A stretch of 64,000 bases of DNA from an uncultured Candidatus Saccharibacteria bacterium (lineage in GTDB: Bacteria; Patescibacteriota; Minisyncoccia; Phycocordibacterales; UBA9973), in assembly GCA_964474435.1 (NCBI GenBank), contig CAYYSI010000001.1, positions 270,835-334,834 on the forward strand, in the 5' to 3' direction. Made by a program: the position numbers and the translations under genes. This document shows, piece by piece, positions 1-64,000 of the stretch (positions within the stretch are counted from its first letter, which is position 1; each line of letters starts with the position of its first letter). Below the pieces are notes generated by a model. The model saw nothing but the letters and a program-made list of their open reading frames with translations, was not told the DNA's origin and ran no database searches.

Positions 1-739
1 TAATCGAGTCCATGTGAATTGGACCAAGTGTGTGTTCAGCACTTCCAACAAGCATCAGATCGTCTTCGGGAAACATGTAGTGATCTTCTGGTGTTAAAAA
101 TCGTGCCATTCTGTTTTGCACAGCCGGTCGCACAAACACTGGTGGAATAACTGGAATAAATTCTTTTACAGAAACAGTAACACTTGCCTTTTCTGCGATC
201 GATTGGAGTAATGTTGCATCAGTCAAAATTTTGAAACAATATTGTATGAGCGCAAACTGCATCAACGCAAGATCCCCTTTCAGGTATGCAAAACGTGAGC
301 CAGCAACAGTTGCAGCAGTTTCTGTATCAATAATGCCAAGCGCCACCCCAATTTCGTGGTGATCTTTTGGCGTAAAATCAAACACTGGCTTCTCTCCCCA
401 TGATCGTATGACCACATTTCCAGATTCATCTGGTCCAACTGGAGTATCAAGAGATGGAATATTTGGAACCTTAATCATCAAATCAACAAACTGCTTATCA
501 ATAGTAGTAAAGCGTGACTCTACCTCTTCAAGTGTTTTCTTGAGTTCAGTTCCAGCTACTGCGTCCCGATTTGCAGCAGCAGTATTTCGCTTTGCATTAA
601 TTTCATCAATTTCTTGACGTATTACCTTGCGCTCTTCGGATAGACGAATAAGCTCATCAATATTGACGTTGCGGTTTTTATTTTTACAAGCAGCCTCAAC
701 AACCTCCTTGTTTTCCTTGATGAATTTGATGTCTAACAT
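1..739 (-). CDS. serS: Seryl-tRNA synthetase, N-terminal part (gene continues past the window start)
   Basis: The minus-strand translation from the ATG at 739 reads MLDIKFIKEN...coiled-coil...FDFTPKDHHEIG..GSRFAYLKGDLALMQFAL. This is typical of the SerRS N-terminal arm and core start. The ORF runs off the window edge. Confidence 0.8.
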   Translation of the reverse strand, partial: MLDIKFIKENKEVVEAACKNKNRNVNIDELIRLSEERKVIRQEIDEINAKRNTAAANRDAVAGTELKKTLEEVESRFTTIDKQFVDLMIKVPNIPSLDTPVGPDESGNVVIRSWGEKPVFDFTPKDHHEIGVALGIIDTETAATVAGSRFAYLKGDLALMQFALIQYCFKILTDATLLQSIAEKASVTVSVKEFIPVIPPVFVRPAVQNRMARFLTPEDHYMFPEDDLMLVGSAEHTLGPIHMDSI

Positions 740-781
740 GATCCATAAAATATACCTTATTTTTGGAATTTGTACATAAAT

Positions 782-813
782 AAAAAAGGCTTCACTGAAA
801 TTATGTGAAGCCT
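782..813 (-). terminator. Rho-independent terminator (stem AGGCTTCAC/GTGAAGCCT followed by a T-run on the minus strand)
   Basis: A 9-bp perfect stem with a 9-nt loop, followed by TTTTTT on the minus strand, sits just 3' of the small minus-strand ORF. Confidence 0.5.
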
Positions 814-1001
814 TCTAATGCAGCACGACGTCTTGCCGAATAAGATGCAATAACACCCATAGGTACTTGACCATTATATTGTCTTTTCAAACTATCGAGC
901 TGATTATCGAAGAATTTTTCCATTTCCCCTTTTTTATTAGCTTTTATAGTCCTTGATTTATTAAATGATAAGCCAAGCTGACTAAGTGGTATCTTTGGCA
1001 T
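801..1001 (-). CDS. Hypothetical small basic protein (66 aa)
   Basis: An ORF-track ORF ending in a terminator hairpin. I could not recognise a family. Confidence 0.3.
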   Translation of the reverse strand: MPKIPLSQLGLSFNKSRTIKANKKGEMEKFFDNQLDSLKRQYNGQVPMGVIASYSARRRAALEGFT

Positions 1002-1068
1002 ACTTATATTTTTCTTCTTTATACCATATTTTTATATTTCCATTAACTTTTATTTGTACTATATATTC

Positions 1069-1938
1069 ATGCCCCGATTCCCTATTCACACCATTGATCC
1101 GCTCGAGCCCTTTCCTCAGCTCGCCGAGATTCCCGAGCCGCCCAAATCCTTTTTCATCCGCGGAAATCTTGATCGTATCACTGGCACCAAGCTCATCACG
1201 GTCGTAGGCTCGCGCCGCTATAGCAGCTATGGCAAAGGTGTGTGTGAATCCTTGATCAAAAGTCTCGCAGGGTATCCAGTAACTATTGTATCCGGGCTTG
1301 CACTTGGCATTGATTCGATCGCACATCGCGCCGCCCTTGATGCCGGACTTCCGACCATTGCATTCCCGGGTTCTGGACTTGATTGGAATGTTATCTATCC
1401 CGCTCAACACAAAAGCCTTGCCGAAGAAATCCTTGAAGCAGGCGGCGCGCTCATCTCGGAGTTTCCCAACAACACACGCGGTGCAAACTGGACATTCCCC
1501 CGGCGCAACCGCATCAAGGCCGGACTCTCTGACATGGTCATCATTATAGAAGCCGAAGAAAAGTCTGGCACACTCATCACTGCCCGCCTTGGTAATGAGT
1601 ACAACAAAATCGTCGGTGCAATCCCTGGCCCGATCACTGCGTCGACTTCCAAAGGCACCAACTGGCTGCTTCGTCTCGGTGCGACTCCGATCACCGAAGC
1701 GCGTGACATCCTCGAAGAGCTCGGTCTCGCCGAGAAACTCACTGCAGATATTTCCGAATACCTTATGTTAAATAGTGACGAAGAAAAAGTACTCGCCGCA
1801 CTCAATGAACCCAAAACAAAGGAGCAATTGATGAAAGAGCTCGATCTCGATCCTGTCACGGCAAACATTCTCTTTTCAACACTGGAGATCAAGGGTGCAA
1901 TTACCGAAACACTCGGCTTCGTTGAGCGCGTATTATAG
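1069..1938 (+). CDS. dprA: DNA-processing protein DprA (Smf)
   Basis: Motifs ITVVGSRRYSSYGKG, IVSGLALGIDSIAHRAAL and ISEFP..T.....F.RRNRIIAGLS match the DprA Rossmann-like domain. It lies immediately upstream of topA, the conserved smf-topA arrangement. Confidence 0.85.
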   Translation: MPRFPIHTIDPLEPFPQLAEIPEPPKSFFIRGNLDRITGTKLITVVGSRRYSSYGKGVCESLIKSLAGYPVTIVSGLALGIDSIAHRAALDAGLPTIAFPGSGLDWNVIYPAQHKSLAEEILEAGGALISEFPNNTRGANWTFPRRNRIKAGLSDMVIIIEAEEKSGTLITARLGNEYNKIVGAIPGPITASTSKGTNWLLRLGATPITEARDILEELGLAEKLTADISEYLMLNSDEEKVLAALNEPKTKEQLMKELDLDPVTANILFSTLEIKGAITETLGFVERVL

Positions 1939-1989
1939 TGCAAAAGTTTGCTAAATAAATCTCTCCATGGTACTACTGCTCTATCTCAT

Positions 1990-4278
1990 ATGAAATTATT
2001 AATTGTTGAATCCCCTTCAAAAGCAAAGACGATTGAGAAATATCTCGACGGCGCATATACCGTGCGTGCATCTGTCGGACACATTCGCGATTTGCCCAAA
2101 TCCAATAAAAAAGCCATCGACATTGCTGCAGGCTTTGTCCCACAATATGAAATTTCCAAAGGCAAGGAACATGTCGTCGACGAACTCCGTGGGCTCGCAC
2201 ACTCTGCAAAAGAAATTGTATTGGCTACTGACCCGGACCGCGAAGGAGAAGCAATCGCATGGCATATCGAAGAGCTCTTGAAGCAAGACAAAAAAGTCAC
2301 CGCACCCATTTCTCGCGTGACATTTAATGAGATCACCAAGGAAGCAATTACCGAAGCGTTGACGCATCCTCGCGATGTCGATACAAACCTCCGCAAAGCT
2401 CAAGAAGCGCGCCGCGTCCTCGATCGCCTCGTCGGATACGACCTCTCCGGTATCATTTGGAAAAAGGTGCGCTACGGTCTCTCTGCAGGTCGTGTGCAAT
2501 CCCCGGCTCTCCGCATCCTCGTCGAGCGTGAACGCGAGATCAAGGCATTCATTCCCGAAACATACTGGGCACTCCTTGGCAATTTCAAAACGCAGAAAAA
2601 TGTTGCAATCACACTCACCTGTACCGAAGAACCTCGTGACCGAAAAGAGGTTGAGCGTATCCTCGAGATTGGAAACAAAGAAGACTGGAAGGTCAAAGAT
2701 ATAAAGGAGAGTGAACAAAAGCGTTCTCCTCGCGCGCCATTTACGACGTCTACACTGCAGCAAGCAGCATCATCTCGCCTCGGCTTCTCTCCAAGTCGCA
2801 CGATGCAAGTCGCCCAGAAACTGTACGAAGCGGGACACATTTCATATATGCGTACTGACTCTACGACACTCTCTGCGGTTGCCGTTGCGGCCATCTCTAC
2901 TATTGTCGAGAAAAAGTATGGCAAGGAGTACCTCGAAAACCGCACATACAAAACCAAGGCAAAAAATGCCCAAGAAGCACACGAAGCAATCCGCCCAACG
3001 CATGTCGAAAAGATAAATGCCGGAAATAATGAAGAACAAAAGAAGCTCTATGCACTCATCTGGGAACGCACTGTTGCCTCACAAATGGCCGATGCCAAGC
3101 TTTTGAAGACTCGCATCGTTGCAAACGTCACTTCTGATTCCATTCCTGATTTCACTGTCACTGGCAGCCAAGTCCTCTTCCCAGGATGGCTCATTGCCGA
3201 CCCCGATGCGCGCGGTGAAGACGTCGAACTCCCTGCGGTTAGCCAAGGCGAAGCATTGCAATTGATCGACCTCGTCGATACCGAAAAGCAAACTGAGCCA
3301 CCAAATCGTTATTCTGAAGCAGGCCTTGTGAAAGAGCTTGAGGCTCGCGGCATTGGTCGCCCATCCACCTACGCTGCCATCATCCGCACGATCGAAGAGC
3401 GCGGCTATATCGAAAAGCTCGGCCGGTCTCTAAAGCCTACCGACACTGGTGAAGTCGTCTCTACATTCCTCGAACAAAATTTCATGGAATATATTTCTGA
3501 TACCTTCACCGCCGAAATGGAAAACAACCTCGACGATATCGCATCTGGTGACAAAGAGTACGTAAAGACGCTCAAAGATTTCTACGGACCATTTAGCAAA
3601 GAAGTAAAAGAAAAAGACAAGCTCGACAAAGCAACAGTGCTCGAAGTCGCCGACGCAAAGTTCAAATGTCCAAAGTGTGGCTCTGGCATGCTCGTCAAAC
3701 TCGGTCGTGGTGGCAAATTCCTCTCGTGCGACCGATACCCAGACTGTGATGGTGCACTCATGCTCGATGGTACTGAGATCAAAAAAGATGAGCCGATCGG
3801 AGTTGACCCAGAAACCAATCTCCCAATCTTTGTCCTCGTGGGACGGTTTGGTCCGTATGTCCAGCTCGGCGAACGCGCTGCCAAAAAAGTAGCAACCAAA
3901 GCTGCACGCGACAAAAACGGCAAACTCATCAAGAAAACTCCCGAAGAAAAACTCGCTGCAAAACTAGAAAAAGAAAAACAAAAAGCAATGTCCAAGCCAA
4001 AAATGGCAAGTATTCCAAAAGAAATTGATCCAAGCACGGTCACACTTGCTATGGCGCTCCATTATCTCGCACTTCCCCGCACACTCGGCACACATCCGAC
4101 AGACGGCAAACCTATCATCGCAAACATCGGACGCTTCGGCCCATACGTCGGCCACGAACGCAACTTCCGCTCTATCAAGAAACCGCTTGATCCCTACACC
4201 ATCACCCTCGACCAAGCACTTGAACTATTGGCACAAGAAAAGAAACCACGAGGATTCCAAAAGAAAAAGAAGGAATAG
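1990..4278 (+). CDS. topA: DNA topoisomerase I
   Basis: The N-terminus MKLLIVESPSKAKTIEKYL is a Toprim domain. The type IA core is present, as are C-terminal zinc ribbons (CPKCGSGMLVKLGRGGKFLSCDRYPDC) and repeated GRFGPYV motifs. Confidence 0.9.
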   Translation: MKLLIVESPSKAKTIEKYLDGAYTVRASVGHIRDLPKSNKKAIDIAAGFVPQYEISKGKEHVVDELRGLAHSAKEIVLATDPDREGEAIAWHIEELLKQDKKVTAPISRVTFNEITKEAITEALTHPRDVDTNLRKAQEARRVLDRLVGYDLSGIIWKKVRYGLSAGRVQSPALRILVEREREIKAFIPETYWALLGNFKTQKNVAITLTCTEEPRDRKEVERILEIGNKEDWKVKDIKESEQKRSPRAPFTTSTLQQAASSRLGFSPSRTMQVAQKLYEAGHISYMRTDSTTLSAVAVAAISTIVEKKYGKEYLENRTYKTKAKNAQEAHEAIRPTHVEKINAGNNEEQKKLYALIWERTVASQMADAKLLKTRIVANVTSDSIPDFTVTGSQVLFPGWLIADPDARGEDVELPAVSQGEALQLIDLVDTEKQTEPPNRYSEAGLVKELEARGIGRPSTYAAIIRTIEERGYIEKLGRSLKPTDTGEVVSTFLEQNFMEYISDTFTAEMENNLDDIASGDKEYVKTLKDFYGPFSKEVKEKDKLDKATVLEVADAKFKCPKCGSGMLVKLGRGGKFLSCDRYPDCDGALMLDGTEIKKDEPIGVDPETNLPIFVLVGRFGPYVQLGERAAKKVATKAARDKNGKLIKKTPEEKLAAKLEKEKQKAMSKPKMASIPKEIDPSTVTLAMALHYLALPRTLGTHPTDGKPIIANIGRFGPYVGHERNFRSIKKPLDPYTITLDQALELLAQEKKPRGFQKKKKE

Positions 4279-4309
4279 AAAAAATCAGGAAATACTGTAG
4301 TATGAGATT

Positions 4310-5770
4310 ATGGACCTCAATTCCCTTTTCTCTCTCATTCAATACCCTCTTTCTCCGGAGGACAAAGCCCTCATTACAACTGCGTTTGAATTCTCACAAA
4401 AAAAGCATGATGGGCAGACACGCAACTCTGGTGAGCCATACATGACACACGCGCTTGCCGTCGCCCAAAACTGTGCAATCTTTGGGATGGATGTCGAAAC
4501 GATTGTGGGGGGACTACTCCATGACGTTCTCGAGGACACGGACACAACTGAGGCAGAGATCGAAGAACTCTTTGGTGCGCAAATTTTGTTCCTAGTCAAA
4601 GGTGTCACCAAACTCGGCAAGGTCAAATACCGTGGCCAAGAACGCCACGTCGAAAGTATGCGCAAATTCTTTGTGGCGATGGCCGAAGACATCCGCGTCC
4701 TCATCATCAAACTCGCCGATCGCCTGCACAATGTATCTACTCTCGAACACGTGCGCCCTGATAAACAAAAGCGTATCGCACTCGAAACCATCGAAGTCCA
4801 TGCGGCACTTGCAGGCCGCATGGGTATGGAGAAACTGAAGGGCCAGCTCGAAGACCTGTCTTTCCCCTTTGCGTTCCCCAAAGAATACGCTGCCACCAAA
4901 AAGATCATGGACTCCATCGTCCCCGAATCCCAAAAAGTAATCGAGCAAGTGCACACCGTTGTCGAAAAGACACTTGCTGATTTCAATCTCACTTCATCAT
5001 CCGTGAGCTCTCGTATCAAACACACGTACAGCACGTACCGCAAACTTGTGAAATATAATATGAACCCCGAGCAGGTCTACGATATCGTCGCGCTTCGCGT
5101 GATCACACCAACTGTCACTGACTGCTATCAAATCCTCGGACTCATCCACATGCTCTGGAAACCAATCCCAAAACGTATCAAGGACTTCATCGCGCTCCCC
5201 AAAACCAATGGCTACCAATCCCTCCACACCACTGTCATCACTGATGAAGGTATTGTTGAAATACAAATTCGTACTGAGCAAATGCATCATGAAGCAGAGC
5301 TCGGTATTGCGTCCCACTTTTTGTACAAAGAAAATACTGCAGGCAAAGGCCCGATCCCTAGCAAAAAGCTCGCCTGGCTCGACGAACTCAAAGAGCTCCA
5401 TACTGTTGTGCAAAATCCAAGTCGCTTTATCGAGCAACTGCGGATGGATTTCTTCAAGGACCGTATCTTTGTCTTTTCTCCCAAAGGTGATGTGATCGAG
5501 CTCCCGGATGATGCATGTCCGATCGACTTTGCATTTGCTATTCACTCAGACATCGGTAGTAGTACGAGCTCTGCACGCATCAATGGCAAGATGGCGCCAC
5601 TCCATGCCAAGCTCAGCAACGGCGACGTCGTCGAGATCCTCACGAGCAAGACTGCAAAGCCAAGCAGCAAGTGGCTCGACTATGCCAAGACATCATTTGC
5701 CCGCAAAAAAATCCGCCACTACATCGAAGAGCACGGCGGACTATTGCAGAAATTCTTATTGAAGGAGTAA
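4310..5770 (+). CDS. rel: Short RelA/SpoT homolog, a (p)ppGpp synthetase/hydrolase (HD + synthetase + TGS, with no ACT domain)
   Basis: There is an HD-domain motif (HDVLEDT), the RelA_SpoT synthetase core (YQSLHTTVI..EIQIRT) and a TGS-like C-terminus (IFVFSPKGDVIELP). At 486 aa it is a reduced-genome short form. Confidence 0.8.
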   Translation: MDLNSLFSLIQYPLSPEDKALITTAFEFSQKKHDGQTRNSGEPYMTHALAVAQNCAIFGMDVETIVGGLLHDVLEDTDTTEAEIEELFGAQILFLVKGVTKLGKVKYRGQERHVESMRKFFVAMAEDIRVLIIKLADRLHNVSTLEHVRPDKQKRIALETIEVHAALAGRMGMEKLKGQLEDLSFPFAFPKEYAATKKIMDSIVPESQKVIEQVHTVVEKTLADFNLTSSSVSSRIKHTYSTYRKLVKYNMNPEQVYDIVALRVITPTVTDCYQILGLIHMLWKPIPKRIKDFIALPKTNGYQSLHTTVITDEGIVEIQIRTEQMHHEAELGIASHFLYKENTAGKGPIPSKKLAWLDELKELHTVVQNPSRFIEQLRMDFFKDRIFVFSPKGDVIELPDDACPIDFAFAIHSDIGSSTSSARINGKMAPLHAKLSNGDVVEILTSKTAKPSSKWLDYAKTSFARKKIRHYIEEHGGLLQKFLLKE

Positions 5771-5885
5771 GTGGACGGACAAAAGAAATGAGAAAAGCCT
5801 GGGGAGGAGCGGTCTGGCGACGGACCGAGAAATTTTTCAGCAGGAAAATTTCGTGCTTTTCGAGTTCTTTTGGCCGGAAACGTAT

Positions 5886-6842
5886 CTATAAAGAAAAGTT
5901 TTTGATATTGTACAAATCCTCAATATCTTCTTCGGATTGCACAACTTCTTGTTTGTCTCTGTCATCGAGCATGTTTACCTCTTCTTTAGTTACTGCAACA
6001 GGGATAGGAGTCTCGCTTATTTGCATACTGAGCACTTGCATGATCGTATCGAGATCAGATGGAGAAAAATAGTCGATGGTGATCTTGCCTCCCTGCTCAC
6101 GCGGCTCGATGTGCACGCGCGTCCCGAGGGACTCCTGCAGCTTTTGTTCGAACTCCTTGAGTTCGCCATCAGGTAGCAACTCTTTCTTGCGGACTTTGTC
6201 CACGGCAATACGTCGTGCAATACGCTCTGCTTCTCGGACAGAGATCTTGCGCACGGTGATTTCTTTGAACAATGTTGTTTGTTCTTCTGGTCTATCTTTC
6301 AACATCATCAGCGGTCGAGTGTGGCCTTCGTTGATCTGACCAGCAGAGAGAGCGTTGAGGATATCTTCGGGAAGCATGAGTATGCGAATGGTATTTGCCA
6401 CAAACTCACGACTCTTGCCCACCTTGTGCCCGATCTGTGTATGGGTCAGTTTAAATTCTTCCATCAGTCTCTGAAATGCTCGCGCACGCTCAACTGCATT
6501 GATGTCTTCGCGTTGGAGGTTCTCGATGATGGCAAGTTCGAGCTTCATGAGTGCATCGTCTCCGGTACGAATGAGGGCTGGCACTTGTGAGAGCCCAGCG
6601 AGTTTCGATGCGCGCAGTCGGCGCTCTCCGGCAATGAGTTCGTATTCTGTTACAAGACCACCATCAGGTGTTTCCTTTTCGATACGTGATACTACGAGCG
6701 GCTGAAGGATGCCGTATTGGCGAATGGACTCTGCGAGGTCGCGCAGTGGTGCTTCTTCGAACTCACGACGCGTTTGGTATGGATTGGGAGCAATCTTGTC
6801 GACATCGATAAAGAAAATGGAGTTGGTGATCACTTCTGACAT
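5886..6842 (-). CDS. parB: Chromosome partitioning protein ParB/Spo0J
   Basis: The ParB box (IAPNPYQTRREF..GILQPLVV..YELIAGERRLRA) and an HTH region are present. Confidence 0.85.
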   Translation of the reverse strand: MSEVITNSIFFIDVDKIAPNPYQTRREFEEAPLRDLAESIRQYGILQPLVVSRIEKETPDGGLVTEYELIAGERRLRASKLAGLSQVPALIRTGDDALMKLELAIIENLQREDINAVERARAFQRLMEEFKLTHTQIGHKVGKSREFVANTIRILMLPEDILNALSAGQINEGHTRPLMMLKDRPEEQTTLFKEITVRKISVREAERIARRIAVDKVRKKELLPDGELKEFEQKLQESLGTRVHIEPREQGGKITIDYFSPSDLDTIMQVLSMQISETPIPVAVTKEEVNMLDDRDKQEVVQSEEDIEDLYNIKNFSL

Positions 6843-6918
6843 GCAACGATTTTAGCACAGAACACAATCTCAACGAAAATTGATTTATTCCCTTTTTTGA
6901 CGTACGATAACGAAATTG

Positions 6919-7002
6919 CCGGTGTGGCGGAATGGTAGACGCGTTCGACTCAAAATCGAATATTCGCAAGGATGTGGAGGTTCGAGTCCTCTCTCCGGCA
7001 CA
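6919..7002 (+). tRNA. tRNA-Leu (anticodon CAA), class II with a long variable arm
   Basis: Cloverleaf drawn by eye: acceptor GCCGGTG/CTCCGGC with one mismatch, anticodon stem-loop TTCGA-CTCAAAA-TCGAA, T-arm GGAGG-TTCGAGT-CCTCT. CCA is not encoded. Confidence 0.8.
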
Positions 7003-7007
7003 ATTGT

Positions 7008-7829
7008 ATGCAAAAAATCATCGTCGTATGTGGCCCCACTGCAACGGGCAAATCTGATTATGCAGTCGCACTCGCCCAAAAAATAAATGGTGAGATTGTT
7101 TCTGCTGACTCACGACAAGTCTACACGGGACTTGATATTGGTTCTGGCAAAATCACACAGCGTGAGATGAAGCGTATCCCCCACCATCTCCTCGACGTCG
7201 CAAACCCCAAGCGCGTATTTTCTGTCGCTCAGTACAAACGCCTCGCAGACAAAGCAATCAAAGATATGTTGAAACGCGGCAAGACACCGATCGTTTGTGG
7301 TGGCACAGGTTTCTACATCGATGCGATTGTCTATGATCAAAACCTGCCCGAAGTGAAACCAGATTATGCATTACGGAAACAACTCGAGAAACTTTCAACC
7401 GAAGAACTTGCAAACAAATTGGAGATTCTTGATGTAGAACGATTTGAGACGATCGATACGAAAAATAGAGTACGTCTCATCCGTGCCATGGAGATCGCAA
7501 CCGCACTTGGCAAGGTTCCTAAAACTACGCGTATCAAAAAGTATGACGTCGAATGGCATTATCTGGACTTCCCTGACGACGTATTAAAAAAGAGGATCCA
7601 TGATCGCCTCCTCAAACGTATGAAAGATGGCATGGTTGCTGAAGTAAAACGATTGCATGCAGAAGGAATCTCTTGGAAACGACTCGAATCCCTTGGACTT
7701 GAATATCGCTACCTCGCACTCTATGTGCAAAACAAACTTTCTAAGGCCGACATGCTCACCCAACTCGAACTCGCCATTTGGCACTATGCGAAGCGCCAGC
7801 GCACATGGTTCAAGAAATATGCCGTATAA
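7008..7829 (+). CDS. miaA: tRNA dimethylallyltransferase
   Basis: The P-loop MQKIIVVCGPTATGKS is present, with a SADSRQVY..GLDIG motif. The start at 7008 is chosen to avoid overlap with the tRNA. Confidence 0.85.
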   Translation: MQKIIVVCGPTATGKSDYAVALAQKINGEIVSADSRQVYTGLDIGSGKITQREMKRIPHHLLDVANPKRVFSVAQYKRLADKAIKDMLKRGKTPIVCGGTGFYIDAIVYDQNLPEVKPDYALRKQLEKLSTEELANKLEILDVERFETIDTKNRVRLIRAMEIATALGKVPKTTRIKKYDVEWHYLDFPDDVLKKRIHDRLLKRMKDGMVAEVKRLHAEGISWKRLESLGLEYRYLALYVQNKLSKADMLTQLELAIWHYAKRQRTWFKKYAV

Positions 7830-8340
7830 AAAAGTCCCAACAACATTTTTTAACCGCTCGGCAGTTATTGTCGCAAAGGAGTTGATTGGGTGTGTACTCG
7901 TCAGAAAGTCTGGTGCACAAGTAGAAAGATATGTGATCACGGAAACAGAAGCCTACGAAGGTCCCTATGACCAAGCAAGTCACGCATTTCGAGGACGCAC
8001 ACCACGCAGCGAAGTCATGTTTGGCAAACCTGGCATCATCTATGTGTATTTGATATACGGCATGCACTACATGCTCAACATCGTGACGGGCAAGAAGGAC
8101 CACCCTGGAGCTGTGCTCATTCGCGGAGTCAGCGGGTATGCCGGGCCCGGCAAAGTGACCAAGCTCTTACATATCGACAAAACATTGAATACGAAGCCTC
8201 TCGGTACTACAACCCATCTCTGGATTGAATTCCCTCCTACACCATTCTCTCAAAAAATACTCCGCACTCCCCGCATCGGTATCGACTACGCAGGAGACGT
8301 CTGGAAAAACAAAAAATATAGGTTTGCGCTTTCTCAATAG
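7819..8340 (+). CDS. mpg: DNA-3-methyladenine glycosylase (Mpg/AAG family)
   Basis: FFNRSAVIVAKELIGCVL...ITETEAYEGPYDQASHA..GRTPR...IYVYLIYGMHYMLNIV matches the AAG-family fold consensus. It overlaps the end of miaA by 11 nt. Confidence 0.75.
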   Translation: MPYKKVPTTFFNRSAVIVAKELIGCVLVRKSGAQVERYVITETEAYEGPYDQASHAFRGRTPRSEVMFGKPGIIYVYLIYGMHYMLNIVTGKKDHPGAVLIRGVSGYAGPGKVTKLLHIDKTLNTKPLGTTTHLWIEFPPTPFSQKILRTPRIGIDYAGDVWKNKKYRFALSQ

Positions 8341-8369
8341 TACCTTCTTGTGTTTCTATATAAAATCGG

Positions 8370-8440
8370 CGGGCGATGAAGGAATCGAACCCTCACCAAA
8401 GGTTTTGGAGACCTTCGTTCTACCACTAAACTAATCGCCC
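8370..8440 (-). tRNA. tRNA-Trp (anticodon CCA)
   Basis: The reverse complement is GGGCGATTAGTTTAGTGGTAGAACGAAGGTCTCCAAAACCTTTGGTGAGGGTTCGATTCCTTCATCGCCCG. It gives a full cloverleaf, with an anticodon loop CTCCAAA. Confidence 0.85.
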
Positions 8441-8470
8441 TTTTAAAATCGAACTTCCACACTATACCAA

Positions 8471-8493
8471 AATAGCCCCGATTGGGCTATTTG
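8471..8493 (-). terminator. Hairpin ATAGCCC-CGATT-GGGCTAT followed by a T-run on the minus strand, just downstream of rpmG
   Basis: Seen directly in the sequence, 3' of the rpmG stop. Confidence 0.4.
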
Positions 8494-8496
8494 TCT

Positions 8497-8653
8497 TATT
8501 TCTTTGATTCCTTAAAGGTGATGACCTTGCGGAGCTTCTTTGAGTACTTCTTGAATTCAAGCTTGATACCAGCAAGCTTTTTCTTGTTCTTGCTTGACCA
8601 GTATGTTTCGCCGGTTTCCTTATTGGTTAATTTTACGAGATTTTGTTGTGGCA
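8497..8653 (-). CDS. rpmG: 50S ribosomal protein L33 (Cys-less form, 52 aa)
   Basis: The minus-strand translation is MPQQNLVKLTNKETGETYWSSKNKKKLAGIKLEFKKYSKKLRKVITFKESKK. It follows the L33 pattern (..K...TG..Y.T.KNK......L.L.KY.....K...ET). It is below the ORF-track length cutoff and sits next to tRNA-Trp, as in many bacteria. Confidence 0.65.
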
Positions 8654-8767
8654 TAGTGCGGAAACTGTATCACGGAGAGGGTTTTTTGGCAATTCCCTAT
8701 TTATTGACTTTATTGTTAAATATGCTATAGTAATTAAAAATCAATATTAACCTCAAAACAAACTATC

Positions 8768-9208
8768 ATGTTTCAGCCGTTCTTTTTATCCAGAAATAAA
8801 CTTCACAAAATTGCAGAGCTTTTCTCCGAAGAGCCTTACAAAAGTGCGAAAGCAGAATTCTTTCCCGGAGTTTTAGCTATCGATTTTATAGAACCGGAAT
8901 TATTAGAATTAATTCCCTGTAAAAGACCCCTTACTGTATTTGAGAATGTGATTCCTTTTGATGTGCAGTCATTATCTTCTGCGCTTACTCGTCATGCAAA
9001 TGTGAGGAAATATATCTTCACACTTGCACATGAGTACCATGGAAATCCGATTACACTTTTTTGTAGCGGGAGTAAAATACTAGGAGAAATCCCATTTCTT
9101 AAGCTACCTCCCACTACCATGAGTACTACTCAGATCGGATTGATCGATAATGATTACGATGGATCAATGGAGAATACCTTTCAACTGGTATATAGAATTG
9201 CTTCATAG
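8768..9208 (+). CDS. Hypothetical protein (146 aa)
   Basis: An ORF-track ORF preceded by a TTGACT-N16-TATAGT promoter. No family recognised. Confidence 0.4.
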   Translation: MFQPFFLSRNKLHKIAELFSEEPYKSAKAEFFPGVLAIDFIEPELLELIPCKRPLTVFENVIPFDVQSLSSALTRHANVRKYIFTLAHEYHGNPITLFCSGSKILGEIPFLKLPPTTMSTTQIGLIDNDYDGSMENTFQLVYRIAS

Positions 9209-9287
9209 GTTACAAAAGAAAGTTCCCTGATAATAATCAGGGACTTTTTATTTGCCCATACCATCACTATCGTGTTACAACATACAC

Positions 9288-9686
9288 ATGAAAGACTCTA
9301 TGGAACGCAATAAAATAAAACTCGAGCGCGGGGCAGCTGTTGCAACCAAGTGGATTGGCTCTACCGCTTCCCTGGTGACGCATACCGTATTGTTTGTCGC
9401 TGCATTCATTGTACCGATCTTTGGTGTGCCATTTGACCGCGTATTGCTCGTACTCACGACTGTCGTTTCGCTTGAGGCAATATATCTCTCTATTTTTATA
9501 CAAATGTCCGTGAACAAAAACACGCAGGATATCGAAATCATCCAAGAAGATGTTGAAGAGATTCAGGAAGACGTGGAAGAAATCGAAAAAGACGTTGATG
9601 AGATCCAAAAGGATGTGGACGAGATTCAGGAAGACGTTGATGAGATCCAGGAAGATATCGAAGAAATTGAGGAATTGAAGAAATAA
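9288..9686 (+). CDS. DUF1003-like two-TM membrane protein with an acidic heptad-repeat C-terminal tail
   Basis: It has two hydrophobic helices flanking PFDRVLLVLTTVVSLEAIYLSIFIQMS. The C-terminus is (E/Q)(D)(V/I)(E/D)EI(Q/E/K) x7. Confidence 0.5.
   Translation: MKDSMERNKIKLERGAAVATKWIGSTASLVTHTVLFVAAFIVPIFGVPFDRVLLVLTTVVSLEAIYLSIFIQMSVNKNTQDIEIIQEDVEEIQEDVEEIEKDVDEIQKDVDEIQEDVDEIQEDIEEIEELKK
9525..9671 (+). repeat. Seven tandem 21-bp coding repeats (consensus GAAGA(C/T)GTTGA(A/T)GAGAT(C/T)CAG)
   Basis: Direct repeats with a 21-nt period are read from the sequence. They encode EDV(E/D)EIQ heptads. Confidence 0.85.
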
Positions 9687-9736
9687 AAAACTCCGAATGA
9701 ATATCGAAGTTTAATGGGCGATTGTGCTTGCGGAGG

Positions 9737-9961
9737 TTATTTAATTTGCATCCATAGTTCTTTGGCTTTTCTTAAACTATAGCTTTGCCAATTTATTGCC
9801 AGTGGATACAACATAAAACGAAATACCACTATCATTGCAACAATAGCAAGGAAAAGTTTCCAAACATCTGTTGTGAAAAATAATGCTGGAGATCCACATA
9901 TAGTGCATCCAAACATCATTACTGAAAATATCGCAGCGATAACAGAAAGTACTTTTTTCAT
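9737..9961 (-). CDS. Hypothetical small membrane protein (74 aa)
   Basis: The ORF has two predicted hydrophobic helices. Confidence 0.3.
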   Translation of the reverse strand: MKKVLSVIAAIFSVMMFGCTICGSPALFFTTDVWKLFLAIVAMIVVFRFMLYPLAINWQSYSLRKAKELWMQIK

Positions 9962-10068
9962 ATTATTGATTTTTGAGGTTTATGAAAGAACTCCATATAC
10001 TATAGCACCTTTTGTACTACTTGTCAAATACTATTTTTGTGTTGCTATATAAGCTTAGATTTTAAATT

Positions 10069-10581
10069 CTATAGCGCTACTATCTTCATATCTTGCACAA
10101 TTTCGGACCCCCTAGTGATAATTCTTTCTCCAATCTGACCCCAATAAAAATATTTTTTGTAATCTTTTGGATCAATAAGTTTAATTTCAGTTACTGTTCC
10201 AGCTGGGTCAGACTCGAAATCTCCTAGAGGTTCCACTATACAGGCATATCGAAGTTGGTAGATAAAGCTTTGGTCTTTAAGGTTAATTACTTTTTGATAA
10301 CCTATTGGTTTAAAAGAAATTATTTTCATATTTGATTCTTCTTGAACCTCTCTTCGAAGGGTTTGTTCAAAAGTTTCATTTTTTTCAATTCTTCCTCCTA
10401 TCAAACCCCAACTTTTACCATTACCGCCAAAATACCCAAAAGCAACAATCAGTTTGTCTTTGTAAAAACAAACTCCGTATGTTTGCTTGCATTTCTCATA
10501 TTCAAGATTGTCGAAATTATCAGCATCTTGATACTCAAATACATATTCTGGTTCAGCTCTAAATGGTTCAGTTATCTTCAT
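10069..10581 (-). CDS. NUDIX hydrolase
   Basis: Nudix box GGRIEKNETFEQTLRREVQEESN (G.5E.7REUXEEXGU). Confidence 0.7.
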   Translation of the reverse strand: MKITEPFRAEPEYVFEYQDADNFDNLEYEKCKQTYGVCFYKDKLIVAFGYFGGNGKSWGLIGGRIEKNETFEQTLRREVQEESNMKIISFKPIGYQKVINLKDQSFIYQLRYACIVEPLGDFESDPAGTVTEIKLIDPKDYKKYFYWGQIGERIITRGSEIVQDMKIVAL

Positions 10582-10590
10582 AGTTATTGC

Positions 10591-11580
10591 TTAGATCCTG
10601 AATTCAATCACATCCCCGTCCGTCACGATATATTCTTTGCCTTCTGTGCGGACTTTGCCGCGGGACTTTGCTTCGGCATAGCTTCCTGACTCGATGAGAT
10701 CAGTGTATGCAACGACTTCGGCGCGGATGAATTTATCTTTGAAGTCTGTATGGATCGCAGTACCAGCGATCGGCGCAGTGCTGCCTACCTGTATCGTCCA
10801 CGCGCGACTCTCGTCTGCCCCAGTCGTAAAGAATGTTTCAAGTCCGAGAAGTTTGTACGCCTCGACGATCAGATCATCAAATCCTTTTTCAAATACACTA
10901 TCGATCCTTACAAACGGACCAGGTACTGCGAACTCCACATTTTCATTTGCTTCAGACGTGTTGAGCACATAGAGCATTGGTTTGAGCGTGAGGAGGTTGA
11001 GTGATTTGATCTTGAACTTTTCTTCATCAGTGAGCCCGACCGTGCTTGCGAGCTGCCCTGCTTCGAGAGCGGTATTTATTTTTTGCACGATAGAGTCTTC
11101 GTAGATTGCATCCTTATCGCCTTTCTTTACGTCCTTGGCGAGTGTTCCAATACGTTTGGATATAATCTCCATATCAGAGAGAATGAGCTCAAGGTTGATG
11201 ACGTCGATGTCAGAGAGTGGATTGATAGCATTTGCAACATGGATCACTGATGGGTCTTGGAAGACACGCACGACGTGTGCGATCGCATCAACTTCACGGA
11301 TGTTGGTGAGGAATTTATTGCCCAAACCTTCGCCCTTCGACGCTCCTGCCACCAGTCCTGCAATGTCGACGAACTCAATCGCTGCAGGAATCGTCTTGGC
11401 ACTCTGTGAAAAGTCTGAGAGCTTTTGCAAACGCTCATCTGGTACTGGCACGATACCCACACTTGGATCGATCGTACAAAATGGATAGTTCTCTGCCGGC
11501 ACTGACTTCTTGGTCAACGCATTAAACAACGTCGATTTGCCGACGTTTGGAAGCCCGACGATGCCTATAGATAAACTCAT
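10591..11580 (-). CDS. ychF: Ribosome-binding ATPase YchF (Obg-family GTPase)
   Basis: G1 motif GIVGLPNVGKSTLFNALT, then the YchF coiled-coil insert and a C-terminal TGS domain (EAKSRGKVRTEGKEYIVTDGDVIEFRI). Confidence 0.9.
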   Translation of the reverse strand: MSLSIGIVGLPNVGKSTLFNALTKKSVPAENYPFCTIDPSVGIVPVPDERLQKLSDFSQSAKTIPAAIEFVDIAGLVAGASKGEGLGNKFLTNIREVDAIAHVVRVFQDPSVIHVANAINPLSDIDVINLELILSDMEIISKRIGTLAKDVKKGDKDAIYEDSIVQKINTALEAGQLASTVGLTDEEKFKIKSLNLLTLKPMLYVLNTSEANENVEFAVPGPFVRIDSVFEKGFDDLIVEAYKLLGLETFFTTGADESRAWTIQVGSTAPIAGTAIHTDFKDKFIRAEVVAYTDLIESGSYAEAKSRGKVRTEGKEYIVTDGDVIEFRI

Positions 11581-11611
11581 AGGTTTGGATAATACCAGAT
11601 TTGGGCAAATA

Positions 11612-11640
11612 AAAAAACCGCCTTTTTATCAGCGGTTAAT
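11612..11640 (-). terminator. Rho-independent terminator (AACCGC-loop-GCGGTT + T7 on the minus strand)
   Basis: Located 3' of the 11662-12117 minus-strand gene. Confidence 0.5.
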
Positions 11641-11661
11641 TTCATAATAATTCTAACACTG

Positions 11662-12117
11662 TTAGACACCCAGTTGAGATTCGAAGAAATTCTCTTTTAC
11701 CTTTTCTTTTTCATCGCCGTCAATTTCATTAAATAACCAAAAAAATGTTTTCTTTCTACCAGGCACGTTGGCATAGTGCTTTTTTGTAATTTCACGATCC
11801 CGAATGGTTGCATGTCCATCAAAGTAAAGATCAATCAACTTCATCTTACCTCTATGATAGTAGCAAAAAATATTATGTCCTATTTGCAAAGAACAATGCA
11901 TCCTTGGCTCTTCTCCAAAATATTCCCTAACCTCACGAAATACTCGTTTGGTTATTTTTTTGGAGTCAGTGAGGTTTTTGTCATCCGAAAGAAGTTGATT
12001 GATCCACTTTTGAACCAATCGCCTTCCTTTAAACATATAGAGGGAATATTGTGCTGAGAATTCTGGACTTCCTTTTAAAAATAAAGCCCATAACTTGCCT
12101 TTTGTTTTTATAAGCAT
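11662..12117 (-). CDS. Hypothetical protein (151 aa) with a possible HEPN-like R-x5-H motif
   Basis: The only basis is the IRDREITKKH motif, which is weak. It sits in an AT-rich block. Confidence 0.35.
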   Translation of the reverse strand: MLIKTKGKLWALFLKGSPEFSAQYSLYMFKGRRLVQKWINQLLSDDKNLTDSKKITKRVFREVREYFGEEPRMHCSLQIGHNIFCYYHRGKMKLIDLYFDGHATIRDREITKKHYANVPGRKKTFFWLFNEIDGDEKEKVKENFFESQLGV

Positions 12118-12236
12118 AAAGAACTGTTTTAGGTTTTTATAGTACCATATTAAGCTTGACTAGTCAATACATTTGTGCTATACTACATTAAACCAAAAAC
12201 TGGGAGGAGCTGACCCAGAGACAAACAGCAAGTACT

Positions 12237-12620
12237 ATGGCAAATGAATTAATAATCAGGGTTTCAAAGAAAAGAACAGTAAACAATAACTTTTCTTTTA
12301 ATTTCGACACCAACCTTCCCTCTAACGCTCACAGTGTTCAGTTGCCTGAATCTGGGATACTTCCAGAAACAGAAAGTGTAGAACGTGAGGTTATCGAGCA
12401 GCAAGTGAAAAGTACGCTTGATGTGATATTTTGTTTAGCAAAAAGTCATTTCAATGCAACAGGTGCAATGAGGTTTAAATTACTATTTAGTGATAAATAT
12501 GTTGGAACTGGTCTCATTGCTGTTGGTGAACAAAGGATTGAAACCCATAGAGAAATATCAATTCCAATGTTAGGAACAGAAGCATCATTTATATTTTGCT
12601 GTATGCCTAATCGTTGTTAA
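12237..12620 (+). CDS. Hypothetical protein (127 aa)
   Basis: An ORF preceded by a TTGACT..TATACT promoter. No family recognised. Confidence 0.35.
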   Translation: MANELIIRVSKKRTVNNNFSFNFDTNLPSNAHSVQLPESGILPETESVEREVIEQQVKSTLDVIFCLAKSHFNATGAMRFKLLFSDKYVGTGLIAVGEQRIETHREISIPMLGTEASFIFCCMPNRC

Positions 12621-12729
12621 AGTGATAAATAAGGGATGTGAACAATAGTAGCATCCCTTCATTATTCAGTTCATAACTTCGGTTATGGGTTGATTGTGAA
12701 ATACATTCGTTCATTCAAAAGTCTAAATA

Positions 12730-13257
12730 ATGGAGCAAATATTCAAATTCTGTTACCACAACTGGTACATATTCTTCACTGGAATTATCTTCACTTACCT
12801 TGCAGTATTCCCTTTTTTAAGATCAAGAATACCGCAAATAAGATTACTGGGACTTATTGCGATGCTTTGGCCGCTCGGTAAAGTTTTGCAGTACACGCAC
12901 TTTGGGAGTACCCTTATTAGAAGCTACATATCAGATATTGGGTTTGCAACAGCTCTAGGACTTTTTATCGCCTACAGATTTCTTGCTGAAATAAAATCCT
13001 ATTCGTCCAATCGGTATGAATTCAGGGTAAACCTTAAGTTGAGTCTACTATACGGCATAAGCATAGGTTTCTTCTTTGCGGTATTGATAGAAGGGGCTCA
13101 GATGATAATGGACTATTTCAACTACCAGAAGGTTGGACATCTATCTCAGGGAGCACGTGGAGACATAAACGACATGGTTGTATATCTCCTTTCCACTATG
13201 GTTTCCATAGTGATAGTGCAACATATCGATGTATGTCCGAGATTGAAGCAAGCTTAG
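12730..13257 (+). CDS. VanZ-like membrane protein
   Basis: It has four hydrophobic helices and a C-terminal ARGDINDMVVYLLS motif resembling the VanZ family GxxDDxxxNxxG. Confidence 0.4.
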   Translation: MEQIFKFCYHNWYIFFTGIIFTYLAVFPFLRSRIPQIRLLGLIAMLWPLGKVLQYTHFGSTLIRSYISDIGFATALGLFIAYRFLAEIKSYSSNRYEFRVNLKLSLLYGISIGFFFAVLIEGAQMIMDYFNYQKVGHLSQGARGDINDMVVYLLSTMVSIVIVQHIDVCPRLKQA

Positions 13258-13279
13258 CAGAAAATACCAGGACAAAAAA

Positions 13280-13308
13280 TTTAAAGCCAACCAGAAACGG
13301 TTGGCTTT
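13280..13308. terminator. Bidirectional terminator between convergent genes (AAGCCAACC-loop-GGTTGGCTT)
   Basis: A 9-bp stem flanked by an A-run and a T-run. Confidence 0.5.
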
Positions 13309-13309
13309 T

Positions 13310-13612
13310 TTACTTCCCCATCAACTTCATCAGCGGTGCAAGCTCATCGCGATATTTTGCGATTTCTGCCTTATGCTTTTCCATGACGGATACTGCGGCG
13401 TACATTTCTGCCATACCTCCTTTTTTCTTTTCTTCGATTTCTTTTTGGATCGTTTCAAAGAGTGCTTTGACTTCTGTATTGGATTCAAGGGCCTTTAAAC
13501 TTGCGGCAAGTTCAGGATTTTCTGAGAGCTGCTGTGCAATAGCCTCAGCCTGATCTTTCGGGACCCCCTTCATTTGGAGGGTTTTTTTGATGAAAAATGA
13601 TTTGATTCCCAT
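13310..13612 (-). CDS. Hypothetical helical protein (100 aa)
   Basis: ORF-track ORF with no family recognised. Confidence 0.4.
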   Translation of the reverse strand: MGIKSFFIKKTLQMKGVPKDQAEAIAQQLSENPELAASLKALESNTEVKALFETIQKEIEEKKKGGMAEMYAAVSVMEKHKAEIAKYRDELAPLMKLMGK

Positions 13613-13686
13613 AGAGCCTTACTATACCCCGCCGGTATGTTTTTATCAAACCTGGCGGGCGGGCAAAAAAGGGCTATACTCACACT

Positions 13687-14265
13687 ATGACCCCATCCGA
13701 AGGACTCCTAGAGCTCCATGAACACTGGGCCGCACTCAATACTTGTGAACTAAAGGCGACAGCAAGCCGTGCAGTCTTTGGCAATGGGAACGCTCAAGCA
13801 GATGTCGTATTCATCGGCGAAGCACCTGGCAAGAAAGAAGATGAAACTGGGATACCATTCGTCGGTGCTGCAGGCAAGTTCCTAAATGAAATGCTCGAAA
13901 GTATCGGCATGGTCCGCGACGACATCTATATCACCAACATCGTCAAATACCGCCCACCCAACAACCGCGATCCAGAGCCCGCAGAAAAAGAGGCTTGCAA
14001 GGAATGGCTCCATGCTGAGCTCGACTTCATCAACCCCAAACTCATAGTGTTTCTCGGGCGACACTCGATGAATCATTTCTTTCCCACTGAAAAGATATCT
14101 GATGTGCACGGCAAATTACTCGTGAAGAAATTCCCCGGTATCACTACCACTCATTTCCTGCCGCTGTATCACCCCGCAGCCGCACTCTACAATGGCGGCC
14201 TCCGCGACGAACTTATGCATGATTTCAAAAAGATACCGTTGGCATTGAAGAAAATTGGGGAATAA
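13687..14265 (+). CDS. udg: Uracil-DNA glycosylase, family 4
   Basis: [27 protein letters not shown] and [13 protein letters not shown] match family-4 UDG motifs. Confidence 0.8.
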
Positions 14266-14302
14266 AAAATGTGGAAATGAATTTCATTTCCACATCATTA
14301 AT

Positions 14303-15082
14303 CTACTTTACTTCGAAAGAACTGTACACTTCATCTCTTTTTCTTGCTCTGCGCTCTGGACTGGTTGCATTCAACACTCTTTGCCAACTGAGCACAAGGC
14401 GTTGGCGCAAAGGAGCTTTCACTACCTTTTTCTTTACCCGTGGTATTTGTTCAACCGGATAAAATGTTCCCTTACTAGGAGTCTTTTCTGGTAACCCATT
14501 AGGAAACGCACTTTCTCTGTTGGAGGGGATTGTTTTCGTACGCAAGAATCCTGCGGTTGGTATTAATTTCTCACGCACACCTGAAGTGCTTTGATAAAAA
14601 ATCACTCCCTGTGAGGACTGTTCTTCTTCCTGATGTTTAAGTTCTTCTTTTTTTAGGAAAACTTTTTCAAACCCAGCAGATTCTTTTGAGACTGATACTT
14701 CCATAGAATCAAAAAGTTTTTTTACTTCCTTCATTGACTGTGTCTTCCCTATGGTACGAGTACCATCAGGTCCGGTGATATCAAGCTCTTCAACCTGCAG
14801 TTCTGCTTTATAAAACTCAACAGCATCATATTTTGCAATGAAGTTACCATTTCTTTTTATAAAGATAATCTGATCAATTGGAGGGAGCCCTTTGCCTTTG
14901 ATATCAGCACATTGAATAAATTCAACACTCTTTCGTGGCGTAAATGTCACAAAGGTAAGTTCGTCTTTTTCAACTATGGTAATATCAAATTTCTTTAGCG
15001 ATGCTCTCAGTGAAAGTAAGGTGTAGTAATACAGAAATAGGCCAGAGACTGACGAAAGTTCTTTTTGTTGTTCAATTATCAT
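14303..15082 (-). CDS. Hypothetical N-terminally anchored membrane protein with a basic C-terminal tail
   Basis: ORF with an N-terminal TM segment. No confident family. Confidence 0.4.
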   Translation of the reverse strand: MIIEQQKELSSVSGLFLYYYTLLSLRASLKKFDITIVEKDELTFVTFTPRKSVEFIQCADIKGKGLPPIDQIIFIKRNGNFIAKYDAVEFYKAELQVEELDITGPDGTRTIGKTQSMKEVKKLFDSMEVSVSKESAGFEKVFLKKEELKHQEEEQSSQGVIFYQSTSGVREKLIPTAGFLRTKTIPSNRESAFPNGLPEKTPSKGTFYPVEQIPRVKKKVVKAPLRQRLVLSWQRVLNATSPERRARKRDEVYSSFEVK

Positions 15083-15132
15083 AGTGCTTAGTTTTTCAGC
15101 ATTATACTGAAACGCACCAAATAGTCAATACA

Positions 15133-15900
15133 CTACAGCTTCTTGAGTTCCAGTGCCAAAAACATTGGGAATTCTTTGCGGGCAGTGTCTTCGGCGGCCT
15201 GTTTGGGGCCTGGTTGTGATTTCTTGTGCGAAATCCATTCTTCCATTCCAGTTATAACGAATCCGGCGGCCTTAAACGCCTTGGCATACCATTGGAGCGA
15301 GCGATGAAAAGTGGTTGTCGTATCCTTTTTGGCACCTTTGAAGGGTGAGAGCTCGATAGGTATAGATATTTCTGAAAGGTACTTTTCTACTTTGCGATAT
15401 TGCACCGCCTTTTTGCTGTCATAGCCCCAGTCAGAGTGCTGTGGGATGCGAAATGCTGGATGAAGCATGACAAGGACAAACTTCCCTTCCTTTTTCAAAG
15501 CACTTGCGACTCCAGTGAGCACTGCGCCAATATTTTTTATATTTTCAAATGCGAGAACGCTATATGCAGTATCAAACGATTTCAATTTCAATGCATCGAT
15601 CTTTTCTGCATTGCCGACGACGTACGTTTCGTCCTCCCCTTTTCGTTCAATTGCTTTTGCAATGAGCTCTGCCGATTGATCAAACCCCACAACACTCGCA
15701 CCTATTTTTGCAACAAGACGTGCAAAATACCCTTGTCCACAGGCAACATCAAGGACTCGGTCGCCTGATTTCAACGCGAGCATACGCATGAGGTTGGGTG
15801 CAATGACTTTTTCTTGGTAGGTATCACTTCCATTTTCGAGATAGCCGTCATACCAACTCGCGACATTGTCCCAGTGCGTGTTATTCATACGTAGATCCAT
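15133..15900 (-). CDS. Class I SAM-dependent methyltransferase
   Basis: Motif I VLDVACGQGYF, with later SAM-MTase blocks. The start is chosen at MDLRMNNTHWDNVASWYD. Confidence 0.7.
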   Translation of the reverse strand: MDLRMNNTHWDNVASWYDGYLENGSDTYQEKVIAPNLMRMLALKSGDRVLDVACGQGYFARLVAKIGASVVGFDQSAELIAKAIERKGEDETYVVGNAEKIDALKLKSFDTAYSVLAFENIKNIGAVLTGVASALKKEGKFVLVMLHPAFRIPQHSDWGYDSKKAVQYRKVEKYLSEISIPIELSPFKGAKKDTTTTFHRSLQWYAKAFKAAGFVITGMEEWISHKKSQPGPKQAAEDTARKEFPMFLALELKKL

Positions 15901-17149
15901 TATCGAGCGCGCATCCACCTTTGATCTTGCGATACTTCTTTCCTTTTTGAAATACTGCAAAGACATGTCGCAGTGGCACAATGTGTGTGAAGTATCTAAA
16001 GTCGATCATACTGCGCAGTATCCATGGGATCCATCCAGTCATCACGAAATTTTTGTAGTTCACAATCGCCCAGTTCACGCCGATCGGGATCACAAATGTC
16101 GGACGCTCAGGAATATATATTGGCGTTTTCTTCCCTTTGATGAGTCGATGAATGACTCGAGCGATGAATGCACCGTGTGTGATAGCTGTTTGTGCGAGAC
16201 CGCTGTACATCGTTGCAGCGCCGTCTCCTGCGATAAATATGTGATTGTCTGATGGAAGCGAGAGGTCACTCGATACAACAACTCGCTTGCGCTCATCAAA
16301 TGTTGCCCCAGGAATGGTTGTGTATGCAGTGTTGATACGTGTGCCCGCAGTCCAGACGACCGTGTGAGACGACATCGACATGTCTTTGAGTATGACTTCT
16401 TCGACTTCTTGGGATGCGAGTGCGCGATTGACGAAGATGTTGACACCCATTTTACGCAGACGTGCTTCGGCCTTTTCAGAAACTTTGGGAGGAAGTGTCG
16501 GAAGTACGCGGTTATTCGCTTCGATAAGGTCGATCGTCACGAGGCTTGGATCAACGTTGAAGTCGGTCGCTACACGCGTGAGGTATGATCGCAAATCTCC
16601 AGCAAGCTCAACCCCTGATGGACCACCTCCGACAATGAGCACGTGCAGCATTGAAACCAACTCATCCTTAGTCAGATCTTTTGCATGTGCAAAGAGTTCA
16701 CAAAAATGTGCTTTTAGTTTAAGTGCAGCAGAAACAGATTTGAAACTGTATGAAAGCTCGGGCAAGCCTTTGATATTGAAAAAGTTGGTTTCGCTCCCAA
16801 GTGCGAGCACGAGATAATCGTACTTCACTTCACTCGTCATTCCTGCAGCATCTTTGGTCATGATGACTTGTCGAGTTTGGTCAACACCAGTGTACTCGGC
16901 TTCAATGATTTGAAACTTCTTTGCAGTATTTTTTTGTGGGAAGATAACGTCTAATGGAACTGAAACTTCGATTGGGAGTGCTCCGGTCACGAGCTTGTAC
17001 AGCGCGGGATAGTATTCAAAAAGCGGCTTTTTTGTAACGAGAACAATCTCGACGGGCGTATGGGATTCTTGGAGTGTTTTGATCAGTTCAATACCTGCAA
17101 ATCCGCTTCCAACAACGACGACTCTGGCCCGACTTTCTGGTGATTTCAT
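15881..17149 (-). CDS. ndh: FAD-dependent pyridine nucleotide-disulfide oxidoreductase, type II NADH dehydrogenase-like (NDH-2)
   Basis: Two Rossmann motifs (RVVVVGSGFAGIEL and VLIVGGGPSGVELAGDL) fit the NDH-2 architecture. The start is chosen at MKSPESRA. Confidence 0.7.
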   Translation of the reverse strand: MKSPESRARVVVVGSGFAGIELIKTLQESHTPVEIVLVTKKPLFEYYPALYKLVTGALPIEVSVPLDVIFPQKNTAKKFQIIEAEYTGVDQTRQVIMTKDAAGMTSEVKYDYLVLALGSETNFFNIKGLPELSYSFKSVSAALKLKAHFCELFAHAKDLTKDELVSMLHVLIVGGGPSGVELAGDLRSYLTRVATDFNVDPSLVTIDLIEANNRVLPTLPPKVSEKAEARLRKMGVNIFVNRALASQEVEEVILKDMSMSSHTVVWTAGTRINTAYTTIPGATFDERKRVVVSSDLSLPSDNHIFIAGDGAATMYSGLAQTAITHGAFIARVIHRLIKGKKTPIYIPERPTFVIPIGVNWAIVNYKNFVMTGWIPWILRSMIDFRYFTHIVPLRHVFAVFQKGKKYRKIKGGCALDNGSTYE

Positions 17150-17178
17150 GACCTCTAGTATAGCCTGCGAGCCCGATC

Positions 17179-17742
17179 GTGTATACTTGTAAGGTGGAAC
17201 GCTCCCAATCGTCACAAGAGAAGACTGATCCAAGACAACAAGATCTCGACAAGGAAGCGTTATTTTTGGGGTTTATCAAGGACTTCCAAGACGCAATCTT
17301 CCGATTTGTATACTTTCGGGTAGGTACTCGTGCTGTCGCAGTCGACATCACCCAAGACACCTTTACCAAGGTCTGGAGCTATCTAGCTTCGGGCAAGGAT
17401 ATACAGTATCCGGAGGCATTTTTATACCGAGCGGCGAAAAACGCGCTTGTCGATTATTACAAAAAGGCTAAAAGCGGTTCGCTCGACACCATGCTCGAGG
17501 GAGGGTTTGATCCGGCATCTCACAAAGATACCGACGAGATCCTCCGAGAAGACGACATCCAAAGCATTCGGACAATCCTCGAAGACCTGGATGAAGAAAG
17601 TCGTCAAATCATCTTTCTCCGATATACCGAAGAAAAGCCGATCGAAGAAATCGCGGATCTCTATGGCAAAAGCGTGAATGCCATGACGGTGCAGATACAT
17701 CGCATCATCAAAAAACTCCGTACCCAATACAATGAAGTATAA
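17179..17742 (+). CDS. ECF-type RNA polymerase sigma factor (sigma-70 family regions 2 and 4); start uncertain, GTG in the ORF track
   Basis: Region 2 (FLGFIKDFQDAIFRFVYFRVG..AVDITQDTF) and region 4 (ESRQIIFLRYTEEKPIEEIADLYGKSVNAMTVQIHRIIKKLR) are present. Confidence 0.7.
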   Translation: MYTCKVERSQSSQEKTDPRQQDLDKEALFLGFIKDFQDAIFRFVYFRVGTRAVAVDITQDTFTKVWSYLASGKDIQYPEAFLYRAAKNALVDYYKKAKSGSLDTMLEGGFDPASHKDTDEILREDDIQSIRTILEDLDEESRQIIFLRYTEEKPIEEIADLYGKSVNAMTVQIHRIIKKLRTQYNEV

Positions 17743-18466
17743 TTTTGAACAATTGAACAGACTCAAATCCCTCACCCTAAGCGAGGAAGAAAAAGGGCGT
17801 ATTCGATCGCACGCCGCATTTGTGATCATGAACACTCCGGCATCATCTCGTGCAGTACGCCCGCTCTTTCAGCGTGGGATGTATCACGGACTGCGCATTG
17901 CTCTTTCGAGCTTTGCATTCTTTCTTTTTGTGGGCGGATCAGTGTCAGCAGTCGCAGATAGTGCACTTCCTGGAGACTCACTCTACCCAGTCAAGATCGC
18001 GTTTAATGAACGTGTAAAAGAAATGTTCCAAAAGACACCCGAAGAAAAAGTGGCATATGGCACAAAGCGAGTTGAAAACCGCGTCAATGAAATCAAAACC
18101 CTTGCTGCATCAAAGACATTGACCAAAGCAAAGCAAGAAACAGTACAAAAAGCTCTTGATAGTCATATCAAAGATCTCTCGACTGATCTCAATGCACTTA
18201 GTACAACTGCACCAACTGCCGCGCTCACTGCAACAACAAACCTCGAAGAAAGTCTCAAGGCAAGTAAGGCTATCTTGGAAAAGAGTGAAGACCTCGCAGG
18301 TAAAGAAGAAGCTCTCCTCGCCGTTGATGGCACACTCCAAAAAGTTTCTGACCAAGAAGTAAAAATTATTTCAAAAGAAATCGACAGTATTGCAACTGAT
18401 GTAAACACGACAACTGTTGGCACAACCACTACAGCTCCTGCTCCGAGTACTCCTGTCGGGCCGTAA
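17732..18466 (+). CDS. Putative anti-sigma factor / DUF5667-like membrane protein
   Basis: It overlaps the end of the sigma factor. It has one TM helix and an LPGDSLYPVK motif resembling DUF5667, then a long helical domain and a Thr-rich tail. Confidence 0.45.
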   Translation: MKYNFEQLNRLKSLTLSEEEKGRIRSHAAFVIMNTPASSRAVRPLFQRGMYHGLRIALSSFAFFLFVGGSVSAVADSALPGDSLYPVKIAFNERVKEMFQKTPEEKVAYGTKRVENRVNEIKTLAASKTLTKAKQETVQKALDSHIKDLSTDLNALSTTAPTAALTATTNLEESLKASKAILEKSEDLAGKEEALLAVDGTLQKVSDQEVKIISKEIDSIATDVNTTTVGTTTTAPAPSTPVGP

Positions 18467-19790
18467 TACGCTCAAGGAGTATCGACAAGCCGATAACGAA
18501 AAGCGCAACCGCACCAAATATATATGTTTTGGTGCGGTTTCGTATTGGAGTACTTTCACCTGTGCGTGCGTCGCTTGCGTTTGCAACGAGATCATCTGCT
18601 GCCACACCTGCATCAATCGGATCGTACTCAATCGTTTCAGTATTATCAGATATAGTTTTCACCACCTCCGTATTCTGATCACTTCGCGCAACTATTGAGC
18701 CTGACGGGTCAACAAGTGATGCGGTAGCAATAGACGAAATACCAAACGCAGATACGGGTATCACGACCGTTGCCTTCTCTGCGACGATTGTCATGTCAGG
18801 GATCGCAAGTTGTTTGCCGGGCACAACGACCTTCCAGCCCGTAAGGTCGACTGCAGTCGATGACGTATTTTTTATCTGGAGCGCAGTTTTGTCGAGGATG
18901 CCAAGCGATATTGCAGGTGCACTCACGACGATTTTCTTACTACCCTTCAGTGGTGCATTTTTATTGATAGCATCACTATATGCATATGATACGGTGTACG
19001 TGCCCGGATATGTATACGTGTGCGTGATGGGCGCGACAGTACGCTGCGAGATAGTCGTCCCGTCCCCCATGTTCCAATAGATACTGCCTTCGTTGAGCTG
19101 ATAGTTGTATTCAAGCAGTGGCCTTGCGTCAAATTCGTAGCTTACACCACGATATATCGTAGATGGAACAATAAATGCAATACCTGGTTTGTTGGGCGAT
19201 ACTTTGGGGATAGGATACGGATCTTCAGGGACTTCTTCTTCAGACGCATCAGGCTCATCAGAAGTGCTGGTGCCCGTAGCCTCTCCTGCCGCAGCTTTTG
19301 GCGTTGCAGCTCCCGTGATCCATTTGTCGCCATTCCATTGCATGGTGTGTTTGCTCGTTGCATCCCCTGCTGGCCAACCACCCAGATAGTTGAGTTCTTC
19401 GGCTGTAGCACCACTCGCGTCTTTGAGCACGAGGTCTTCTCCAGTGTTCGCAAACCCTCCGCCACCAAATGATCCTGATTCGTCATTGATGCCAGGTACT
19501 GCATCCGGTGCGCTTGCAGTTGTGCGCTCAAGCAAGAGATAGCTATTTGCAGCAATGCTTTTGGTAAACGTAAAGACAAGTGCGCCACCATCACCTTCGT
19601 AGAGTTTCCACCCGGCGAGGTTCACTGAACTCTGCCCATCGTTATAGAGCTCGATCCATTCACTATACTGACTACTCGCAGTGCCCATCCATGCGACTTC
19701 GGTAATCTGTACATCTGCATGTACTAGTTGAGGTACCAAAACGATACAACATGCCAAGAGAAAATATCTCATACCGAAAAAGTATGACAT
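18429..19790 (-). CDS. Lamin-tail-domain (LTD) secreted or surface protein with a C-terminal TM anchor
   Basis: It has a signal peptide and two LTD-like modules (ITEVAWMG...SEWIELYNDGQSSVNLAGWKL, plus a second LTD-like module), an acidic linker and a C-terminal hydrophobic helix. Confidence 0.6.
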   Translation of the reverse strand: MSYFFGMRYFLLACCIVLVPQLVHADVQITEVAWMGTASSQYSEWIELYNDGQSSVNLAGWKLYEGDGGALVFTFTKSIAANSYLLLERTTASAPDAVPGINDESGSFGGGGFANTGEDLVLKDASGATAEELNYLGGWPAGDATSKHTMQWNGDKWITGAATPKAAAGEATGTSTSDEPDASEEEVPEDPYPIPKVSPNKPGIAFIVPSTIYRGVSYEFDARPLLEYNYQLNEGSIYWNMGDGTTISQRTVAPITHTYTYPGTYTVSYAYSDAINKNAPLKGSKKIVVSAPAISLGILDKTALQIKNTSSTAVDLTGWKVVVPGKQLAIPDMTIVAEKATVVIPVSAFGISSIATASLVDPSGSIVARSDQNTEVVKTISDNTETIEYDPIDAGVAADDLVANASDARTGESTPIRNRTKTYIFGAVALFVIGLSILLERITARQEYSEQEL

Positions 19791-19802
19791 ATTGTCTTAA
19801 AA

Positions 19803-21767
19803 TTATTCTAAAATCTTTTTGAGGTCATCAGAAGAAATCTCTTGAATTTCCGGCGAAGGAGTAGGCACTGGAATTTCTGCAGGGCTTTCCGGCTTTGGAA
19901 TTGGTGGTGTTGGAGTTACAGGTTTTGTAGCTGACGCTGTATCACCCATGGCCTTTTGTAATGCCATTTTTAATATGTCGCGATTTTTCTCTGTGGGACC
20001 ACGCTCGGCATGTTTGACGGGCAACACTGTTTCGCGAAGTGGTTTCTCATCAGTAAACGGCGCGCCACCCTTTTCATGGATTGTTGCAGTGAGCGTCTCG
20101 GTTTTCTTTTCGACAATGATGTCTTTGGTTGGTGAACCATCGATCGCATCAAGCAAATGCTTGAGTTCAGACGATGCGGCAATTGGCTTTTCTGGTACTG
20201 CGTGTACTTGCACTGGAGTTTCAGTTGGGGCTGATTCTGTCGCAACCTTTTTGATCAATGCCTTTGCAAAGGGTTTGTGCATAGGTGCGGGATCCTTTGG
20301 TTTGAACATACGTGGAAGAATACCCTGCGCAGGAGAAGCAGTGTTTGGAGCTGATATTTTGGGTGGATTGTATGGAGCCGATGCACCAGGCTTTGTAGGA
20401 CTGGATTGGTATGCTCGATTGGGGTCTTCCCACTTCTTTTTAACTTTTTCTTCGGGTACGTCATTTGGATCCGGTGCAAACCAGTCAGCGATATTTTTCT
20501 CAACAGTTTCTTTGGGATTGGCATAGGCTGCGCGCGATGCTTCGATCGCATCGTTGCGGAATGTAATCGCAGGACGTGCAAGTGGTGGCAATGTCTTTGC
20601 AGAAAATGGCTGGGAGCCGATATCATTGATCATGAGCGACAGATAGATCTCTGCCATACCGAGGTTGATGATGTCGTTTGCGGTAAACTGTGGTGCAAAC
20701 ACTTTTTCAAGAAGCTCTGCATCAAGCGGCCCTACACGGAAACTCACTGTCGTCCCCACGTTGCCAAACACGGCATCACGCACCTTTTCTTCCATTTGTG
20801 CGACGTACTGGTGTGCAATGATGAGCGCGAGTTTGTATTTGCGCGCCTCTGCCAAAATGTCAGCAAATGTTTCGTTTGCAAATGATTGGAATTCGTCGAC
20901 ATAGAAATAAAAGTTTGAAAGTCCGCCCATTTGGTTTTGAGAGAGCTCTGCGCGACTCATTGCGGCAAGGTAGATCTTGGTGATGATCATTGATCCAAGG
21001 AGTGAAGTGTTGGTGTCCCCAATGCGTCCTTTGGAAAGGTTGATGATGAGGATCTTTTGTTCGTCCATCACCTTGCGAATATCAAAGGTGGACTTGGATT
21101 GGCCAATGATGTTGCGTACAAGTGGGTTTGCGGTGAATTGTCCGATCTTGTTTTGGATCGCAGGTACGGCTTCTGCGGCCATACGTTCGGTATAGTTTGC
21201 AAATTCTTCGGTCCAAAATGCTTTGACTGCAGCGTCAGTGATGTTGTCCACCACTTTTTTGCGGAAATTCTTTTCAGAAAGCATGCGGTTTACTCCAAGC
21301 AATGTCGCACCTGGGTACTCAAGAAGTGCCAAAAGTGTGTTCGTGAGGATGTACTCCATTCGAGCAGACCATGCATCAACCCAAATCTTCTTGAATGTAC
21401 TCATAAGTCCAGAGACCACGAGGTGGCGACGATCAGGACCGACGTCTTCGAGGACGTTGAATGAAATAGGATTCTCTGTATCAAACGGCGCAAAGTACAC
21501 GACGTCCTTGATACGATGCTCCGGGATGTACTCAAGCATCTTTTCGGCAAATGAGCCGTGTGGATCGAGTACTGCCACACCTTCACCGTGGTTGATGTCC
21601 TGGATCGCCATGTTTTCAAGCAAGGTAGATTTACCAACACCTGATTTACCGATCACGTACATGTGTCGTGTGCGGTCGCGGCTTTTGATACCAAACTTGA
21701 TGCGTTGTCCACGCGCATCAGTCTCTGCGAAATACGTAATGTGCTCGGGATCGTATGGAACGGTCAT
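19803..21767 (-). CDS. P-loop ATPase of the TraD/VirD4/TrwB type-IV-coupling-protein family (no TM helices) with a long Pro/Thr-rich disordered C-terminal tail
   Basis: HMYVIGKSGVGKSTLL...VAVLDPHGSF is a TrwB-like Walker A / DPxG block. There is also a hhhhDE Walker B (FYFYVDEFQ) and IIAHQ. The last ~230 aa are low-complexity P/T/A/K-rich. Confidence 0.5.
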   Translation of the reverse strand: MTVPYDPEHITYFAETDARGQRIKFGIKSRDRTRHMYVIGKSGVGKSTLLENMAIQDINHGEGVAVLDPHGSFAEKMLEYIPEHRIKDVVYFAPFDTENPISFNVLEDVGPDRRHLVVSGLMSTFKKIWVDAWSARMEYILTNTLLALLEYPGATLLGVNRMLSEKNFRKKVVDNITDAAVKAFWTEEFANYTERMAAEAVPAIQNKIGQFTANPLVRNIIGQSKSTFDIRKVMDEQKILIINLSKGRIGDTNTSLLGSMIITKIYLAAMSRAELSQNQMGGLSNFYFYVDEFQSFANETFADILAEARKYKLALIIAHQYVAQMEEKVRDAVFGNVGTTVSFRVGPLDAELLEKVFAPQFTANDIINLGMAEIYLSLMINDIGSQPFSAKTLPPLARPAITFRNDAIEASRAAYANPKETVEKNIADWFAPDPNDVPEEKVKKKWEDPNRAYQSSPTKPGASAPYNPPKISAPNTASPAQGILPRMFKPKDPAPMHKPFAKALIKKVATESAPTETPVQVHAVPEKPIAASSELKHLLDAIDGSPTKDIIVEKKTETLTATIHEKGGAPFTDEKPLRETVLPVKHAERGPTEKNRDILKMALQKAMGDTASATKPVTPTPPIPKPESPAEIPVPTPSPEIQEISSDDLKKILE

Positions 21768-21869
21768 AGGTATCTGTAGTATAGCAGTAATATTTTTAAT
21801 TTACCCAATAGGAGAAACGCATCATTTGACATTTTATACATTTAATAGTATTTTACTTAAAAAATTATC

Positions 21870-22316
21870 ATGAAAAAAAATAAAATATGGGAAAATGCTC
21901 GGTTGTTCGTAGAAAAGGCGTCGGACAAACTCGGAACAGGTATTGATGAAAATATTAAGGATCTAACAATTACGATGAGGGCATTCGGTTTTAATACCTC
22001 ACAATCTTGTGAAGGACATATTGATCATGGTTACCCTTATCCTTGGATTGAAATACGAAACGAAGATCCCGATAAAAGTCTCTTGGAAGAACTACGTATG
22101 ACGAACTTTGTCGAGGAATTTTATGAAAAAAGAATTTCATATAAGTATGCCCGCATCGTAGTCTTTCACTACAAAAATAGATTTCGGGTTCAGACATACG
22201 TAAAAGAAGCATTCCAAAAGATTGCAAATTCTGAGGATTATAATCTTTTCAAAGAAAATTGCTCACGTGAAATGAAAGATTTTGCGGAGTTCTTAAGAGT
22301 AAAATTCTGGAATTAA
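21870..22316 (+). CDS. Hypothetical protein (148 aa) in an AT-rich block
   Basis: ORF ending in a terminator. No family recognised. Confidence 0.4.
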   Translation: MKKNKIWENARLFVEKASDKLGTGIDENIKDLTITMRAFGFNTSQSCEGHIDHGYPYPWIEIRNEDPDKSLLEELRMTNFVEEFYEKRISYKYARIVVFHYKNRFRVQTYVKEAFQKIANSEDYNLFKENCSREMKDFAEFLRVKFWN

Positions 22317-22319
22317 AAG

Positions 22320-22350
22320 AAGCCGCTCAATGAGCGGCTTTGTTTTTGGA
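22320..22350 (+). terminator. Rho-independent terminator (AAGCCGCTCA-ATG-AGCGGCTT + TGTTTTTGG)
   Basis: A stem followed by a T-run, seen directly in the sequence. Confidence 0.55.
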
Positions 22351-22360
22351 ATTTTTTACC

Positions 22361-23041
22361 TTAATTAACACGAGGGACATTTTTATCAGCTCTTTTTTTA
22401 CGAAGTGTTTTGATAACCTTTCCTTCACTTTTTGCTTTTTCCATTCTTTTTGTAAATGGTTCAAACATATTATTGAGAAAGAGCTTTGTCTTATCACTAA
22501 CTGGAATGTCGAGAAAATATATTTCCTCTCTTCTGTTTCGGTGAATATGTCCACGCTTTTTTGTCTTACATGTAAACTTTCGTACATGCATAACACCCGG
22601 AATTATTTCAAATCCCATAAAATGATCACAGTCAGGATCAATGGGCCAATGATCAACCATGTCTTTGAAAGCTCGTGCGCACTCCTTGATTTTGTTTGGA
22701 AACCCTTCAGTAAACAAGATGTCTGGTGAACTCAGGTATGTACCTGATGATATATGCTCAAGTCGAGCATATGCCCATTTCGTCTCATCGACGCGACCAG
22801 TTGCTCCGCTGACATTAAGAAATATCCGAGCACGTACTGTTTGGTTCCTGTACGTTCGCTCACATACATATTGAATCTTAAATCCGGATCTCCCACGTTT
22901 TTGTGGAGTTGTTGAAATGTCGTTTTTCGACTTCATTTCTTCAACGATTTCCTCGATATTTAATCGACGCCACGTCATTGATTCTAATTCATCAAAAATG
23001 TTTTTCCATACCCAATCTGTTGGTAATACTTTGTACGCCAT
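22361..23041 (-). CDS. Hypothetical protein (226 aa) in an AT-rich block
   Basis: ORF-track ORF with no family recognised. Confidence 0.4.
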   Translation of the reverse strand: MAYKVLPTDWVWKNIFDELESMTWRRLNIEEIVEEMKSKNDISTTPQKRGRSGFKIQYVCERTYRNQTVRARIFLNVSGATGRVDETKWAYARLEHISSGTYLSSPDILFTEGFPNKIKECARAFKDMVDHWPIDPDCDHFMGFEIIPGVMHVRKFTCKTKKRGHIHRNRREEIYFLDIPVSDKTKLFLNNMFEPFTKRMEKAKSEGKVIKTLRKKRADKNVPRVN

Positions 23042-23106
23042 AATTCCCTCCTTTTGTTTTATTGTTTAAGAATCTATTTCTTTCCCACAATACCACAAAT
23101 CACACA

Positions 23107-23140
23107 AAAAGAAAGACCGCTTGCGCGGTCATCTTTTTGA
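23107..23140 (-). terminator. Terminator hairpin (GACCGC-TTGC-GCGGTC) with a T-run on the minus strand, 3' of the helicase gene
   Basis: Seen directly in the sequence. Confidence 0.45.
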
Positions 23141-23246
23141 AACTATTTTGCTGCTTTTTTTGGTTTCTTTACTTCTTTTCGTTGTCTATTGTCTCCTTTT
23201 CCCATAGTGTTGTTGATTATACTTGTATGTAGATAGTATACGTCGC

Positions 23247-24929
23247 TTATTCTTTTGCTTCAAGTACCATCATCATACGCGCAATGCGAATCTCATCATA
23301 CGAATACCTGTCTCCGAGCGCTTCGCGTATCGGCGCGAGCTTGGTCGTGTCGGCAGATTGAAATGCGCGTTTGATCTCTGGGTACCCTTTGCGGATCTTG
23401 TCCGTGATCAGATAGTCGATGTCATCATATGAGAGACGACCGTTCATGACGAGCTTTTCTAGATGGCCAAATATTGTCACTGGTACGAGGCCGCGCTCTT
23501 TGCCGATCACACTAATCGGTTTACCTTGGAGGACGAGCATGAGAGTGGTTTCAAGTGTGTCGCCTTTTTCCTTCTTCACCTTTGGAGATTTTTTGGTCAC
23601 CGTGCCGCCATTGGCCAAGATGAAGTTGTGATGCATTGTTTCAATGTCGTCTGCACGCATATCACCGAATGTCAGTGCTGCAGACTCTGACTGCTGCGCA
23701 AACTTTCCATCGACTTCGAGAATACGCGGGTGGACCTGGAATGTTCGCTGGTTCCACCCAAGCAAGTGCAGGCCATCAAGTGTGCGCACACGAGAGAGCG
23801 CCACGTACCCTTGTCCGTATTCAAATACTTCGCGCAAGTCCATCACTGCGGCGTCCATACTCATCCCCTGACTTTTGTGGATCGTTATCGCCCACGCGAG
23901 CCTCAGTGGGATTTGTTGGATCATTGCCTTTTGTTTCCCATTTTCCTCCACGACCCATTCAGTCGGCTCGACAACAATACGCTCGCCTTTGTGCGTCTCG
24001 ATGATCGGATACTTCGTCCCCTGTTCAAATCCAGTGACCGTTCCGAGTGTGCCGTTCACATATCCTTTTTGACTATTATTTTTTGTACACATGACAATTG
24101 CGCCAACCTTGAGGACAAGTCGTTCTGGTGAAAGGCATCCCTTTTGCAAACTTGCAACCAGACTGTCCTTGCCTTTAGTCTGCATTGAAAAAATGTTCGG
24201 AAGTGTGGTGAGTTTTTCGAGCTCACGCGTATTGATATCGTCGACGTCGACGTTGTGTGCAAAGAGCCGTGTCACACTACTTTCGTGATCGAGTGCGTGC
24301 TCGGCAGATATCTGTCTCTTTTGCAAATGATCATGATGCATCTGGTCATATTCATTTTTGCGAATGGCAGAAAGGATGGAGAGGAAGTTGGTATCGCTTT
24401 GACGGTGTTGTTCAGTCAGGTAGCACATCACCGGTCGCATCCGTTTCCATGCGTCTGACTCAAATGCAAACTGCGCCTGATCTCCTCCTTTGGTGACTGG
24501 CGGAAGTTGAAAGAAATCTCCGACAAGTATCACCTGCATGCCACCAAATGCTTCGTCGCTATGTCGCACCTCGCGACAAACCATGTCGACCATATCGAGC
24601 GTGCGTGCATCGATCATCGATACTTCATCGAGTATCAACACTTTGGTACCTTGAATACGGCGTACGAGATATTCAGTTGTTGTGATGTGATCAAGGTCGT
24701 ATGGTGCAAGACTTCGTCTGATACCAATACCGCTCCATGAGTGGATCGTCTGTCCATGAATGTGTGTTGCTGCAATACCTGTCGATGCGGTGATCGCAGG
24801 CTCGATGCCATGCTCGCGCAGGTATGCGACGTACTGATTGATGGTATGCGTTTTGCCCGCGCCTGGCTCTCCGGTGAGGAACACATTTGCTCCCGTTTTG
24901 AGTATGGTGAGTGCTTCGGCTTGGGTCAT
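23247..24929 (-). CDS. Pif1/RecD-family ATP-dependent DNA helicase
   Basis: Walker A is FLTGEPGAGKTHTI and Walker B is VLILDEVSMID. The motifs VILVGDFFQLPPV and LAWAITIHKSQGMSMD are present, with a ~150-aa C-terminal extension. The start is at MTQAEAL; the upstream ORF extension is not coding. Confidence 0.7.
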   Translation of the reverse strand: MTQAEALTILKTGANVFLTGEPGAGKTHTINQYVAYLREHGIEPAITASTGIAATHIHGQTIHSWSGIGIRRSLAPYDLDHITTTEYLVRRIQGTKVLILDEVSMIDARTLDMVDMVCREVRHSDEAFGGMQVILVGDFFQLPPVTKGGDQAQFAFESDAWKRMRPVMCYLTEQHRQSDTNFLSILSAIRKNEYDQMHHDHLQKRQISAEHALDHESSVTRLFAHNVDVDDINTRELEKLTTLPNIFSMQTKGKDSLVASLQKGCLSPERLVLKVGAIVMCTKNNSQKGYVNGTLGTVTGFEQGTKYPIIETHKGERIVVEPTEWVVEENGKQKAMIQQIPLRLAWAITIHKSQGMSMDAAVMDLREVFEYGQGYVALSRVRTLDGLHLLGWNQRTFQVHPRILEVDGKFAQQSESAALTFGDMRADDIETMHHNFILANGGTVTKKSPKVKKEKGDTLETTLMLVLQGKPISVIGKERGLVPVTIFGHLEKLVMNGRLSYDDIDYLITDKIRKGYPEIKRAFQSADTTKLAPIREALGDRYSYDEIRIARMMMVLEAKE

Positions 24930-24995
24930 AGGTGAAGCATATTTTACTACAAATGAGAGGTATACGTGAATATATAAAAAAGGTAGAATGCATGT

Positions 24996-25940
24996 ATGAA
25001 ATCTCGCAAACACAAAAAAAGCGCAACAATCATCCTCGTATGCGTGTTTGCAGTCGGCATTGGACTCTTTGTGCTCTATAGAAACAAGGCGAGTATTCCG
25101 ACGAATCCCGCACAAGCAACGATCCCTACACCAGATACCGTCCCAACATCCGTCACTGAGCCACTTACGCCTTCGACCTCGATTCCGACCTATCACGTAC
25201 TCACAACGACGACGAGTACTCCGGGGGCTGAGCTCGCCAAAGAAGTTGGTATGAAAAATGTCCCGTTTACACTCGCGCTTAACCGCCTCGATGTAAAACA
25301 CATCCCACAAGATGCCAAGCTCATCATTCCTGATTCATTTGCAGACACCGACATCTATGCTCCATTTCCTGAAACCATTTCCTCGGCACAAGATATTCCA
25401 AAATTATTTATTGTCTCAAAACGCGTCCAAGCATTTGCTGCATACGAGAACGGCAAGCGCGTACGCTGGGGCACAGTCAGTACTGGAAAAAGTACGACTC
25501 CAACTCCCAGCCGCCTCTATGCAACCAACTGGAAAGGTAAACTTGTGACGAGCACACTTGAGGACGCATATCAGTTGCCTTGGTATTTCAACCTCGACAG
25601 CCTCGAAGGTATCTCGATGCACCAGTTTGATCTCCCAGGCTATCCTGCAAGTCATTCATGCATTCGCCTCTCCGAAGAAGACGCGATGTGGATCTATGAA
25701 TGGGCAGAACAATGGGTGCTCGCCGCTGATGGACAAACAATGCTCGCAAACGGTACTCCAGTGATTATCTTTGGTGACTATGCCTATGGCAAAACTGCTC
25801 CTTGGAAAAAACTCGCCGAAGATCCGACTGCAACCACACTCTCTACTGATGAGTTACGCGACATTGTTGAGAAGTATCATACTGAAATACAAGAGCGAGC
25901 TGCAGAACGAGAAAAAGTATTACATCCATCTGCACAATAA
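24996..25940 (+). CDS. L,D-transpeptidase (YkuD domain), N-terminally anchored
   Basis: An N-terminal TM helix and a Pro/Thr linker are present. The catalytic motif is ISMHQFDLPGYPASHSCIRLSEEDAMWIYEW (H...SHGC). Confidence 0.7.
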   Translation: MKSRKHKKSATIILVCVFAVGIGLFVLYRNKASIPTNPAQATIPTPDTVPTSVTEPLTPSTSIPTYHVLTTTTSTPGAELAKEVGMKNVPFTLALNRLDVKHIPQDAKLIIPDSFADTDIYAPFPETISSAQDIPKLFIVSKRVQAFAAYENGKRVRWGTVSTGKSTTPTPSRLYATNWKGKLVTSTLEDAYQLPWYFNLDSLEGISMHQFDLPGYPASHSCIRLSEEDAMWIYEWAEQWVLAADGQTMLANGTPVIIFGDYAYGKTAPWKKLAEDPTATTLSTDELRDIVEKYHTEIQERAAEREKVLHPSAQ

Positions 25941-25942
25941 AA

Positions 25943-25975
25943 AATCCCGATATACTCGGGATTTTTTATTTATCT
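25943..25975. terminator. Bidirectional terminator (ATCCCGA-TATACT-TCGGGAT flanked by A6 and T6)
   Basis: Between the convergent L,D-transpeptidase gene and the DoxX gene. Confidence 0.6.
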
Positions 25976-25979
25976 ATAT

Positions 25980-26342
25980 TTACCCAATCGAGATCAAGAG
26001 GAGGAGTGCGCCGATGAGCGCGATGTTCTTGGTGAAGTTGATGCGTTCTGACATACGAGCCATCATGTCTGATTCCTTCCAAAACTTGTGCATGATGATG
26101 GTCGTTGGCACAAGCATGAGCACCACGAGACACATACCGAGGATTGCAAATTTGTTTGCAAGGATTGCGAGACCGCCGAGCGCAAGCATTGCACCACTAA
26201 TGATCACTGCTGCCTTTGCGAGTGGTACGCCTTTCATTTTGGCATAGCCTGCCATATGATTGACGTTTTTGAAGTGGTTGTAACCACTATAGACAAAGTA
26301 GCCACCAAGAAGAATTCGTCCGATTAAAAATATTACTTGCAT
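25980..26342 (-). CDS. DoxX-family membrane protein
   Basis: Four TM helices, with LLGGYFVYSGYNHF typical of DoxX. Confidence 0.6.
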   Translation of the reverse strand: MQVIFLIGRILLGGYFVYSGYNHFKNVNHMAGYAKMKGVPLAKAAVIISGAMLALGGLAILANKFAILGMCLVVLMLVPTTIIMHKFWKESDMMARMSERINFTKNIALIGALLLLISIG

Positions 26343-26387
26343 ACGATAAATGATGTAGTTATTTGCTAATACTCCTCAAGTATACAC

Positions 26388-26753
26388 TTATTGTGCCTTT
26401 GTGAAAGTATTGACGGTGACCTCTTTTGAAGTCGAATCATAGGTATAGCTGAGCGTGCCCTTGCCCGCAATGTGTCCATCTTCGTAGGAAATAGCTGCAG
26501 TATCCGTCTGTGGATCAACCACTACCTCTGTCGTGTAGAGTGTGCCACCAAGTACTGCTTCTTCGCCAACAAGTGCTGCGAGATCGGCATTCTTGATATA
26601 AAGCTCTACTGCAGCGACTTCGTCTGCGTCACTCACCGGAGATGTAGTATCTGCAGGAGATGTCGTCGTTGGTGCATTCGTTTTAACTAGTCCGACAACG
26701 AACCAGATAAGTACAAGTATGGCAAAGACGATAACAATTCGTTTTGTAGTCAT
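26388..26753 (-). CDS. Hypothetical secreted or anchored protein
   Basis: Signal-anchor MTTKRIVIVFAILVLIWFVVGLV. It is in an operon with the downstream DUF45 gene. Confidence 0.4.
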   Translation of the reverse strand: MTTKRIVIVFAILVLIWFVVGLVKTNAPTTTSPADTTSPVSDADEVAAVELYIKNADLAALVGEEAVLGGTLYTTEVVVDPQTDTAAISYEDGHIAGKGTLSYTYDSTSKEVTVNTFTKAQ

Positions 26754-26777
26754 ACACCAAGTATACACCCGACGCGA

Positions 26778-27161
26778 TCAATCAATATGTCGCATCGTTG
26801 TGCGAATACGCTCGTAGTCAGGTATTTGTTGCGCCACAAGGTCCCAGAAAGATTCTCCATGATTGAACTCCTGGAGATGGCAGAGCTCGTGTACGATGAG
26901 GTAGTCTTGGGACTCGGGTGGCAGAGTTATGATCTTCCAATTGAAGTTGAGGTTGCGATTGCTCGAACAGCTCCCCCACCGTGTGCGCTGATTTTTGATA
27001 AAGACTTTGTTGTATGAAAAGTTGTAAAACTGATTGAAATGCGCAAGTCTCGCATGTACAAGTGTGCGAGCTGCTTCGCGATCGATAGCATTCACCTTTC
27101 GTTTGTGATATCGCCGTTTAGGTGGTCGCGTACCAAAGAGTATTTTGAAAAACGTATGCAT
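26778..27161 (-). CDS. YgjP-like (DUF45 / WLM-like) zinc metallopeptidase
   Basis: HELCHLQEFNHGESFW carries HExxH and a C-terminal E/H. Confidence 0.6.
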   Translation of the reverse strand: MHTFFKILFGTRPPKRRYHKRKVNAIDREAARTLVHARLAHFNQFYNFSYNKVFIKNQRTRWGSCSSNRNLNFNWKIITLPPESQDYLIVHELCHLQEFNHGESFWDLVAQQIPDYERIRTTMRHID

Positions 27162-27209
27162 GAGCCCTTATCATAGCCAATATTCCCTCTGCCTGCTATG
27201 CTCTCTGGT

Positions 27210-27782
27210 ATGAATATCAAAAGTGCTACATTTGTCCGATCCGTCGTCGATGACAACAGCATGGTCGAGGATACTTTGCCACAAGTAGCCTTTATTGGGC
27301 GTTCCAACGTCGGCAAATCAAGCGTCATCAATGCACTGACTGAGAAACGTGACCTTGCTCGATCAAGTAGCGCACCAGGGCATACCAAGGAGCTCAATTT
27401 CTTTTTGATCAACAACAAGTTCTATCTCGTCGACCTCCCCGGCTATGGCTATGCCAAAGGTTCGCATGCAAACCAAGAAACACTTCGCAACCGCATCCTC
27501 TGGTACTTTGGCAGCAAAAACATCAAACAACACAAAGTCATCCTCATCATCGATGCCAAAGTTGGTCCAACACGAGATGATGAAGACATGCTCGAGTACC
27601 TCATGGAACAAAAGAAAGATGTCATCATCATTGCCAACAAAATAGATAAACTCAAAGCAAATGATGTAAAAAAGAGTCTTGCAAATATAACCAAGATCCT
27701 CGGTCCTCACACCCTCATCCCCTTTTCTGCTGAAAAGAAAGTTGGTATTGGATTGCTTGCCGAAGCGATTGAGCCCAGATAA
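27210..27782 (+). CDS. engB: Ribosome biogenesis GTP-binding protein EngB (YsxC/YihA)
   Basis: VAFIGRSNVGKSSVINAL (G1), DLPGYG (G3) and ANKIDK (G4). Confidence 0.8.
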   Translation: MNIKSATFVRSVVDDNSMVEDTLPQVAFIGRSNVGKSSVINALTEKRDLARSSSAPGHTKELNFFLINNKFYLVDLPGYGYAKGSHANQETLRNRILWYFGSKNIKQHKVILIIDAKVGPTRDDEDMLEYLMEQKKDVIIIANKIDKLKANDVKKSLANITKILGPHTLIPFSAEKKVGIGLLAEAIEPR

Positions 27783-27862
27783 ACCCAAAGTATGTTACAA
27801 ATTAGAAATAAGTAACTGTACTAGACCTTTACACACTTCCTCTAATATTATATAAATCTGAT

Positions 27863-28114
27863 ATGAGAAACAGCAGAATGGCGTACCCTATAACTTTTGC
27901 ATTAATCCTTTTTGCTCTCTGGGAGACAATCCCTGTTCTGTCAGCAAAGAAAAATTGGCAGGAACAACCCTACTTACTTATTCCTTCGATATTGATCTTA
28001 GTCTTCACGGGAATTATTATCTATGCATTTTTAAAACGTCTAAGACGGAAAGATTCCTCAGTCACTGGAAATACAAAAATAAGGATTAACAATGAACCTC
28101 TTTCAAAAGAGTAG
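27863..28114 (+). CDS. Hypothetical two-TM small protein
   Basis: ORF only. Confidence 0.3.
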   Translation: MRNSRMAYPITFALILFALWETIPVLSAKKNWQEQPYLLIPSILILVFTGIIIYAFLKRLRRKDSSVTGNTKIRINNEPLSKE

Positions 28115-28121
28115 CGTCTCG

Positions 28122-29357
28122 CTAAGCATTCATCCCCGCAACATACCCTGTCGTCCAACAGAGTTGGAGTGAGTAGCCGCCGGATGGACGTGTGATGTTC
28201 AGGAGATCACCAGTGACAAAGAGATTTGACATCTTTTTACTTCGCATAGTCTTGGTATCAATTTCCTCAAGTGTCACTCCCCCATCTGCAACAACTGCAC
28301 GGTCATAGCCCATGAGGTTCGTGATCGTGAGTGGCAACGCCTTTAATGCAATCACGATTTTTTTGCGGTCTTCTTTGCTCAAGCTATGCACCTTCGTTTC
28401 AAAATTAATTTCCTTTTCAAGCAATAATTGAATACCGGGCGCCATACCTTCGGGCACGATTGTTGCGAGCACATTTTTGAGCATTTTGTTTTTGCTTTGA
28501 TCAAGCGTCTTGATGATCTTGTCTTCAAGTGGTCCAAGGTCAGTGTCAGGATATGCATCGATCGTTGCAGTCACTTTTAACCCTTCTTGGAACATATCTG
28601 CAACCTTGCCCGCACTGTTGAGGATAAGTGGTCCGGAGAGGCCGAAGTGTGTAAAGAGAACCTTCCCAGTTTTGGTAAATGCCTTTTTGCCATCTGCAAA
28701 GAATGTGATCTTCATAAACGAAAGCGACGTACCCGAGAGTACCTTGGACCATGCTTCCTTTGTTGCCAGCGGCACGATCGTTGGCGTCGAAGCTTTCACA
28801 CTATGACCGAGATTGGTGAGCCATTTGAATCCGTCTCCCGTAGATCCTGTTTCTGGATGCGACATACCACCCGTCGATACGATATAAGACGTCGCCGTAT
28901 AGATATCTTTGCCGACTTGCACACCAGTGATCAGGTTATTTTCTGTCACAATCTTTTGCACTGCAGTATTGGTGAGTACGGTGCAGCCCCCCACACACCC
29001 CCTCATGACGTTGCACACATCTGGCGCGCGTTCGGTGTGTGGGAATGCGCGTTTGCGAGCTTGCACTACGAGCGGTAGTCCGCGTGACTCAAAAAATGCA
29101 AATGTATCCTTCACCCCAAATTGCGAAAATGCAGAATACAAGAAATGCTCGGCTTTGCCATAGTGTTTGAGTAGTGCACGCACGTCGTCTTCGGCATTGG
29201 TGACATTGCATCTGCCGCCACCAGTGATGTTGAGCTTCTGACCGAGTGCTTTATTTTTCTCAAGTATGAGTACTCGTTTGCCGCGTGCGCGAGCCGTGCC
29301 CGCAGCCATCATGCCACTTGCGCCACCTCCAATCACTATCACGTCGTAGTGTTCCAT
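28122..29357 (-). CDS. FAD-binding oxidoreductase of the HI0933/YhiN (aminoacetone-oxidase-like) family
   Basis: N-terminal dinucleotide-binding motif YDVIVIGGGASGMMAA, GGGRCNVTN, and GGMS..TGSTGDG fit the HI0933 family. Confidence 0.7.
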   Translation of the reverse strand: MEHYDVIVIGGGASGMMAAGTARARGKRVLILEKNKALGQKLNITGGGRCNVTNAEDDVRALLKHYGKAEHFLYSAFSQFGVKDTFAFFESRGLPLVVQARKRAFPHTERAPDVCNVMRGCVGGCTVLTNTAVQKIVTENNLITGVQVGKDIYTATSYIVSTGGMSHPETGSTGDGFKWLTNLGHSVKASTPTIVPLATKEAWSKVLSGTSLSFMKITFFADGKKAFTKTGKVLFTHFGLSGPLILNSAGKVADMFQEGLKVTATIDAYPDTDLGPLEDKIIKTLDQSKNKMLKNVLATIVPEGMAPGIQLLLEKEINFETKVHSLSKEDRKKIVIALKALPLTITNLMGYDRAVVADGGVTLEEIDTKTMRSKKMSNLFVTGDLLNITRPSGGYSLQLCWTTGYVAGMNA

Positions 29358-29447
29358 GTTCGCGATTGTACCAAACGTTTTCCCCTTTACCTATTGTCTA
29401 TATATTGGTATAATGAATTCCTATCAGATTAATATGAGATACATCGT

Positions 29448-29575
29448 ATGGAAGAAGATAACAAGTGTCCAAATTGCGGTGAAACGATGGTAGAAAAGGA
29501 TGGTGTTATGGTTTGCGAAAACTGCGAATCAAAAAAAGCAGCATCTGAAGCTCCTGCCGAAGAAGCAGCAATGTA
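29448..29575 (+). CDS. Small zinc-ribbon protein (42 aa, CPNCG...CENC)
   Basis: MEEDNKCPNCGETMVEKDGVMVCENCESKK... It is preceded by an extended -10 (TGGTATAAT) and followed by a strong terminator. It is below the ORF-track cutoff. Confidence 0.4.
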
Positions 29576-29602
29576 ATTGAGATAGACAAGGTTAACGATA
29601 AA

Positions 29603-29635
29603 AACCCCTCAGCAATGAGGGGGTTTTTATTTTTC
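29603..29635. terminator. Bidirectional terminator (CCCCTCA-GCAA-TGAGGGG + T-run)
   Basis: Between the zinc-ribbon gene (+) and gltX (-). Confidence 0.55.
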
Positions 29636-31093
29636 TTAGATAACCTTTTGTATTCGCACAAGCGTGGCGTCTTTGCCCAGGATCGATGCGAGCTCAAACG
29701 GGTCTGGAGACTTCTCTCGCCCAGATAATGCGACACGGAGTGGCCACAATACATTTCCTTTCCCAATTTCTTCGGCATACGGCGTCAGCTGTGCCTTGAT
29801 ACCATCGACTGTCCAGTCAGTCACGCCATCGAGTATTTCTTTTGTCTTTGTGAGATGGATTTTTGCATTCTCGAGTGTGTCTGTTTTCCATACGAGCATC
29901 TTTTCATCGATGACTGGTTCTTTGAAAAAATAATCAAACTCGCCCACCGTTGATCCATCAGCTCGCCCAAAGAAAAGTTGCATATCAGAGAACTTCACCA
30001 TGCGCTCACGAATAAGAGGTTCAAGTTTCTTGAGAATTTCGTGATTCTCCGGAACATTTTCAACAATACTTCCAAACAGTCCGTGGTGTGCGTACTCCCA
30101 AAATTCTGCTTGAGAGAGTTTTTTCATGTGCTCTCGATTGAACCAATCAAGCTTTGCAACATTAAACCCACCTCCACTGCGATGAATACGCGCAATATCA
30201 AATGCATCGATAAATTCTTGTGCAGTCATGACTTCTTGTTCAGTACCCGGATTCCAACCGATAAATACAAGGAAGTTCAACATTGCCTGTGGCAGATATC
30301 CTTCAGCCTTATAGTCGAGTATGTCTTTTGCGCCATCACGCTTGCCGAGTTTTTTCTTTCCATCTGGTGCCATGATCGGCGGAAGCGTTGCCATCAATGG
30401 TGGAGTTATCTCGAGTGCTTCATAGAGAGCAAGAAACTTTGGTGTTGAAGCGATAAATTCATCTGCTCGCATGATATGCGTCACCCCCATTTCCAGATCA
30501 TCAATAATATGTGAGAGATTGTAGGTTGGATACCCATCACTCTTTATCAGAATAAAATCATCCAGTGCCTCAGGTCCGGCCGAAAGATCTCCGTAGACCA
30601 GATCATTCCACTCTGTTGTTTTTATATCAGTGACTTTGAAACGAAGCGGCTGCGTACCATCCCATACAGGAGGATTCTCGGGACGATGATCGCGAAAGAG
30701 AAATGGTCGCTTTTCTGTCTGTGCTTTTAAGCGAAATGCTTCAACCTCTTCAGGAGTATAGGGGTCAGCATATGCAAGTCCTTTGTCGACAAGTTGCTGT
30801 GCGTATTTTTTGTATGAAGCAAGACGTTCTGATTGCAGGTACGGTGCATGGGGCCCGCCGATATCCACACCTTCATCCCACGTGATACCAACCCATCGCA
30901 ATGAATCAATAATATGCTGAATTGAACCTTCTACTTCGCGAGCCTTGTCGGTATCTTCGATACGTAAAATAAATGTTCCGCCCTGCTGTCGTGCAAATGC
31001 CCACGCAAATAATGCGGTACGAACTCCTCCAATATGAAGAAACCCTGTCGGGCTCGGTGCAAAGCGTGTGACGACTTTTTGAAGAGATTGCAT
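29636..31093 (-). CDS. gltX: Glutamyl-tRNA synthetase
   Basis: VTRFAPSPTGFLHIGGVRTALF carries HIGH; class I GluRS core; KLGKR (KMSKS). Confidence 0.9.
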   Translation of the reverse strand: MQSLQKVVTRFAPSPTGFLHIGGVRTALFAWAFARQQGGTFILRIEDTDKAREVEGSIQHIIDSLRWVGITWDEGVDIGGPHAPYLQSERLASYKKYAQQLVDKGLAYADPYTPEEVEAFRLKAQTEKRPFLFRDHRPENPPVWDGTQPLRFKVTDIKTTEWNDLVYGDLSAGPEALDDFILIKSDGYPTYNLSHIIDDLEMGVTHIMRADEFIASTPKFLALYEALEITPPLMATLPPIMAPDGKKKLGKRDGAKDILDYKAEGYLPQAMLNFLVFIGWNPGTEQEVMTAQEFIDAFDIARIHRSGGGFNVAKLDWFNREHMKKLSQAEFWEYAHHGLFGSIVENVPENHEILKKLEPLIRERMVKFSDMQLFFGRADGSTVGEFDYFFKEPVIDEKMLVWKTDTLENAKIHLTKTKEILDGVTDWTVDGIKAQLTPYAEEIGKGNVLWPLRVALSGREKSPDPFELASILGKDATLVRIQKVI

Positions 31094-31166
31094 GCATGCA
31101 TCCTAGCAAAAAAACCCTTTGTTGACAAAGGATTGATTTGTTATAGGATTCGTTAAAACAGTCAGT

Positions 31167-31430
31167 ATGGTAGCACTCGTTACATATCTTCTCGGTCTTT
31201 GCTTTCTGATAAATGCAGCATATGAGGGTGGTATAACAATACTCTTTAGGGGTAAAGAATTGGGTCAACGTTTTGATATAGCTATATCTCTCCTTCTCGC
31301 CTCTTCAGGTTTTGTTATTACATACATATATGGATTTCATTATTTTCATAACGAAATATTTCCTGCAACATTTTTTCTTTACTCAGTGACTGCTGTGTAC
31401 AGCGGAACAAGAAATTACTTTGCCAGATAG
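31167..31430 (+). CDS. Hypothetical small membrane protein
   Basis: ORF only. Confidence 0.3.
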   Translation: MVALVTYLLGLCFLINAAYEGGITILFRGKELGQRFDIAISLLLASSGFVITYIYGFHYFHNEIFPATFFLYSVTAVYSGTRNYFAR

Positions 31431-31460
31431 CAATCGCATGCAAACCCAGCATGCGATTTT

Positions 31461-32198
31461 TTATTTCCCCCTACTCCACTCATACATCACCACTGATGTC
31501 GCAACAGAGGCATTCAATGATTCGCATCCTGGCTGCATTGGGATCGAGAGTGTGACGTCGCAGAGCTCGAGTGTCTTTTCACGAATACCAGTGGACTCGT
31601 TACCAACCACAAAAAGTGTTGGCGTATCAAAAACCGTTTCCTTGAGCACTTGCGTGCCTTCCATCACGAGTCCGTACACCCACATGCGCTTTTCTTTGAA
31701 CGTTCTGATCGTTTGGTTCACATTCCCAATACGCACGATAGGTATACGAAATGCCATACCGGCAGAAGTCTTGATGACGGTACCAGTGATTGGAGATTGG
31801 TTGTGCTCAGGCATGAGGATTGCACTTGCACCAAATGCAGCTGCGGAGCGAATAATCGCACCGACATTGTGCGGATCTTGGAGCTCGTCGAGCAATACAA
31901 AACATGGATTTGTATCACCATCGAGCAGACCGATCACTTCATCAAAATCCGTATACAGCTTCTCAGGATTGATGACACCTATCACCCCTTGGTGGACTGC
32001 ATCATCCCCCACTTTCTTGCCAGCATCCGCGGTTTTCATACTACTCACCCCAATATTATTTTTCTTCAATAGTTCTGTAAGCTCATTATCAGCAGATGCA
32101 TTGGCATCCAAGAACACCTTTGACACTGCACTCGGACGCGCCAAAAGCGCCTCCCGGAGGGCGTGTTTGCCGTATAAGTAAATCTTGTCTTCTTTCAT
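31461..32198 (-). CDS. rlmB: SpoU/TrmH-family 2'-O-ribose RNA methyltransferase (RlmB-like)
   Basis: The N-terminal substrate-binding domain has YGKHALREAL. SPOUT motifs DPHNVGAIIRSAAAFG, LVVGNESTGI and SLNASVATSV are present. Confidence 0.75.
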   Translation of the reverse strand: MKEDKIYLYGKHALREALLARPSAVSKVFLDANASADNELTELLKKNNIGVSSMKTADAGKKVGDDAVHQGVIGVINPEKLYTDFDEVIGLLDGDTNPCFVLLDELQDPHNVGAIIRSAAAFGASAILMPEHNQSPITGTVIKTSAGMAFRIPIVRIGNVNQTIRTFKEKRMWVYGLVMEGTQVLKETVFDTPTLFVVGNESTGIREKTLELCDVTLSIPMQPGCESLNASVATSVVMYEWSRGK

Positions 32199-32299
32199 AG
32201 TTTTCAAAATACCACGTTTTGACCATTCAGTAAAGTATGCTATCCTCTGCTTAGTACAGAAATGTACTAAATTAATCATAACCATTACATCAAAACCAT

Positions 32300-32821
32300 A
32301 TGAATCAATTTATTTTAATTATTAATGGCCCTATGGTAGGAGGTAAAACTTCTGCTGTCGAAGTCATTATGAACCAGTACAAAAAGATCTTTCGAGTCTC
32401 ACCCAACAAGATCAAATTTTTAATATCAGATTATACACCGGATCGCGATCGCCTACTTGTCCATACTTCTACCCTACTCGTTGCAGAAAAGATGCTTGAG
32501 GGAGGAATGTCTCTCCTAATTGAAGGAGGTTCAGTGATGCAAGGTAGCCTCAATGATGAAATCAAAAAGCTTGGAGAAAAGCGCGGTATAAAAGTAACTA
32601 CCGTCAATATTGAAGCTCCTCTAGAAGCACTCAAGAAACGATTTGATGAAAGAGTGATGAATTCGATCACTCGCGGAACAAAGATTTCAGTGACCGATGA
32701 AGAAGACTTTATGAAGCGATATGATGCGTATCTCAAAATACGTGATCAAGCAGAAAAAACATTCGACTCAAATACTCAAAACCCTGGTGACATCGCAAAA
32801 CAAATCATGACGCTCGTATAA
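32300..32821 (+). CDS. P-loop NTPase / small kinase-like protein
   Basis: Walker A ILIINGPMVGGKTS. No confident subfamily. Confidence 0.45.
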   Translation: MNQFILIINGPMVGGKTSAVEVIMNQYKKIFRVSPNKIKFLISDYTPDRDRLLVHTSTLLVAEKMLEGGMSLLIEGGSVMQGSLNDEIKKLGEKRGIKVTTVNIEAPLEALKKRFDERVMNSITRGTKISVTDEEDFMKRYDAYLKIRDQAEKTFDSNTQNPGDIAKQIMTLV

Positions 32822-32823
32822 AA

Positions 32824-32855
32824 AAATCTCCCCAGTTGGGGAGATTTTTAATCAG
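32824..32855. terminator. Bidirectional terminator (ATCTCCCC-AGTT-GGGGAGAT)
   Basis: Between convergent genes. Confidence 0.55.
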
Positions 32856-33748
32856 ACGGTAATACCTAATCCTTTTAATATTCTTTCAACAATTTCAGGC
32901 GGAACTTCAAGATCACCAAGTTTTTCAAGATAAAAAGGAAGATACAATTCTTTGAGTTTTGGGCCAGTCTTTGAGAGACATCCATGCCAATCACTACCTG
33001 CTGAAATCAAAAGATTGTATTTTTCTACCAGCGTAAGTGCAAACTCTGTATCTTCTGGTGAATGACCTGTTCCATAACACTCAATCCCATCCATTCCCTG
33101 GTGTTTAAATTCAGCAATTATTTTCTCCTGTTCTTCTTTGTCAGGAGATATAACTTTTAGAGAAATCAACGGAGCAAGAGGGTGACTAAAGAACGCCTTG
33201 CCACCTGCCTTATGGATGACTGCAAATGCATCCTTGGGTTCAATCGTTGGTGCTGCATCCGGAAGACCACGAAGATAGACAAATCCATCATTTCTTCCTT
33301 CTACAATTCCCTCTTCGTGTAAGAAAAGTGCTATTCCAGGAATGCTGTAGTATTTAGGATCCTTGTCTGTAAAATGCTCAGGGATAATTTCTGATTTTCC
33401 ATCAGCGATCAGAATTCCATTAATCTCAGGAATGAGACTTGTGAAATGCTTTTTGCGATATTCATTAATTCCATCAAGAAAAGTTGTCAGCTCTTTGTTG
33501 GTGGGATTAATATTGTACCCAAGAATATGGATTGGTTGACCGCGATATCCGGTACTAATCTCAACTCCCGGAATAACTCTTATGGCAACTTTTTCAGCTT
33601 CAGTCGTAGCTATAGGTATAGCTGAAACAATGTCATGATCGGTAACAGAGATAATATCTAAATCCCCCGCTTTTGCATCAAGAATTATTTGTTTTGGTGT
33701 CTCACGTCCATCTGAATGGTCTGTGTGAATTTGTAGATCAATTTTCAT
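32852..33748 (-). CDS. PHP-domain phosphoesterase
   Basis: IDLQIHTDHSDG..ISVTDHD..GVEIS is typical of PHP His/Asp metal-binding motifs. Confidence 0.7.
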   Translation of the reverse strand: MKIDLQIHTDHSDGRETPKQIILDAKAGDLDIISVTDHDIVSAIPIATTEAEKVAIRVIPGVEISTGYRGQPIHILGYNINPTNKELTTFLDGINEYRKKHFTSLIPEINGILIADGKSEIIPEHFTDKDPKYYSIPGIALFLHEEGIVEGRNDGFVYLRGLPDAAPTIEPKDAFAVIHKAGGKAFFSHPLAPLISLKVISPDKEEQEKIIAEFKHQGMDGIECYGTGHSPEDTEFALTLVEKYNLLISAGSDWHGCLSKTGPKLKELYLPFYLEKLGDLEVPPEIVERILKGLGITV

Positions 33749-33966
33749 ATTGTTTATTTTTGTTGAGACTTTACTATAAAAATAGATTCTGTAAATAGAT
33801 ATTCCTTATTTCTGAATATCAGTAATGTCCTGCATGATACCAGAAAATCTGGTTACTACGCCTGCCATAATGCTCCTTATACACCAAAAGTCCTTTCACC
33901 GAATGACGCTTCCTATTATATATGGTAGCACAAAGCAAAAATCCCCGTGAAGGGATTTTTGCTTTG

Positions 33967-34049
33967 TGCGCCGGGCAGGATTTGAACCTGCGTAGCCCGA
34001 AGGCGTCAGATTTACAGTCTGATGTAATTGACCACTCTACCACCGACGC
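33967..34049 (-). tRNA. tRNA-Tyr (anticodon GUA), long variable arm
   Basis: Reverse complement GCGTCGGTGGTAGAGTGGTCAATTACATCAGACTGTAAATCTGACGCCTTCGGGCTACGCAGGTTCAAATCCTGCCCGGCGCA. The cloverleaf has anticodon loop CTGTAAA, a variable hairpin GCC-TTCG-GGC and T-arm GCAGG-TTCAAAT-CCTGC. Confidence 0.75.
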
Positions 34050-34080
34050 GTGCCTCCCCTAAGGGAGGTTGTGAAGCAGA

Positions 34081-36774
34081 TTAGGAAATAATTTTTTCTT
34101 TCTTCTGCCCCGTAAAAGAACTGATGCGCTTCTTTTTTGATGTGGTGGTAATGACAACGTCATCCCCATTCATCGAAACGCCCACACTATCACCTTCCCC
34201 GATTGTTCGAGCGATGATTCGTGTTGCAATCGGATTCAAGATCTTTGTCTGAATGAGCCGATTGAGGGGCCGAGCCCCGTAGTGTGGATTATATCCGACA
34301 CGTGCCAGATATGAAAGCGCATCATCTCCAATTGTTACCGTAATACCCTTGTCTTGTAGACGAGCAAGGACAATATCGGTACGCAATCGGACGATATCTT
34401 TGATAACTGCCTGGGACAGAATATCAAACACTACGATTTCGTCAATGCGGTTGAGGAACTCTGGCCTGAAATAATCCTTGAGCGCTCCCTCTACTTTTTC
34501 TTTCATGTGCGTATATTCGCCTTCTTCGGTGTGCGTGTGAAATCCTATTGTCTCCATCTTTTCGATAAATTGGGATCCAATATTTGACGTCATGATGATG
34601 ACGGTATTTTTGAAGTTCACAAGTCTGCCCTTTGCATCGCGCAAGTGACCTTCATCGAGTACTTGGAGCAATACATTGAACACTTCTGGATGCGCCTTTT
34701 CAACTTCATCAAAGAGTACCACCGAGTATGGTCGGTGACGCACACTTTCGGTGAGCTGTCCTGCTTCGTCATGTCCGACATAGCCTGGAGGTGAACCGAT
34801 AAGTTTGGATACACTGTGACGTTCCATGTATTCACTCATGTCGACGCGGATCAATGCCTTGTCATCGTTGAACATAAACTCGGCGAGCGTTTTGGTGAGC
34901 TCAGTTTTCCCAACACCTGTTGGTCCAAGGAAAAGGAATGAGCCAATCGGACGATTCGGGTCTCCGATACCTGCACGATTGCGACGGATGACATTTGCAA
35001 TCTTTTCGATTGCTTCGTTTTGTCCGACGACACGCTTGTTGAGTTCTGCTTCCATGTGCACCAGCTTTTCTCGTTCTTCTTCGAGCATTTTGGTGAGTGG
35101 CACCCCAGTCCATCGCGCGACAACTTCAGCAATGTCTTCTTGAGTAATTTCTTCTTTGAGCACGCGGCGGATTCTTTGGAGTTTCTTGAGCTTCGCAGCC
35201 TTTGTTTCAAGTTCTTTTTGAAGCATTGGGATATGTCCGTATCTGATCTCTGCAGCTCGTCCGAGGTCTGCACGGTTCTCAGCTCCTTCTGCTTCGAGGC
35301 GAAGTGTCTCAAGGTCTTTTTTGATCTTGCCGATATCTTGGAGTGTTGATTTCTCGCCTTTCCATTTCATCTCGAGTTCCTTTGTCTTTTCATTCACATT
35401 GGCAATCTCGAGTTCAATATCTTTGATACGATCTTTGGCAACTTTGACACCACTTTCGGCTTCGATATCTTTGCGAAGTGCTTCGCGCTCGATCTCGAGT
35501 CGCATGATTTTGCGATGCGCCTCTTCGAGTACTGCAGGCTTGTTTTCAAGTGTCATGCGAAGTGCAGAGGATGCTTCATCGAGGAGGTCGATCGCCTTGT
35601 CCGGAAGGAATCGGTTGGTGATGTAGCGAGTCGAGAGTGTGACTGCTGCAACGATTGCATCATCAGTGATGTGCACTCCGTGATAGAGCTCATACTTTTC
35701 TTTGAGTCCGCGCAGTATTGCGATCGTGTCTTCGGGTGTTGGTTCTTCGACAAACACTGGTTGGAAACGTCGCGCGAGTGCTGCATCTTTTTCAATATAC
35801 TTTTGGTATTCCTTGAGTGTCGTTGCACCGATCGCACGGAGCTCTCCACGAGCGAGTGCAGGCTTGAGTAGTTGTGCGAAGTCTCCCACACCTTCGTTTG
35901 CGCCAGCTCCAACGATGTTGTGAATCTCATCGATAAAGAGAATTATTTTTCCTTCTGCGCGTTCAACTTCCTTGAGAATATTTTTGACACGCTCTTCGAA
36001 CTCTCCACGGTACTTCGTCCCCGCAAGGAGCGAGCCAATGTCGAGTGAGACGATTTCTTTGTCCTTGAGGCTCTCTGATACATCGCCTTTGGCAATACGG
36101 TTTGCGAGTCCTTCGATGACTGCAGTCTTGCCCGTACCTGGTTCTCCGAGCAATATCGGATTGTTCTTGGTGCGACGTGAGAGGATCTGCATGATGCGCA
36201 TGATTTCGCTATCGCGCCCAATCACTGGGTCGAGTTTGTCTTCGCGTGCGAGCGTTGTGAGGTTGCGTGTGAACTTTGCAATCATCCGCATTTTTTTGTT
36301 CGCCCCCGTGTCACTCGTTTTGTTGGTGCGGTATTCGAGTACTGCAGTGATGAGTGCTTCGCGATCGATCTTGAAACGGTTGAGGAGCTCAGTTGCCTGA
36401 TTGTTCACATCAAAGAGCGCAATAAAGAGGTGTTCTGTTGAAACGAAATTATCTTTCATTTCTGCGGCAACCTTGAGTGAGATCTCGATCACTTGCGCGA
36501 GATCGGCAGTGAGGAACATCTGGTACGACGGTGCAACAGTTGTTGACCCTTCTGCGCTTTCAATCCCTTCGAGGACTGAGTCCGTCAAAAGCATGGTGTC
36601 GACATCGAGTCGCTCCAGCAATGTAATAATATTTGATTCTTCTTGGACGAGGAGTGCAGTCAGCAAGTGGAGCGAGCTCACACTGTTTTGACCACGTTCG
36701 ATCGCAAGCTCATGGGCACGCTTGATCGTCTCCTTGGCCTTGGTGGTGAATTGGTTGAGTGGTGGGATTTGCAT
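34081..36774 (-). CDS. clpB: ATP-dependent chaperone ClpB
   Basis: A Clp_N domain and two AAA+ modules ([15 protein letters not shown]; [15 protein letters not shown]) are present, with a long coiled-coil middle domain between them. Length is 897 aa. Confidence 0.9.
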
Positions 36775-36981
36775 TATAAAACGTAAACTAAATTACAATA
36801 AAAGACGAGAAGTTCAGCCAAGCAGCGTGGTCGGAAATCAGAAGGTCTGTAGTAATACCACTATAGCATAAAAGTCAACCCGGCAGTAGATCTTGACAGG
36901 AGTCAAGGCTCACTGCCGGGTCAAGGGTTTTCTAATATAAAAAACCTCGACAAAAGCCGGGGTTTTAATTTTTTAATTCAT

Positions 36982-37320
36982 TTACAACAAGAAGTTTTGA
37001 AAAGATCTAATGACATTTTCAATTGATTCGTTAAGTACAGAATAACTTTGATTGCATTCAATTTTTTGTATTGCAATATGGGATTGAATCTCTGTAAACT
37101 CCCCTAAAAATTTTTTAAGCTCTGACTGATCTACTTCAAGTATGTTTTCTGAACAAAACTTATTTGATAAATCACGAGCCTTCTGTCGTATATCTTTCTT
37201 GTTGATTATAAACGAGCGTATATCACCACCAATCTTTTTTGAGTGATATGAGATTCTGTCGAGATGCATATGAATATCTACCCATATAGCATCCTTATCT
37301 ATAATTTTTTCTCCGAGCAT
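36982..37320 (-). CDS. Hypothetical protein (112 aa) in an AT-rich segment
   Basis: ORF only. Confidence 0.3.
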   Translation of the reverse strand: MLGEKIIDKDAIWVDIHMHLDRISYHSKKIGGDIRSFIINKKDIRQKARDLSNKFCSENILEVDQSELKKFLGEFTEIQSHIAIQKIECNQSYSVLNESIENVIRSFQNFLL

Positions 37321-37349
37321 AACTTTTAATTTTGTTTGCTCAAATAATA

Positions 37350-38549
37350 CTATATTAATTTATATTTGTCAATTATTTTCTTCAAAGCCCTTACCGCTTT
37401 ATCCAAATCTCCACTCTTAGTGTGTCTCCCAAATGAAAACCGCACTGCTCCCCAGCCTTTGCCATACATACTTTCTACGATCTGGAATTCTTGATCTTCC
37501 TCATTTTTGCATGCGCTTTTTGCTGACACGGCGATTCCCTTTGCATCCAGTTCGATCACGAGCAGTTCACTATCGAAATCTTTGATGGCAACGTGTGTTA
37601 TATGTGGCGTGCGTTCTTGATCACGAGATGTAATGATTGCTTCGGGAATTTCTTTTTCTATTGCTTCTTCAAAATACTTTTGCAATTCTTTTACTCGTTC
37701 TGTTTCCTTTATGTCTTGTGCGTATTTCAGGGCGTGTGCGAATGCATGTATGAGTTCAAGTGACTCAGTCCCCGGACGCAATCCAAATTCTTGTCCCCCA
37801 CCTCGCATGAGCGGTAGTAGTGTGACGCCTCTCTTTTTATAGAGCATTCCAACACCTTTGTGCGTATAGAGTTTCGTCGCACCCAGTGTCATAAGGTCGA
37901 CTCCGAGCTGATCTACACGCAAGTTGAAATAAAGCGGTGCTTGTGTCGCGTCAGTATGAAAAATGATTTTTACTTCTGGATTATCTTTCCTGAGTTTGCG
38001 AATGCGTTTTGCAATTTCTTTGATTGGCTGCACGGTGCCGATCTCATTGTTCACATACATGATCGAGACGATCACTACTTTTGCATTCTCAGGAATCATG
38101 ATGAGTTTGGGATCAATGACTCCGGTGTCTGTTGGGATGGTCACGGTGAATATTCCTGCGTCTCTATACGCTGCTATGGACTCAATCACTGCCGCATGCT
38201 CGAGACTACTTGTCACAACTGCGATTTCTTCGGGCGCAATACCGTCTGCAACAAATGCACTGATCAACCCTTGGATCGCGAGGTTGTCGCTCTCCGTCGC
38301 ACCACTTGTAAAAATGACTTCGTCAGTCTGTGCATGGAGTATTGACGCAACCATTGCACGATTTTTATTCAATACCTGCCGCGCTTCGACTCCTTCTTTG
38401 TGTAATGCGCTTGGATTTGCGGCAAGTATACGTCTACTGATCCGAGGGAGCGATTTCAGCATGTTTGTATCAAGCGGTGTGCTCGAAGCATAGTCCAAAT
38501 AGACTCTGTGGCGATTTTTGAGATACGTCTTGAAATGCTTGAAAAACAT
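37350..38549 (-). CDS. iscS: Cysteine desulfurase (class V aminotransferase, IscS/NifS-like)
   Basis: RVYLDYASSTP, FTSGATESDNLAIQGL and the PLP-lysine region ...TLGATKLYTHKGVGMLY. Confidence 0.8.
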   Translation of the reverse strand: MFFKHFKTYLKNRHRVYLDYASSTPLDTNMLKSLPRISRRILAANPSALHKEGVEARQVLNKNRAMVASILHAQTDEVIFTSGATESDNLAIQGLISAFVADGIAPEEIAVVTSSLEHAAVIESIAAYRDAGIFTVTIPTDTGVIDPKLIMIPENAKVVIVSIMYVNNEIGTVQPIKEIAKRIRKLRKDNPEVKIIFHTDATQAPLYFNLRVDQLGVDLMTLGATKLYTHKGVGMLYKKRGVTLLPLMRGGGQEFGLRPGTESLELIHAFAHALKYAQDIKETERVKELQKYFEEAIEKEIPEAIITSRDQERTPHITHVAIKDFDSELLVIELDAKGIAVSAKSACKNEEDQEFQIVESMYGKGWGAVRFSFGRHTKSGDLDKAVRALKKIIDKYKLI

Positions 38550-38569
38550 AGAAAAATCAGTATAATAGC

Positions 38570-39046
38570 GTGATGCTAGGAAGTATACCACCCATTCTCC
38601 TTATCATTATCGCAGCCCTCTTGGTCACTTGTATTTGTAGTGTTGTCGCAATCGTTCGCATCCAGCAGAAGCTCCGGGCATTCATGAAAGGTAAAGACGG
38701 TGCATCCCTTGAGGCTACCCTTGCCTGGCTCACGCAGAAATCCGCAACAGTCGACATGACTCTCGAAGCACACAAAGAAGCCCTCGAGATGATCGACGCG
38801 CGGGTCAAACGAAGTATCCGCGGATACTCATTGGTGCGATACGATGCATACGAGAGCGCTGGTGGCGAACAAAGCTTTGCATCAGGACTGATCGACGAAC
38901 ACGAGGATGGCTACATTCTTTCTGTCATCACCAACCGCAGCCACATTGGTGTCTATGCCAAGAAAATAAATCGCGGCATTCCCGAAGTATCGCTCACAAC
39001 ACAAGAAACCGACGCACTCAACGCCGCAAAGAAATCCCTAAAATAA
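38570..39046 (+). CDS. DUF4446-like N-terminally anchored membrane protein
   Basis: An N-terminal TM helix followed by a coiled-coil and an alpha/beta region. Confidence 0.4.
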   Translation: MMLGSIPPILLIIIAALLVTCICSVVAIVRIQQKLRAFMKGKDGASLEATLAWLTQKSATVDMTLEAHKEALEMIDARVKRSIRGYSLVRYDAYESAGGEQSFASGLIDEHEDGYILSVITNRSHIGVYAKKINRGIPEVSLTTQETDALNAAKKSLK

Positions 39047-39061
39047 ATTTAGATACACCTT

Positions 39062-40540
39062 ATGTCTACACCAACCCCTTCATCTCCAATCGTTGCCGTC
39101 ATGGGTCACATCGACCACGGCAAGTCCACGCTCCTGGATTATATCCGCAAGGCAAATGTCGCGGGCGGTGAAGCTGGTGGTATCACCCAGCACCTCTCGG
39201 CCTACGAGATCACTATTCCCTATCAAAACACCGAGCGTTCGATCACCTTCCTCGATACACCAGGACATGCGGCATTTACCGGTATGCGCGAGCGCGGCGC
39301 AGTAGCAGCTGATATTGCAATCCTCGTCGTTTCTGCCGAAGACGGTGTGAAGGCTCAGACAATCGAAGCACTCAACACGATCCGGACTGCAAACATCCCC
39401 TATATCGTCGCCATCAATAAGGTTGACCGTCCAGAAGCAAACATCGAACGCACCAAACAAATGCTCGCCGAACAAGAAGTCCTCGTCGAAGGCTATGGTG
39501 GTACGATCCCGTGGGTTGCAGTTTCTGCAATCAAAGGCACTGGCGTGACCGACCTCCTCGACACTGTGTTGCTCGTTGCCGATCTTGAAGGTATGGAAAG
39601 TGATGCAACTGCACCTATCAATGCAGTCGTCATCGAGAGCCACCTCGATGCCAAGCGTGGTATCACTGGTACACTTGTTATGAAAAGTGGCACACTTACC
39701 CAAGGTGAATTCGTCGTCGCAGGCACAGCGCTCGCCACAACGCGCATGATGGAAAATTTCCTTGGCAAACCTATCAAGTCTGCTGGACCTGGGACCCCTG
39801 TGCACCTCGTCGGCTTCGACCAGGCACCTGCAGTCGGTTCACACATTGTTGTATTTGAAAAAAAACGCGATGCAGAAAAGTATATCGAGTCGCTCGACAA
39901 AGTAGGAGCCGCGGATGCAACCATGATCGGCTCTGCCCAAAAGGTCGTCCCCCTCATTATCAAGACTGACGTATACGGCACCGCCGAAGCAATCGAACGA
40001 GAGATTTCAAAAATCGCTGTCGAAGGACTCTATGTCAAAATCATCCAAAAAGGTGTGGGTGTGATCAGCGAGAGCGACATCCGCATGGCACAGTCTGACA
40101 AGGACTCCATCATTCTTGGATTCAATGTCGGCATGGACAGTCGTGCGCGTGACCTCAATGAACAAGTGGGTGCAACTGTTGAAACATTCGACATCATCTA
40201 CAAACTCACTGAATGGCTCGCCATCGAACTCGAAAAGCGTCGCCCACGTGTAGAGACTCGCACCATCATCGGCACTGCCAAGGTACTCAAAGTATTTTCA
40301 AAGACTAAAGATAAGCAAGTGATCGGCTGTCGTATCGACAGTGGCACGATCACGAGTGGTGCAAAGGTTAGCATCATTCGTCGCGACTTTGCGATCACGA
40401 GCGGGACGATCATCGAGATCCAACAAGCCAAGCAAAAGGTCAAAGAAATCACAGACGGCGAATGTGGCATGCTCGTCGAGTGTAAAAACGATATTGCCCA
40501 AGGTGACATCCTCGAAGCATTTGTGATGATGACCGTATAA
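39062..40540 (+). CDS. infB: Translation initiation factor IF-2 (short form: G domain + C-terminal domains only)
   Basis: [32 protein letters not shown], and an IF-2 C-terminal beta-barrel. It is followed by rbfA. Confidence 0.85.
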
Positions 40541-40544
40541 CCCT

Positions 40545-40889
40545 ATGACATACGAGATGGACAGCGAGCGCAATCGCAAAATAGCAGAGCAAATCAAGGA
40601 AATCGCCGCAACATTTATTGAGCGCGAGAGCAACAAGAGCGCACTACTCACGATAACCAAAGTCGAGATTGGGGACCGTGGTCGTTCTGCGATGATCTAT
40701 TTGTCAGTGATGCCCGAAAGTGGTGAAGACTCTGCGATCAACTTCCTCAAACGCAAACGTGCCGACATGCGCGAAGCCATAAAGAAAGGTATGAAGATCC
40801 GTACGATCCCCTTTATCGATGTCCAAATTGACAAAGGGCAAAAAGCGCTCCACACTATAGAAGCTCTGCTGAAAGAAGGAGAAAAATAA
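40545..40889 (+). CDS. rbfA: Ribosome-binding factor A
   Basis: KH-like RbfA fold motifs (LLTITKVEI..D...A.IYLSV) in the conserved infB-rbfA order. Confidence 0.8.
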   Translation: MTYEMDSERNRKIAEQIKEIAATFIERESNKSALLTITKVEIGDRGRSAMIYLSVMPESGEDSAINFLKRKRADMREAIKKGMKIRTIPFIDVQIDKGQKALHTIEALLKEGEK

Positions 40890-40906
40890 GCTGTATACAA
40901 ATTTTT

Positions 40907-40977
40907 GACCTGGTGGCCAAGTGGTAAGGCGGTTCTCTGCAAAAGAACTATACGCGAGTTCGATTCTCGCCCAGGTC
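40907..40977 (+). tRNA. tRNA-Cys (GCA)
   Basis: GACCTGG..anticodon loop CTGCAAA..T-arm GCGAG-TTCGATT-CTCGC..CCAGGTC with U73. Confidence 0.85.
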
Positions 40978-41007
40978 TCCCCACCGTTTAACAACACAAT
41001 ATATTTT

Positions 41008-41090
41008 GCCCGGGTGATGGAATGGTAGACATAGAGGACTTAAAATCCTCAGACAGAAATGTCGTGTGGGTTCGAGTCCCACCCCGGGCA
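41008..41090 (+). tRNA. tRNA-Leu (UAA)
   Basis: GCCCGGG..anticodon loop CTTAAAA..long variable arm..GTGGG-TTCGAGT-CCCAC-CCCGGGC-A. Confidence 0.85.
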
Positions 41091-41152
41091 CACCGAGATA
41101 ATGCTTGAAAGAGTCTGGTATATACGGTATTATTGGCACCAGTACCTAGCGT

Positions 41153-41234
41153 GCTGGAGTGGCGGAATTGGTATACGCGCTGGTCTTAGGAACCAGTGCC
41201 GCAAGGCTTAGGAGTTCAAGTCTCCTCTCCAGCA
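41153..41234 (+). tRNA. tRNA-Leu (UAG)
   Basis: GCTGGAG..anticodon stem CTGGT-CTTAGGA-ACCAG..variable arm..AGGAG-TTCAAGT-CTCCT-CTCCAGC-A. Confidence 0.8.
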
Positions 41235-41260
41235 CCCTGGGTATTCATTCAAAACTAATT

Positions 41261-41333
41261 GCCCCTATAGCTCAGTTGGTAGAGCAGCTCCCTCTTAAGG
41301 AGACGGTCGTAGGTTCGAATCCTACTGGGGGCA
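41261..41333 (+). tRNA. tRNA-Lys (CUU)
   Basis: GCCCCTA-TA-GCTC-AGTTGGTA-GAGC..anticodon loop CTCTTAA..GTAGG-TTCGAAT-CCTAC-TGGGGGC-A. Confidence 0.85.
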
Positions 41334-41344
41334 CACGACGAGAA

Positions 41345-41372
41345 ATATCCCACCTACGTGGGATATTTTCGT
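41345..41372 (+). terminator. Hairpin ATATCCCAC-CTA-GTGGGATAT + TTTCGT after the tRNA cluster
   Basis: A 9-bp stem followed by a T-run. Confidence 0.5.
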
Positions 41373-41515
41373 ACGTGTGCCGGCCGGAGCTATGCCTTTA
41401 GGCAAGCGAGGCGGGGTCGCGACATTTTCCGGAGGAAAATAGTTGTGACCACAGTACAAGAAAATACACCAAAAAAGCCCTCAAAATAGGACTTTTTTGC
41501 TGCGTTATACATATA

Positions 41516-41545
41516 TTGACAATTATATATTTATATGCTATTATA
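41516..41545 (+). promoter_or_regulatory. Strong sigma70-type promoter (TTGACA-N18-TATTAT) for the secreted-protein gene
   Basis: Read directly. It is near-identical to the promoter at 42096. Confidence 0.5.
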
Positions 41546-41569
41546 TATACAAATCAAAAAACTACAGTC

Positions 41570-42025
41570 ATGAAAAAAACATTGTTCCTTATCAGCTTTA
41601 TAGGTATTACTACTGCTTTATTTGCACAACGCGATTGGACTCCCTCTACCTGGCCTGGACAAGAGTTTGTGAAAAACGGCTTGCCCAACAACCCAAAACT
41701 TGGAGATCATGATGAAACAACCGGCTTTCTGTTTGAGAACCCTGTTTCAAAAGATAAAAATGGTGTTATCGACTTCCCTATGGCAATCGGCATAAACGTG
41801 ATCCAGCTTAACCTTTGGTTTTATGAATCAGGTGTATGGCGCCAAAAAAATGTACGCCTCCTCAATGCCCCAAAAGATGTTGATGGATGGCTCCGTGCAT
41901 GTGTCAACAGGAAAAGAATTGGCTCTGATGGCAACTATGATATCCCCGTACAACTAAACCTTTCTCGGGATATTGTTCAACAGCAAAATGGTGGATCAGC
42001 CCCAGATTATTACTGCATGTTCTAA
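41570..42025 (+). CDS. Hypothetical secreted protein (signal peptide MKKTLFLISFIGITTALFAQ)
   Basis: ORF with an N-terminal signal peptide, in an AT-rich accessory block. Confidence 0.45.
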   Translation: MKKTLFLISFIGITTALFAQRDWTPSTWPGQEFVKNGLPNNPKLGDHDETTGFLFENPVSKDKNGVIDFPMAIGINVIQLNLWFYESGVWRQKNVRLLNAPKDVDGWLRACVNRKRIGSDGNYDIPVQLNLSRDIVQQQNGGSAPDYYCMF

Positions 42026-42035
42026 GTAGCTAAAA

Positions 42036-42075
42036 AGCATTAAATCACAACGCCCTTTCGGTACAACGAAAGGGT
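42036..42075 (+). terminator. Rho-independent terminator (CCCTTTCG-loop-CGAAAGGG + T6)
   Basis: Seen directly in the sequence. Confidence 0.5.
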
Positions 42076-42095
42076 GTTTTTTATTGCCCAAATGA

Positions 42096-42125
42096 TTGAC
42101 ATTTATATGATTTAATGCTATAATA
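42096..42125 (+). promoter_or_regulatory. Strong sigma70-type promoter (TTGACA-N17-TATAAT), a paralog of the 41516 promoter
   Basis: TTGACAtttatatgatttaatgcTATAATacatacaaat versus TTGACAattatatatttatatgcTATTATatatacaaat. Confidence 0.5.
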
Positions 42126-42173
42126 CATACAAATAAAACGAAACAATTTCTTTAACAAAATAAATCTGAAATT

Positions 42174-43274
42174 ATGACAAGTTTAATCTTTCTTATTTTT
42201 GGGCTAAGCCTATTAATATGGATATTGATCGGTTATTCAAAAAGCCGGCGCCTCAACTTAAAATTAGCAGAATATTTCTGCATCGGAATTGGTGATCGTA
42301 TTCTCATTATCATTGATGGAGACCATGTCCCATGGATATTTAGTGTAGTACCAATACCTCCTGGTTTTAAACATATTTGGCCAAAATTAAAATGGTGGGA
42401 ATGGGTTGACGGAAAAGGTAAAATGAACGAAAAAATCATTAACCATCAAACCGGTAAGGAAGAGGCAAAGTATAAAGAAATCAAAACCTTTCCTAGTGCG
42501 CCCGATGGGTTCATGGGGCAACGAGAAGAATTTGTTCCATCTATTCGGAAGTTTGAACCAACTGGATATAATATCGAGGTTCGTACACTCGATGGATATT
42601 TGGTAAACATTATTCTTCCCCTTGTATACTGTGTCTTTGATCCTTACAAAGTTGTTCGTTATGCGTTATTCAAAATGGTTGGCGAACTCGAAGCCAATAA
42701 TGCAATTCGTACATGGGCAGCCGTTAAAACCGTACAGGAAATCCAGAAAACAAATATCAATGAAGTCTCTGCGATATCTGTAAAAAATCCTGATACCACT
42801 AAGCCGGATATGGATTTAGAAACGTACCTTGATGAAGTTCACTTCAAAAAGCTCGGTTTCGAAATCGACAAAAAAGGACTGGTTATTATCTTGAGCGCTG
42901 AAGCAAAAGAATTCTTTGATTTGGTTAATAAAAATAAAGTTATCCAACAAGAAGGAGAAAATGCTAAGGCAAAATTAGTAGCTCGAACAGAAGAACTGAA
43001 AGTTGAGCTCGCAGAGGAGACACAGGAAACCAATCTATTTGAAGCAAGAATTACTGCTGTTGGAAAAGGTTTTGAAGAAATTGTTGATAAGATTTACAAG
43101 GGAAAAGCTCTTGTTGCCGCTCAACATCCATGGACATTAGTCGAAGTAAAACACGAAGAAGATGAAATTGGAGAAAAACTTGTAGAAGGTTTTCTTTCTA
43201 AAATTCCTAGCGTTGAATCAACCATATTCAAGAAAAAAAACAAAAAGGAGGCTCCGGATGAAGAAACTGCGTAA
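42174..43274 (+). CDS. SPFH/band-7 (flotillin/stomatin-like) membrane protein with a C-terminal coiled coil
   Basis: N-terminal TM helix. The SPFH-like core is EVRTLDGYLVNIILPLVYCVFDPYKVVRYALFKMVGELEANNAIRTWAAVKTVQEIQKTNINEV. It is followed by a Glu/Lys-rich coiled coil. Confidence 0.5.
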   Translation: MTSLIFLIFGLSLLIWILIGYSKSRRLNLKLAEYFCIGIGDRILIIIDGDHVPWIFSVVPIPPGFKHIWPKLKWWEWVDGKGKMNEKIINHQTGKEEAKYKEIKTFPSAPDGFMGQREEFVPSIRKFEPTGYNIEVRTLDGYLVNIILPLVYCVFDPYKVVRYALFKMVGELEANNAIRTWAAVKTVQEIQKTNINEVSAISVKNPDTTKPDMDLETYLDEVHFKKLGFEIDKKGLVIILSAEAKEFFDLVNKNKVIQQEGENAKAKLVARTEELKVELAEETQETNLFEARITAVGKGFEEIVDKIYKGKALVAAQHPWTLVEVKHEEDEIGEKLVEGFLSKIPSVESTIFKKKNKKEAPDEETA

Positions 43275-44205
43275 TTTCAAAAAAGAGTTTTTAATTCAAC
43301 TCTCCAAAGCAAAGCTAGAATGCGATGCAGCCTGGAAGAAAATTAAAAAGATTTCTACACCTTACATTGTGTCTACAAAGGCATGGTATAAAAAACAGAA
43401 CAAGTTTTTGCTCTTACTTTCTGGATTATTTATCACTGCGATAGTGCTTACTTTTGTAGGTATTCGTGGAGTTTATACTGATGTATCAAGTAAAGTTGTA
43501 GATATTTCTTCTGAAAATGAAGAAGAGTCTACAATATTCAACGACGTCATTTTTATCCTTAAAAATCCACGATTCTGGGCAGTACTTATTGTCATCATCG
43601 GTGCATTACTTCTAATGCGATGGGTGTGGCGTAAAAAGGCAACACCAGTAGTAGTTACTTCACCTGAAAAAACAGATGAGGAGAAAAAGGCAGACAAGAA
43701 AAAAGAAGCCTTAAAGCCTATCACTCCAAAATCCTTCTCGTGGCGTATTAAAAATTTCGCTTCGATAGTGTTTATCTGTGCTCTTGCTCTAGGAGGAATC
43801 TTTTGGGCAAATAGCATGGGCATCAATCTCAAGCGAGACTTTAGTTACCACGGACCCGATCCCTATGCACAACGTCCTAAAGTAGAGGCTGCACCAGGTA
43901 TCACCTATAGTAACAATTTACCGTTACAAAAAGGCGTTCCGTTCACAGTGTACTGGAAGAATTCAGCAGGATCATTTGCTCCTGTATTATACGGGACAAT
44001 AACCATTCGGTTTATCAAAGAACATGATCCCACAGATAACTTTGATTTGCGTATCACTCGTACTCCGTACGAATTGCGCACTGAATGGGCTATCAGCGAA
44101 GGAGACCATGAGAATGGTAACTATACAGCTACGCTTTTAAGCGAAAGCACAACTGTAGAATACCGGGAGCAACAAACCGTACCATTGTTACACTTTGCAC
44201 AATAA
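43258..44205 (+). CDS. Hypothetical multi-TM membrane protein with a C-terminal beta-rich domain (possible NfeD-like partner of the SPFH protein)
   Basis: It overlaps the end of the SPFH gene. It has three hydrophobic helices, then a beta-rich C-terminal domain. The NfeD assignment is an inference from its operon context. Confidence 0.35.
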   Translation: MKKLRNFKKEFLIQLSKAKLECDAAWKKIKKISTPYIVSTKAWYKKQNKFLLLLSGLFITAIVLTFVGIRGVYTDVSSKVVDISSENEEESTIFNDVIFILKNPRFWAVLIVIIGALLLMRWVWRKKATPVVVTSPEKTDEEKKADKKKEALKPITPKSFSWRIKNFASIVFICALALGGIFWANSMGINLKRDFSYHGPDPYAQRPKVEAAPGITYSNNLPLQKGVPFTVYWKNSAGSFAPVLYGTITIRFIKEHDPTDNFDLRITRTPYELRTEWAISEGDHENGNYTATLLSESTTVEYREQQTVPLLHFAQ

Positions 44206-44258
44206 TCAAATAGCGACAAACACAAAGCCAGATCATGATGATCTGGCTTTTTATGTTC

Positions 44259-44594
44259 TTAGTTGGGATATTTGAGTTGTTGGATCGGGGGTGGAGTAAA
44301 TGTTTGTTGTTCGGTAGTGATCGTTGCACCCTGGATACCAAAGGTACGGGTGAGTATAGTGATAATCCCAAAGACCCCAAACATAATCACAAATCCGACG
44401 ACACCCCACAGCATATGCTCTCTCCCCTTTTTGCGGTCTTCTTGGTTGTTGGCACCACGGATGTATTGCATCACACCCCAGAGAAAGACCACGAGCGCAA
44501 TAATAAATGCAAACTCGATAACAGGATTGATGACCTTGGCATTCAGTTTGAACAGCAAATCATCGACAGAGTCAGCGTATGCGATCCACGTCAT
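44259..44594 (-). CDS. Pilin-like paralog 1 (two-helix VirB2/TrbC-like domain; 111 aa)
   Basis: FAFIIALVVFLWGVMQYIRGANNQEDRKKGREHMLWGVVGFVIMFGVFGIITIL is helix, then a charged loop, then helix. It is shared with the four upstream paralogs. Confidence 0.5.
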   Translation of the reverse strand: MTWIAYADSVDDLLFKLNAKVINPVIEFAFIIALVVFLWGVMQYIRGANNQEDRKKGREHMLWGVVGFVIMFGVFGIITILTRTFGIQGATITTEQQTFTPPPIQQLKYPN

Positions 44595-44597
44595 AGA

Positions 44598-44975
44598 TTA
44601 GTAACAGACGCTACCGTGAGCAACTGTACCTGGAGGACAAGTCAAATCATACTGTGGAGCTTCATTTGTACCCAAGACATTACCAGCGATACGGATGATA
44701 CCCCAAACTGATACAGCAACAAAGAGACCGATGAGGCCGTTGAGCATGACCTTGCGCTTGTCTGCAAGCTTACCTGGATCCTTTTCTGCGATGTATCGGA
44801 ATACGCCGATGAGGAACCAAAGTGTCATGAGTGCCATGATCACTGTGATCGCGGTGACCAACCAACTTTGTCCGCTACTGATGACTTGGTTAACATAGGT
44901 TGGTCGAAAGTTTTGTGCAAGTGCCAATGTTGGGATAAATGCACTACCGAACGAAATGAGAGCTATTTTTTTCAT
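44598..44975 (-). CDS. Pilin-like paralog 2 (signal peptide + conserved two-helix C-domain + Cys-containing tail)
   Basis: ITVIMALMTLWFLIGVFRYIAEKDPGKLADKRKVMLNGLIGLFVAVSVWGIIRIAG. Confidence 0.5.
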   Translation of the reverse strand: MKKIALISFGSAFIPTLALAQNFRPTYVNQVISSGQSWLVTAITVIMALMTLWFLIGVFRYIAEKDPGKLADKRKVMLNGLIGLFVAVSVWGIIRIAGNVLGTNEAPQYDLTCPPGTVAHGSVCY

Positions 44976-45054
44976 GTTATAAAAATTATATTAATAACCT
45001 GGTAATTATGCTAAACAGGTATCCAAAGTATAGCATATATCACGAGAGCTTTGG

Positions 45055-45843
45055 CTACTTTTTGAGATAGGTGGTTTGAAGCAGTGGTACTGCAGAGCCC
45101 GTACCGAGCGTTGTACTCACAATATTGATGATGCCCCAGAGACTCGTCATCACAAAGAGACCGATGAGACCCGCTACGATGAACTTCTTGCCCTCTTCTT
45201 TCTTGGCGGAGTCTGATGCAGCAATAAACTTGAACACTCCCCAGAGGAAGAACATAAGCGCAAGTGCAAAGATAATCGGGATGATTGCAACAAGGATAAT
45301 ACACTTGACCCAAATCAGGATATCGAGGAGTGAGAGGAACTTGATCGCACTACAGCGCGCAAGCTCGGCTGAGCTTGACTGGGGCGCGGACCCAATGGCG
45401 GTGTTTTGACTACTATCGGTGCCGTTATATATAGTCGTCGCTGGTACCCCGCTACCGAGCGTCCCAGGGGTGTAGTATCCATGATCATATGCATCACATT
45501 TGACCTTGTTTTGTGCGTAGTAGGTGATGCAACACTCTGTATGGTTGAATCCTTGAATATCGTTACACTGCCCTGCTGAGTTTGTCGTGGTTGGAGGAGT
45601 AAGGTCTCCGCCGCCATTTTGATAAAGCGAGCATGCAGCCGCATTAGCATTTTGAGACCCAACACCGCAGCAACCAGGATAATTGCTTGCAGTAACTGGA
45701 GAACACGATGTACCTGTATCTACTACCGTTTCTGGCGCATTATCCCCTCCTCTATTTACTGACTGCTTGCTTTCAGCAAACACCATAGTGCTCACACCTA
45801 TAGAGAGAGTCAGGAGAAATAGTATTGAGAAAATCTTTTTCAT
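45055..45843 (-). CDS. Pilin-like paralog 3 (signal peptide, Cys-rich variable N-domain, conserved two-helix C-domain)
   Basis: IIFALALMFFLWGVFKFIAASDSAKKEEGKKFIVAGLIGLFVMTSLWGIINIV. Confidence 0.5.
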   Translation of the reverse strand: MKKIFSILFLLTLSIGVSTMVFAESKQSVNRGGDNAPETVVDTGTSCSPVTASNYPGCCGVGSQNANAAACSLYQNGGGDLTPPTTTNSAGQCNDIQGFNHTECCITYYAQNKVKCDAYDHGYYTPGTLGSGVPATTIYNGTDSSQNTAIGSAPQSSSAELARCSAIKFLSLLDILIWVKCIILVAIIPIIFALALMFFLWGVFKFIAASDSAKKEEGKKFIVAGLIGLFVMTSLWGIINIVSTTLGTGSAVPLLQTTYLKK

Positions 45844-45846
45844 AGA

Positions 45847-46632
45847 CTAGTTTGTGATAGAGTTAACGGTTCCAATAATAGCATTGGTGATGGTCCAGGC
45901 CCCAAGGATAAGGAGTGTGCCGATGATCGTATACCAAAACATCTGCTTGGCCTCCTTGATCTTTTCTGGTTTTCCTTGTGCAAGAATGAACTTGAGTCCT
46001 GCCCAAAGAAAAAATATGACAATAAACGGGATCGCGATCTTGAGCAGTGTGTCGACGAAAAACTTCACCGCATCCTGGATAGTGTTTACCTTGAGAGGGT
46101 TTTGAAGTCTGACATCGAGCTGAAATCCGCTTGCTTGACCAGAATTGTTGGTCGTAGAGTTAGGATTTTGCTGGGCGGTAAAGACTCCTCCGCCTGTTGT
46201 CTGTGTGCCGGTCGTAGTTGTGGTCGTTGTAGGAGGGTTTTGTGTTGTTGTCGTAGTACCCTTGGTCGTAAAGCTGGTAGTGCCTTCATATTCCTTTGTT
46301 GTCGTAGCATCTTTGGCAGAGATGCGCACAGTATAGGTAGTACCAGGCGTAAGGTTATCTGCATCACAGGGAGCAGATACTATTCCTGACGGAAAATCAA
46401 CGCCGTTACAAAAACTCACCGTGCTCCCACCGTTTTTCAAAATAAAGATGTCTCCTTTTATTGGCACAGGTACAATTGAAGTTGCAACAATGCGCGCAGT
46501 TGTTGTTTGAGGAGTGACAGTGATCGGTTTAAAGGAGTTTGGTTGTACTTGCGCCCCTACCGTACTAAACAGAAAAAGAGAAAGGATCAGTACTGCAGCA
46601 AAAGTGTATTGGAAACGCAATTTCATAGTCAT
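45847..46632 (-). CDS. Pilin-like paralog 4 (signal peptide, Ig/FN3-like and poly-Thr variable region, conserved two-helix C-domain)
   Basis: IPFIVIFFLWAGLKFILAQGKPEKIKEAKQMFWYTIIGTLLILGAWTITNAI. There is a TTTTTQNPPTTTTTTTGTQTTGGG low-complexity linker. Confidence 0.5.
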   Translation of the reverse strand: MTMKLRFQYTFAAVLILSLFLFSTVGAQVQPNSFKPITVTPQTTTARIVATSIVPVPIKGDIFILKNGGSTVSFCNGVDFPSGIVSAPCDADNLTPGTTYTVRISAKDATTTKEYEGTTSFTTKGTTTTTQNPPTTTTTTTGTQTTGGGVFTAQQNPNSTTNNSGQASGFQLDVRLQNPLKVNTIQDAVKFFVDTLLKIAIPFIVIFFLWAGLKFILAQGKPEKIKEAKQMFWYTIIGTLLILGAWTITNAIIGTVNSITN

Positions 46633-46641
46633 AGTATAGCG

Positions 46642-47277
46642 CTACTCTCCGAGAAACTCTACTCCACTCTTTTTAAAGTCATCATTAAGGAGTGCGTTCA
46701 TGATAGTCCGCACGATGAGCCATGAGCATAAGATAATAATAATACCGAGGACGACATTACCAATTATTTTTTTCAAGTTCGCAATCTTGCTTGGATTACC
46801 TTCGGCAGTAATATATTTGAATCCTGCATACATGAGGATTGTGATAAATATTGGTATAAGGAGCGTTGTTATAAAAAACGTCAACAAGTTGTTAAGGAGT
46901 CGGAATACATCGGTAAAGGTGCACTTGTCCGTACATGGAATGATCGTACTCACCACATCATCACCTTTTTCGGTTGTTGCATTTGGTGAAAAGCAGCTTG
47001 GATCAGGCTCCATATCAATGACCCCATCACCTTTGCCTGTATTGGGATCAATCGTATCAACACCATAATGGTCAGCTTTGTGGTCGCCATTGCCAATGCC
47101 ATATCCATAATTTTTGCCGTCGCCAACCTGATTGTCTTTGCCATCATCACACTCTGTTGCGGCGAGTTGTGTTGTAGCAGGGATTATAGCGGTAGGATTT
47201 ACTTGTGCATCACTGATCATGGGTACAAAAAGTATCATCAGGAGTGAGGCGACAATAATGTGTTTCTTTGTATGCAT
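46642..47277 (-). CDS. Pilin-like paralog 5 (signal peptide, Asp/Gly-rich variable region, conserved two-helix C-domain)
   Basis: IPIFITILMYAGFKYITAEGNPSKIANLKKIIGNVVLGIIIILCSWLIV. Confidence 0.5.
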   Translation of the reverse strand: MHTKKHIIVASLLMILFVPMISDAQVNPTAIIPATTQLAATECDDGKDNQVGDGKNYGYGIGNGDHKADHYGVDTIDPNTGKGDGVIDMEPDPSCFSPNATTEKGDDVVSTIIPCTDKCTFTDVFRLLNNLLTFFITTLLIPIFITILMYAGFKYITAEGNPSKIANLKKIIGNVVLGIIIILCSWLIVRTIMNALLNDDFKKSGVEFLGE

Positions 47278-47284
47278 AGTATTA

Positions 47285-48595
47285 TTATCGAGTGATTGAT
47301 TGGAGATCGCGAGTAGTGTCATATATTGCAGTCGTAGCTTCACTTTTACCACTCGTTACTGCCGTAATCATATCACGAAATAGTGACTCACTCTTTGCCG
47401 GATTTGGGTTAGGCCATGCAAATGCCGAGAGGGCTGCTTTGAAAAATACTGAAACATAGGGATTGTTTTGTTGAACCAACAGCAAATCTCGGCGAACTGG
47501 TGGGAGCGAGAGGGACTTTGATAGTCCGTCGATACTTGGACTGCTTGCGATATATGTTGCAGCTGCATATGCGGCAACTGGGTTCGGCGCAGCCTTTAAC
47601 ATACCCACACCGATAAACGAGCCGAATGTTACTGGTCGAGCAGCAGGATCTGTCTGGAATACTTCTGCAACATCAAAGTTGAGGTTTGGATTTCGTGACT
47701 GGATCGTAAAGAGTTCACTCGCACGTCCTATATAAAACGCTGATTTGCCTGACAAAAATTGCTCTATACTCATCGGCAGCGCATTGTTCCATGAATAGTT
47801 TACATTGGTTGGATTTGAAAAACTTGTGAAGTACTCGAGTGCTTGGGCCGTTGGTGGCACTGAGCTTCCTGCTGGAGCATTGCCGAGCATCACTTGATTG
47901 GTATTACTTGCCCCATCATATCCAATGATACTGTTCCCTGTCTGCATAAAGAGTGTCGAGAGAATATCGGTAACATTGTTTACATTTGCCGCAGTACCAA
48001 GGGCGACAGCTGATTGAGTGATGTTGTTTCGTGCATCCCGCTTTGTCAAAATGGGGACTGATTGCTGGAGATTGCTCCATGTCTTTGGTGGAATAACAAA
48101 GCTTGCTTGTGCAAGAATATCCTTGTTGTAATAGACGACAATAGGGTCAACCACGAGCGGCAGTCCTACAATACCTTCCTTGGTCAAAAATATTTGAGAT
48201 CCATCAATGTTCGCGTCACGATAGTCACGCTCACTGTATGCTGCATAGGGTATCACGTAGAGCTTATCTTTAAATTGTGAGAAAATTTCTGAAGAAAAAA
48301 TGACGAGATCAGGGGGGGTTCCGTCTGCGAGAGCAACAATGAGCTCTTGTGGCATCGTATTGGGATCGTGCTCTGAATACGTGATCGTATATCCATTGCC
48401 TCCTATGTTAAAAGTATCTAGATAGCCTTGCATGAGACTCTGTGGAATAACACCCCATACAACGACGGTGCCTTGAGGAGTAGTTGTTGCTGCTTTTTTG
48501 GTGCCGAATGAAATAAGTCCTGAGAACACAAGTACGGCCCCAGCAAATACTACAACAAAAATAATGACGAGAATTGTTTGAAATGATGATTTCAT
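47285..48595 (-). CDS. Extracellular solute-binding-protein family-1 (MalE-like) homolog with an N-terminal TM anchor; orphan (no ABC permease or ATPase adjacent)
   Basis: GTVVVWGVIP, TPPDLVIFSSE and GLPLVVDPIVVYYNKDILAQA..IPPKTWSNL parallel the MalE blocks (ITVW.., GPDIIFWAHD, ALPIAVEALSLIYNKDL..PPKTWEE). Confidence 0.5.
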   Translation of the reverse strand: MKSSFQTILVIIFVVVFAGAVLVFSGLISFGTKKAATTTPQGTVVVWGVIPQSLMQGYLDTFNIGGNGYTITYSEHDPNTMPQELIVALADGTPPDLVIFSSEIFSQFKDKLYVIPYAAYSERDYRDANIDGSQIFLTKEGIVGLPLVVDPIVVYYNKDILAQASFVIPPKTWSNLQQSVPILTKRDARNNITQSAVALGTAANVNNVTDILSTLFMQTGNSIIGYDGASNTNQVMLGNAPAGSSVPPTAQALEYFTSFSNPTNVNYSWNNALPMSIEQFLSGKSAFYIGRASELFTIQSRNPNLNFDVAEVFQTDPAARPVTFGSFIGVGMLKAAPNPVAAYAAATYIASSPSIDGLSKSLSLPPVRRDLLLVQQNNPYVSVFFKAALSAFAWPNPNPAKSESLFRDMITAVTSGKSEATTAIYDTTRDLQSITR

Positions 48596-48598
48596 ACG

Positions 48599-49120
48599 TT
48601 ATGGTTTCCTAAAAAGTATAGCATAGTGATGCTCCCCTGCTTCGAGTTTGTCAGTCATGACAGTCAGTCCCATCTTTGCACACAATGCTTCGGCCTGCTC
48701 CTTGCGAAAGACTGACTCAGGTCGAGGCCCCATACCACCGAATGATTCACTCCAATCGACGACCAACATGCGACCGCCCGGCTTTAACACCCGAAGCGCT
48801 TCGTGCATACAGCCTTCTTTGTCCTCAAGTTGAAACAAAATGTTGGACATAATGACAAAGTCCATACTTGCGTCCCCAAGTTTTGATCCCCCATTGATTT
48901 CGATATCTCCCCAGAGTGGATGGAGGTTGCCAATATGCATTTCAGTTGCTTCACGTGTGAGTCGCGCAACAATGTCGCGATGAATTTCTATTGCAAAGAC
49001 ATTGCCTTGTGGCACGAGTGCCGCCGCCGCACGAGAAAGGAATCCTGATCCCGCACCAAAATCAGCAACACTGTCAGTTGATTGTAGATTGCATACGGCG
49101 AGCATCGCGGATGGCTCCAT
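48599..49120 (-). CDS. Class I SAM-dependent methyltransferase (small)
   Basis: Motif I VADFGAGSGFLS and post-I acidic IEI. It is the first gene of the minus-strand operon ahead of the SBP-like and pilin-like genes. Confidence 0.6.
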   Translation of the reverse strand: MEPSAMLAVCNLQSTDSVADFGAGSGFLSRAAAALVPQGNVFAIEIHRDIVARLTREATEMHIGNLHPLWGDIEINGGSKLGDASMDFVIMSNILFQLEDKEGCMHEALRVLKPGGRMLVVDWSESFGGMGPRPESVFRKEQAEALCAKMGLTVMTDKLEAGEHHYAILFRKP

Positions 49121-49150
49121 GAACATGCAATTAGTATAGCAAGTTCTCTC

Positions 49151-49255
49151 GCAAAAACTATTACATTCAATATAAAATAAACGCAGCACATCTCGAGTAC
49201 GCGCTCATCGTGTACTCGGAATGCAAGCTTTTATATTGAATGTAATAGTTTTTGC
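49151..49255. repeat. Long palindrome A: perfect 27-bp inverted arms (GCAAAAACTATTACATTCAATATAAAA) around a 51-bp spacer that has its own 7-bp inverted repeat (CGAGTAC/GTACTCG)
   Basis: Left arm 49151-49177 is the exact reverse complement of 49229-49255. Confidence 0.85.
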
Positions 49256-49272
49256 TCGCTTAAATAAAGAAA

Positions 49273-49380
49273 GACAGCACAAACATTCTTTTTGAAAGCT
49301 TGCACTAGTAGTCGCACGCTTGAGTAAAGCCGTGCGACATACTGTGCTGCGTGTATTTCAAAAAGAATGTTTGTGCTGTC
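49273..49380. repeat. Long palindrome B: perfect 25-bp inverted arms (GACAGCACAAACATTCTTTTTGAAA), plus a nested 8-bp inverted repeat (GTCGCACG/CGTGCGAC) in the 58-bp spacer
   Basis: Left arm 49273-49297 is the exact reverse complement of 49356-49380. Confidence 0.85.
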
Positions 49381-49386
49381 TAAAAC

Positions 49387-51852
49387 CTAGAGGCAAGTAA
49401 CCGAAGCAAGTGTATCCCCTGCTCTCAATTTCATAATAGTCACACCTTGTGTTTGGCGTCCTGATGATGGGATGGTTGCAAGGTCTACTCGGATGACCTG
49501 ACCTTTTTTGGACATTGCGACGAGCTCGGTACCATCGTGCACTACCATTGCTGCCATGATTGCACCAGTCTTTGCGGTAACTTTTGCAGTCTTGATGCCT
49601 GAGCCACCACGCTTTTGGACTTTGTATTCTGTGATCTCTGTTTTCTTGCCGATACCATTTGCACCAAGCGTGAGCATGTATGTGCCTTTTTCTTCGGCAA
49701 CGACGTTTGCGCCAACAATACTGTCTCCTTTGCCAAGTTTCATTGCACGCACGCCACCTGCAGTACGTCCCATTTCGCGAATATCTGATTCTTCAAATCG
49801 GATTGATTGTCCAAGGGTTGAACCGAGGATCACACTCTGCCCTTTTTGCACACGAAGCACTGCCTCAAGCTCATCTCCTGCATCCAAACGGATGGCGATG
49901 ATACCGCTGCGTCTGACGTCTTTGAAGCTATCGTACGTCACCTTCTTTGCGGTTCCCTTTTTCGTAATCAAAAAGAGTGATGCTTTTTCTTCTTTTGCTT
50001 TCTTTGGTACTGCAAGGATAGAGGTGACTTGTTCATCTCCTGCGAGTGAGAGGAAGTTCATGATCGATTTACCTTTTGTAGCACGCTTGCCTTCAGGGAT
50101 TTCGTACATCTTGATCTGGTATGCCTTTCCTTTGTTTGTAAAGAAGAGGAGGTCTGAATGAGTATCAGTTGTGAGAAGCATCGTGACAAAGTCTTCTTCT
50201 TTGGTTTCGAGGTCTATCACACCGACACCTCCACGTTTTTGCTGTTTGTATTCACTCGGATCAGTGCGCTTCACATAGCCACCTGCAGTGAGCACGAGTA
50301 CTGATTCTTTTTCAGGAATAAGGTCTTCGTCAGATATCATTTTTGTGCCACCACTCATAACCTTGGTCTTGCGTTCATCACCATATTTATCTTTGATTTC
50401 ACGAAGCTCATCTGCGATCACTTTGAAAATTTTCTTGGTACTTGCAAGCAAACTTTCGAGCTCTGCAATGAGATCCTGCTTTTCTTTGAGTTCATTTTCG
50501 ACTGCCTTGCGTTCAAGTCCTGCAAGTTTCTGAAGGCGCATTTCCAAGATCGCATCTGCTTGGAGATCTGAGAATTTGAATTCCTTGATCAAGTTGAGCT
50601 TTGCAAGAGCAGCATCTTTGGATGCACGAATAATTGAAATGACTTTGTCGATATGATCGAGTGCCTTTTTCAAGCCCAGCAAGATATGTTCACGATCCTT
50701 TGCCTTTTTGAGATCAAATGCAGTGCGTCGGCGCACGACAACTTCACGGTGTGCAATAAATGAAGTAAGAATTGATTTGATTGATAATGTCTCAGGTACA
50801 CCATCAACGAGGGCAACCATGTTGTAGTGAAATGTTTGTTCGAGTTGTGTGTGCTTATATAAATAGTTGAGGACTTTTTGGGGATTGATACCTGTTTTGA
50901 GAGTGATCACAACACGCATATCTGCCGCTGAGTGATCTTCGAGACCTTTGATGCCTTCGAGCTTTTTGTCTTGCACAAGAGATGCGATGGACTCAACAAA
51001 GTTTGACCGCACGACTTGGTATGGCAGCGACGTAACCGTAATGGTATACATACCACTCTTTGTTTCTCCAATCTCTGCCTCACCGCGACAGACAACTCCG
51101 CCACGACCGGTTGCAAATGCGTGTGCGATATCCGCTTTGTTAAAGACAATGCCGCCTGTTGGGAAGTCAGGGCCCTGCACGATCTCTGCGATGTCTTCGT
51201 TACTTGCACCATCGTTCTCGATCATGTAGAGCGCGGCGTCGACGATCTCGCCGAGGTTGTGAGGCGCAATGTTTGATGCCATACCCACTGCAATACCGAG
51301 CGTACCGTTGAGAAGCAAACTTGGGACAGCTGTTGGCATCACTGTTGGTTCGTTGATTGTTGCATCATAGTTGGGACGATAATCAATCGTATCCTTTTCG
51401 ATATCACGAATCATTTCCATTGCGAGCTTGCTCATACGCGCCTCGGTATAACGCATCGCAGCCTGACTATCCCCATCAACCGATCCAAAGTTTCCCTGTC
51501 CTTTGATAAGGGGGTATCTATACGCAAATTCTTGCGCCATCTTTACCATTGCATCATAGACTGACTGGTCGCCGTGCGGGTGGTATTTACCGAGCACGTC
51601 ACCGACAATCAATGCGCTTTTACGAAACTTTGCAGATGCAACAATACCGTTTTTATACATTGAGAATAAAATGCGTCGGTGTACAGGTTTGAGACCATCA
51701 CGCACGTCAGGCAATGCACGATCGGTAATGACCGACATCGCGTAGTCGATGAAGCTCGTACGCATTTCATTTGCAATGTTTACTTGCAACACACTCTGAC
51801 GAGGTGTTAGAGGAGTCTCTGGAGATGTTTCTGGAGGGGTCTTTTTGGCCAT
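49387..51852 (-). CDS. gyrA: DNA gyrase subunit A
   Basis: Active-site region [10 protein letters not shown] (Tyr), an N-terminal breakage-reunion domain, and a C-terminal beta-pinwheel with a GyrA box-like QxRGGxG motif ([10 protein letters not shown]). Length is 821 aa. Confidence 0.9.
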
Positions 51853-52092
51853 ACTATCGTGATTTTAGACCTATATTATAGCATTAATTTCCCCCAAAGT
51901 ATGATTGTCCAGTGCGCAAAATCGTGTTGTAAAAATTGGATAATGCACTCCCTGACCCATTGTCCACAGTCGCCTTTTTGTCACTGGTATAAATGAGGAT
52001 GAGAAGGGTGAAAAGGATGACTGCCACCCCCACGGTGATGCCGAGTGCGATCCGTCTTTTGATGTGAGGAGGATGCTGGTCAAGCATAATGG

Positions 52093-52704
52093 TTAGCCTT
52101 GTGGTGCAAGGACGATGATATGGCCTTCTTTGCCATCGAGGTCACGGCGTTTGAGGGTGAGTTTGTCTTGGACTTCATTTTTCTCCTGACCGCCTTCTTT
52201 GAGAAATCTCTTGAGTGACTCGTCAGTATAATCCATCGGAATGATGACATTGGGATCAAATGATGTCGCAGTCTTGTAGGCAAGTGTTGGGTCCTCACCA
52301 ATCGCAACAAATATCATATCTGCTTGTCCTGCGATTTCTTTGGCTTCACTTGAGAGTGTCTTTTCGTCATATGCAGCACCGAGAAAGGCGATCTTGATAC
52401 CGTCGAGCTCAAATCCATACACAGTATTTATAAAATCTTTCTTATCCACGTTTACAGTAGATCCAGCTCCAGTAAAAAAGAGTTCTTTGACTTCGTATGA
52501 GCCTGCAGAGTTGAGCACAAACGGTTCGCGGTCTCCCATCGTCACTGTTTCTGGATCGTTGTAATCGGCATGGTTGAGCGAGATGAGTGCGATGTCGGCA
52601 CCAAAGCGCGCTGGTTTTGAGGCCTTGGATGGTGGATTGGTCGCGATGGTGAGGTCACCAAGGGTGAGCTTGAAGTATTGTCGGCCGTAGTATGTGATAA
52701 CCAT
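52093..52704 (-). CDS. Metal-dependent hydrolase, MBL-fold (UPF0173-like)
   Basis: The general MBL-like beta-sandwich pattern (ITYYG....L.....I..NPP...) is present, but the HxHxDH motif is not clear, so the call is family-level only. Confidence 0.5.
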   Translation of the reverse strand: MVITYYGRQYFKLTLGDLTIATNPPSKASKPARFGADIALISLNHADYNDPETVTMGDREPFVLNSAGSYEVKELFFTGAGSTVNVDKKDFINTVYGFELDGIKIAFLGAAYDEKTLSSEAKEIAGQADMIFVAIGEDPTLAYKTATSFDPNVIIPMDYTDESLKRFLKEGGQEKNEVQDKLTLKRRDLDGKEGHIIVLAPQG

Positions 52705-52785
52705 AAAGCTATCCTAGCAAAAATTAGGCAATAAAAAAAGCGGTTCTTTTGGAACACGCTTTAATATTATTTAATTTCTCCATTC

Positions 52786-53037
52786 CTACATCTTAAAAAA
52801 CCTTTTCACTGAATTAAGGAAGTTAATCAGGGCGATCGATGCAACCAATGCACATATAATCATTTTATAAGCTTCATGATTAGTAAGCACTCCTACAATA
52901 CTTATGAAAATAATCCAGAAGTGTAAAATCACTTCGGCATATTTTTCCAGTCTTTCTATAAGAGATACCTCCTTATTTGGTTGGATTATGGGAGCGATTT
53001 TTCTCAACCTAGCTATCATTAGTAATGACTTTTTCAT
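52786..53037 (-). CDS. Hypothetical small membrane protein
   Basis: ORF only. Confidence 0.3.
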   Translation of the reverse strand: MKKSLLMIARLRKIAPIIQPNKEVSLIERLEKYAEVILHFWIIFISIVGVLTNHEAYKMIICALVASIALINFLNSVKRFFKM

Positions 53038-53296
53038 AACAAAGAACTTTTATTTTATATGATTAAATAATTGATTTCTTAAGTATATAATAGCATACAT
53101 TTACATATATGTCAATATCCCCATTTCCCCTCGTAAATGCTAGTATTTCCCTACTCGAAAGAGTTAACAATTAACCTAGCAGGAATAACCTCATTGGCGC
53201 ACGAAATGGCTCATGAAATCTTGGTAGGCAGTTCGGGAGCCCAAAACATAGGCTCATCCGGATCGCCACCTCTGTGGCAATTTTTTATTTAAAATT

Positions 53297-54442
53297 ATGG
53301 CAACACGAACAACAAAAAAGAATGACCTCGAAGAAATGCAGCCCCAAGCAGTCCCGACTGATGTGGTAGTCAACAATGACGACATGGGTCCTCACCGACC
53401 AATGATGGACGAGCTCGTCGAAGGTCCAGTGATCGGCGTCGAAAAGGCAGCGATCTACATCGACCTTGCACCATTTGGTACCGGTATCATCTACGGCCGC
53501 GAATACATCGCAGCACGGGACTTGATCAAGAAAACCAACATCGGCGACACGATCAAGGCAAAGGTTGTCGAAACTGAAAACGATGATGGATACATCGAAC
53601 TCTCACTCAAGGAAGCAAAGGCAGCAATGCTCTGGAGTGACGCTGAGAACGCGATCAAAGACAAGACGGTCTTTGAACTCACCATCAAGGATGCGAACAA
53701 AGGAGGTCTTATCATTGACTGGCAAGGTGTGTCAGGATTCCTTCCTGCAAGTCAGCTCAAGGCTGAGCACTATCCACGCGTCGAAGACTCTGACAAGGAC
53801 AAGATCCTACGCGAACTCAAGAAACTCACTGGCACCAAGCTCGCAGTGACGATGATCTCTGCAAATCCAAAGGATGGCAAACTCATCTTCTCTGAGAAGG
53901 ATAACAATCCCGAAGAACGTCAGGAAGTCGTTTCAAAATATGCAGTGGGCGATGAGCTCGACTGCGAAGTAACTGGTATTGTGGACTTCGGAGTATTCCT
54001 CAAGATTGAGGATGGTCTCGAAGGACTCGTACACATCAGTGAACTCGACTGGGGACTTGTTGAAGATCCTCGCTCAATGTTCAAATTGAAAGATAAGGTG
54101 AAAGCAAAGATCATCGACATCAAGGATGGCAAGATCTCACTTTCTATCAAGGCACTCAAGGACAACCCTTGGAAGGCATTTGAAGGATCTCTCAAGAAAG
54201 GCGACGTCGTCAAAGGTGTTGTGATCAAATACAACAAACACGGCGCACTCGTCTCTATCAAAGAAGGAGTTGCTGGACTCGTCCACCACTCAACATTTGG
54301 TTCTGAAGAAAAGCTTCGTGCAGAACTTCAGCTCGGCCGCACCTATCCATTCACCGTTACTCTCTTTGAACCAAAAGAACAGCGCATGACGCTCGTCTTT
54401 GGAGAACAGAAAGTAGAAGATGAAAAGGTAGAAGAGAAATAA
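53297..54442 (+). CDS. rpsA: 30S ribosomal protein S1 (four S1 domains)
   Basis: There are four repeated S1 OB-fold modules (GDTIKAKVVE.., GGLIIDWQGVSGFLPASQL, VDFGVFLKIEDGLEGLVHISEL, GALVSIKEGVAGLVHHS). It is preceded by a ~250-nt untranslated leader. Confidence 0.85.
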   Translation: MATRTTKKNDLEEMQPQAVPTDVVVNNDDMGPHRPMMDELVEGPVIGVEKAAIYIDLAPFGTGIIYGREYIAARDLIKKTNIGDTIKAKVVETENDDGYIELSLKEAKAAMLWSDAENAIKDKTVFELTIKDANKGGLIIDWQGVSGFLPASQLKAEHYPRVEDSDKDKILRELKKLTGTKLAVTMISANPKDGKLIFSEKDNNPEERQEVVSKYAVGDELDCEVTGIVDFGVFLKIEDGLEGLVHISELDWGLVEDPRSMFKLKDKVKAKIIDIKDGKISLSIKALKDNPWKAFEGSLKKGDVVKGVVIKYNKHGALVSIKEGVAGLVHHSTFGSEEKLRAELQLGRTYPFTVTLFEPKEQRMTLVFGEQKVEDEKVEEK

Positions 54443-54451
54443 TTATAGAAA

Positions 54452-54485
54452 TAAAAAATCCCTGATTTGATTCAGGGATTTTTTA
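54452..54485. terminator. Bidirectional terminator (ATCCCTGA-TTTGAT-TCAGGGAT flanked by A6 and T6)
   Basis: Between rpsA (+) and pth (-). Confidence 0.6.
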
Positions 54486-55064
54486 TTAGTTGTATTGATT
54501 CATCACCTCATCAAAACTCTTTGTTTTGAGCGCATCAATGATCTCTATTGCGCGATTAATCCCCTCTTGTTTCAACTCTTCTTCCATTGGAGCGAAATCT
54601 GAGAGGAGGAACTTTTCAAATCCATCGGGTGGAGCAATACGTGGGAGCAGCTCTTCGTGGACAGGTCTGACACCGATGCGAATACGAAAGAATTCTTTGG
54701 TACCCAAGTGATCGATGACACTTTGCACACCATTGTGTCCACCAGAACCGCGATCAAACGAGCACTTCACAAGGCCGATGTTTATATCGACATCATCATA
54801 GACCACAACGATCCCAGCATCATATTGTTTCGCAAGCATGCGTGCAGCCTTGCCCGAGTCATTCATAAACGTGTCAGGCTTTGCAAGGAGTTGCTGAGGG
54901 CCGTTTTGTGCAAGGTGTGCATGAAAGAGATCCTTTTCAACGAAGTGAAGTCCTTCCTTTGCTGCAATCGCATCAAGTGCCATAAAGCCGACATTGTGCC
55001 GATGGCCTGCGAATTTGTGTCCTGGATTCCCCAAGCCAATAATTATCTTTGTATCACTTTGCAT
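54486..55064 (-). CDS. pth: Peptidyl-tRNA hydrolase
   Basis: IIGLGNPGHKFAGHRHNVGF and the catalytic His/Asp region. Confidence 0.85.
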   Translation of the reverse strand: MQSDTKIIIGLGNPGHKFAGHRHNVGFMALDAIAAKEGLHFVEKDLFHAHLAQNGPQQLLAKPDTFMNDSGKAARMLAKQYDAGIVVVYDDVDINIGLVKCSFDRGSGGHNGVQSVIDHLGTKEFFRIRIGVRPVHEELLPRIAPPDGFEKFLLSDFAPMEEELKQEGINRAIEIIDALKTKSFDEVMNQYN

Positions 55065-55130
55065 CCACCTATTAAACTACAAAAATGCGTGGTTGTCCCG
55101 CGATGATAAATCGTTTATACTTACGCCATT

Positions 55131-55718
55131 ATGGATCCATTGCTCACTCCAGCACCAAGCGTGCCGTCACCAAAGAGTCGTTTTTGGATATTTATCGAAA
55201 ATATCTTGTACATTGGTGCAGCCATCGGACTCGCACTCCTCATCCAAGCATTCGTCGTGCGTCCTTTTATTGTCTCTGGCAACTCCATGGATCCTGATAT
55301 CAAAAATGGCCAGTACTTGATCATTGATGAAATCTCATACAAAGTGCGCGAACCAGTACGCGGCGAAGTGATTGTGTTCAAGGCACCACCAGAGCCAAGC
55401 AAGTACTACATCAAGCGCATCATCGGCCTTCCTGGTGACACTGTCGACATCAAGGGTTCTACGATCACTATTACAAATACAGCCCATCCCAAGGGACTTG
55501 TCCTGGATGAATCATTCATCACTCACAAGAGCAGTGACAATGTCCATATCACCGTTCCCGACGGCCAGTACTACGTCATGGGTGACAACCGCAGCGGCAG
55601 CTACGACTCACGCTCATGGGGTATGCTCCCCGAGGCGAACATTCGAGGACGAGCACTCCTCCGACTCCTTCCTATCAGTACTATTGATTATCTGCCAGCA
55701 CACGTAACGTATGAATAA
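55131..55718 (+). CDS. lepB: Signal peptidase I
   Basis: GNSMDP (Ser box), KRIIGLPGD (Lys box) and GDNRSGSYDSR. Confidence 0.8.
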   Translation: MDPLLTPAPSVPSPKSRFWIFIENILYIGAAIGLALLIQAFVVRPFIVSGNSMDPDIKNGQYLIIDEISYKVREPVRGEVIVFKAPPEPSKYYIKRIIGLPGDTVDIKGSTITITNTAHPKGLVLDESFITHKSSDNVHITVPDGQYYVMGDNRSGSYDSRSWGMLPEANIRGRALLRLLPISTIDYLPAHVTYE

Positions 55719-57006
55719 AGAACCTGTAAAAAAGACACAACAAGAACTCGCAAGCCCCAAAGGCATGCGCGACATTATCGGCGACGACTACTACAAGTTC
55801 CAAGGCTTCTTTGAAAAAGCGCAAGAAGTCGCCGTGTACTATGGATTCAAGCCAATCGAAACACCTATCCTTGAACACGAAGAAACATTTACCACTGCAG
55901 TAGGAGTGGGTACTGACATCGTCGATAAGGAAATGTACACCCTCAAGACCAAGGGTGGCGACCATCTCGCGATGCGTCCCGAACAAACTGCTGGCCTCAT
56001 GCGCGCATACATCCAACACGGCATGCAAAATCAACCGCAGCCAGTGCTGCTCTATCACTCAGGGCCAGTGTTTCGTCACGACAAACCTCAGCGCGGCCGA
56101 TATCGACAGTTCTATCAGTTTGATGTGGACTCAATCGGCAGCGAAAAAAGTATCGTTGATGCACTCGTGATCAAGACAATCTACACGATCCTCGAAGAAG
56201 CCGGGGCAAAAAATATCTGTGTGACGATCAACTCGATCGGCGACAAAGACTCTCGTCCTACCTATATCCGCGAACTCACCAACTACTACAAGAAGCATAT
56301 GGACGAGCTTCCCGAAATCGATCGCGAACGATTGAAAACAAACCCCCTTCGCATCCTTGATTCTAAAGAACCTGCAACTATTGCGATCAACGCAGGTGCA
56401 CCAGACTCAGTCAACTATCTCTCTGCTGCGGGCAAGAAACACTTCAAAGAAGTGCTCGAATACCTCGACCAGATGGAGATCCCATACCAGATCGACAAGA
56501 TGCTCGTGCGCGGCCTCTCATACTACACGCACACAGTGTTCGAGATCATCGAGACCAATGAAGAAGGTCAGAACATGACGATCGCAGGTGGTGGTCGCTA
56601 CGACTATCTTGGTAAACAACTTGGCAGCAAAAAGGACATCCCTGCAATGGGTGGCTCAATAGGCATCGATCGCATCATCGATCAACCATGGTTCAAGGAC
56701 CTCACCCCACGCATCATGAAAAAACCAAAGGTGTACTTCATCCAAGTCGGCATGGAGGCAAAGCTCAAGAGCCTCAACATCGTCGAAATCCTCCGCAAGG
56801 CTCACATCCCGATCATGCAATCCCTTTCCAAAGATTCTCTCGGCTCACAACTCGCCGTTGCAGAAAAGAGTGGGACTCCATACGTCATGATATTTGGCCA
56901 AATGGAAGCAGTGCACAACACTGTCATCGTGCGCAATATGGAAACGCGCTCACAGGACACCGTACCGATTGCAGAACTCGCGAGCTATATCAAGCATTTG
57001 AAGTAA
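55711..57006 (+). CDS. hisS: Histidyl-tRNA synthetase
   Basis: Class II motifs (GMRD.., FQFDVD, GGGRYD) and a C-terminal anticodon-binding domain. Confidence 0.9.
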   Translation: MNKEPVKKTQQELASPKGMRDIIGDDYYKFQGFFEKAQEVAVYYGFKPIETPILEHEETFTTAVGVGTDIVDKEMYTLKTKGGDHLAMRPEQTAGLMRAYIQHGMQNQPQPVLLYHSGPVFRHDKPQRGRYRQFYQFDVDSIGSEKSIVDALVIKTIYTILEEAGAKNICVTINSIGDKDSRPTYIRELTNYYKKHMDELPEIDRERLKTNPLRILDSKEPATIAINAGAPDSVNYLSAAGKKHFKEVLEYLDQMEIPYQIDKMLVRGLSYYTHTVFEIIETNEEGQNMTIAGGGRYDYLGKQLGSKKDIPAMGGSIGIDRIIDQPWFKDLTPRIMKKPKVYFIQVGMEAKLKSLNIVEILRKAHIPIMQSLSKDSLGSQLAVAEKSGTPYVMIFGQMEAVHNTVIVRNMETRSQDTVPIAELASYIKHLK

Positions 57007-57007
57007 C

Positions 57008-57499
57008 ATGGCAAAACAAATTGTCCAAGAACCAGATTCTGTATTGCGCGCAACCGCACAGGTAGTGCCAAAGGAGAGCATCACGACTCCAAAGATTCAA
57101 AAAATTATTAAGGATATGAAAGAGGCACTCAGCCTCGAAGCAGATGGTGTCGCAATCGCAGCTCCACAGATCGGACATAGCCTGCGCATATTCGTCGTCG
57201 CAGCACGCGCATCCAAATTGCTGAGCGATGACACAGTGTTCATCAACCCCGAAATCATTCGTATTGGGAAAAAGAAAGAAGACCTGTCGGAAGGCTGCCT
57301 CTCTGTCCGTTGGAAATATGGAGTCGTGAAGCGCTCAACGAGCTGTACTGTCCGAGCACTCAACGCAGAAGGTAACGAATTCGTCATCAGCGGCCGCGGC
57401 CTCCTTGCACAAATATTCCAACATGAGATTGATCATCTCAACGGCATTCTCTTCATCGATAAGGCAACCAATGTGCAGGATGTGCCACCGAGTAAATAG
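57008..57499 (+). CDS. def: Peptide deformylase
   Basis: GVAIAAPQIG, EGCLSV and HEIDHLNG metal-binding motifs. Confidence 0.85.
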   Translation: MAKQIVQEPDSVLRATAQVVPKESITTPKIQKIIKDMKEALSLEADGVAIAAPQIGHSLRIFVVAARASKLLSDDTVFINPEIIRIGKKKEDLSEGCLSVRWKYGVVKRSTSCTVRALNAEGNEFVISGRGLLAQIFQHEIDHLNGILFIDKATNVQDVPPSK

Positions 57500-57526
57500 G
57501 AGTGGCTCTGTGGTACAATCCTCAAT

Positions 57527-57976
57527 ATGAATAAAAAGAATATTCTTATAATTATACTTTTGCTTATTATTGCAGTTCTTGCTTACTTAAGATTCGAAAA
57601 AAAAGACATAGTTACTAGCCCAACTCATACAGAACCAAAAACTATTGACCCTGTTTCAAAACCAGTAGTTACCAAACCTTTTACTTCTAATAACAATGCC
57701 GCCCTAGAAAAAATAGCAATTTCTAAAGGAAATCGAAAAGGTGACAAAATGACAATTTATCAATGTAGTGTTGAAAGCAAAACGTATTTTGCTTCTGATG
57801 ATCGACCAGTTGATGGGTCTCTATCTATTTATGATACACAAGGTAACTTATCAGCAGATTGTGGTGGTGGCATGACTCTGCCTGATCCAAATAATCCACG
57901 GCCTGCTCCTGCACCAATATGTAGCAAGGTAGACGTGTATAGTAGTAGCTGTAAAAGTATTTCTTATACTCGATAA
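57527..57976 (+). CDS. Hypothetical N-terminally anchored protein inserted between def and fmt
   Basis: Signal-anchor MNKKNILIIILLLIIAVLAYL, with a Cys-containing C-terminal domain. Confidence 0.4.
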   Translation: MNKKNILIIILLLIIAVLAYLRFEKKDIVTSPTHTEPKTIDPVSKPVVTKPFTSNNNAALEKIAISKGNRKGDKMTIYQCSVESKTYFASDDRPVDGSLSIYDTQGNLSADCGGGMTLPDPNNPRPAPAPICSKVDVYSSSCKSISYTR

Positions 57977-57994
57977 TCTACACTATTAGAAATT

Positions 57995-58816
57995 ATGAAC
58001 ATAGCTTTTTTCGGCACCCCGCCATTTACGACTGACTTTCTCTATACCCTTGTGGCAAGCGGCTATCCCCCTTCTCTCGTCGTCACAGGCCCTGATCGCC
58101 CCTCTGGGCGCGGTATGACACTCGCGTCCCCTGCTCCCAAAGTGTGGGCAGATGAACACACTATCAAAGTACTCCAACCCGAGAAGCTCGACGATGCATT
58201 TTTTGCAGAGCTTTCACAAACACAGTGGGATCTCTTTGTTGTTGTCGCGTATGGCAAGATCATGCCGCAAAGAGTTATTGATTTACCAAAGTATGGAACA
58301 ATCAATGTGCATTATTCCCTGCTTCCCAAATATCGTGGCGCGACTCCGGCAGAGTCTGCAATCCTCAACGGTGATACAACAACAGGTGTAACTATCCAAC
58401 AAATGGTGTACAAGCTCGACGCTGGCAATATTTTATCTAAAAAAGAAATAGCTATTGATCCAATTGACACAACTCCAATACTGCGCGATAAATTAAACAC
58501 TGAAGCGCTCACCCTTCTTCCAGAAACCGTCAAAAAAATAATTGATGGAACCATTGCACCTACTGCGCAAGATGAATCCTTCGTCACGACATGCACCAAA
58601 ATTTCCAAAGAAGATGGCGAAATCAATCTACTCGATAATGCAATCACAAATGACCGCAAATACCGTGCATACTATGGCTGGCCGGGATCATATTTTTTCG
58701 ACAACGGAAAGCGGGTCAAAATAACAAAAGCTCATCTTGAGGCGCAGACTTTTGTGATCGATGAAGTGATACCCGAGAATGGCAAACGAATGCCATATAG
58801 TGTATTTCGATCTTAA
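57995..58816 (+). CDS. fmt: Methionyl-tRNA formyltransferase
   Basis: N-terminal formyltransferase fold (IAFFGTPPF), the motif NVHYSLLPKYRGATP, and a C-terminal domain. Confidence 0.85.
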   Translation: MNIAFFGTPPFTTDFLYTLVASGYPPSLVVTGPDRPSGRGMTLASPAPKVWADEHTIKVLQPEKLDDAFFAELSQTQWDLFVVVAYGKIMPQRVIDLPKYGTINVHYSLLPKYRGATPAESAILNGDTTTGVTIQQMVYKLDAGNILSKKEIAIDPIDTTPILRDKLNTEALTLLPETVKKIIDGTIAPTAQDESFVTTCTKISKEDGEINLLDNAITNDRKYRAYYGWPGSYFFDNGKRVKITKAHLEAQTFVIDEVIPENGKRMPYSVFRS

Positions 58817-59172
58817 CTTCGAAACCCTCGCAACATATTTTTCACTTTTTGTGCACCACGTCTAAAGAGTGTGGTCTTTTTGTCTTTGGCAGAGGTGAGC
58901 TCGCGGACGATTTCGCTGCGGACGTCGTCGATCGCTTCATACATGTCTGCTTTTTGTGAGGCTGCATGATACTGCTTGCCGAGCGGAGTCACGATATGCG
59001 CCTTGGCTTCAAATATTTCTCCTTTGTTGTGGTGGCCAGTTGTCTTGTCGAGATCTATGGTAACGGTAGGTTCGCTGCCCGTAAATTTGGCAAGACCCGA
59101 AAAGCGCTTTTCGACATATTCTTTTAATGCAGATGTCAGCTCTATACTGTGTGCGTTAATTGATATATTCAT
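58813..59172 (-). CDS. hpf: Ribosome hibernation-promoting factor (HPF/RaiA short form)
   Basis: MNISINAHSIELTSALKEYVEKRFSGLAKF matches the S30AE family N-terminus. Confidence 0.8.
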   Translation of the reverse strand: MNISINAHSIELTSALKEYVEKRFSGLAKFTGSEPTVTIDLDKTTGHHNKGEIFEAKAHIVTPLGKQYHAASQKADMYEAIDDVRSEIVRELTSAKDKKTTLFRRGAQKVKNMLRGFRS

Positions 59173-59189
59173 ATACTCCTAGTATAGCA

Positions 59190-60605
59190 CTATTCAACCG
59201 TGAGTATCATGAGCATGTTGGTGCTCCCAGTCACCCGAAATGGCACTCCCGCAGAGACAACGATATGATCTCCCTTGATTGCAACACCTTCCTTCTTAAG
59301 CGTTGTGTTCACCGTTGGTATAATCTCCGCGACATAGTGAAATGGCTTGATCTTGACCGGGTAGCAACCATAGACGAGGAGGAGCTGGCGCATGACGCTC
59401 TCGTGTGAGGTGAATGCAATGATTGGCTGCTGTGGTTTGTAACGAGCAATCATGCGCGGCGTTGAGCCGGTCTCAGTGAGCGCAACGATTGCCGTTGCGT
59501 GCACATCCTCTGCGTTGTGGACGACTGACGAAGAAATCGAATCAACAACATCACCTCCGTGTACTTTGTGTCGACGATGTGTACCAATCTCTGCTTCTGT
59601 TCGAACAGCAATATCACTCATCATGGTGACTGCTTCGAGCGGATACTTGCCGAGCGTTGTTTCTTCGGACAACATGACGGCATCTGCTCCATCAAAGATC
59701 GCATTGGCAACATCAGAGACTTCGGCACGTGTAGGCACTGGTGTCATGATCATACTTTCGAGCATTTGTGTCGCGACGATCACCGGTTTGCCGATGTCGT
59801 TACATTTCTTGATGATTTGTTTCTGCAGTGACGGCACTTTTTCGGGACCGACTTCGATCGCGAGATCTCCGCGCGCAACCATGACGATATCCGTTGCCGC
59901 AATGATCGCATCAATATTATCAATCGCCTCTTGTGTCTCTACCTTTGCCACGATCTGCGCGTCTGAGTTGTACTTTTTGAGAAGTTTGCGAAGGACCATG
60001 ATGTCATCTGCAGTACGGACAAACGACAGCGCCACAAAGTCCACTCCTTGTTCAAGTCCAAAGACGAGATCTTTTTTATCTTTGGCAGTCAGTGCATCGA
60101 TCGAGAGATATGCGCCAGGAATGTTCACGCCACGACGACTTTTGGTCGTACCCCCAATGACCACCTTGGTATATATTTCGACACCTTTCACCTTTATGAC
60201 TTCCAGTTTTTTCTTGCCATCATCGAGCATCAGTATCATGCCTGGTTTGATATCAGTCGCAATATGGGGATAGTTGAAATGCACACGCTGTGCGTTTCCC
60301 AATATCTTTTCTCCTGTGAGGATCAGTTCTTCGCCCGGCACGAGCTCGACAACACTCTCCGCAAAATCTCCAATGCGGATCTTGGGCCCTGCGAGATCCA
60401 GAAGTACTCCGAGTGTAAATCCTTCCTTTTTTGCGACAGCTTTGATCGTCTTTATTTTCTTGGACTGCTCGTCGTATGAGCCATGGCTCATATTGATGCG
60501 GGCAACGTTTACACCGGCGTTGAGGACCTTGGCGAACATCTCTTTGGTCTCGGTGACAGGTCCAATGGTTGCGACAATTTTGGTCTTTTTGGTGAAATGA
60601 TGCAT
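59190..60605 (-). CDS. pyk: Pyruvate kinase
   Basis: TKIVATIGP, ARINMSHG, MVARGDLAIE and a C-terminal domain. The start is chosen at MHHFTKKTKIV; the upstream ORF extension is not coding. Confidence 0.85.
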   Translation of the reverse strand: MHHFTKKTKIVATIGPVTETKEMFAKVLNAGVNVARINMSHGSYDEQSKKIKTIKAVAKKEGFTLGVLLDLAGPKIRIGDFAESVVELVPGEELILTGEKILGNAQRVHFNYPHIATDIKPGMILMLDDGKKKLEVIKVKGVEIYTKVVIGGTTKSRRGVNIPGAYLSIDALTAKDKKDLVFGLEQGVDFVALSFVRTADDIMVLRKLLKKYNSDAQIVAKVETQEAIDNIDAIIAATDIVMVARGDLAIEVGPEKVPSLQKQIIKKCNDIGKPVIVATQMLESMIMTPVPTRAEVSDVANAIFDGADAVMLSEETTLGKYPLEAVTMMSDIAVRTEAEIGTHRRHKVHGGDVVDSISSSVVHNAEDVHATAIVALTETGSTPRMIARYKPQQPIIAFTSHESVMRQLLLVYGCYPVKIKPFHYVAEIIPTVNTTLKKEGVAIKGDHIVVSAGVPFRVTGSTNMLMILTVE

Positions 60606-60663
60606 AGAAGTGGTATGGGTTGAATATTTGAAAATGCTAGGTAGTATAGCTCTGTATACAGAT

Positions 60664-60921
60664 ATGGGCAAAGTATTGGCAATAATTGGCGTCATCCTCC
60701 TCGTCTGGGTCATGTACCCACATGTTCGTGCGGGTGAATTCATCGCGCCTACCGCTATCGCCCCTGACACATGGATGTCAGACTATGTCTCAAGCCATGG
60801 GCAGGACTACCTCGCCACTCCTCCCCAGGGCTACGGCTGGTTCCGATTCGACTTTTGGAACAATCCGAGCCCCTATGGCCGCACCGTAGAAAAGGACGAC
60901 TTTCGGTTGACCGGGAAGTAG
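60664..60921 (+). CDS. Hypothetical small membrane protein
   Basis: ORF with one TM helix. The start is uncertain. Confidence 0.3.
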   Translation: MGKVLAIIGVILLVWVMYPHVRAGEFIAPTAIAPDTWMSDYVSSHGQDYLATPPQGYGWFRFDFWNNPSPYGRTVEKDDFRLTGK

Positions 60922-61109
60922 ATCTTGGGATCGCACTATATGGGCATGTAATAAAGCTACTATACCAAGGCTCACTTCCCGGTTGAAGTGGTAGGTGAAA
61001 AATGGTATAGTCTGCAAGTTCTTTTTAAAGAGCTCCTCATAGGTTCGAATCCTATTCGGGGAGCACAAATACAATCCCCTGTAGCTCAGCGGTAGAGCAG
61101 TCGCCTGTG

Positions 61110-61661
61110 GAAAGGTGTGGAATGGTATACTTTATTGAGTATGCCAGAAACCCGAACCTATGCCGATCGAGCCGCCTATATGCGCGAAGCTGTCAAAAAA
61201 CGAAGGATTAAACTTCGCGAAATGGCACGCGCATACAAAGGTGGCCGATGTGAAATTTGTGGATACGCTAAATGCAGCCGCGCACTTTCATTTCATCATC
61301 TTGATCCAAAACAAAAAAGCTTTGGGTTATCAGACAAAGGACTTACCCGTTCATGGGAAAAGACCAAGACTGAAATAGATAAATGTATTTTATTGTGTGC
61401 AAACTGTCATATGGAAATCCACGACGGTATTACGCAGCTTCCTGTCCGAAAGGCAGGTCGAAAAACGAAGTGAATTGCTGGAAGTCCTAAACACATAGGA
61501 TAATCAGCAGCCAAGCTTTTGTAGAAATACAATTGAAGGTTCAGAGACTATCCCTAACGGGAGTACTCCGACAATATGTCGGCGGAAGCGCTTCGCACCT
61601 TCCCTTTTTAAAAAGAATGGTGATGATATAGTCCATACCCGCAGTAATGCGAGAATAAATG
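61110..61661 (+). mobile_element. Group I self-splicing intron carrying an HNH homing-endonuclease ORF
   Basis: The conserved core elements are read directly: P-like AATTGCTGGAAG (61474), Q-like AATCAGCAGC (61503), R GTTCAGAGACTAT (61540-61552) and S GATATAGTCC (61624-61633). The intron ends in G before exon 2. Confidence 0.7.
61117..61473 (+). CDS. HNH homing endonuclease (intron-encoded)
   Basis: GGRCEICGYAKCSRALSFHHLDPKQK......CILLCANCHMEIH is the HNH motif with a C-C-C-C zinc scaffold. It lies entirely within the intron, upstream of the catalytic core. Confidence 0.65.
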   Translation: MEWYTLLSMPETRTYADRAAYMREAVKKRRIKLREMARAYKGGRCEICGYAKCSRALSFHHLDPKQKSFGLSDKGLTRSWEKTKTEIDKCILLCANCHMEIHDGITQLPVRKAGRKTK

Positions 61662-61724
61662 TAAGCGATTGGTCGTAGGTTCGATCCCTACCGGGGGAGC
61701 AAAAAATGTTATACTGTCTATAGT

Positions 61725-61910
61725 ATGACCTACCCAGAATTTGTAAAAGAACTTACAGAGCGTTTTGGTGAAGACCAGGGAGTATTTATGGCACTTCGAG
61801 CAGAGGTCGGTTTCCTGCGTAGGTACATGGAAAAACACAGTGGACCAGAGTTCGTACAAGAACAAGAAGTAATGATTGCAGATTTCCTTGAGCGTCATCC
61901 TACTAAATAA
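61725..61910 (+). CDS. Hypothetical small protein (61 aa)
   Basis: An ORF between an extended -10 promoter (TGTTATACT) and a strong terminator. Confidence 0.3.
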   Translation: MTYPEFVKELTERFGEDQGVFMALRAEVGFLRRYMEKHSGPEFVQEQEVMIADFLERHPTK

Positions 61911-61911
61911 C

Positions 61912-61945
61912 AAAAACACCTCCAATATGGAGGTGTTTTTGTATT
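61912..61945. terminator. Bidirectional terminator (ACACCTCC-AATAT-GGAGGTGT + T-run)
   Basis: Seen directly in the sequence. Confidence 0.55.
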
Positions 61946-61950
61946 AGACT

Positions 61951-62358
61951 TTATTTATTATACCAAGCCTTTTGCCATTGCTTCATCTCTCCAATTTCTT
62001 TGGTTTGGGCGGCAATAATCGCCGTTGCGAGGTCTTTAATTTCCTGATGCTTTGCATTGATGAGCGCAAGCTTTGCCATATCGATGGCTCCTTGATGGTG
62101 CACAATCATTTCTGCAAGAAATTCTTGGTCAAAGGCATCGCCTGTCTTTCCTTGAAGTCCTGCGTTCATGCTTGTCATCATCGAAGCCATACTTGTATTT
62201 CCGCCCATCATCGTGCCGTCTGGCATCATGTGGGCTGTACCACTATTTGTTTGAATTGCTTGCTGTTGTGGTGCGGTGTGTCCCCAAATGAGCCACCCGA
62301 TGAAGATACCTACTATGCCGACGATAACGATAGCTGTTACATTGTTTTTATTTTCCAT
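61951..62358 (-). CDS. DUF305-family protein (CopM-like), N-terminally anchored, with a Met-rich linker
   Basis: AFDQEFLAEMIVHHQGAIDMAKL is the DUF305 signature, preceded by a Met-rich segment HMMPDGTMMGGNTSMASMMTSM. Confidence 0.6.
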   Translation of the reverse strand: MENKNNVTAIVIVGIVGIFIGWLIWGHTAPQQQAIQTNSGTAHMMPDGTMMGGNTSMASMMTSMNAGLQGKTGDAFDQEFLAEMIVHHQGAIDMAKLALINAKHQEIKDLATAIIAAQTKEIGEMKQWQKAWYNK

Positions 62359-62402
62359 ATTTTTGATTGAGTTAATTAAATAATAAGAACGTCAATCAAT
62401 CT

Positions 62403-62771
62403 TTATGGTGCTTTGGGGTGAAGAATACCCTGAGAGAACAGTGCTGTGATAAAACTCTCTCGATGCGGTTTTTCAAAGAGTTTGCTACGGGCAAGATTTG
62501 GCGGACGGAGATATTGGAAGAAAAAGACGAAAACAAGTGGTACTAGAATGAGTAATTCTACAAGAGTGATTGTAGTGAGTGTATTCCATGTAGTGATATG
62601 TTCAGTAAAGTCCATTGTACAGAGTGAATGCTCGCCAACCATGAACGGGCAGTTATCCATTGAGGACATTGAGTGGTGATGCATTTCACCCATAGCAAGT
62701 AACCCAAATACAGATAGGAGTGTATACCCCAGAAGGGTTAGAGTGCCTATTACTTGTTTAAAGGCTTTCAT
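62403..62771 (-). CDS. Hypothetical membrane protein with a His/Met/Cys-rich periplasmic segment (MGEMHHHSMSSMDNCPFM)
   Basis: An ORF with two TM helices. It is the upstream neighbour of the DUF305 gene on the same strand. Confidence 0.4.
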   Translation of the reverse strand: MKAFKQVIGTLTLLGYTLLSVFGLLAMGEMHHHSMSSMDNCPFMVGEHSLCTMDFTEHITTWNTLTTITLVELLILVPLVFVFFFQYLRPPNLARSKLFEKPHRESFITALFSQGILHPKAP

Positions 62772-62871
62772 ACTTCTATTTTAGCAGATTTAGAGAAGTT
62801 CGAACATTCTCCAGGGTTCGGAGCAAATAAAACAACTTTATCAAATTACTTTAATTTGATATCGTTACGGT

Positions 62872-63300
62872 ATGACAACAATAAATCCTTGGATTAATTT
62901 CAACGGCAATGCGTTTGAAGCATTTACACTTTATAAATCAGTATTTGGCGGTGAGTTTACAAAGATCGTTCGGTTCAAAGATCTCGCGAGTGCAGAGTTC
63001 CAGGTACCAGCCACAGAAGCAGAGAAAATTATGATGATCGCCTTGCCGATCGGTACTGGGAGCGTACTCATGGGAAATGACGTGCCATCTTTTATGGGCA
63101 CTGTAAGCGAAAATGAAAATCGAAGTAAAATAGTCGTCAGGACTGAAAGCAAAGAAGAGACTGACAGAATATTTGCTGGCCTTTCAGCGGGCGGACAAGT
63201 AGAAGGTCCTATGGGCGATAGTCCTTGGGGTACGTATGCTGGAATGTTTCGAGATATATACGGTATTGAGTGGATAATTGAGTTTTCTGCTGCTAAATAA
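62872..63300 (+). CDS. VOC/glyoxalase-superfamily protein (PhnB-like)
   Basis: INPWINFNGNAFEAFTLYKSVFGGEF....IMMIALPIG...LMGND is typical of the PhnB/YjdN-like VOC fold. Confidence 0.55.
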   Translation: MTTINPWINFNGNAFEAFTLYKSVFGGEFTKIVRFKDLASAEFQVPATEAEKIMMIALPIGTGSVLMGNDVPSFMGTVSENENRSKIVVRTESKEETDRIFAGLSAGGQVEGPMGDSPWGTYAGMFRDIYGIEWIIEFSAAK

Positions 63301-63314
63301 GGTATAGTACCCTT

Positions 63315-63755
63315 ATGAAAAAATATCTTTGGATCATAGTACTTATTGTCGCGGCTCTGCTGTATTATGTATTCCATTCAGTAAAACCTGCTGCTCCTAC
63401 GCCTGCACCAAGCAATACTCCTGTTGGCACACCAATATTTTCTTGGCAATACACACCAGTCAATGATCGTGACTTCCCAAAGACACAGATTACCCTGACG
63501 GCAACATATCCTGACACTACTCGTATTTCAAAAGATATAGACACCCCTGATGGAAGCTGTAATGACTATGCGAACCCTGATGCCAACGTCTATCCCCGCT
63601 CCACCATGATCATTTGTTATGCGGCGGGACTTGGACACTATTACAAAGTGGTACAGGACAATGGACATTACCTCGTACAGCGCAAGACATTTGAAGAAGG
63701 TTCCCCAGAATACACTCCTCCGGAACTTCCGTTTGAAACTATCGAACGGTTTTAG
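63315..63755 (+). CDS. Hypothetical N-terminally anchored protein
   Basis: ORF with a signal-anchor. Confidence 0.35.
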   Translation: MKKYLWIIVLIVAALLYYVFHSVKPAAPTPAPSNTPVGTPIFSWQYTPVNDRDFPKTQITLTATYPDTTRISKDIDTPDGSCNDYANPDANVYPRSTMIICYAAGLGHYYKVVQDNGHYLVQRKTFEEGSPEYTPPELPFETIERF

Positions 63756-63802
63756 TATTGGGGTACATACGCATAGACAGCCCATCTTCTTTTTGCTTTA
63801 AT

Positions 63803-64000
63803 AATGCCAATATGCAAAAGAAACGAATTGTTCGCATGGCGAAAGTACTCGCACTCATACTGGTAATACCCGTAGTGCTAACCCTGTTCAAGGTGGGAGG
63901 GTGGCAATGGGGACCAGTGGATTTCTTGGTGATGTTTGCGCTCTTGTTTGGGGCAGGACTCGTCTATGAATTCCTCGCAAGCAAAGCAGAGAGCAAGGGT
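63803..64000 (+). CDS. Hypothetical membrane protein (partial; runs off the window end)
   Basis: MQKKRIVRMAKVLALILVIPVVL... is still an open frame at the window end. Confidence 0.3.

Follow-up and report, generated by a model that had tools for sequence, protein, structure and literature searches.

An HNH endonuclease gene in the P1 loop of a subgroup IA group I intron that interrupts the anticodon of a tRNA-Asn gene

Introduction

At one locus of the 64-kb stretch of DNA analysed here (the window), two halves of a tRNA lie more than half a kilobase apart with a reading frame for an HNH nuclease between them, and this raises the questions of whether the halves are the exons of a genuine tRNA gene, and of how a nuclease gene and the element that carries it can occupy some of the same nucleotides. 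To the first the answer is that the locus is a real tRNA-Asn gene, whose anticodon is interrupted by a group I intron encoding the nuclease. Elements of this class were already described in Patescibacteria in 2025–2026, and the window copy adds a further one. Nakagawa et al. (mSystems, 2026, PMC13011429; preprint 10.1101/2025.07.03.662931) reported group I introns of subgroup IA inserted at 35/36 in the tRNA-Asn(GUU) genes of Patescibacteria, demonstrated in vitro that a homologous tRNA-Asn intron splices itself, using as control a mutant whose terminal G was changed to C, found HNH (PF01844) genes in four tRNA-Asn introns, and concluded from 95 complete genomes that endonuclease-bearing tRNA introns are rare; the insertion type, as that paper relates, was first catalogued as 'Asn.4Ug' by Williams (2020, 10.1101/2020.01.27.920355). 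What is added here is the anatomy of the P1-loop gene, its own extended −10 element, and the free-standing copies of the gene.

The host of the window copy is judged to belong to the Patescibacteria (Paceibacteria-type), indirectly, from the labels of 80 related loci: nearly all of these are MAGs labelled Paceibacterota, Nomurabacteria, Kaiserbacteria, Parcubacteria, Saccharibacteria or Patescibacteria group, a few bear no more than the name 'bacterium', and a single one that of Burkholderiales.

Results

The interrupted tRNA-Asn gene

Table 1. Position of the elements of the locus in the window, in order of their first nucleotide, with the basis of each assignment.
Feature	Coordinates	Strand	Basis or remark
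Pre-tRNA promoter-like site, TTGAAG, 17 nt, TG-n-TATAGT (extended −10)	60983..61011	+	Consensus scan
tRNA-Asn exon 1	61075..61108	+	ARAGORN, introns allowed
P1 5′ strand, CUGU↓G (arrow, splice site)	61105..61109	+	Complementary to CGCAG 61433-61437
Group I intron, subgroup IA, 553 nt	61109..61661	+	Rfam RF00028; ARAGORN and P9.0 covariation
TGGTATACT, extended −10 promoter-like element of the HNH cassette, in the P1 loop	61123..61131	+	Motif conservation
HNH endonuclease gene, 110 aa and stop (MPETRTY...ITQLPVRKAGRKTK)	61141..61473	+	Pfam, PHROG, homologue alignment
Internal guide sequence	61430..61437	+	CGCAG in 60/65, GCAG in 65/65 introns
P2 hairpin, CCUGUCC GAAA GGCAGG	61441..61457	+	RNAfold; inside HNH reading frame
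P3 5′ strand, CGAAGUG	61466..61472	+	Pairs with 61589-61595
P4-P5 domain	61476..61509	+	Covariation alignment
P6 and P6a	61511..61539	+	P6a from Rfam alignment and fold
P7 5′ strand, GACUA, in R element	61546..61550	+	Invariant; pairs with 61629-61633
P7.1 and P7.2	61551..61582	+	Extra hairpins between P7 and P3 3′ strand
P3 3′ strand, CGCUUCG	61589..61595	+	Covariation alignment
P8	61596..61622	+	Four basal pairs 100% paired, 3 covary
P7 3′ strand, UAGUC, in S element	61629..61633	+	Covariation alignment
P9.0 enclosing P9	61635..61660	+	Covariation alignment
Terminal (omega) G, 3′ splice site after it	61661	+	G before TAA, 67/67 loci
tRNA-Asn exon 2	61662..61699	+	ARAGORN

When ARAGORN was run without an intron search it found no tRNA at the split locus, and with introns allowed it returned a tRNA-Asn(gtt) spanning 61075-61700, in which an intron of 553 nt follows position 34 of the gene, a boundary that corresponds to the standard anticodon position 35/36. 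The first exon (Table 1) holds the 5′ strand of the acceptor, the D arm, the 5′ strand of the anticodon stem and the loop residues C32, U33, G34 and U35; the second holds U36, A37 and A38, the 3′ strand of the anticodon stem, the variable loop, the T arm and the 3′ strand of the acceptor, and ends at the discriminator G61699, the CCA not being encoded. Once joined, with the loop CUGU↓UAA, the exons are again called tRNA-Asn(gtt) and fold into a perfect canonical cloverleaf with a GUU anticodon and a G73 discriminator, as is typical for bacterial tRNA-Asn. The spliced tRNA measures 72 nt to the discriminator, the 73 of ARAGORN counting the next base. Two identical Logan contigs have their first base within exon 2.

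The sequence-only reading of this DNA had proposed a tRNA-Asn(GUU) split at 35/36 by a group I intron, with the loop CUGUUAA restored on splicing, a U at the end of exon 1 and a G at the end of the intron, and all of this agrees with the present results (U61108 and G61661). Its coordinates identified the right locus, but were one base off, since the gene begins at 61075 instead of 61076, and the last base of exon 1 is T61108 instead of 61109; splicing at the junction as it was first given would yield a false 'gtgt' anticodon. Its two halves do join into a cloverleaf, with an intron of 553 rather than 552 nt and a tRNA of 72 rather than 73 nt.

Among the related loci, exon 1 ends in CTGT and a G directly precedes TAA in all 67 that were compared, across which the anticodon stem covaries, and a split tRNA gene with the HNH gene inside the intron is found in 68 of the 80; the arrangement is, therefore, not due to chance. 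It might be asked whether the interrupted gene is instead a tRNA-Thr(UGU) with its intron at 33/34 or, if the boundaries are moved by a single base, a tRNA-His(GUG), as in about half of the related loci ARAGORN does call Thr(tgt/cgt) at 33/34 or His(gtg), and the same mis-annotation of tRNA-Asn loci has been published (PMC13011429). However, only the 35/36 boundaries combine a U at −1 with a terminal G, the intron ending in A under the Thr reading and in U under the His reading, and the terminal G is fixed as G61661 because the covarying P9.0 stops immediately before it. Moreover, the spliced product is identical at 70 of 72 positions to the uninterrupted tRNA-Asn(GUU) of a syntenic locus (L119, 3098-3170), at least 120 metagenome contigs contain the 31-nt Asn junction letter for letter and without an intron, one of them that same syntenic locus, and the sequenced product of in-vitro splicing corresponds to 35/36 (PMC13011429). 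A Thr or His identity is thus hardly credible, and the gene is read here as tRNA-Asn. The intron is optional at this site, present in some genomes and absent from others.

Just upstream of the split gene, at 61031-61067, there is a piece resembling the 3′ half of a tRNA. Considered as one half of a second split tRNA, it found no partner in ARAGORN searches with introns of up to 3 kb; in the loci of the closest genomes it is decayed (L013, JAMIGL01) or absent (L003, CAYZSX01), and it is therefore treated as a relic.

The ribozyme

A covariance-model search, which had been proposed as a check, gave a full-length match to the Rfam model RF00028 (Intron_gpI) at 61381-61654, with 82.3 bits (E 2e-19) against a curated cut-off of 50 bits. 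In an alignment of 55 homologous introns (48 distinct sequences), covariation supports the helices P2 to P9: 94.8% of the helix cells are paired, as against 81% in shuffles and 35–44% with slid partners, changes have taken place on both sides in 23 of 40 pairs, and none of 500 shuffles matches the observed pairing. The P3–P8 core, including the P3/P7 pseudoknot, is thus present with the support of covariation, to which P7 and P6 do not contribute because they are invariant (in P6, both pairs). In P3, 98.2% of the cells are paired and four of the seven pairs have changed on both sides; the figures for P4 (61476-61481 with 61504-61509) and P5 (61484-61489 with 61496-61501) together are 95.8% and seven of ten. 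P2 is folded by RNAfold as a hairpin of 5–8 bp in 55/55 introns, with a loop of 4 nt (5 nt once) that is mostly of the GNRA type. P9.0 consists of two pairs, AU 61635-61636 with AU 61659-61660, which are 100% paired and both covary (AU:51/GC:4; CG:30/UA:25), and it encloses P9 (61638-61653) with its GUAA loop. The P, Q, R and S elements picked out in the sequence-only reading coincide, respectively, with the 5′ and 3′ strands of P4 and the 5′ and 3′ strands of P7.

Two additional hairpins, P7.1 and P7.2, which lie after the 5′ strand of P7 and before the 3′ strand of P3, define subgroup IA, a definition that reportedly goes back to Michel and Westhof in 1990. The classical tRNA introns of cyanobacteria and proteobacteria, of subgroup IC3, are devoid of these two hairpins and have a compact core, as in Azoarcus and Anabaena. 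In the window intron P7.1 (61551-61562) is paired in 97.6% of the cells, with two covarying pairs, and P7.2 (61568-61582) was read from the sequence; their presence places the intron in subgroup IA and is at odds with IC3. The tRNA-Asn introns of Patescibacteria were also assigned to IA by the subgroup models of Nakagawa et al., who found none of the tRNA introns of this phylum to be IC (PMC13011429), in contrast to most bacterial tRNA introns, which are IC.

That the locus could be a decaying relic, with a dead intron or a pseudo-tRNA and with Asn decoding left to a gene outside this locus, has in its favor that the window covers only 64 kb, which leaves room for a second tRNA-Asn, and that tRNA debris (the fragment described above) lies nearby. 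Against this, the window copy retains 56/56 invariant positions of the ribozyme alignment, every helix tested pairs in it, the cloverleaf is perfect, and the HNH frame is intact with all of its conserved residues; in addition, neither ARAGORN nor Rfam scans found a second tRNA-Asn within the 64-kb window, and in the complete genomes tested by others the interrupted gene is the sole copy (PMC13011429). Decay is consequently very improbable, if slightly less so than a mistaken tRNA identity, and the locus is taken to be functional.

As a separate observation, the first ten nucleotides of the intron contain a complement to its last 3–4 nt in 16 of 67 introns, compared with 9.4 ± 1.9 in shuffles; this end-to-end complementarity is limited to some clades and is absent from the window copy.

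The guide sequence

The 5′ splice site falls after U61108, which in P1 stands opposite G61434 as a wobble pair. The guide consists of UUA, the P10 strand, which pairs with the UAA of exon 2, followed by CGCAG, the 3′ strand of P1. The HNH gene thus lies in the loop of P1, between its 5′ strand (61105-61109) and the guide (61433-61437), and its last codons, Ile-Thr-Gln, encode the P10/P1 guide, G61434 occupying the third position of ACG, the codon for Thr; the frame then crosses P2 into P3, where the stop codon (TGA, 61471-61473) overlaps the 5′ strand. The frame had been placed just after P1 in the sequence-only reading, which does not hold.

P1 has only 5 bp and is almost invariant, so that it is supported by its complementarity and by one compensatory variant, CUGU↓C with GGCAG in locus L024, and less strongly than the other helices, because its pairing hardly varies. 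Locus L042 likewise has a C at intron position +1, with GGCAG at the matching spot. P10, of only 3 bp, is variable. Two other candidates were considered and set aside: (i) a local P1 whose guide (GUGG at +9) would lie no more than 20 nt into the intron, which gives four pairs, three of them wobble, is not conserved, and was rejected because the distant CGCAG is near-invariant; and (ii) the stem CCUGUC/GGCAGG (61441-61457) as guide or mimic of P1, which covaries freely in other loci and is therefore P2.

The nuclease and its distribution

The program-made open reading frame gave 118 aa from a GTG at 61117, the length also adopted in the sequence-only reading; its HNH assignment stands, and the homologues move the start to the ATG at 61141, for a protein of 110 aa. 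The protein matches Pfam PF01844 (HNH) with 23.0 bits against a cut-off of 21.4, and PHROG HNH families with up to 102.5 bits, the best being PHROG 2255, 'HNH endonuclease'; a search of NCBIfam with it returned nothing. It has 612 homologues at 61–92% identity, the closest at 91–92%. Across 24 sequences C45, C48, H60, H61, N96, C97, H98 and H102 are invariant and C94 is at least 90% conserved (residues numbered on the 118-aa frame; subtract 8 for the 110-aa protein), so that all of the catalytic and zinc-binding residues of HNH are kept, among 31 invariant residues in the alignment. An AlphaFold model of moderate confidence (pLDDT 75.6) contains the beta-beta-alpha elements; with it, Foldseek found no match in the PDB at E ≤0.001, the top weak matches being the HNH domains of Cap5, Cas5-HNH and McrA. 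At the sequence level, the PDB entry that comes nearest is 6me0 (E 0.0023), a group II intron maturase/reverse transcriptase, through its HNH domain.

Relatives of the nuclease are present in at least 583 species genomes, a lower bound from a scan of 185,579; since, moreover, such introns are published, the view of the sequence-only reading that an HNH-bearing intron at 35/36 of tRNA-Asn would be unusual no longer applies. Free-standing copies of the HNH gene occur in 10 of the 80 related loci, next to a tRNA-Asn intron that has no ORF; they lie on either side of it and on either strand, and have lost the guide string.

The protein is presumably an HNH homing endonuclease. It could alternatively have ceased to be one and have been kept for another role, such as that of a splicing helper (maturase) or of a host nuclease, as might be suggested by its very high conservation over many genomes and by the maturase domain as best PDB sequence match. 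Nevertheless, a gene always found within or next to the tRNA-Asn intron, on whichever side or strand, fits a nuclease targeting that site, for which uninterrupted alleles are common; the metal- and zinc-binding residues are invariant; the homologous intron that splices alone in vitro was evidently ORF-less, with the T7 promoter placed directly on exon 1; and the guide encoded by the gene accounts for some of the conservation at the C-terminal end. Another role is, in our opinion, unlikely, and we retain that of homing endonuclease.

Promoter-like elements

Upstream of exon 1, the site at 60983-61011 matches the consensus at 9 of 12 positions, with a TG before the −10, and would be the promoter of the pre-tRNA; the motif TGNTATANT is enriched in the window, with 22 sites where 6.3 would be expected. 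Within the P1 loop, the element TGGTATACT, whose form in the family is TGGTATAMT, 6–10 nt ahead of the start codon, ends 9 nt before the ATG at 61141, and other genes of the window show the same geometry between −10 and ATG. The pattern TG-n-TA[TC]A-n-T is found in 55 of 65 ORF-bearing introns, 10–25 nt (46 once) after the splice site, and is followed at 5–10 nt by a start codon in 45 of the 55; eight of the other ten have GTG starts that were missed by the script. The motif also precedes the free-standing HNH copies in loci L024 and L025, and the ORF-less introns of the same two loci do not carry it. These features suggest that TGGTATACT acts as the promoter of the HNH cassette, and its distance from the ATG argues, therefore, for a separate and leaderless HNH mRNA without exon 1 as the most likely source of the protein.

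Discussion

We hold with high confidence that the locus is a functional tRNA-Asn(GUU) gene, with a self-splicing IA intron at 35/36 that carries an HNH homing cassette in its P1 loop. The structure of the ribozyme and its conservation were observed, and catalysis by the window intron would be expected by analogy with a homologous intron, whose splicing in vitro has been published. The pre-tRNA would probably be transcribed from 60983-61011, and P1 would form across some 325 nt, CUGU↓G with CGCAG, whereupon guanosine would attack after U61108; G61661, placed by P9.0 and by the P10 pairing of UUA with UAA, would then direct the ligation of the exons, restoring the loop CUGUUAA. In the full-length precursor the same AUG would be internal and without a Shine-Dalgarno sequence, for which reason poor translation is expected, and ribosomes would be kept off the guide, P2 and P3. 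As for mobility, a step deduced from the distribution of the gene, tRNA-Asn genes that have no intron would presumably be cut by the nuclease close to where the intron inserts, and repair would then bring in a copy of the intron, or of the cassette by itself.

This leads to the second question, that of the shared nucleotides, to which we give a more guarded answer, leaning only slightly towards it. The nuclease could be a self-contained cassette, formed by the extended −10 element and the leaderless frame, that exists in two states, either beside an ORF-less intron or in the P1 loop. In the embedded state, its last codons would have become the guide for P10 and P1, P2, and part of P3, in such a way that dual coding would lock protein and ribozyme together, and expression from the cassette's own leaderless transcript would leave the splicing-competent precursor free of ribosomes. 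If so, the family would provide a large body of natural cases in which to study how free-standing nucleases merge with introns, and nuclease-bearing tRNA introns would be much commoner in Patescibacteria than complete genomes had suggested.

As a discovery the locus has small weight, as its class was published in 2025–2026 with splicing experiments. The practical value lies in annotation: default tRNA finders miss the gene and intron-aware ones often say Thr or His, so that the genomes of the phylum appear to have no tRNA-Asn and their completeness scores suffer. For the co-evolution of introns and homing endonucleases, the points of interest are (i) a P1-loop reading frame sharing nucleotides with the guide sequence; (ii) a promoter moving with its gene, and free-standing and embedded states of one nuclease; (iii) and finally, the number of species genomes in which the nuclease occurs.

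With respect to the introns of Nakagawa et al., the host gene, the site, the rule of U at −1 and terminal G, the subgroup IA and the host phylum are the same, the HNH PF01844 is shared with their four cases, as is the ARAGORN mis-annotation as Thr or His, and nothing essential differs. That paper (PMC13011429) did not place the reading frame in the intron structure, nor does it mention an internal promoter, the overlap of guide and codons, or free-standing copies of the gene, and its 'rare', from 95 complete genomes, contrasts with the at least 583 of 185,579 species genomes with a relative of the nuclease found here. Greater differences separate the window intron from the cyanobacterial tRNA-fMet(CAU) intron (I-SspI/I-Ssp6803I; Bonocora and Shub, 2001, as cited in PMC3984707), which has an endonuclease of the PD-(D/E)XK type instead of HNH, an insertion at 33/34 instead of 35/36, and a host of another phylum. 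The combination of IA and HNH is shared with phage introns that encode HNH nicking endonucleases (I-HmuI of SPO1; I-PfoP3I of cyanophage Pf-WMP3, PMC3428280), which are found in protein-coding genes, for example that of DNA polymerase (PMC3428280), whereas the host gene in the window is a cellular tRNA. The window protein also strongly matches a phage HNH family, the PHROG 2255 noted above. The reading frames of these phage introns are generally located in other peripheral loops, and that of the window lies in the P1 loop and extends into the guide, P2 and P3.

The occurrence of the tRNA-Asn HNH family both inside and beside the intron recalls 'collaborative homing', and a route by which mobile introns may arise, reportedly put forward in 2009 by Zeng, Bonocora and Shub, and by Bonocora and Shub. 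An example of a free-standing homing endonuclease for intron insertion sites is mobE of phage T4 (PMC2790892). The likeness resides in the 10 of 80 loci where the HNH gene and its promoter motif stand outside an ORF-less intron of the same tRNA gene; however, those earlier cases concern phages and protein-coding genes, whereas here there is one nuclease family, with one presumed target, in many cellular genomes.

The split tRNA-Asn gene and its splice junctions

At 61075-61699 a default ARAGORN run reports no tRNA, while listing seven elsewhere in the window, and the Rfam tRNA model yields the same seven and no others; with intron search switched on, ARAGORN places a tRNA-Asn(gtt) at 61075-61700, interrupted by 553 nt after gene position 34. 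A D loop of seven bases makes gene position 34 equivalent to standard position 35, so that the insertion falls between U35 and U36, as a sequence-only reading of this DNA had proposed. That reading had the locus and the anticodon-loop junction right and the 5′-end positions one base too high, and joining the exons at its coordinates gives a nonsense four-base anticodon; joined at the corrected junction, the exons form a perfect cloverleaf, called by ARAGORN as tRNA-Asn(gtt).

Were the boundaries shifted, the gene could be taken for a tRNA-Thr(UGU) with an intron at 33/34, or for one with a His(GUG) anticodon, and ARAGORN does give Thr or His calls in about half of the homologous loci; only with the 35/36 boundaries does exon 1 end in U and the intron in G. 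The junctions read CTGT/G...G/TAA without exception in 67 loci, where the flanking anticodon stem covaries, and in P9.0 the two bases preceding the terminal G pair with the two bases after P7, both pairs covarying with no exceptions in an alignment of 55 introns (AU:51/GC:4 and CG:30/UA:25). Together with the uninterrupted genes described next, these comparative data settle the splice junction at 35/36.

The spliced product is identical at 70 of 72 positions to the uninterrupted tRNA-Asn(GUU) of a related contig (L119, 3098-3170), which is syntenic with the window (pyruvate kinase gene upstream, the same small ORF downstream), and the intron is therefore a presence/absence polymorphism. The exact 31-nt spliced junction is found uninterrupted in at least 120 metagenome contigs (L083-L202), and such contigs are abundant in groundwater and soil metagenomes.

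Features of the split tRNA-Asn locus (window positions) and loci with a free-standing HNH gene
Feature	Position or locus	Strand	Remark
tRNA-Asn exon 1	61075-61108	+	3′ end ...GTCGC-CTGT, sequence reading
Intron	G61109 to G61661	+	sequence reading
Promoter-like motif in intron	61123-61131	+	ATG at 61141
P7.1	61551-61562	+	extra hairpin between P7 and P3 3′ strand
P7.2	61568-61582	+	extra hairpin between P7 and P3 3′ strand
tRNA-Asn exon 2	61662-61699	+	5′ end TAA-GCGAT, sequence reading
Free-standing HNH gene, upstream	L024 (1501-2225), L025 (1501-2301), L029, L030
Free-standing HNH gene, downstream	L042
Free-standing HNH gene, opposite strand	L015, L026, L062, L074, L076

The ribozyme core

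The group I assignment, also made from sequence alone, is borne out by a full-length match to the Rfam Group I intron on the forward strand at 61381-61654 (score 82.3 bits where the cut-off is 50; E 2e-19), the sole intron hit in the 64 kb; the strings that had been singled out as P, Q, R and S are strands of P4 and P7. The folding check suggested at that stage could likewise be completed, with P2-P9 fitted to 55 introns and a CGCAG guide located. For this, the 3′ portions (220-280 nt) of the 55 introns, all homologous, were aligned and a hand-drawn structure was tested on them: standard pairs occupy 94.8% of cells, against 81.0% in column shuffles and 35-44% with slid partners, both partners vary in 23 of 40 pairs, and the observed covariation score was reached by none of 500 shuffles. 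P3, P4, P5, P7.1, P8, P9.0 and P9 covary, and P6 and P7 show no variation; RNAfold predicts P2 (61441-61457) as a hairpin in all 55 sequences, 48 of them distinct, with a mostly GNRA loop of 4 nt (5 nt in one sequence). Two hairpins, P7.1 and P7.2, between P7 and the 3′ strand of P3 are the hallmark of subgroup IA, and by them the intron belongs to this subgroup, in agreement with the published classification.

Some homologous introns are enlarged in their periphery, around P6 or P7.2, by an extra 80-170 nt (L025, 317 nt; L066, L067 and L071, 640-723 nt). The last three intron bases have their reverse complement within the first ten in 16 introns out of 67 (9.4 ± 1.9 after shuffling), as in GGACGC...GCG and GUCAC...GUG; among them are L019, L020, L023, L033, L047, L064, L065, L067, L072, L080, L081 and others, the window copy not being one. 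These complementary ends may form an alternative pairing that competes with P9.0, or may be an effect of shared ancestry.

An endonuclease gene within the P1 loop

The near-invariant string A-U-U-A-C-G-C-A-G lies at 61429-61437, about 325 nt downstream of the 5′ splice site. Its CGCAG pairs with CUGU/G, setting U61108 opposite G61434 as the wobble pair, and the UUA ahead of it is able to pair with the UAA of exon 2 as P10. In naturally ORF-less relatives P1 is a short hairpin, CUGUG-GCAUAA-CGCAG in L025 and CUGUC-AGUAA-GGCAG in L024, where the intronic pair is altered on both sides. The distant guide sequence and the short hairpin of these relatives therefore place the endonuclease gene inside the P1 loop, and not just after P1, where it had been put initially.

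The 3′ end of the ORF crosses the guide sequence as the codons Ile-Thr-Gln, the wobble G being the third base of ACG, and continues through P2 into the 5′ strand of P3, to a TGA stop at 61471-61473. In the homologue alignment, ITQLP is the most conserved stretch of an otherwise variable HNH protein C-terminus, because the end of the ORF shares its nucleotides with the guide sequence, P2 and P3. Bacterial group I intron ORFs normally lie wholly in peripheral loops, and where they reach into the ribozyme core their expression is tightly controlled (reviewed in PMC3984707).

As to the protein, a 118-aa frame of HNH character was recognized early and is present, mechanically opened at GTG 61117 (Pfam HNH, 23.0 against a cut-off of 21.4 bits), but homologues begin (MPE...) at ATG 61141, giving 110 aa. 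There is a strong match to phage HNH endonuclease families (PHROG 2255, 102.5 bits), and the two Cys pairs, the HH and the motif N and H are invariant or nearly so among homologues. The AlphaFold model is moderate (pLDDT 75.6); it predicts a long N-terminal helix followed by beta-beta-alpha elements, with weak PDB fold matches to the HNH domains of Cap5, Cas5-HNH and McrA.

A promoter-like motif and the proposed expression

TG-n-TA[TC]A-n-T occurs in 55 of the 65 introns that have an ORF, in the stretch leading from the 5′ splice site to the start codon, most commonly as TGGTATACT or TGGTATAAT, with the start codon 5-10 nt past it in 45 of the 55; in eight of the remaining ten, GTG starts were missed by the start-codon script. 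The extended −10 form TGNTATANT is enriched 3.5-fold in the window (22 sites, where 6.3 ± 2.2 would be expected; for example 8461-8469 and 59181-59189 on the reverse strand, 61003-61011 and 61707-61715 on the forward strand). The motif is found upstream of tRNA genes, including the split tRNA-Asn itself (TTGAAG-17-TATAGT, 60983-61011); four other ORFs, 61 to 654 aa long, have it 6-10 nt ahead of their initiation codons, one of them a hibernation-factor gene (starts at 61725 and, on the reverse strand, 59172, about 49127 and about 21768). It also accompanies free-standing copies of the HNH gene, and is absent from their ORF-less introns.

These sequence patterns argue for a promoter and against a ribozyme element. 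The motif would be an extended −10 promoter of the host, from which a leaderless mRNA is made; the ATG of the HNH gene has no Shine-Dalgarno sequence in front of it, and the spacing of motif and start suggests that leaderless mRNAs could be common in this genome. A transcript from the internal promoter, having no exon 1, would be unable to splice, and in the full precursor the buried AUG should be a poor start. In other words, separate transcripts would uncouple translation from ribozyme folding.

Embedded and free-standing states of a known family

The HNH protein has 612 database homologues, the best 120 of which are 67-91% identical, and among 185,579 species, each represented by a single genome, at least 583 encode a relative. 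The 80 loci listed are nearly all labelled as Patescibacteria lineages (Paceibacterota, Nomurabacteria, Kaiserbacteria, Parcubacteria and others), with one labelled Burkholderiales and a few only "bacterium". When these loci were fetched, the gene lay within the tRNA-Asn intron in 68 and was free-standing, beside a tRNA-Asn with a 216-331-nt ORF-less intron, in ten, of which Rfam intron hits confirm six; the other two are cut by contig ends. The free-standing copies of L024 and L025 have the TGGTATACT motif and a C-terminus that no longer encodes the guide sequence. The free-standing HNH genes resemble phage nucleases, likewise free-standing, that target intron insertion sites, and their arrangement also recalls a route proposed for the invasion of introns by such genes.

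A tRNA-Asn split by an HNH-bearing group I intron is already known. Across 95 complete Patescibacteria genomes, 15 tRNA-Asn(GUU) genes have group I introns at 35/36, nearly all of subgroup IA and four encoding HNH (PF01844) endonucleases, and self-splicing in vitro was precise, a terminal G-to-C mutant being the control (Nakagawa et al., mSystems 2026, PMC13011429; preprint July 2025); the insertion type had been listed earlier as "Asn.4Ug" (Williams 2020, as told by PMC13011429). The same authors called nuclease-bearing tRNA introns rare, from complete genomes only, and expected draft genomes to add more. The element in the window thus joins a family already described, and the sequence-only interpretation, correct in substance, is overtaken in its claim of unusualness. 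PMC13011429 makes no mention of the position of the ORF in the structure, a promoter, leaderless expression or free-standing copies, and the interest that remains lies in (i) the dual-coded guide sequence, (ii) the proposed mobile promoter-plus-ORF cassette, and (iii) the coexistence of free-standing and embedded states.

Neighbouring tRNA features and assembly ends

Between the promoter-like site and the start of tRNA-Asn, a look-alike of a tRNA 3′ half (61031-61067) comprises a short hairpin, a T arm (ATAGG-TTCGAAT-CCTAT) and an acceptor 3′ strand (TCGGGGA), then G and CA; intron-aware ARAGORN found no matching 5′ half. It is decayed in the related locus L013 and absent from L003, and is probably what remains of an earlier tRNA gene or of an exon 2 duplication. 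Elsewhere in the window, a cluster of four tRNAs (40907-41334: Cys-GCA, Leu-UAA, Leu-UAG, Lys-CUU) is uninterrupted throughout, including tRNA-Leu(UAA), a classical intron host.

Two independent public assemblies 100% identical to the window (L001 and L002, from SRR13208906 and SRR13208889) both start 5-13 nt inside exon 2, their first positions being window 61666 and 61674, respectively; a branch point of the assembly graph may lie where intron and exon meet, for example through a mixture of alleles with and without the intron, or of several strains that have the tRNA in common.
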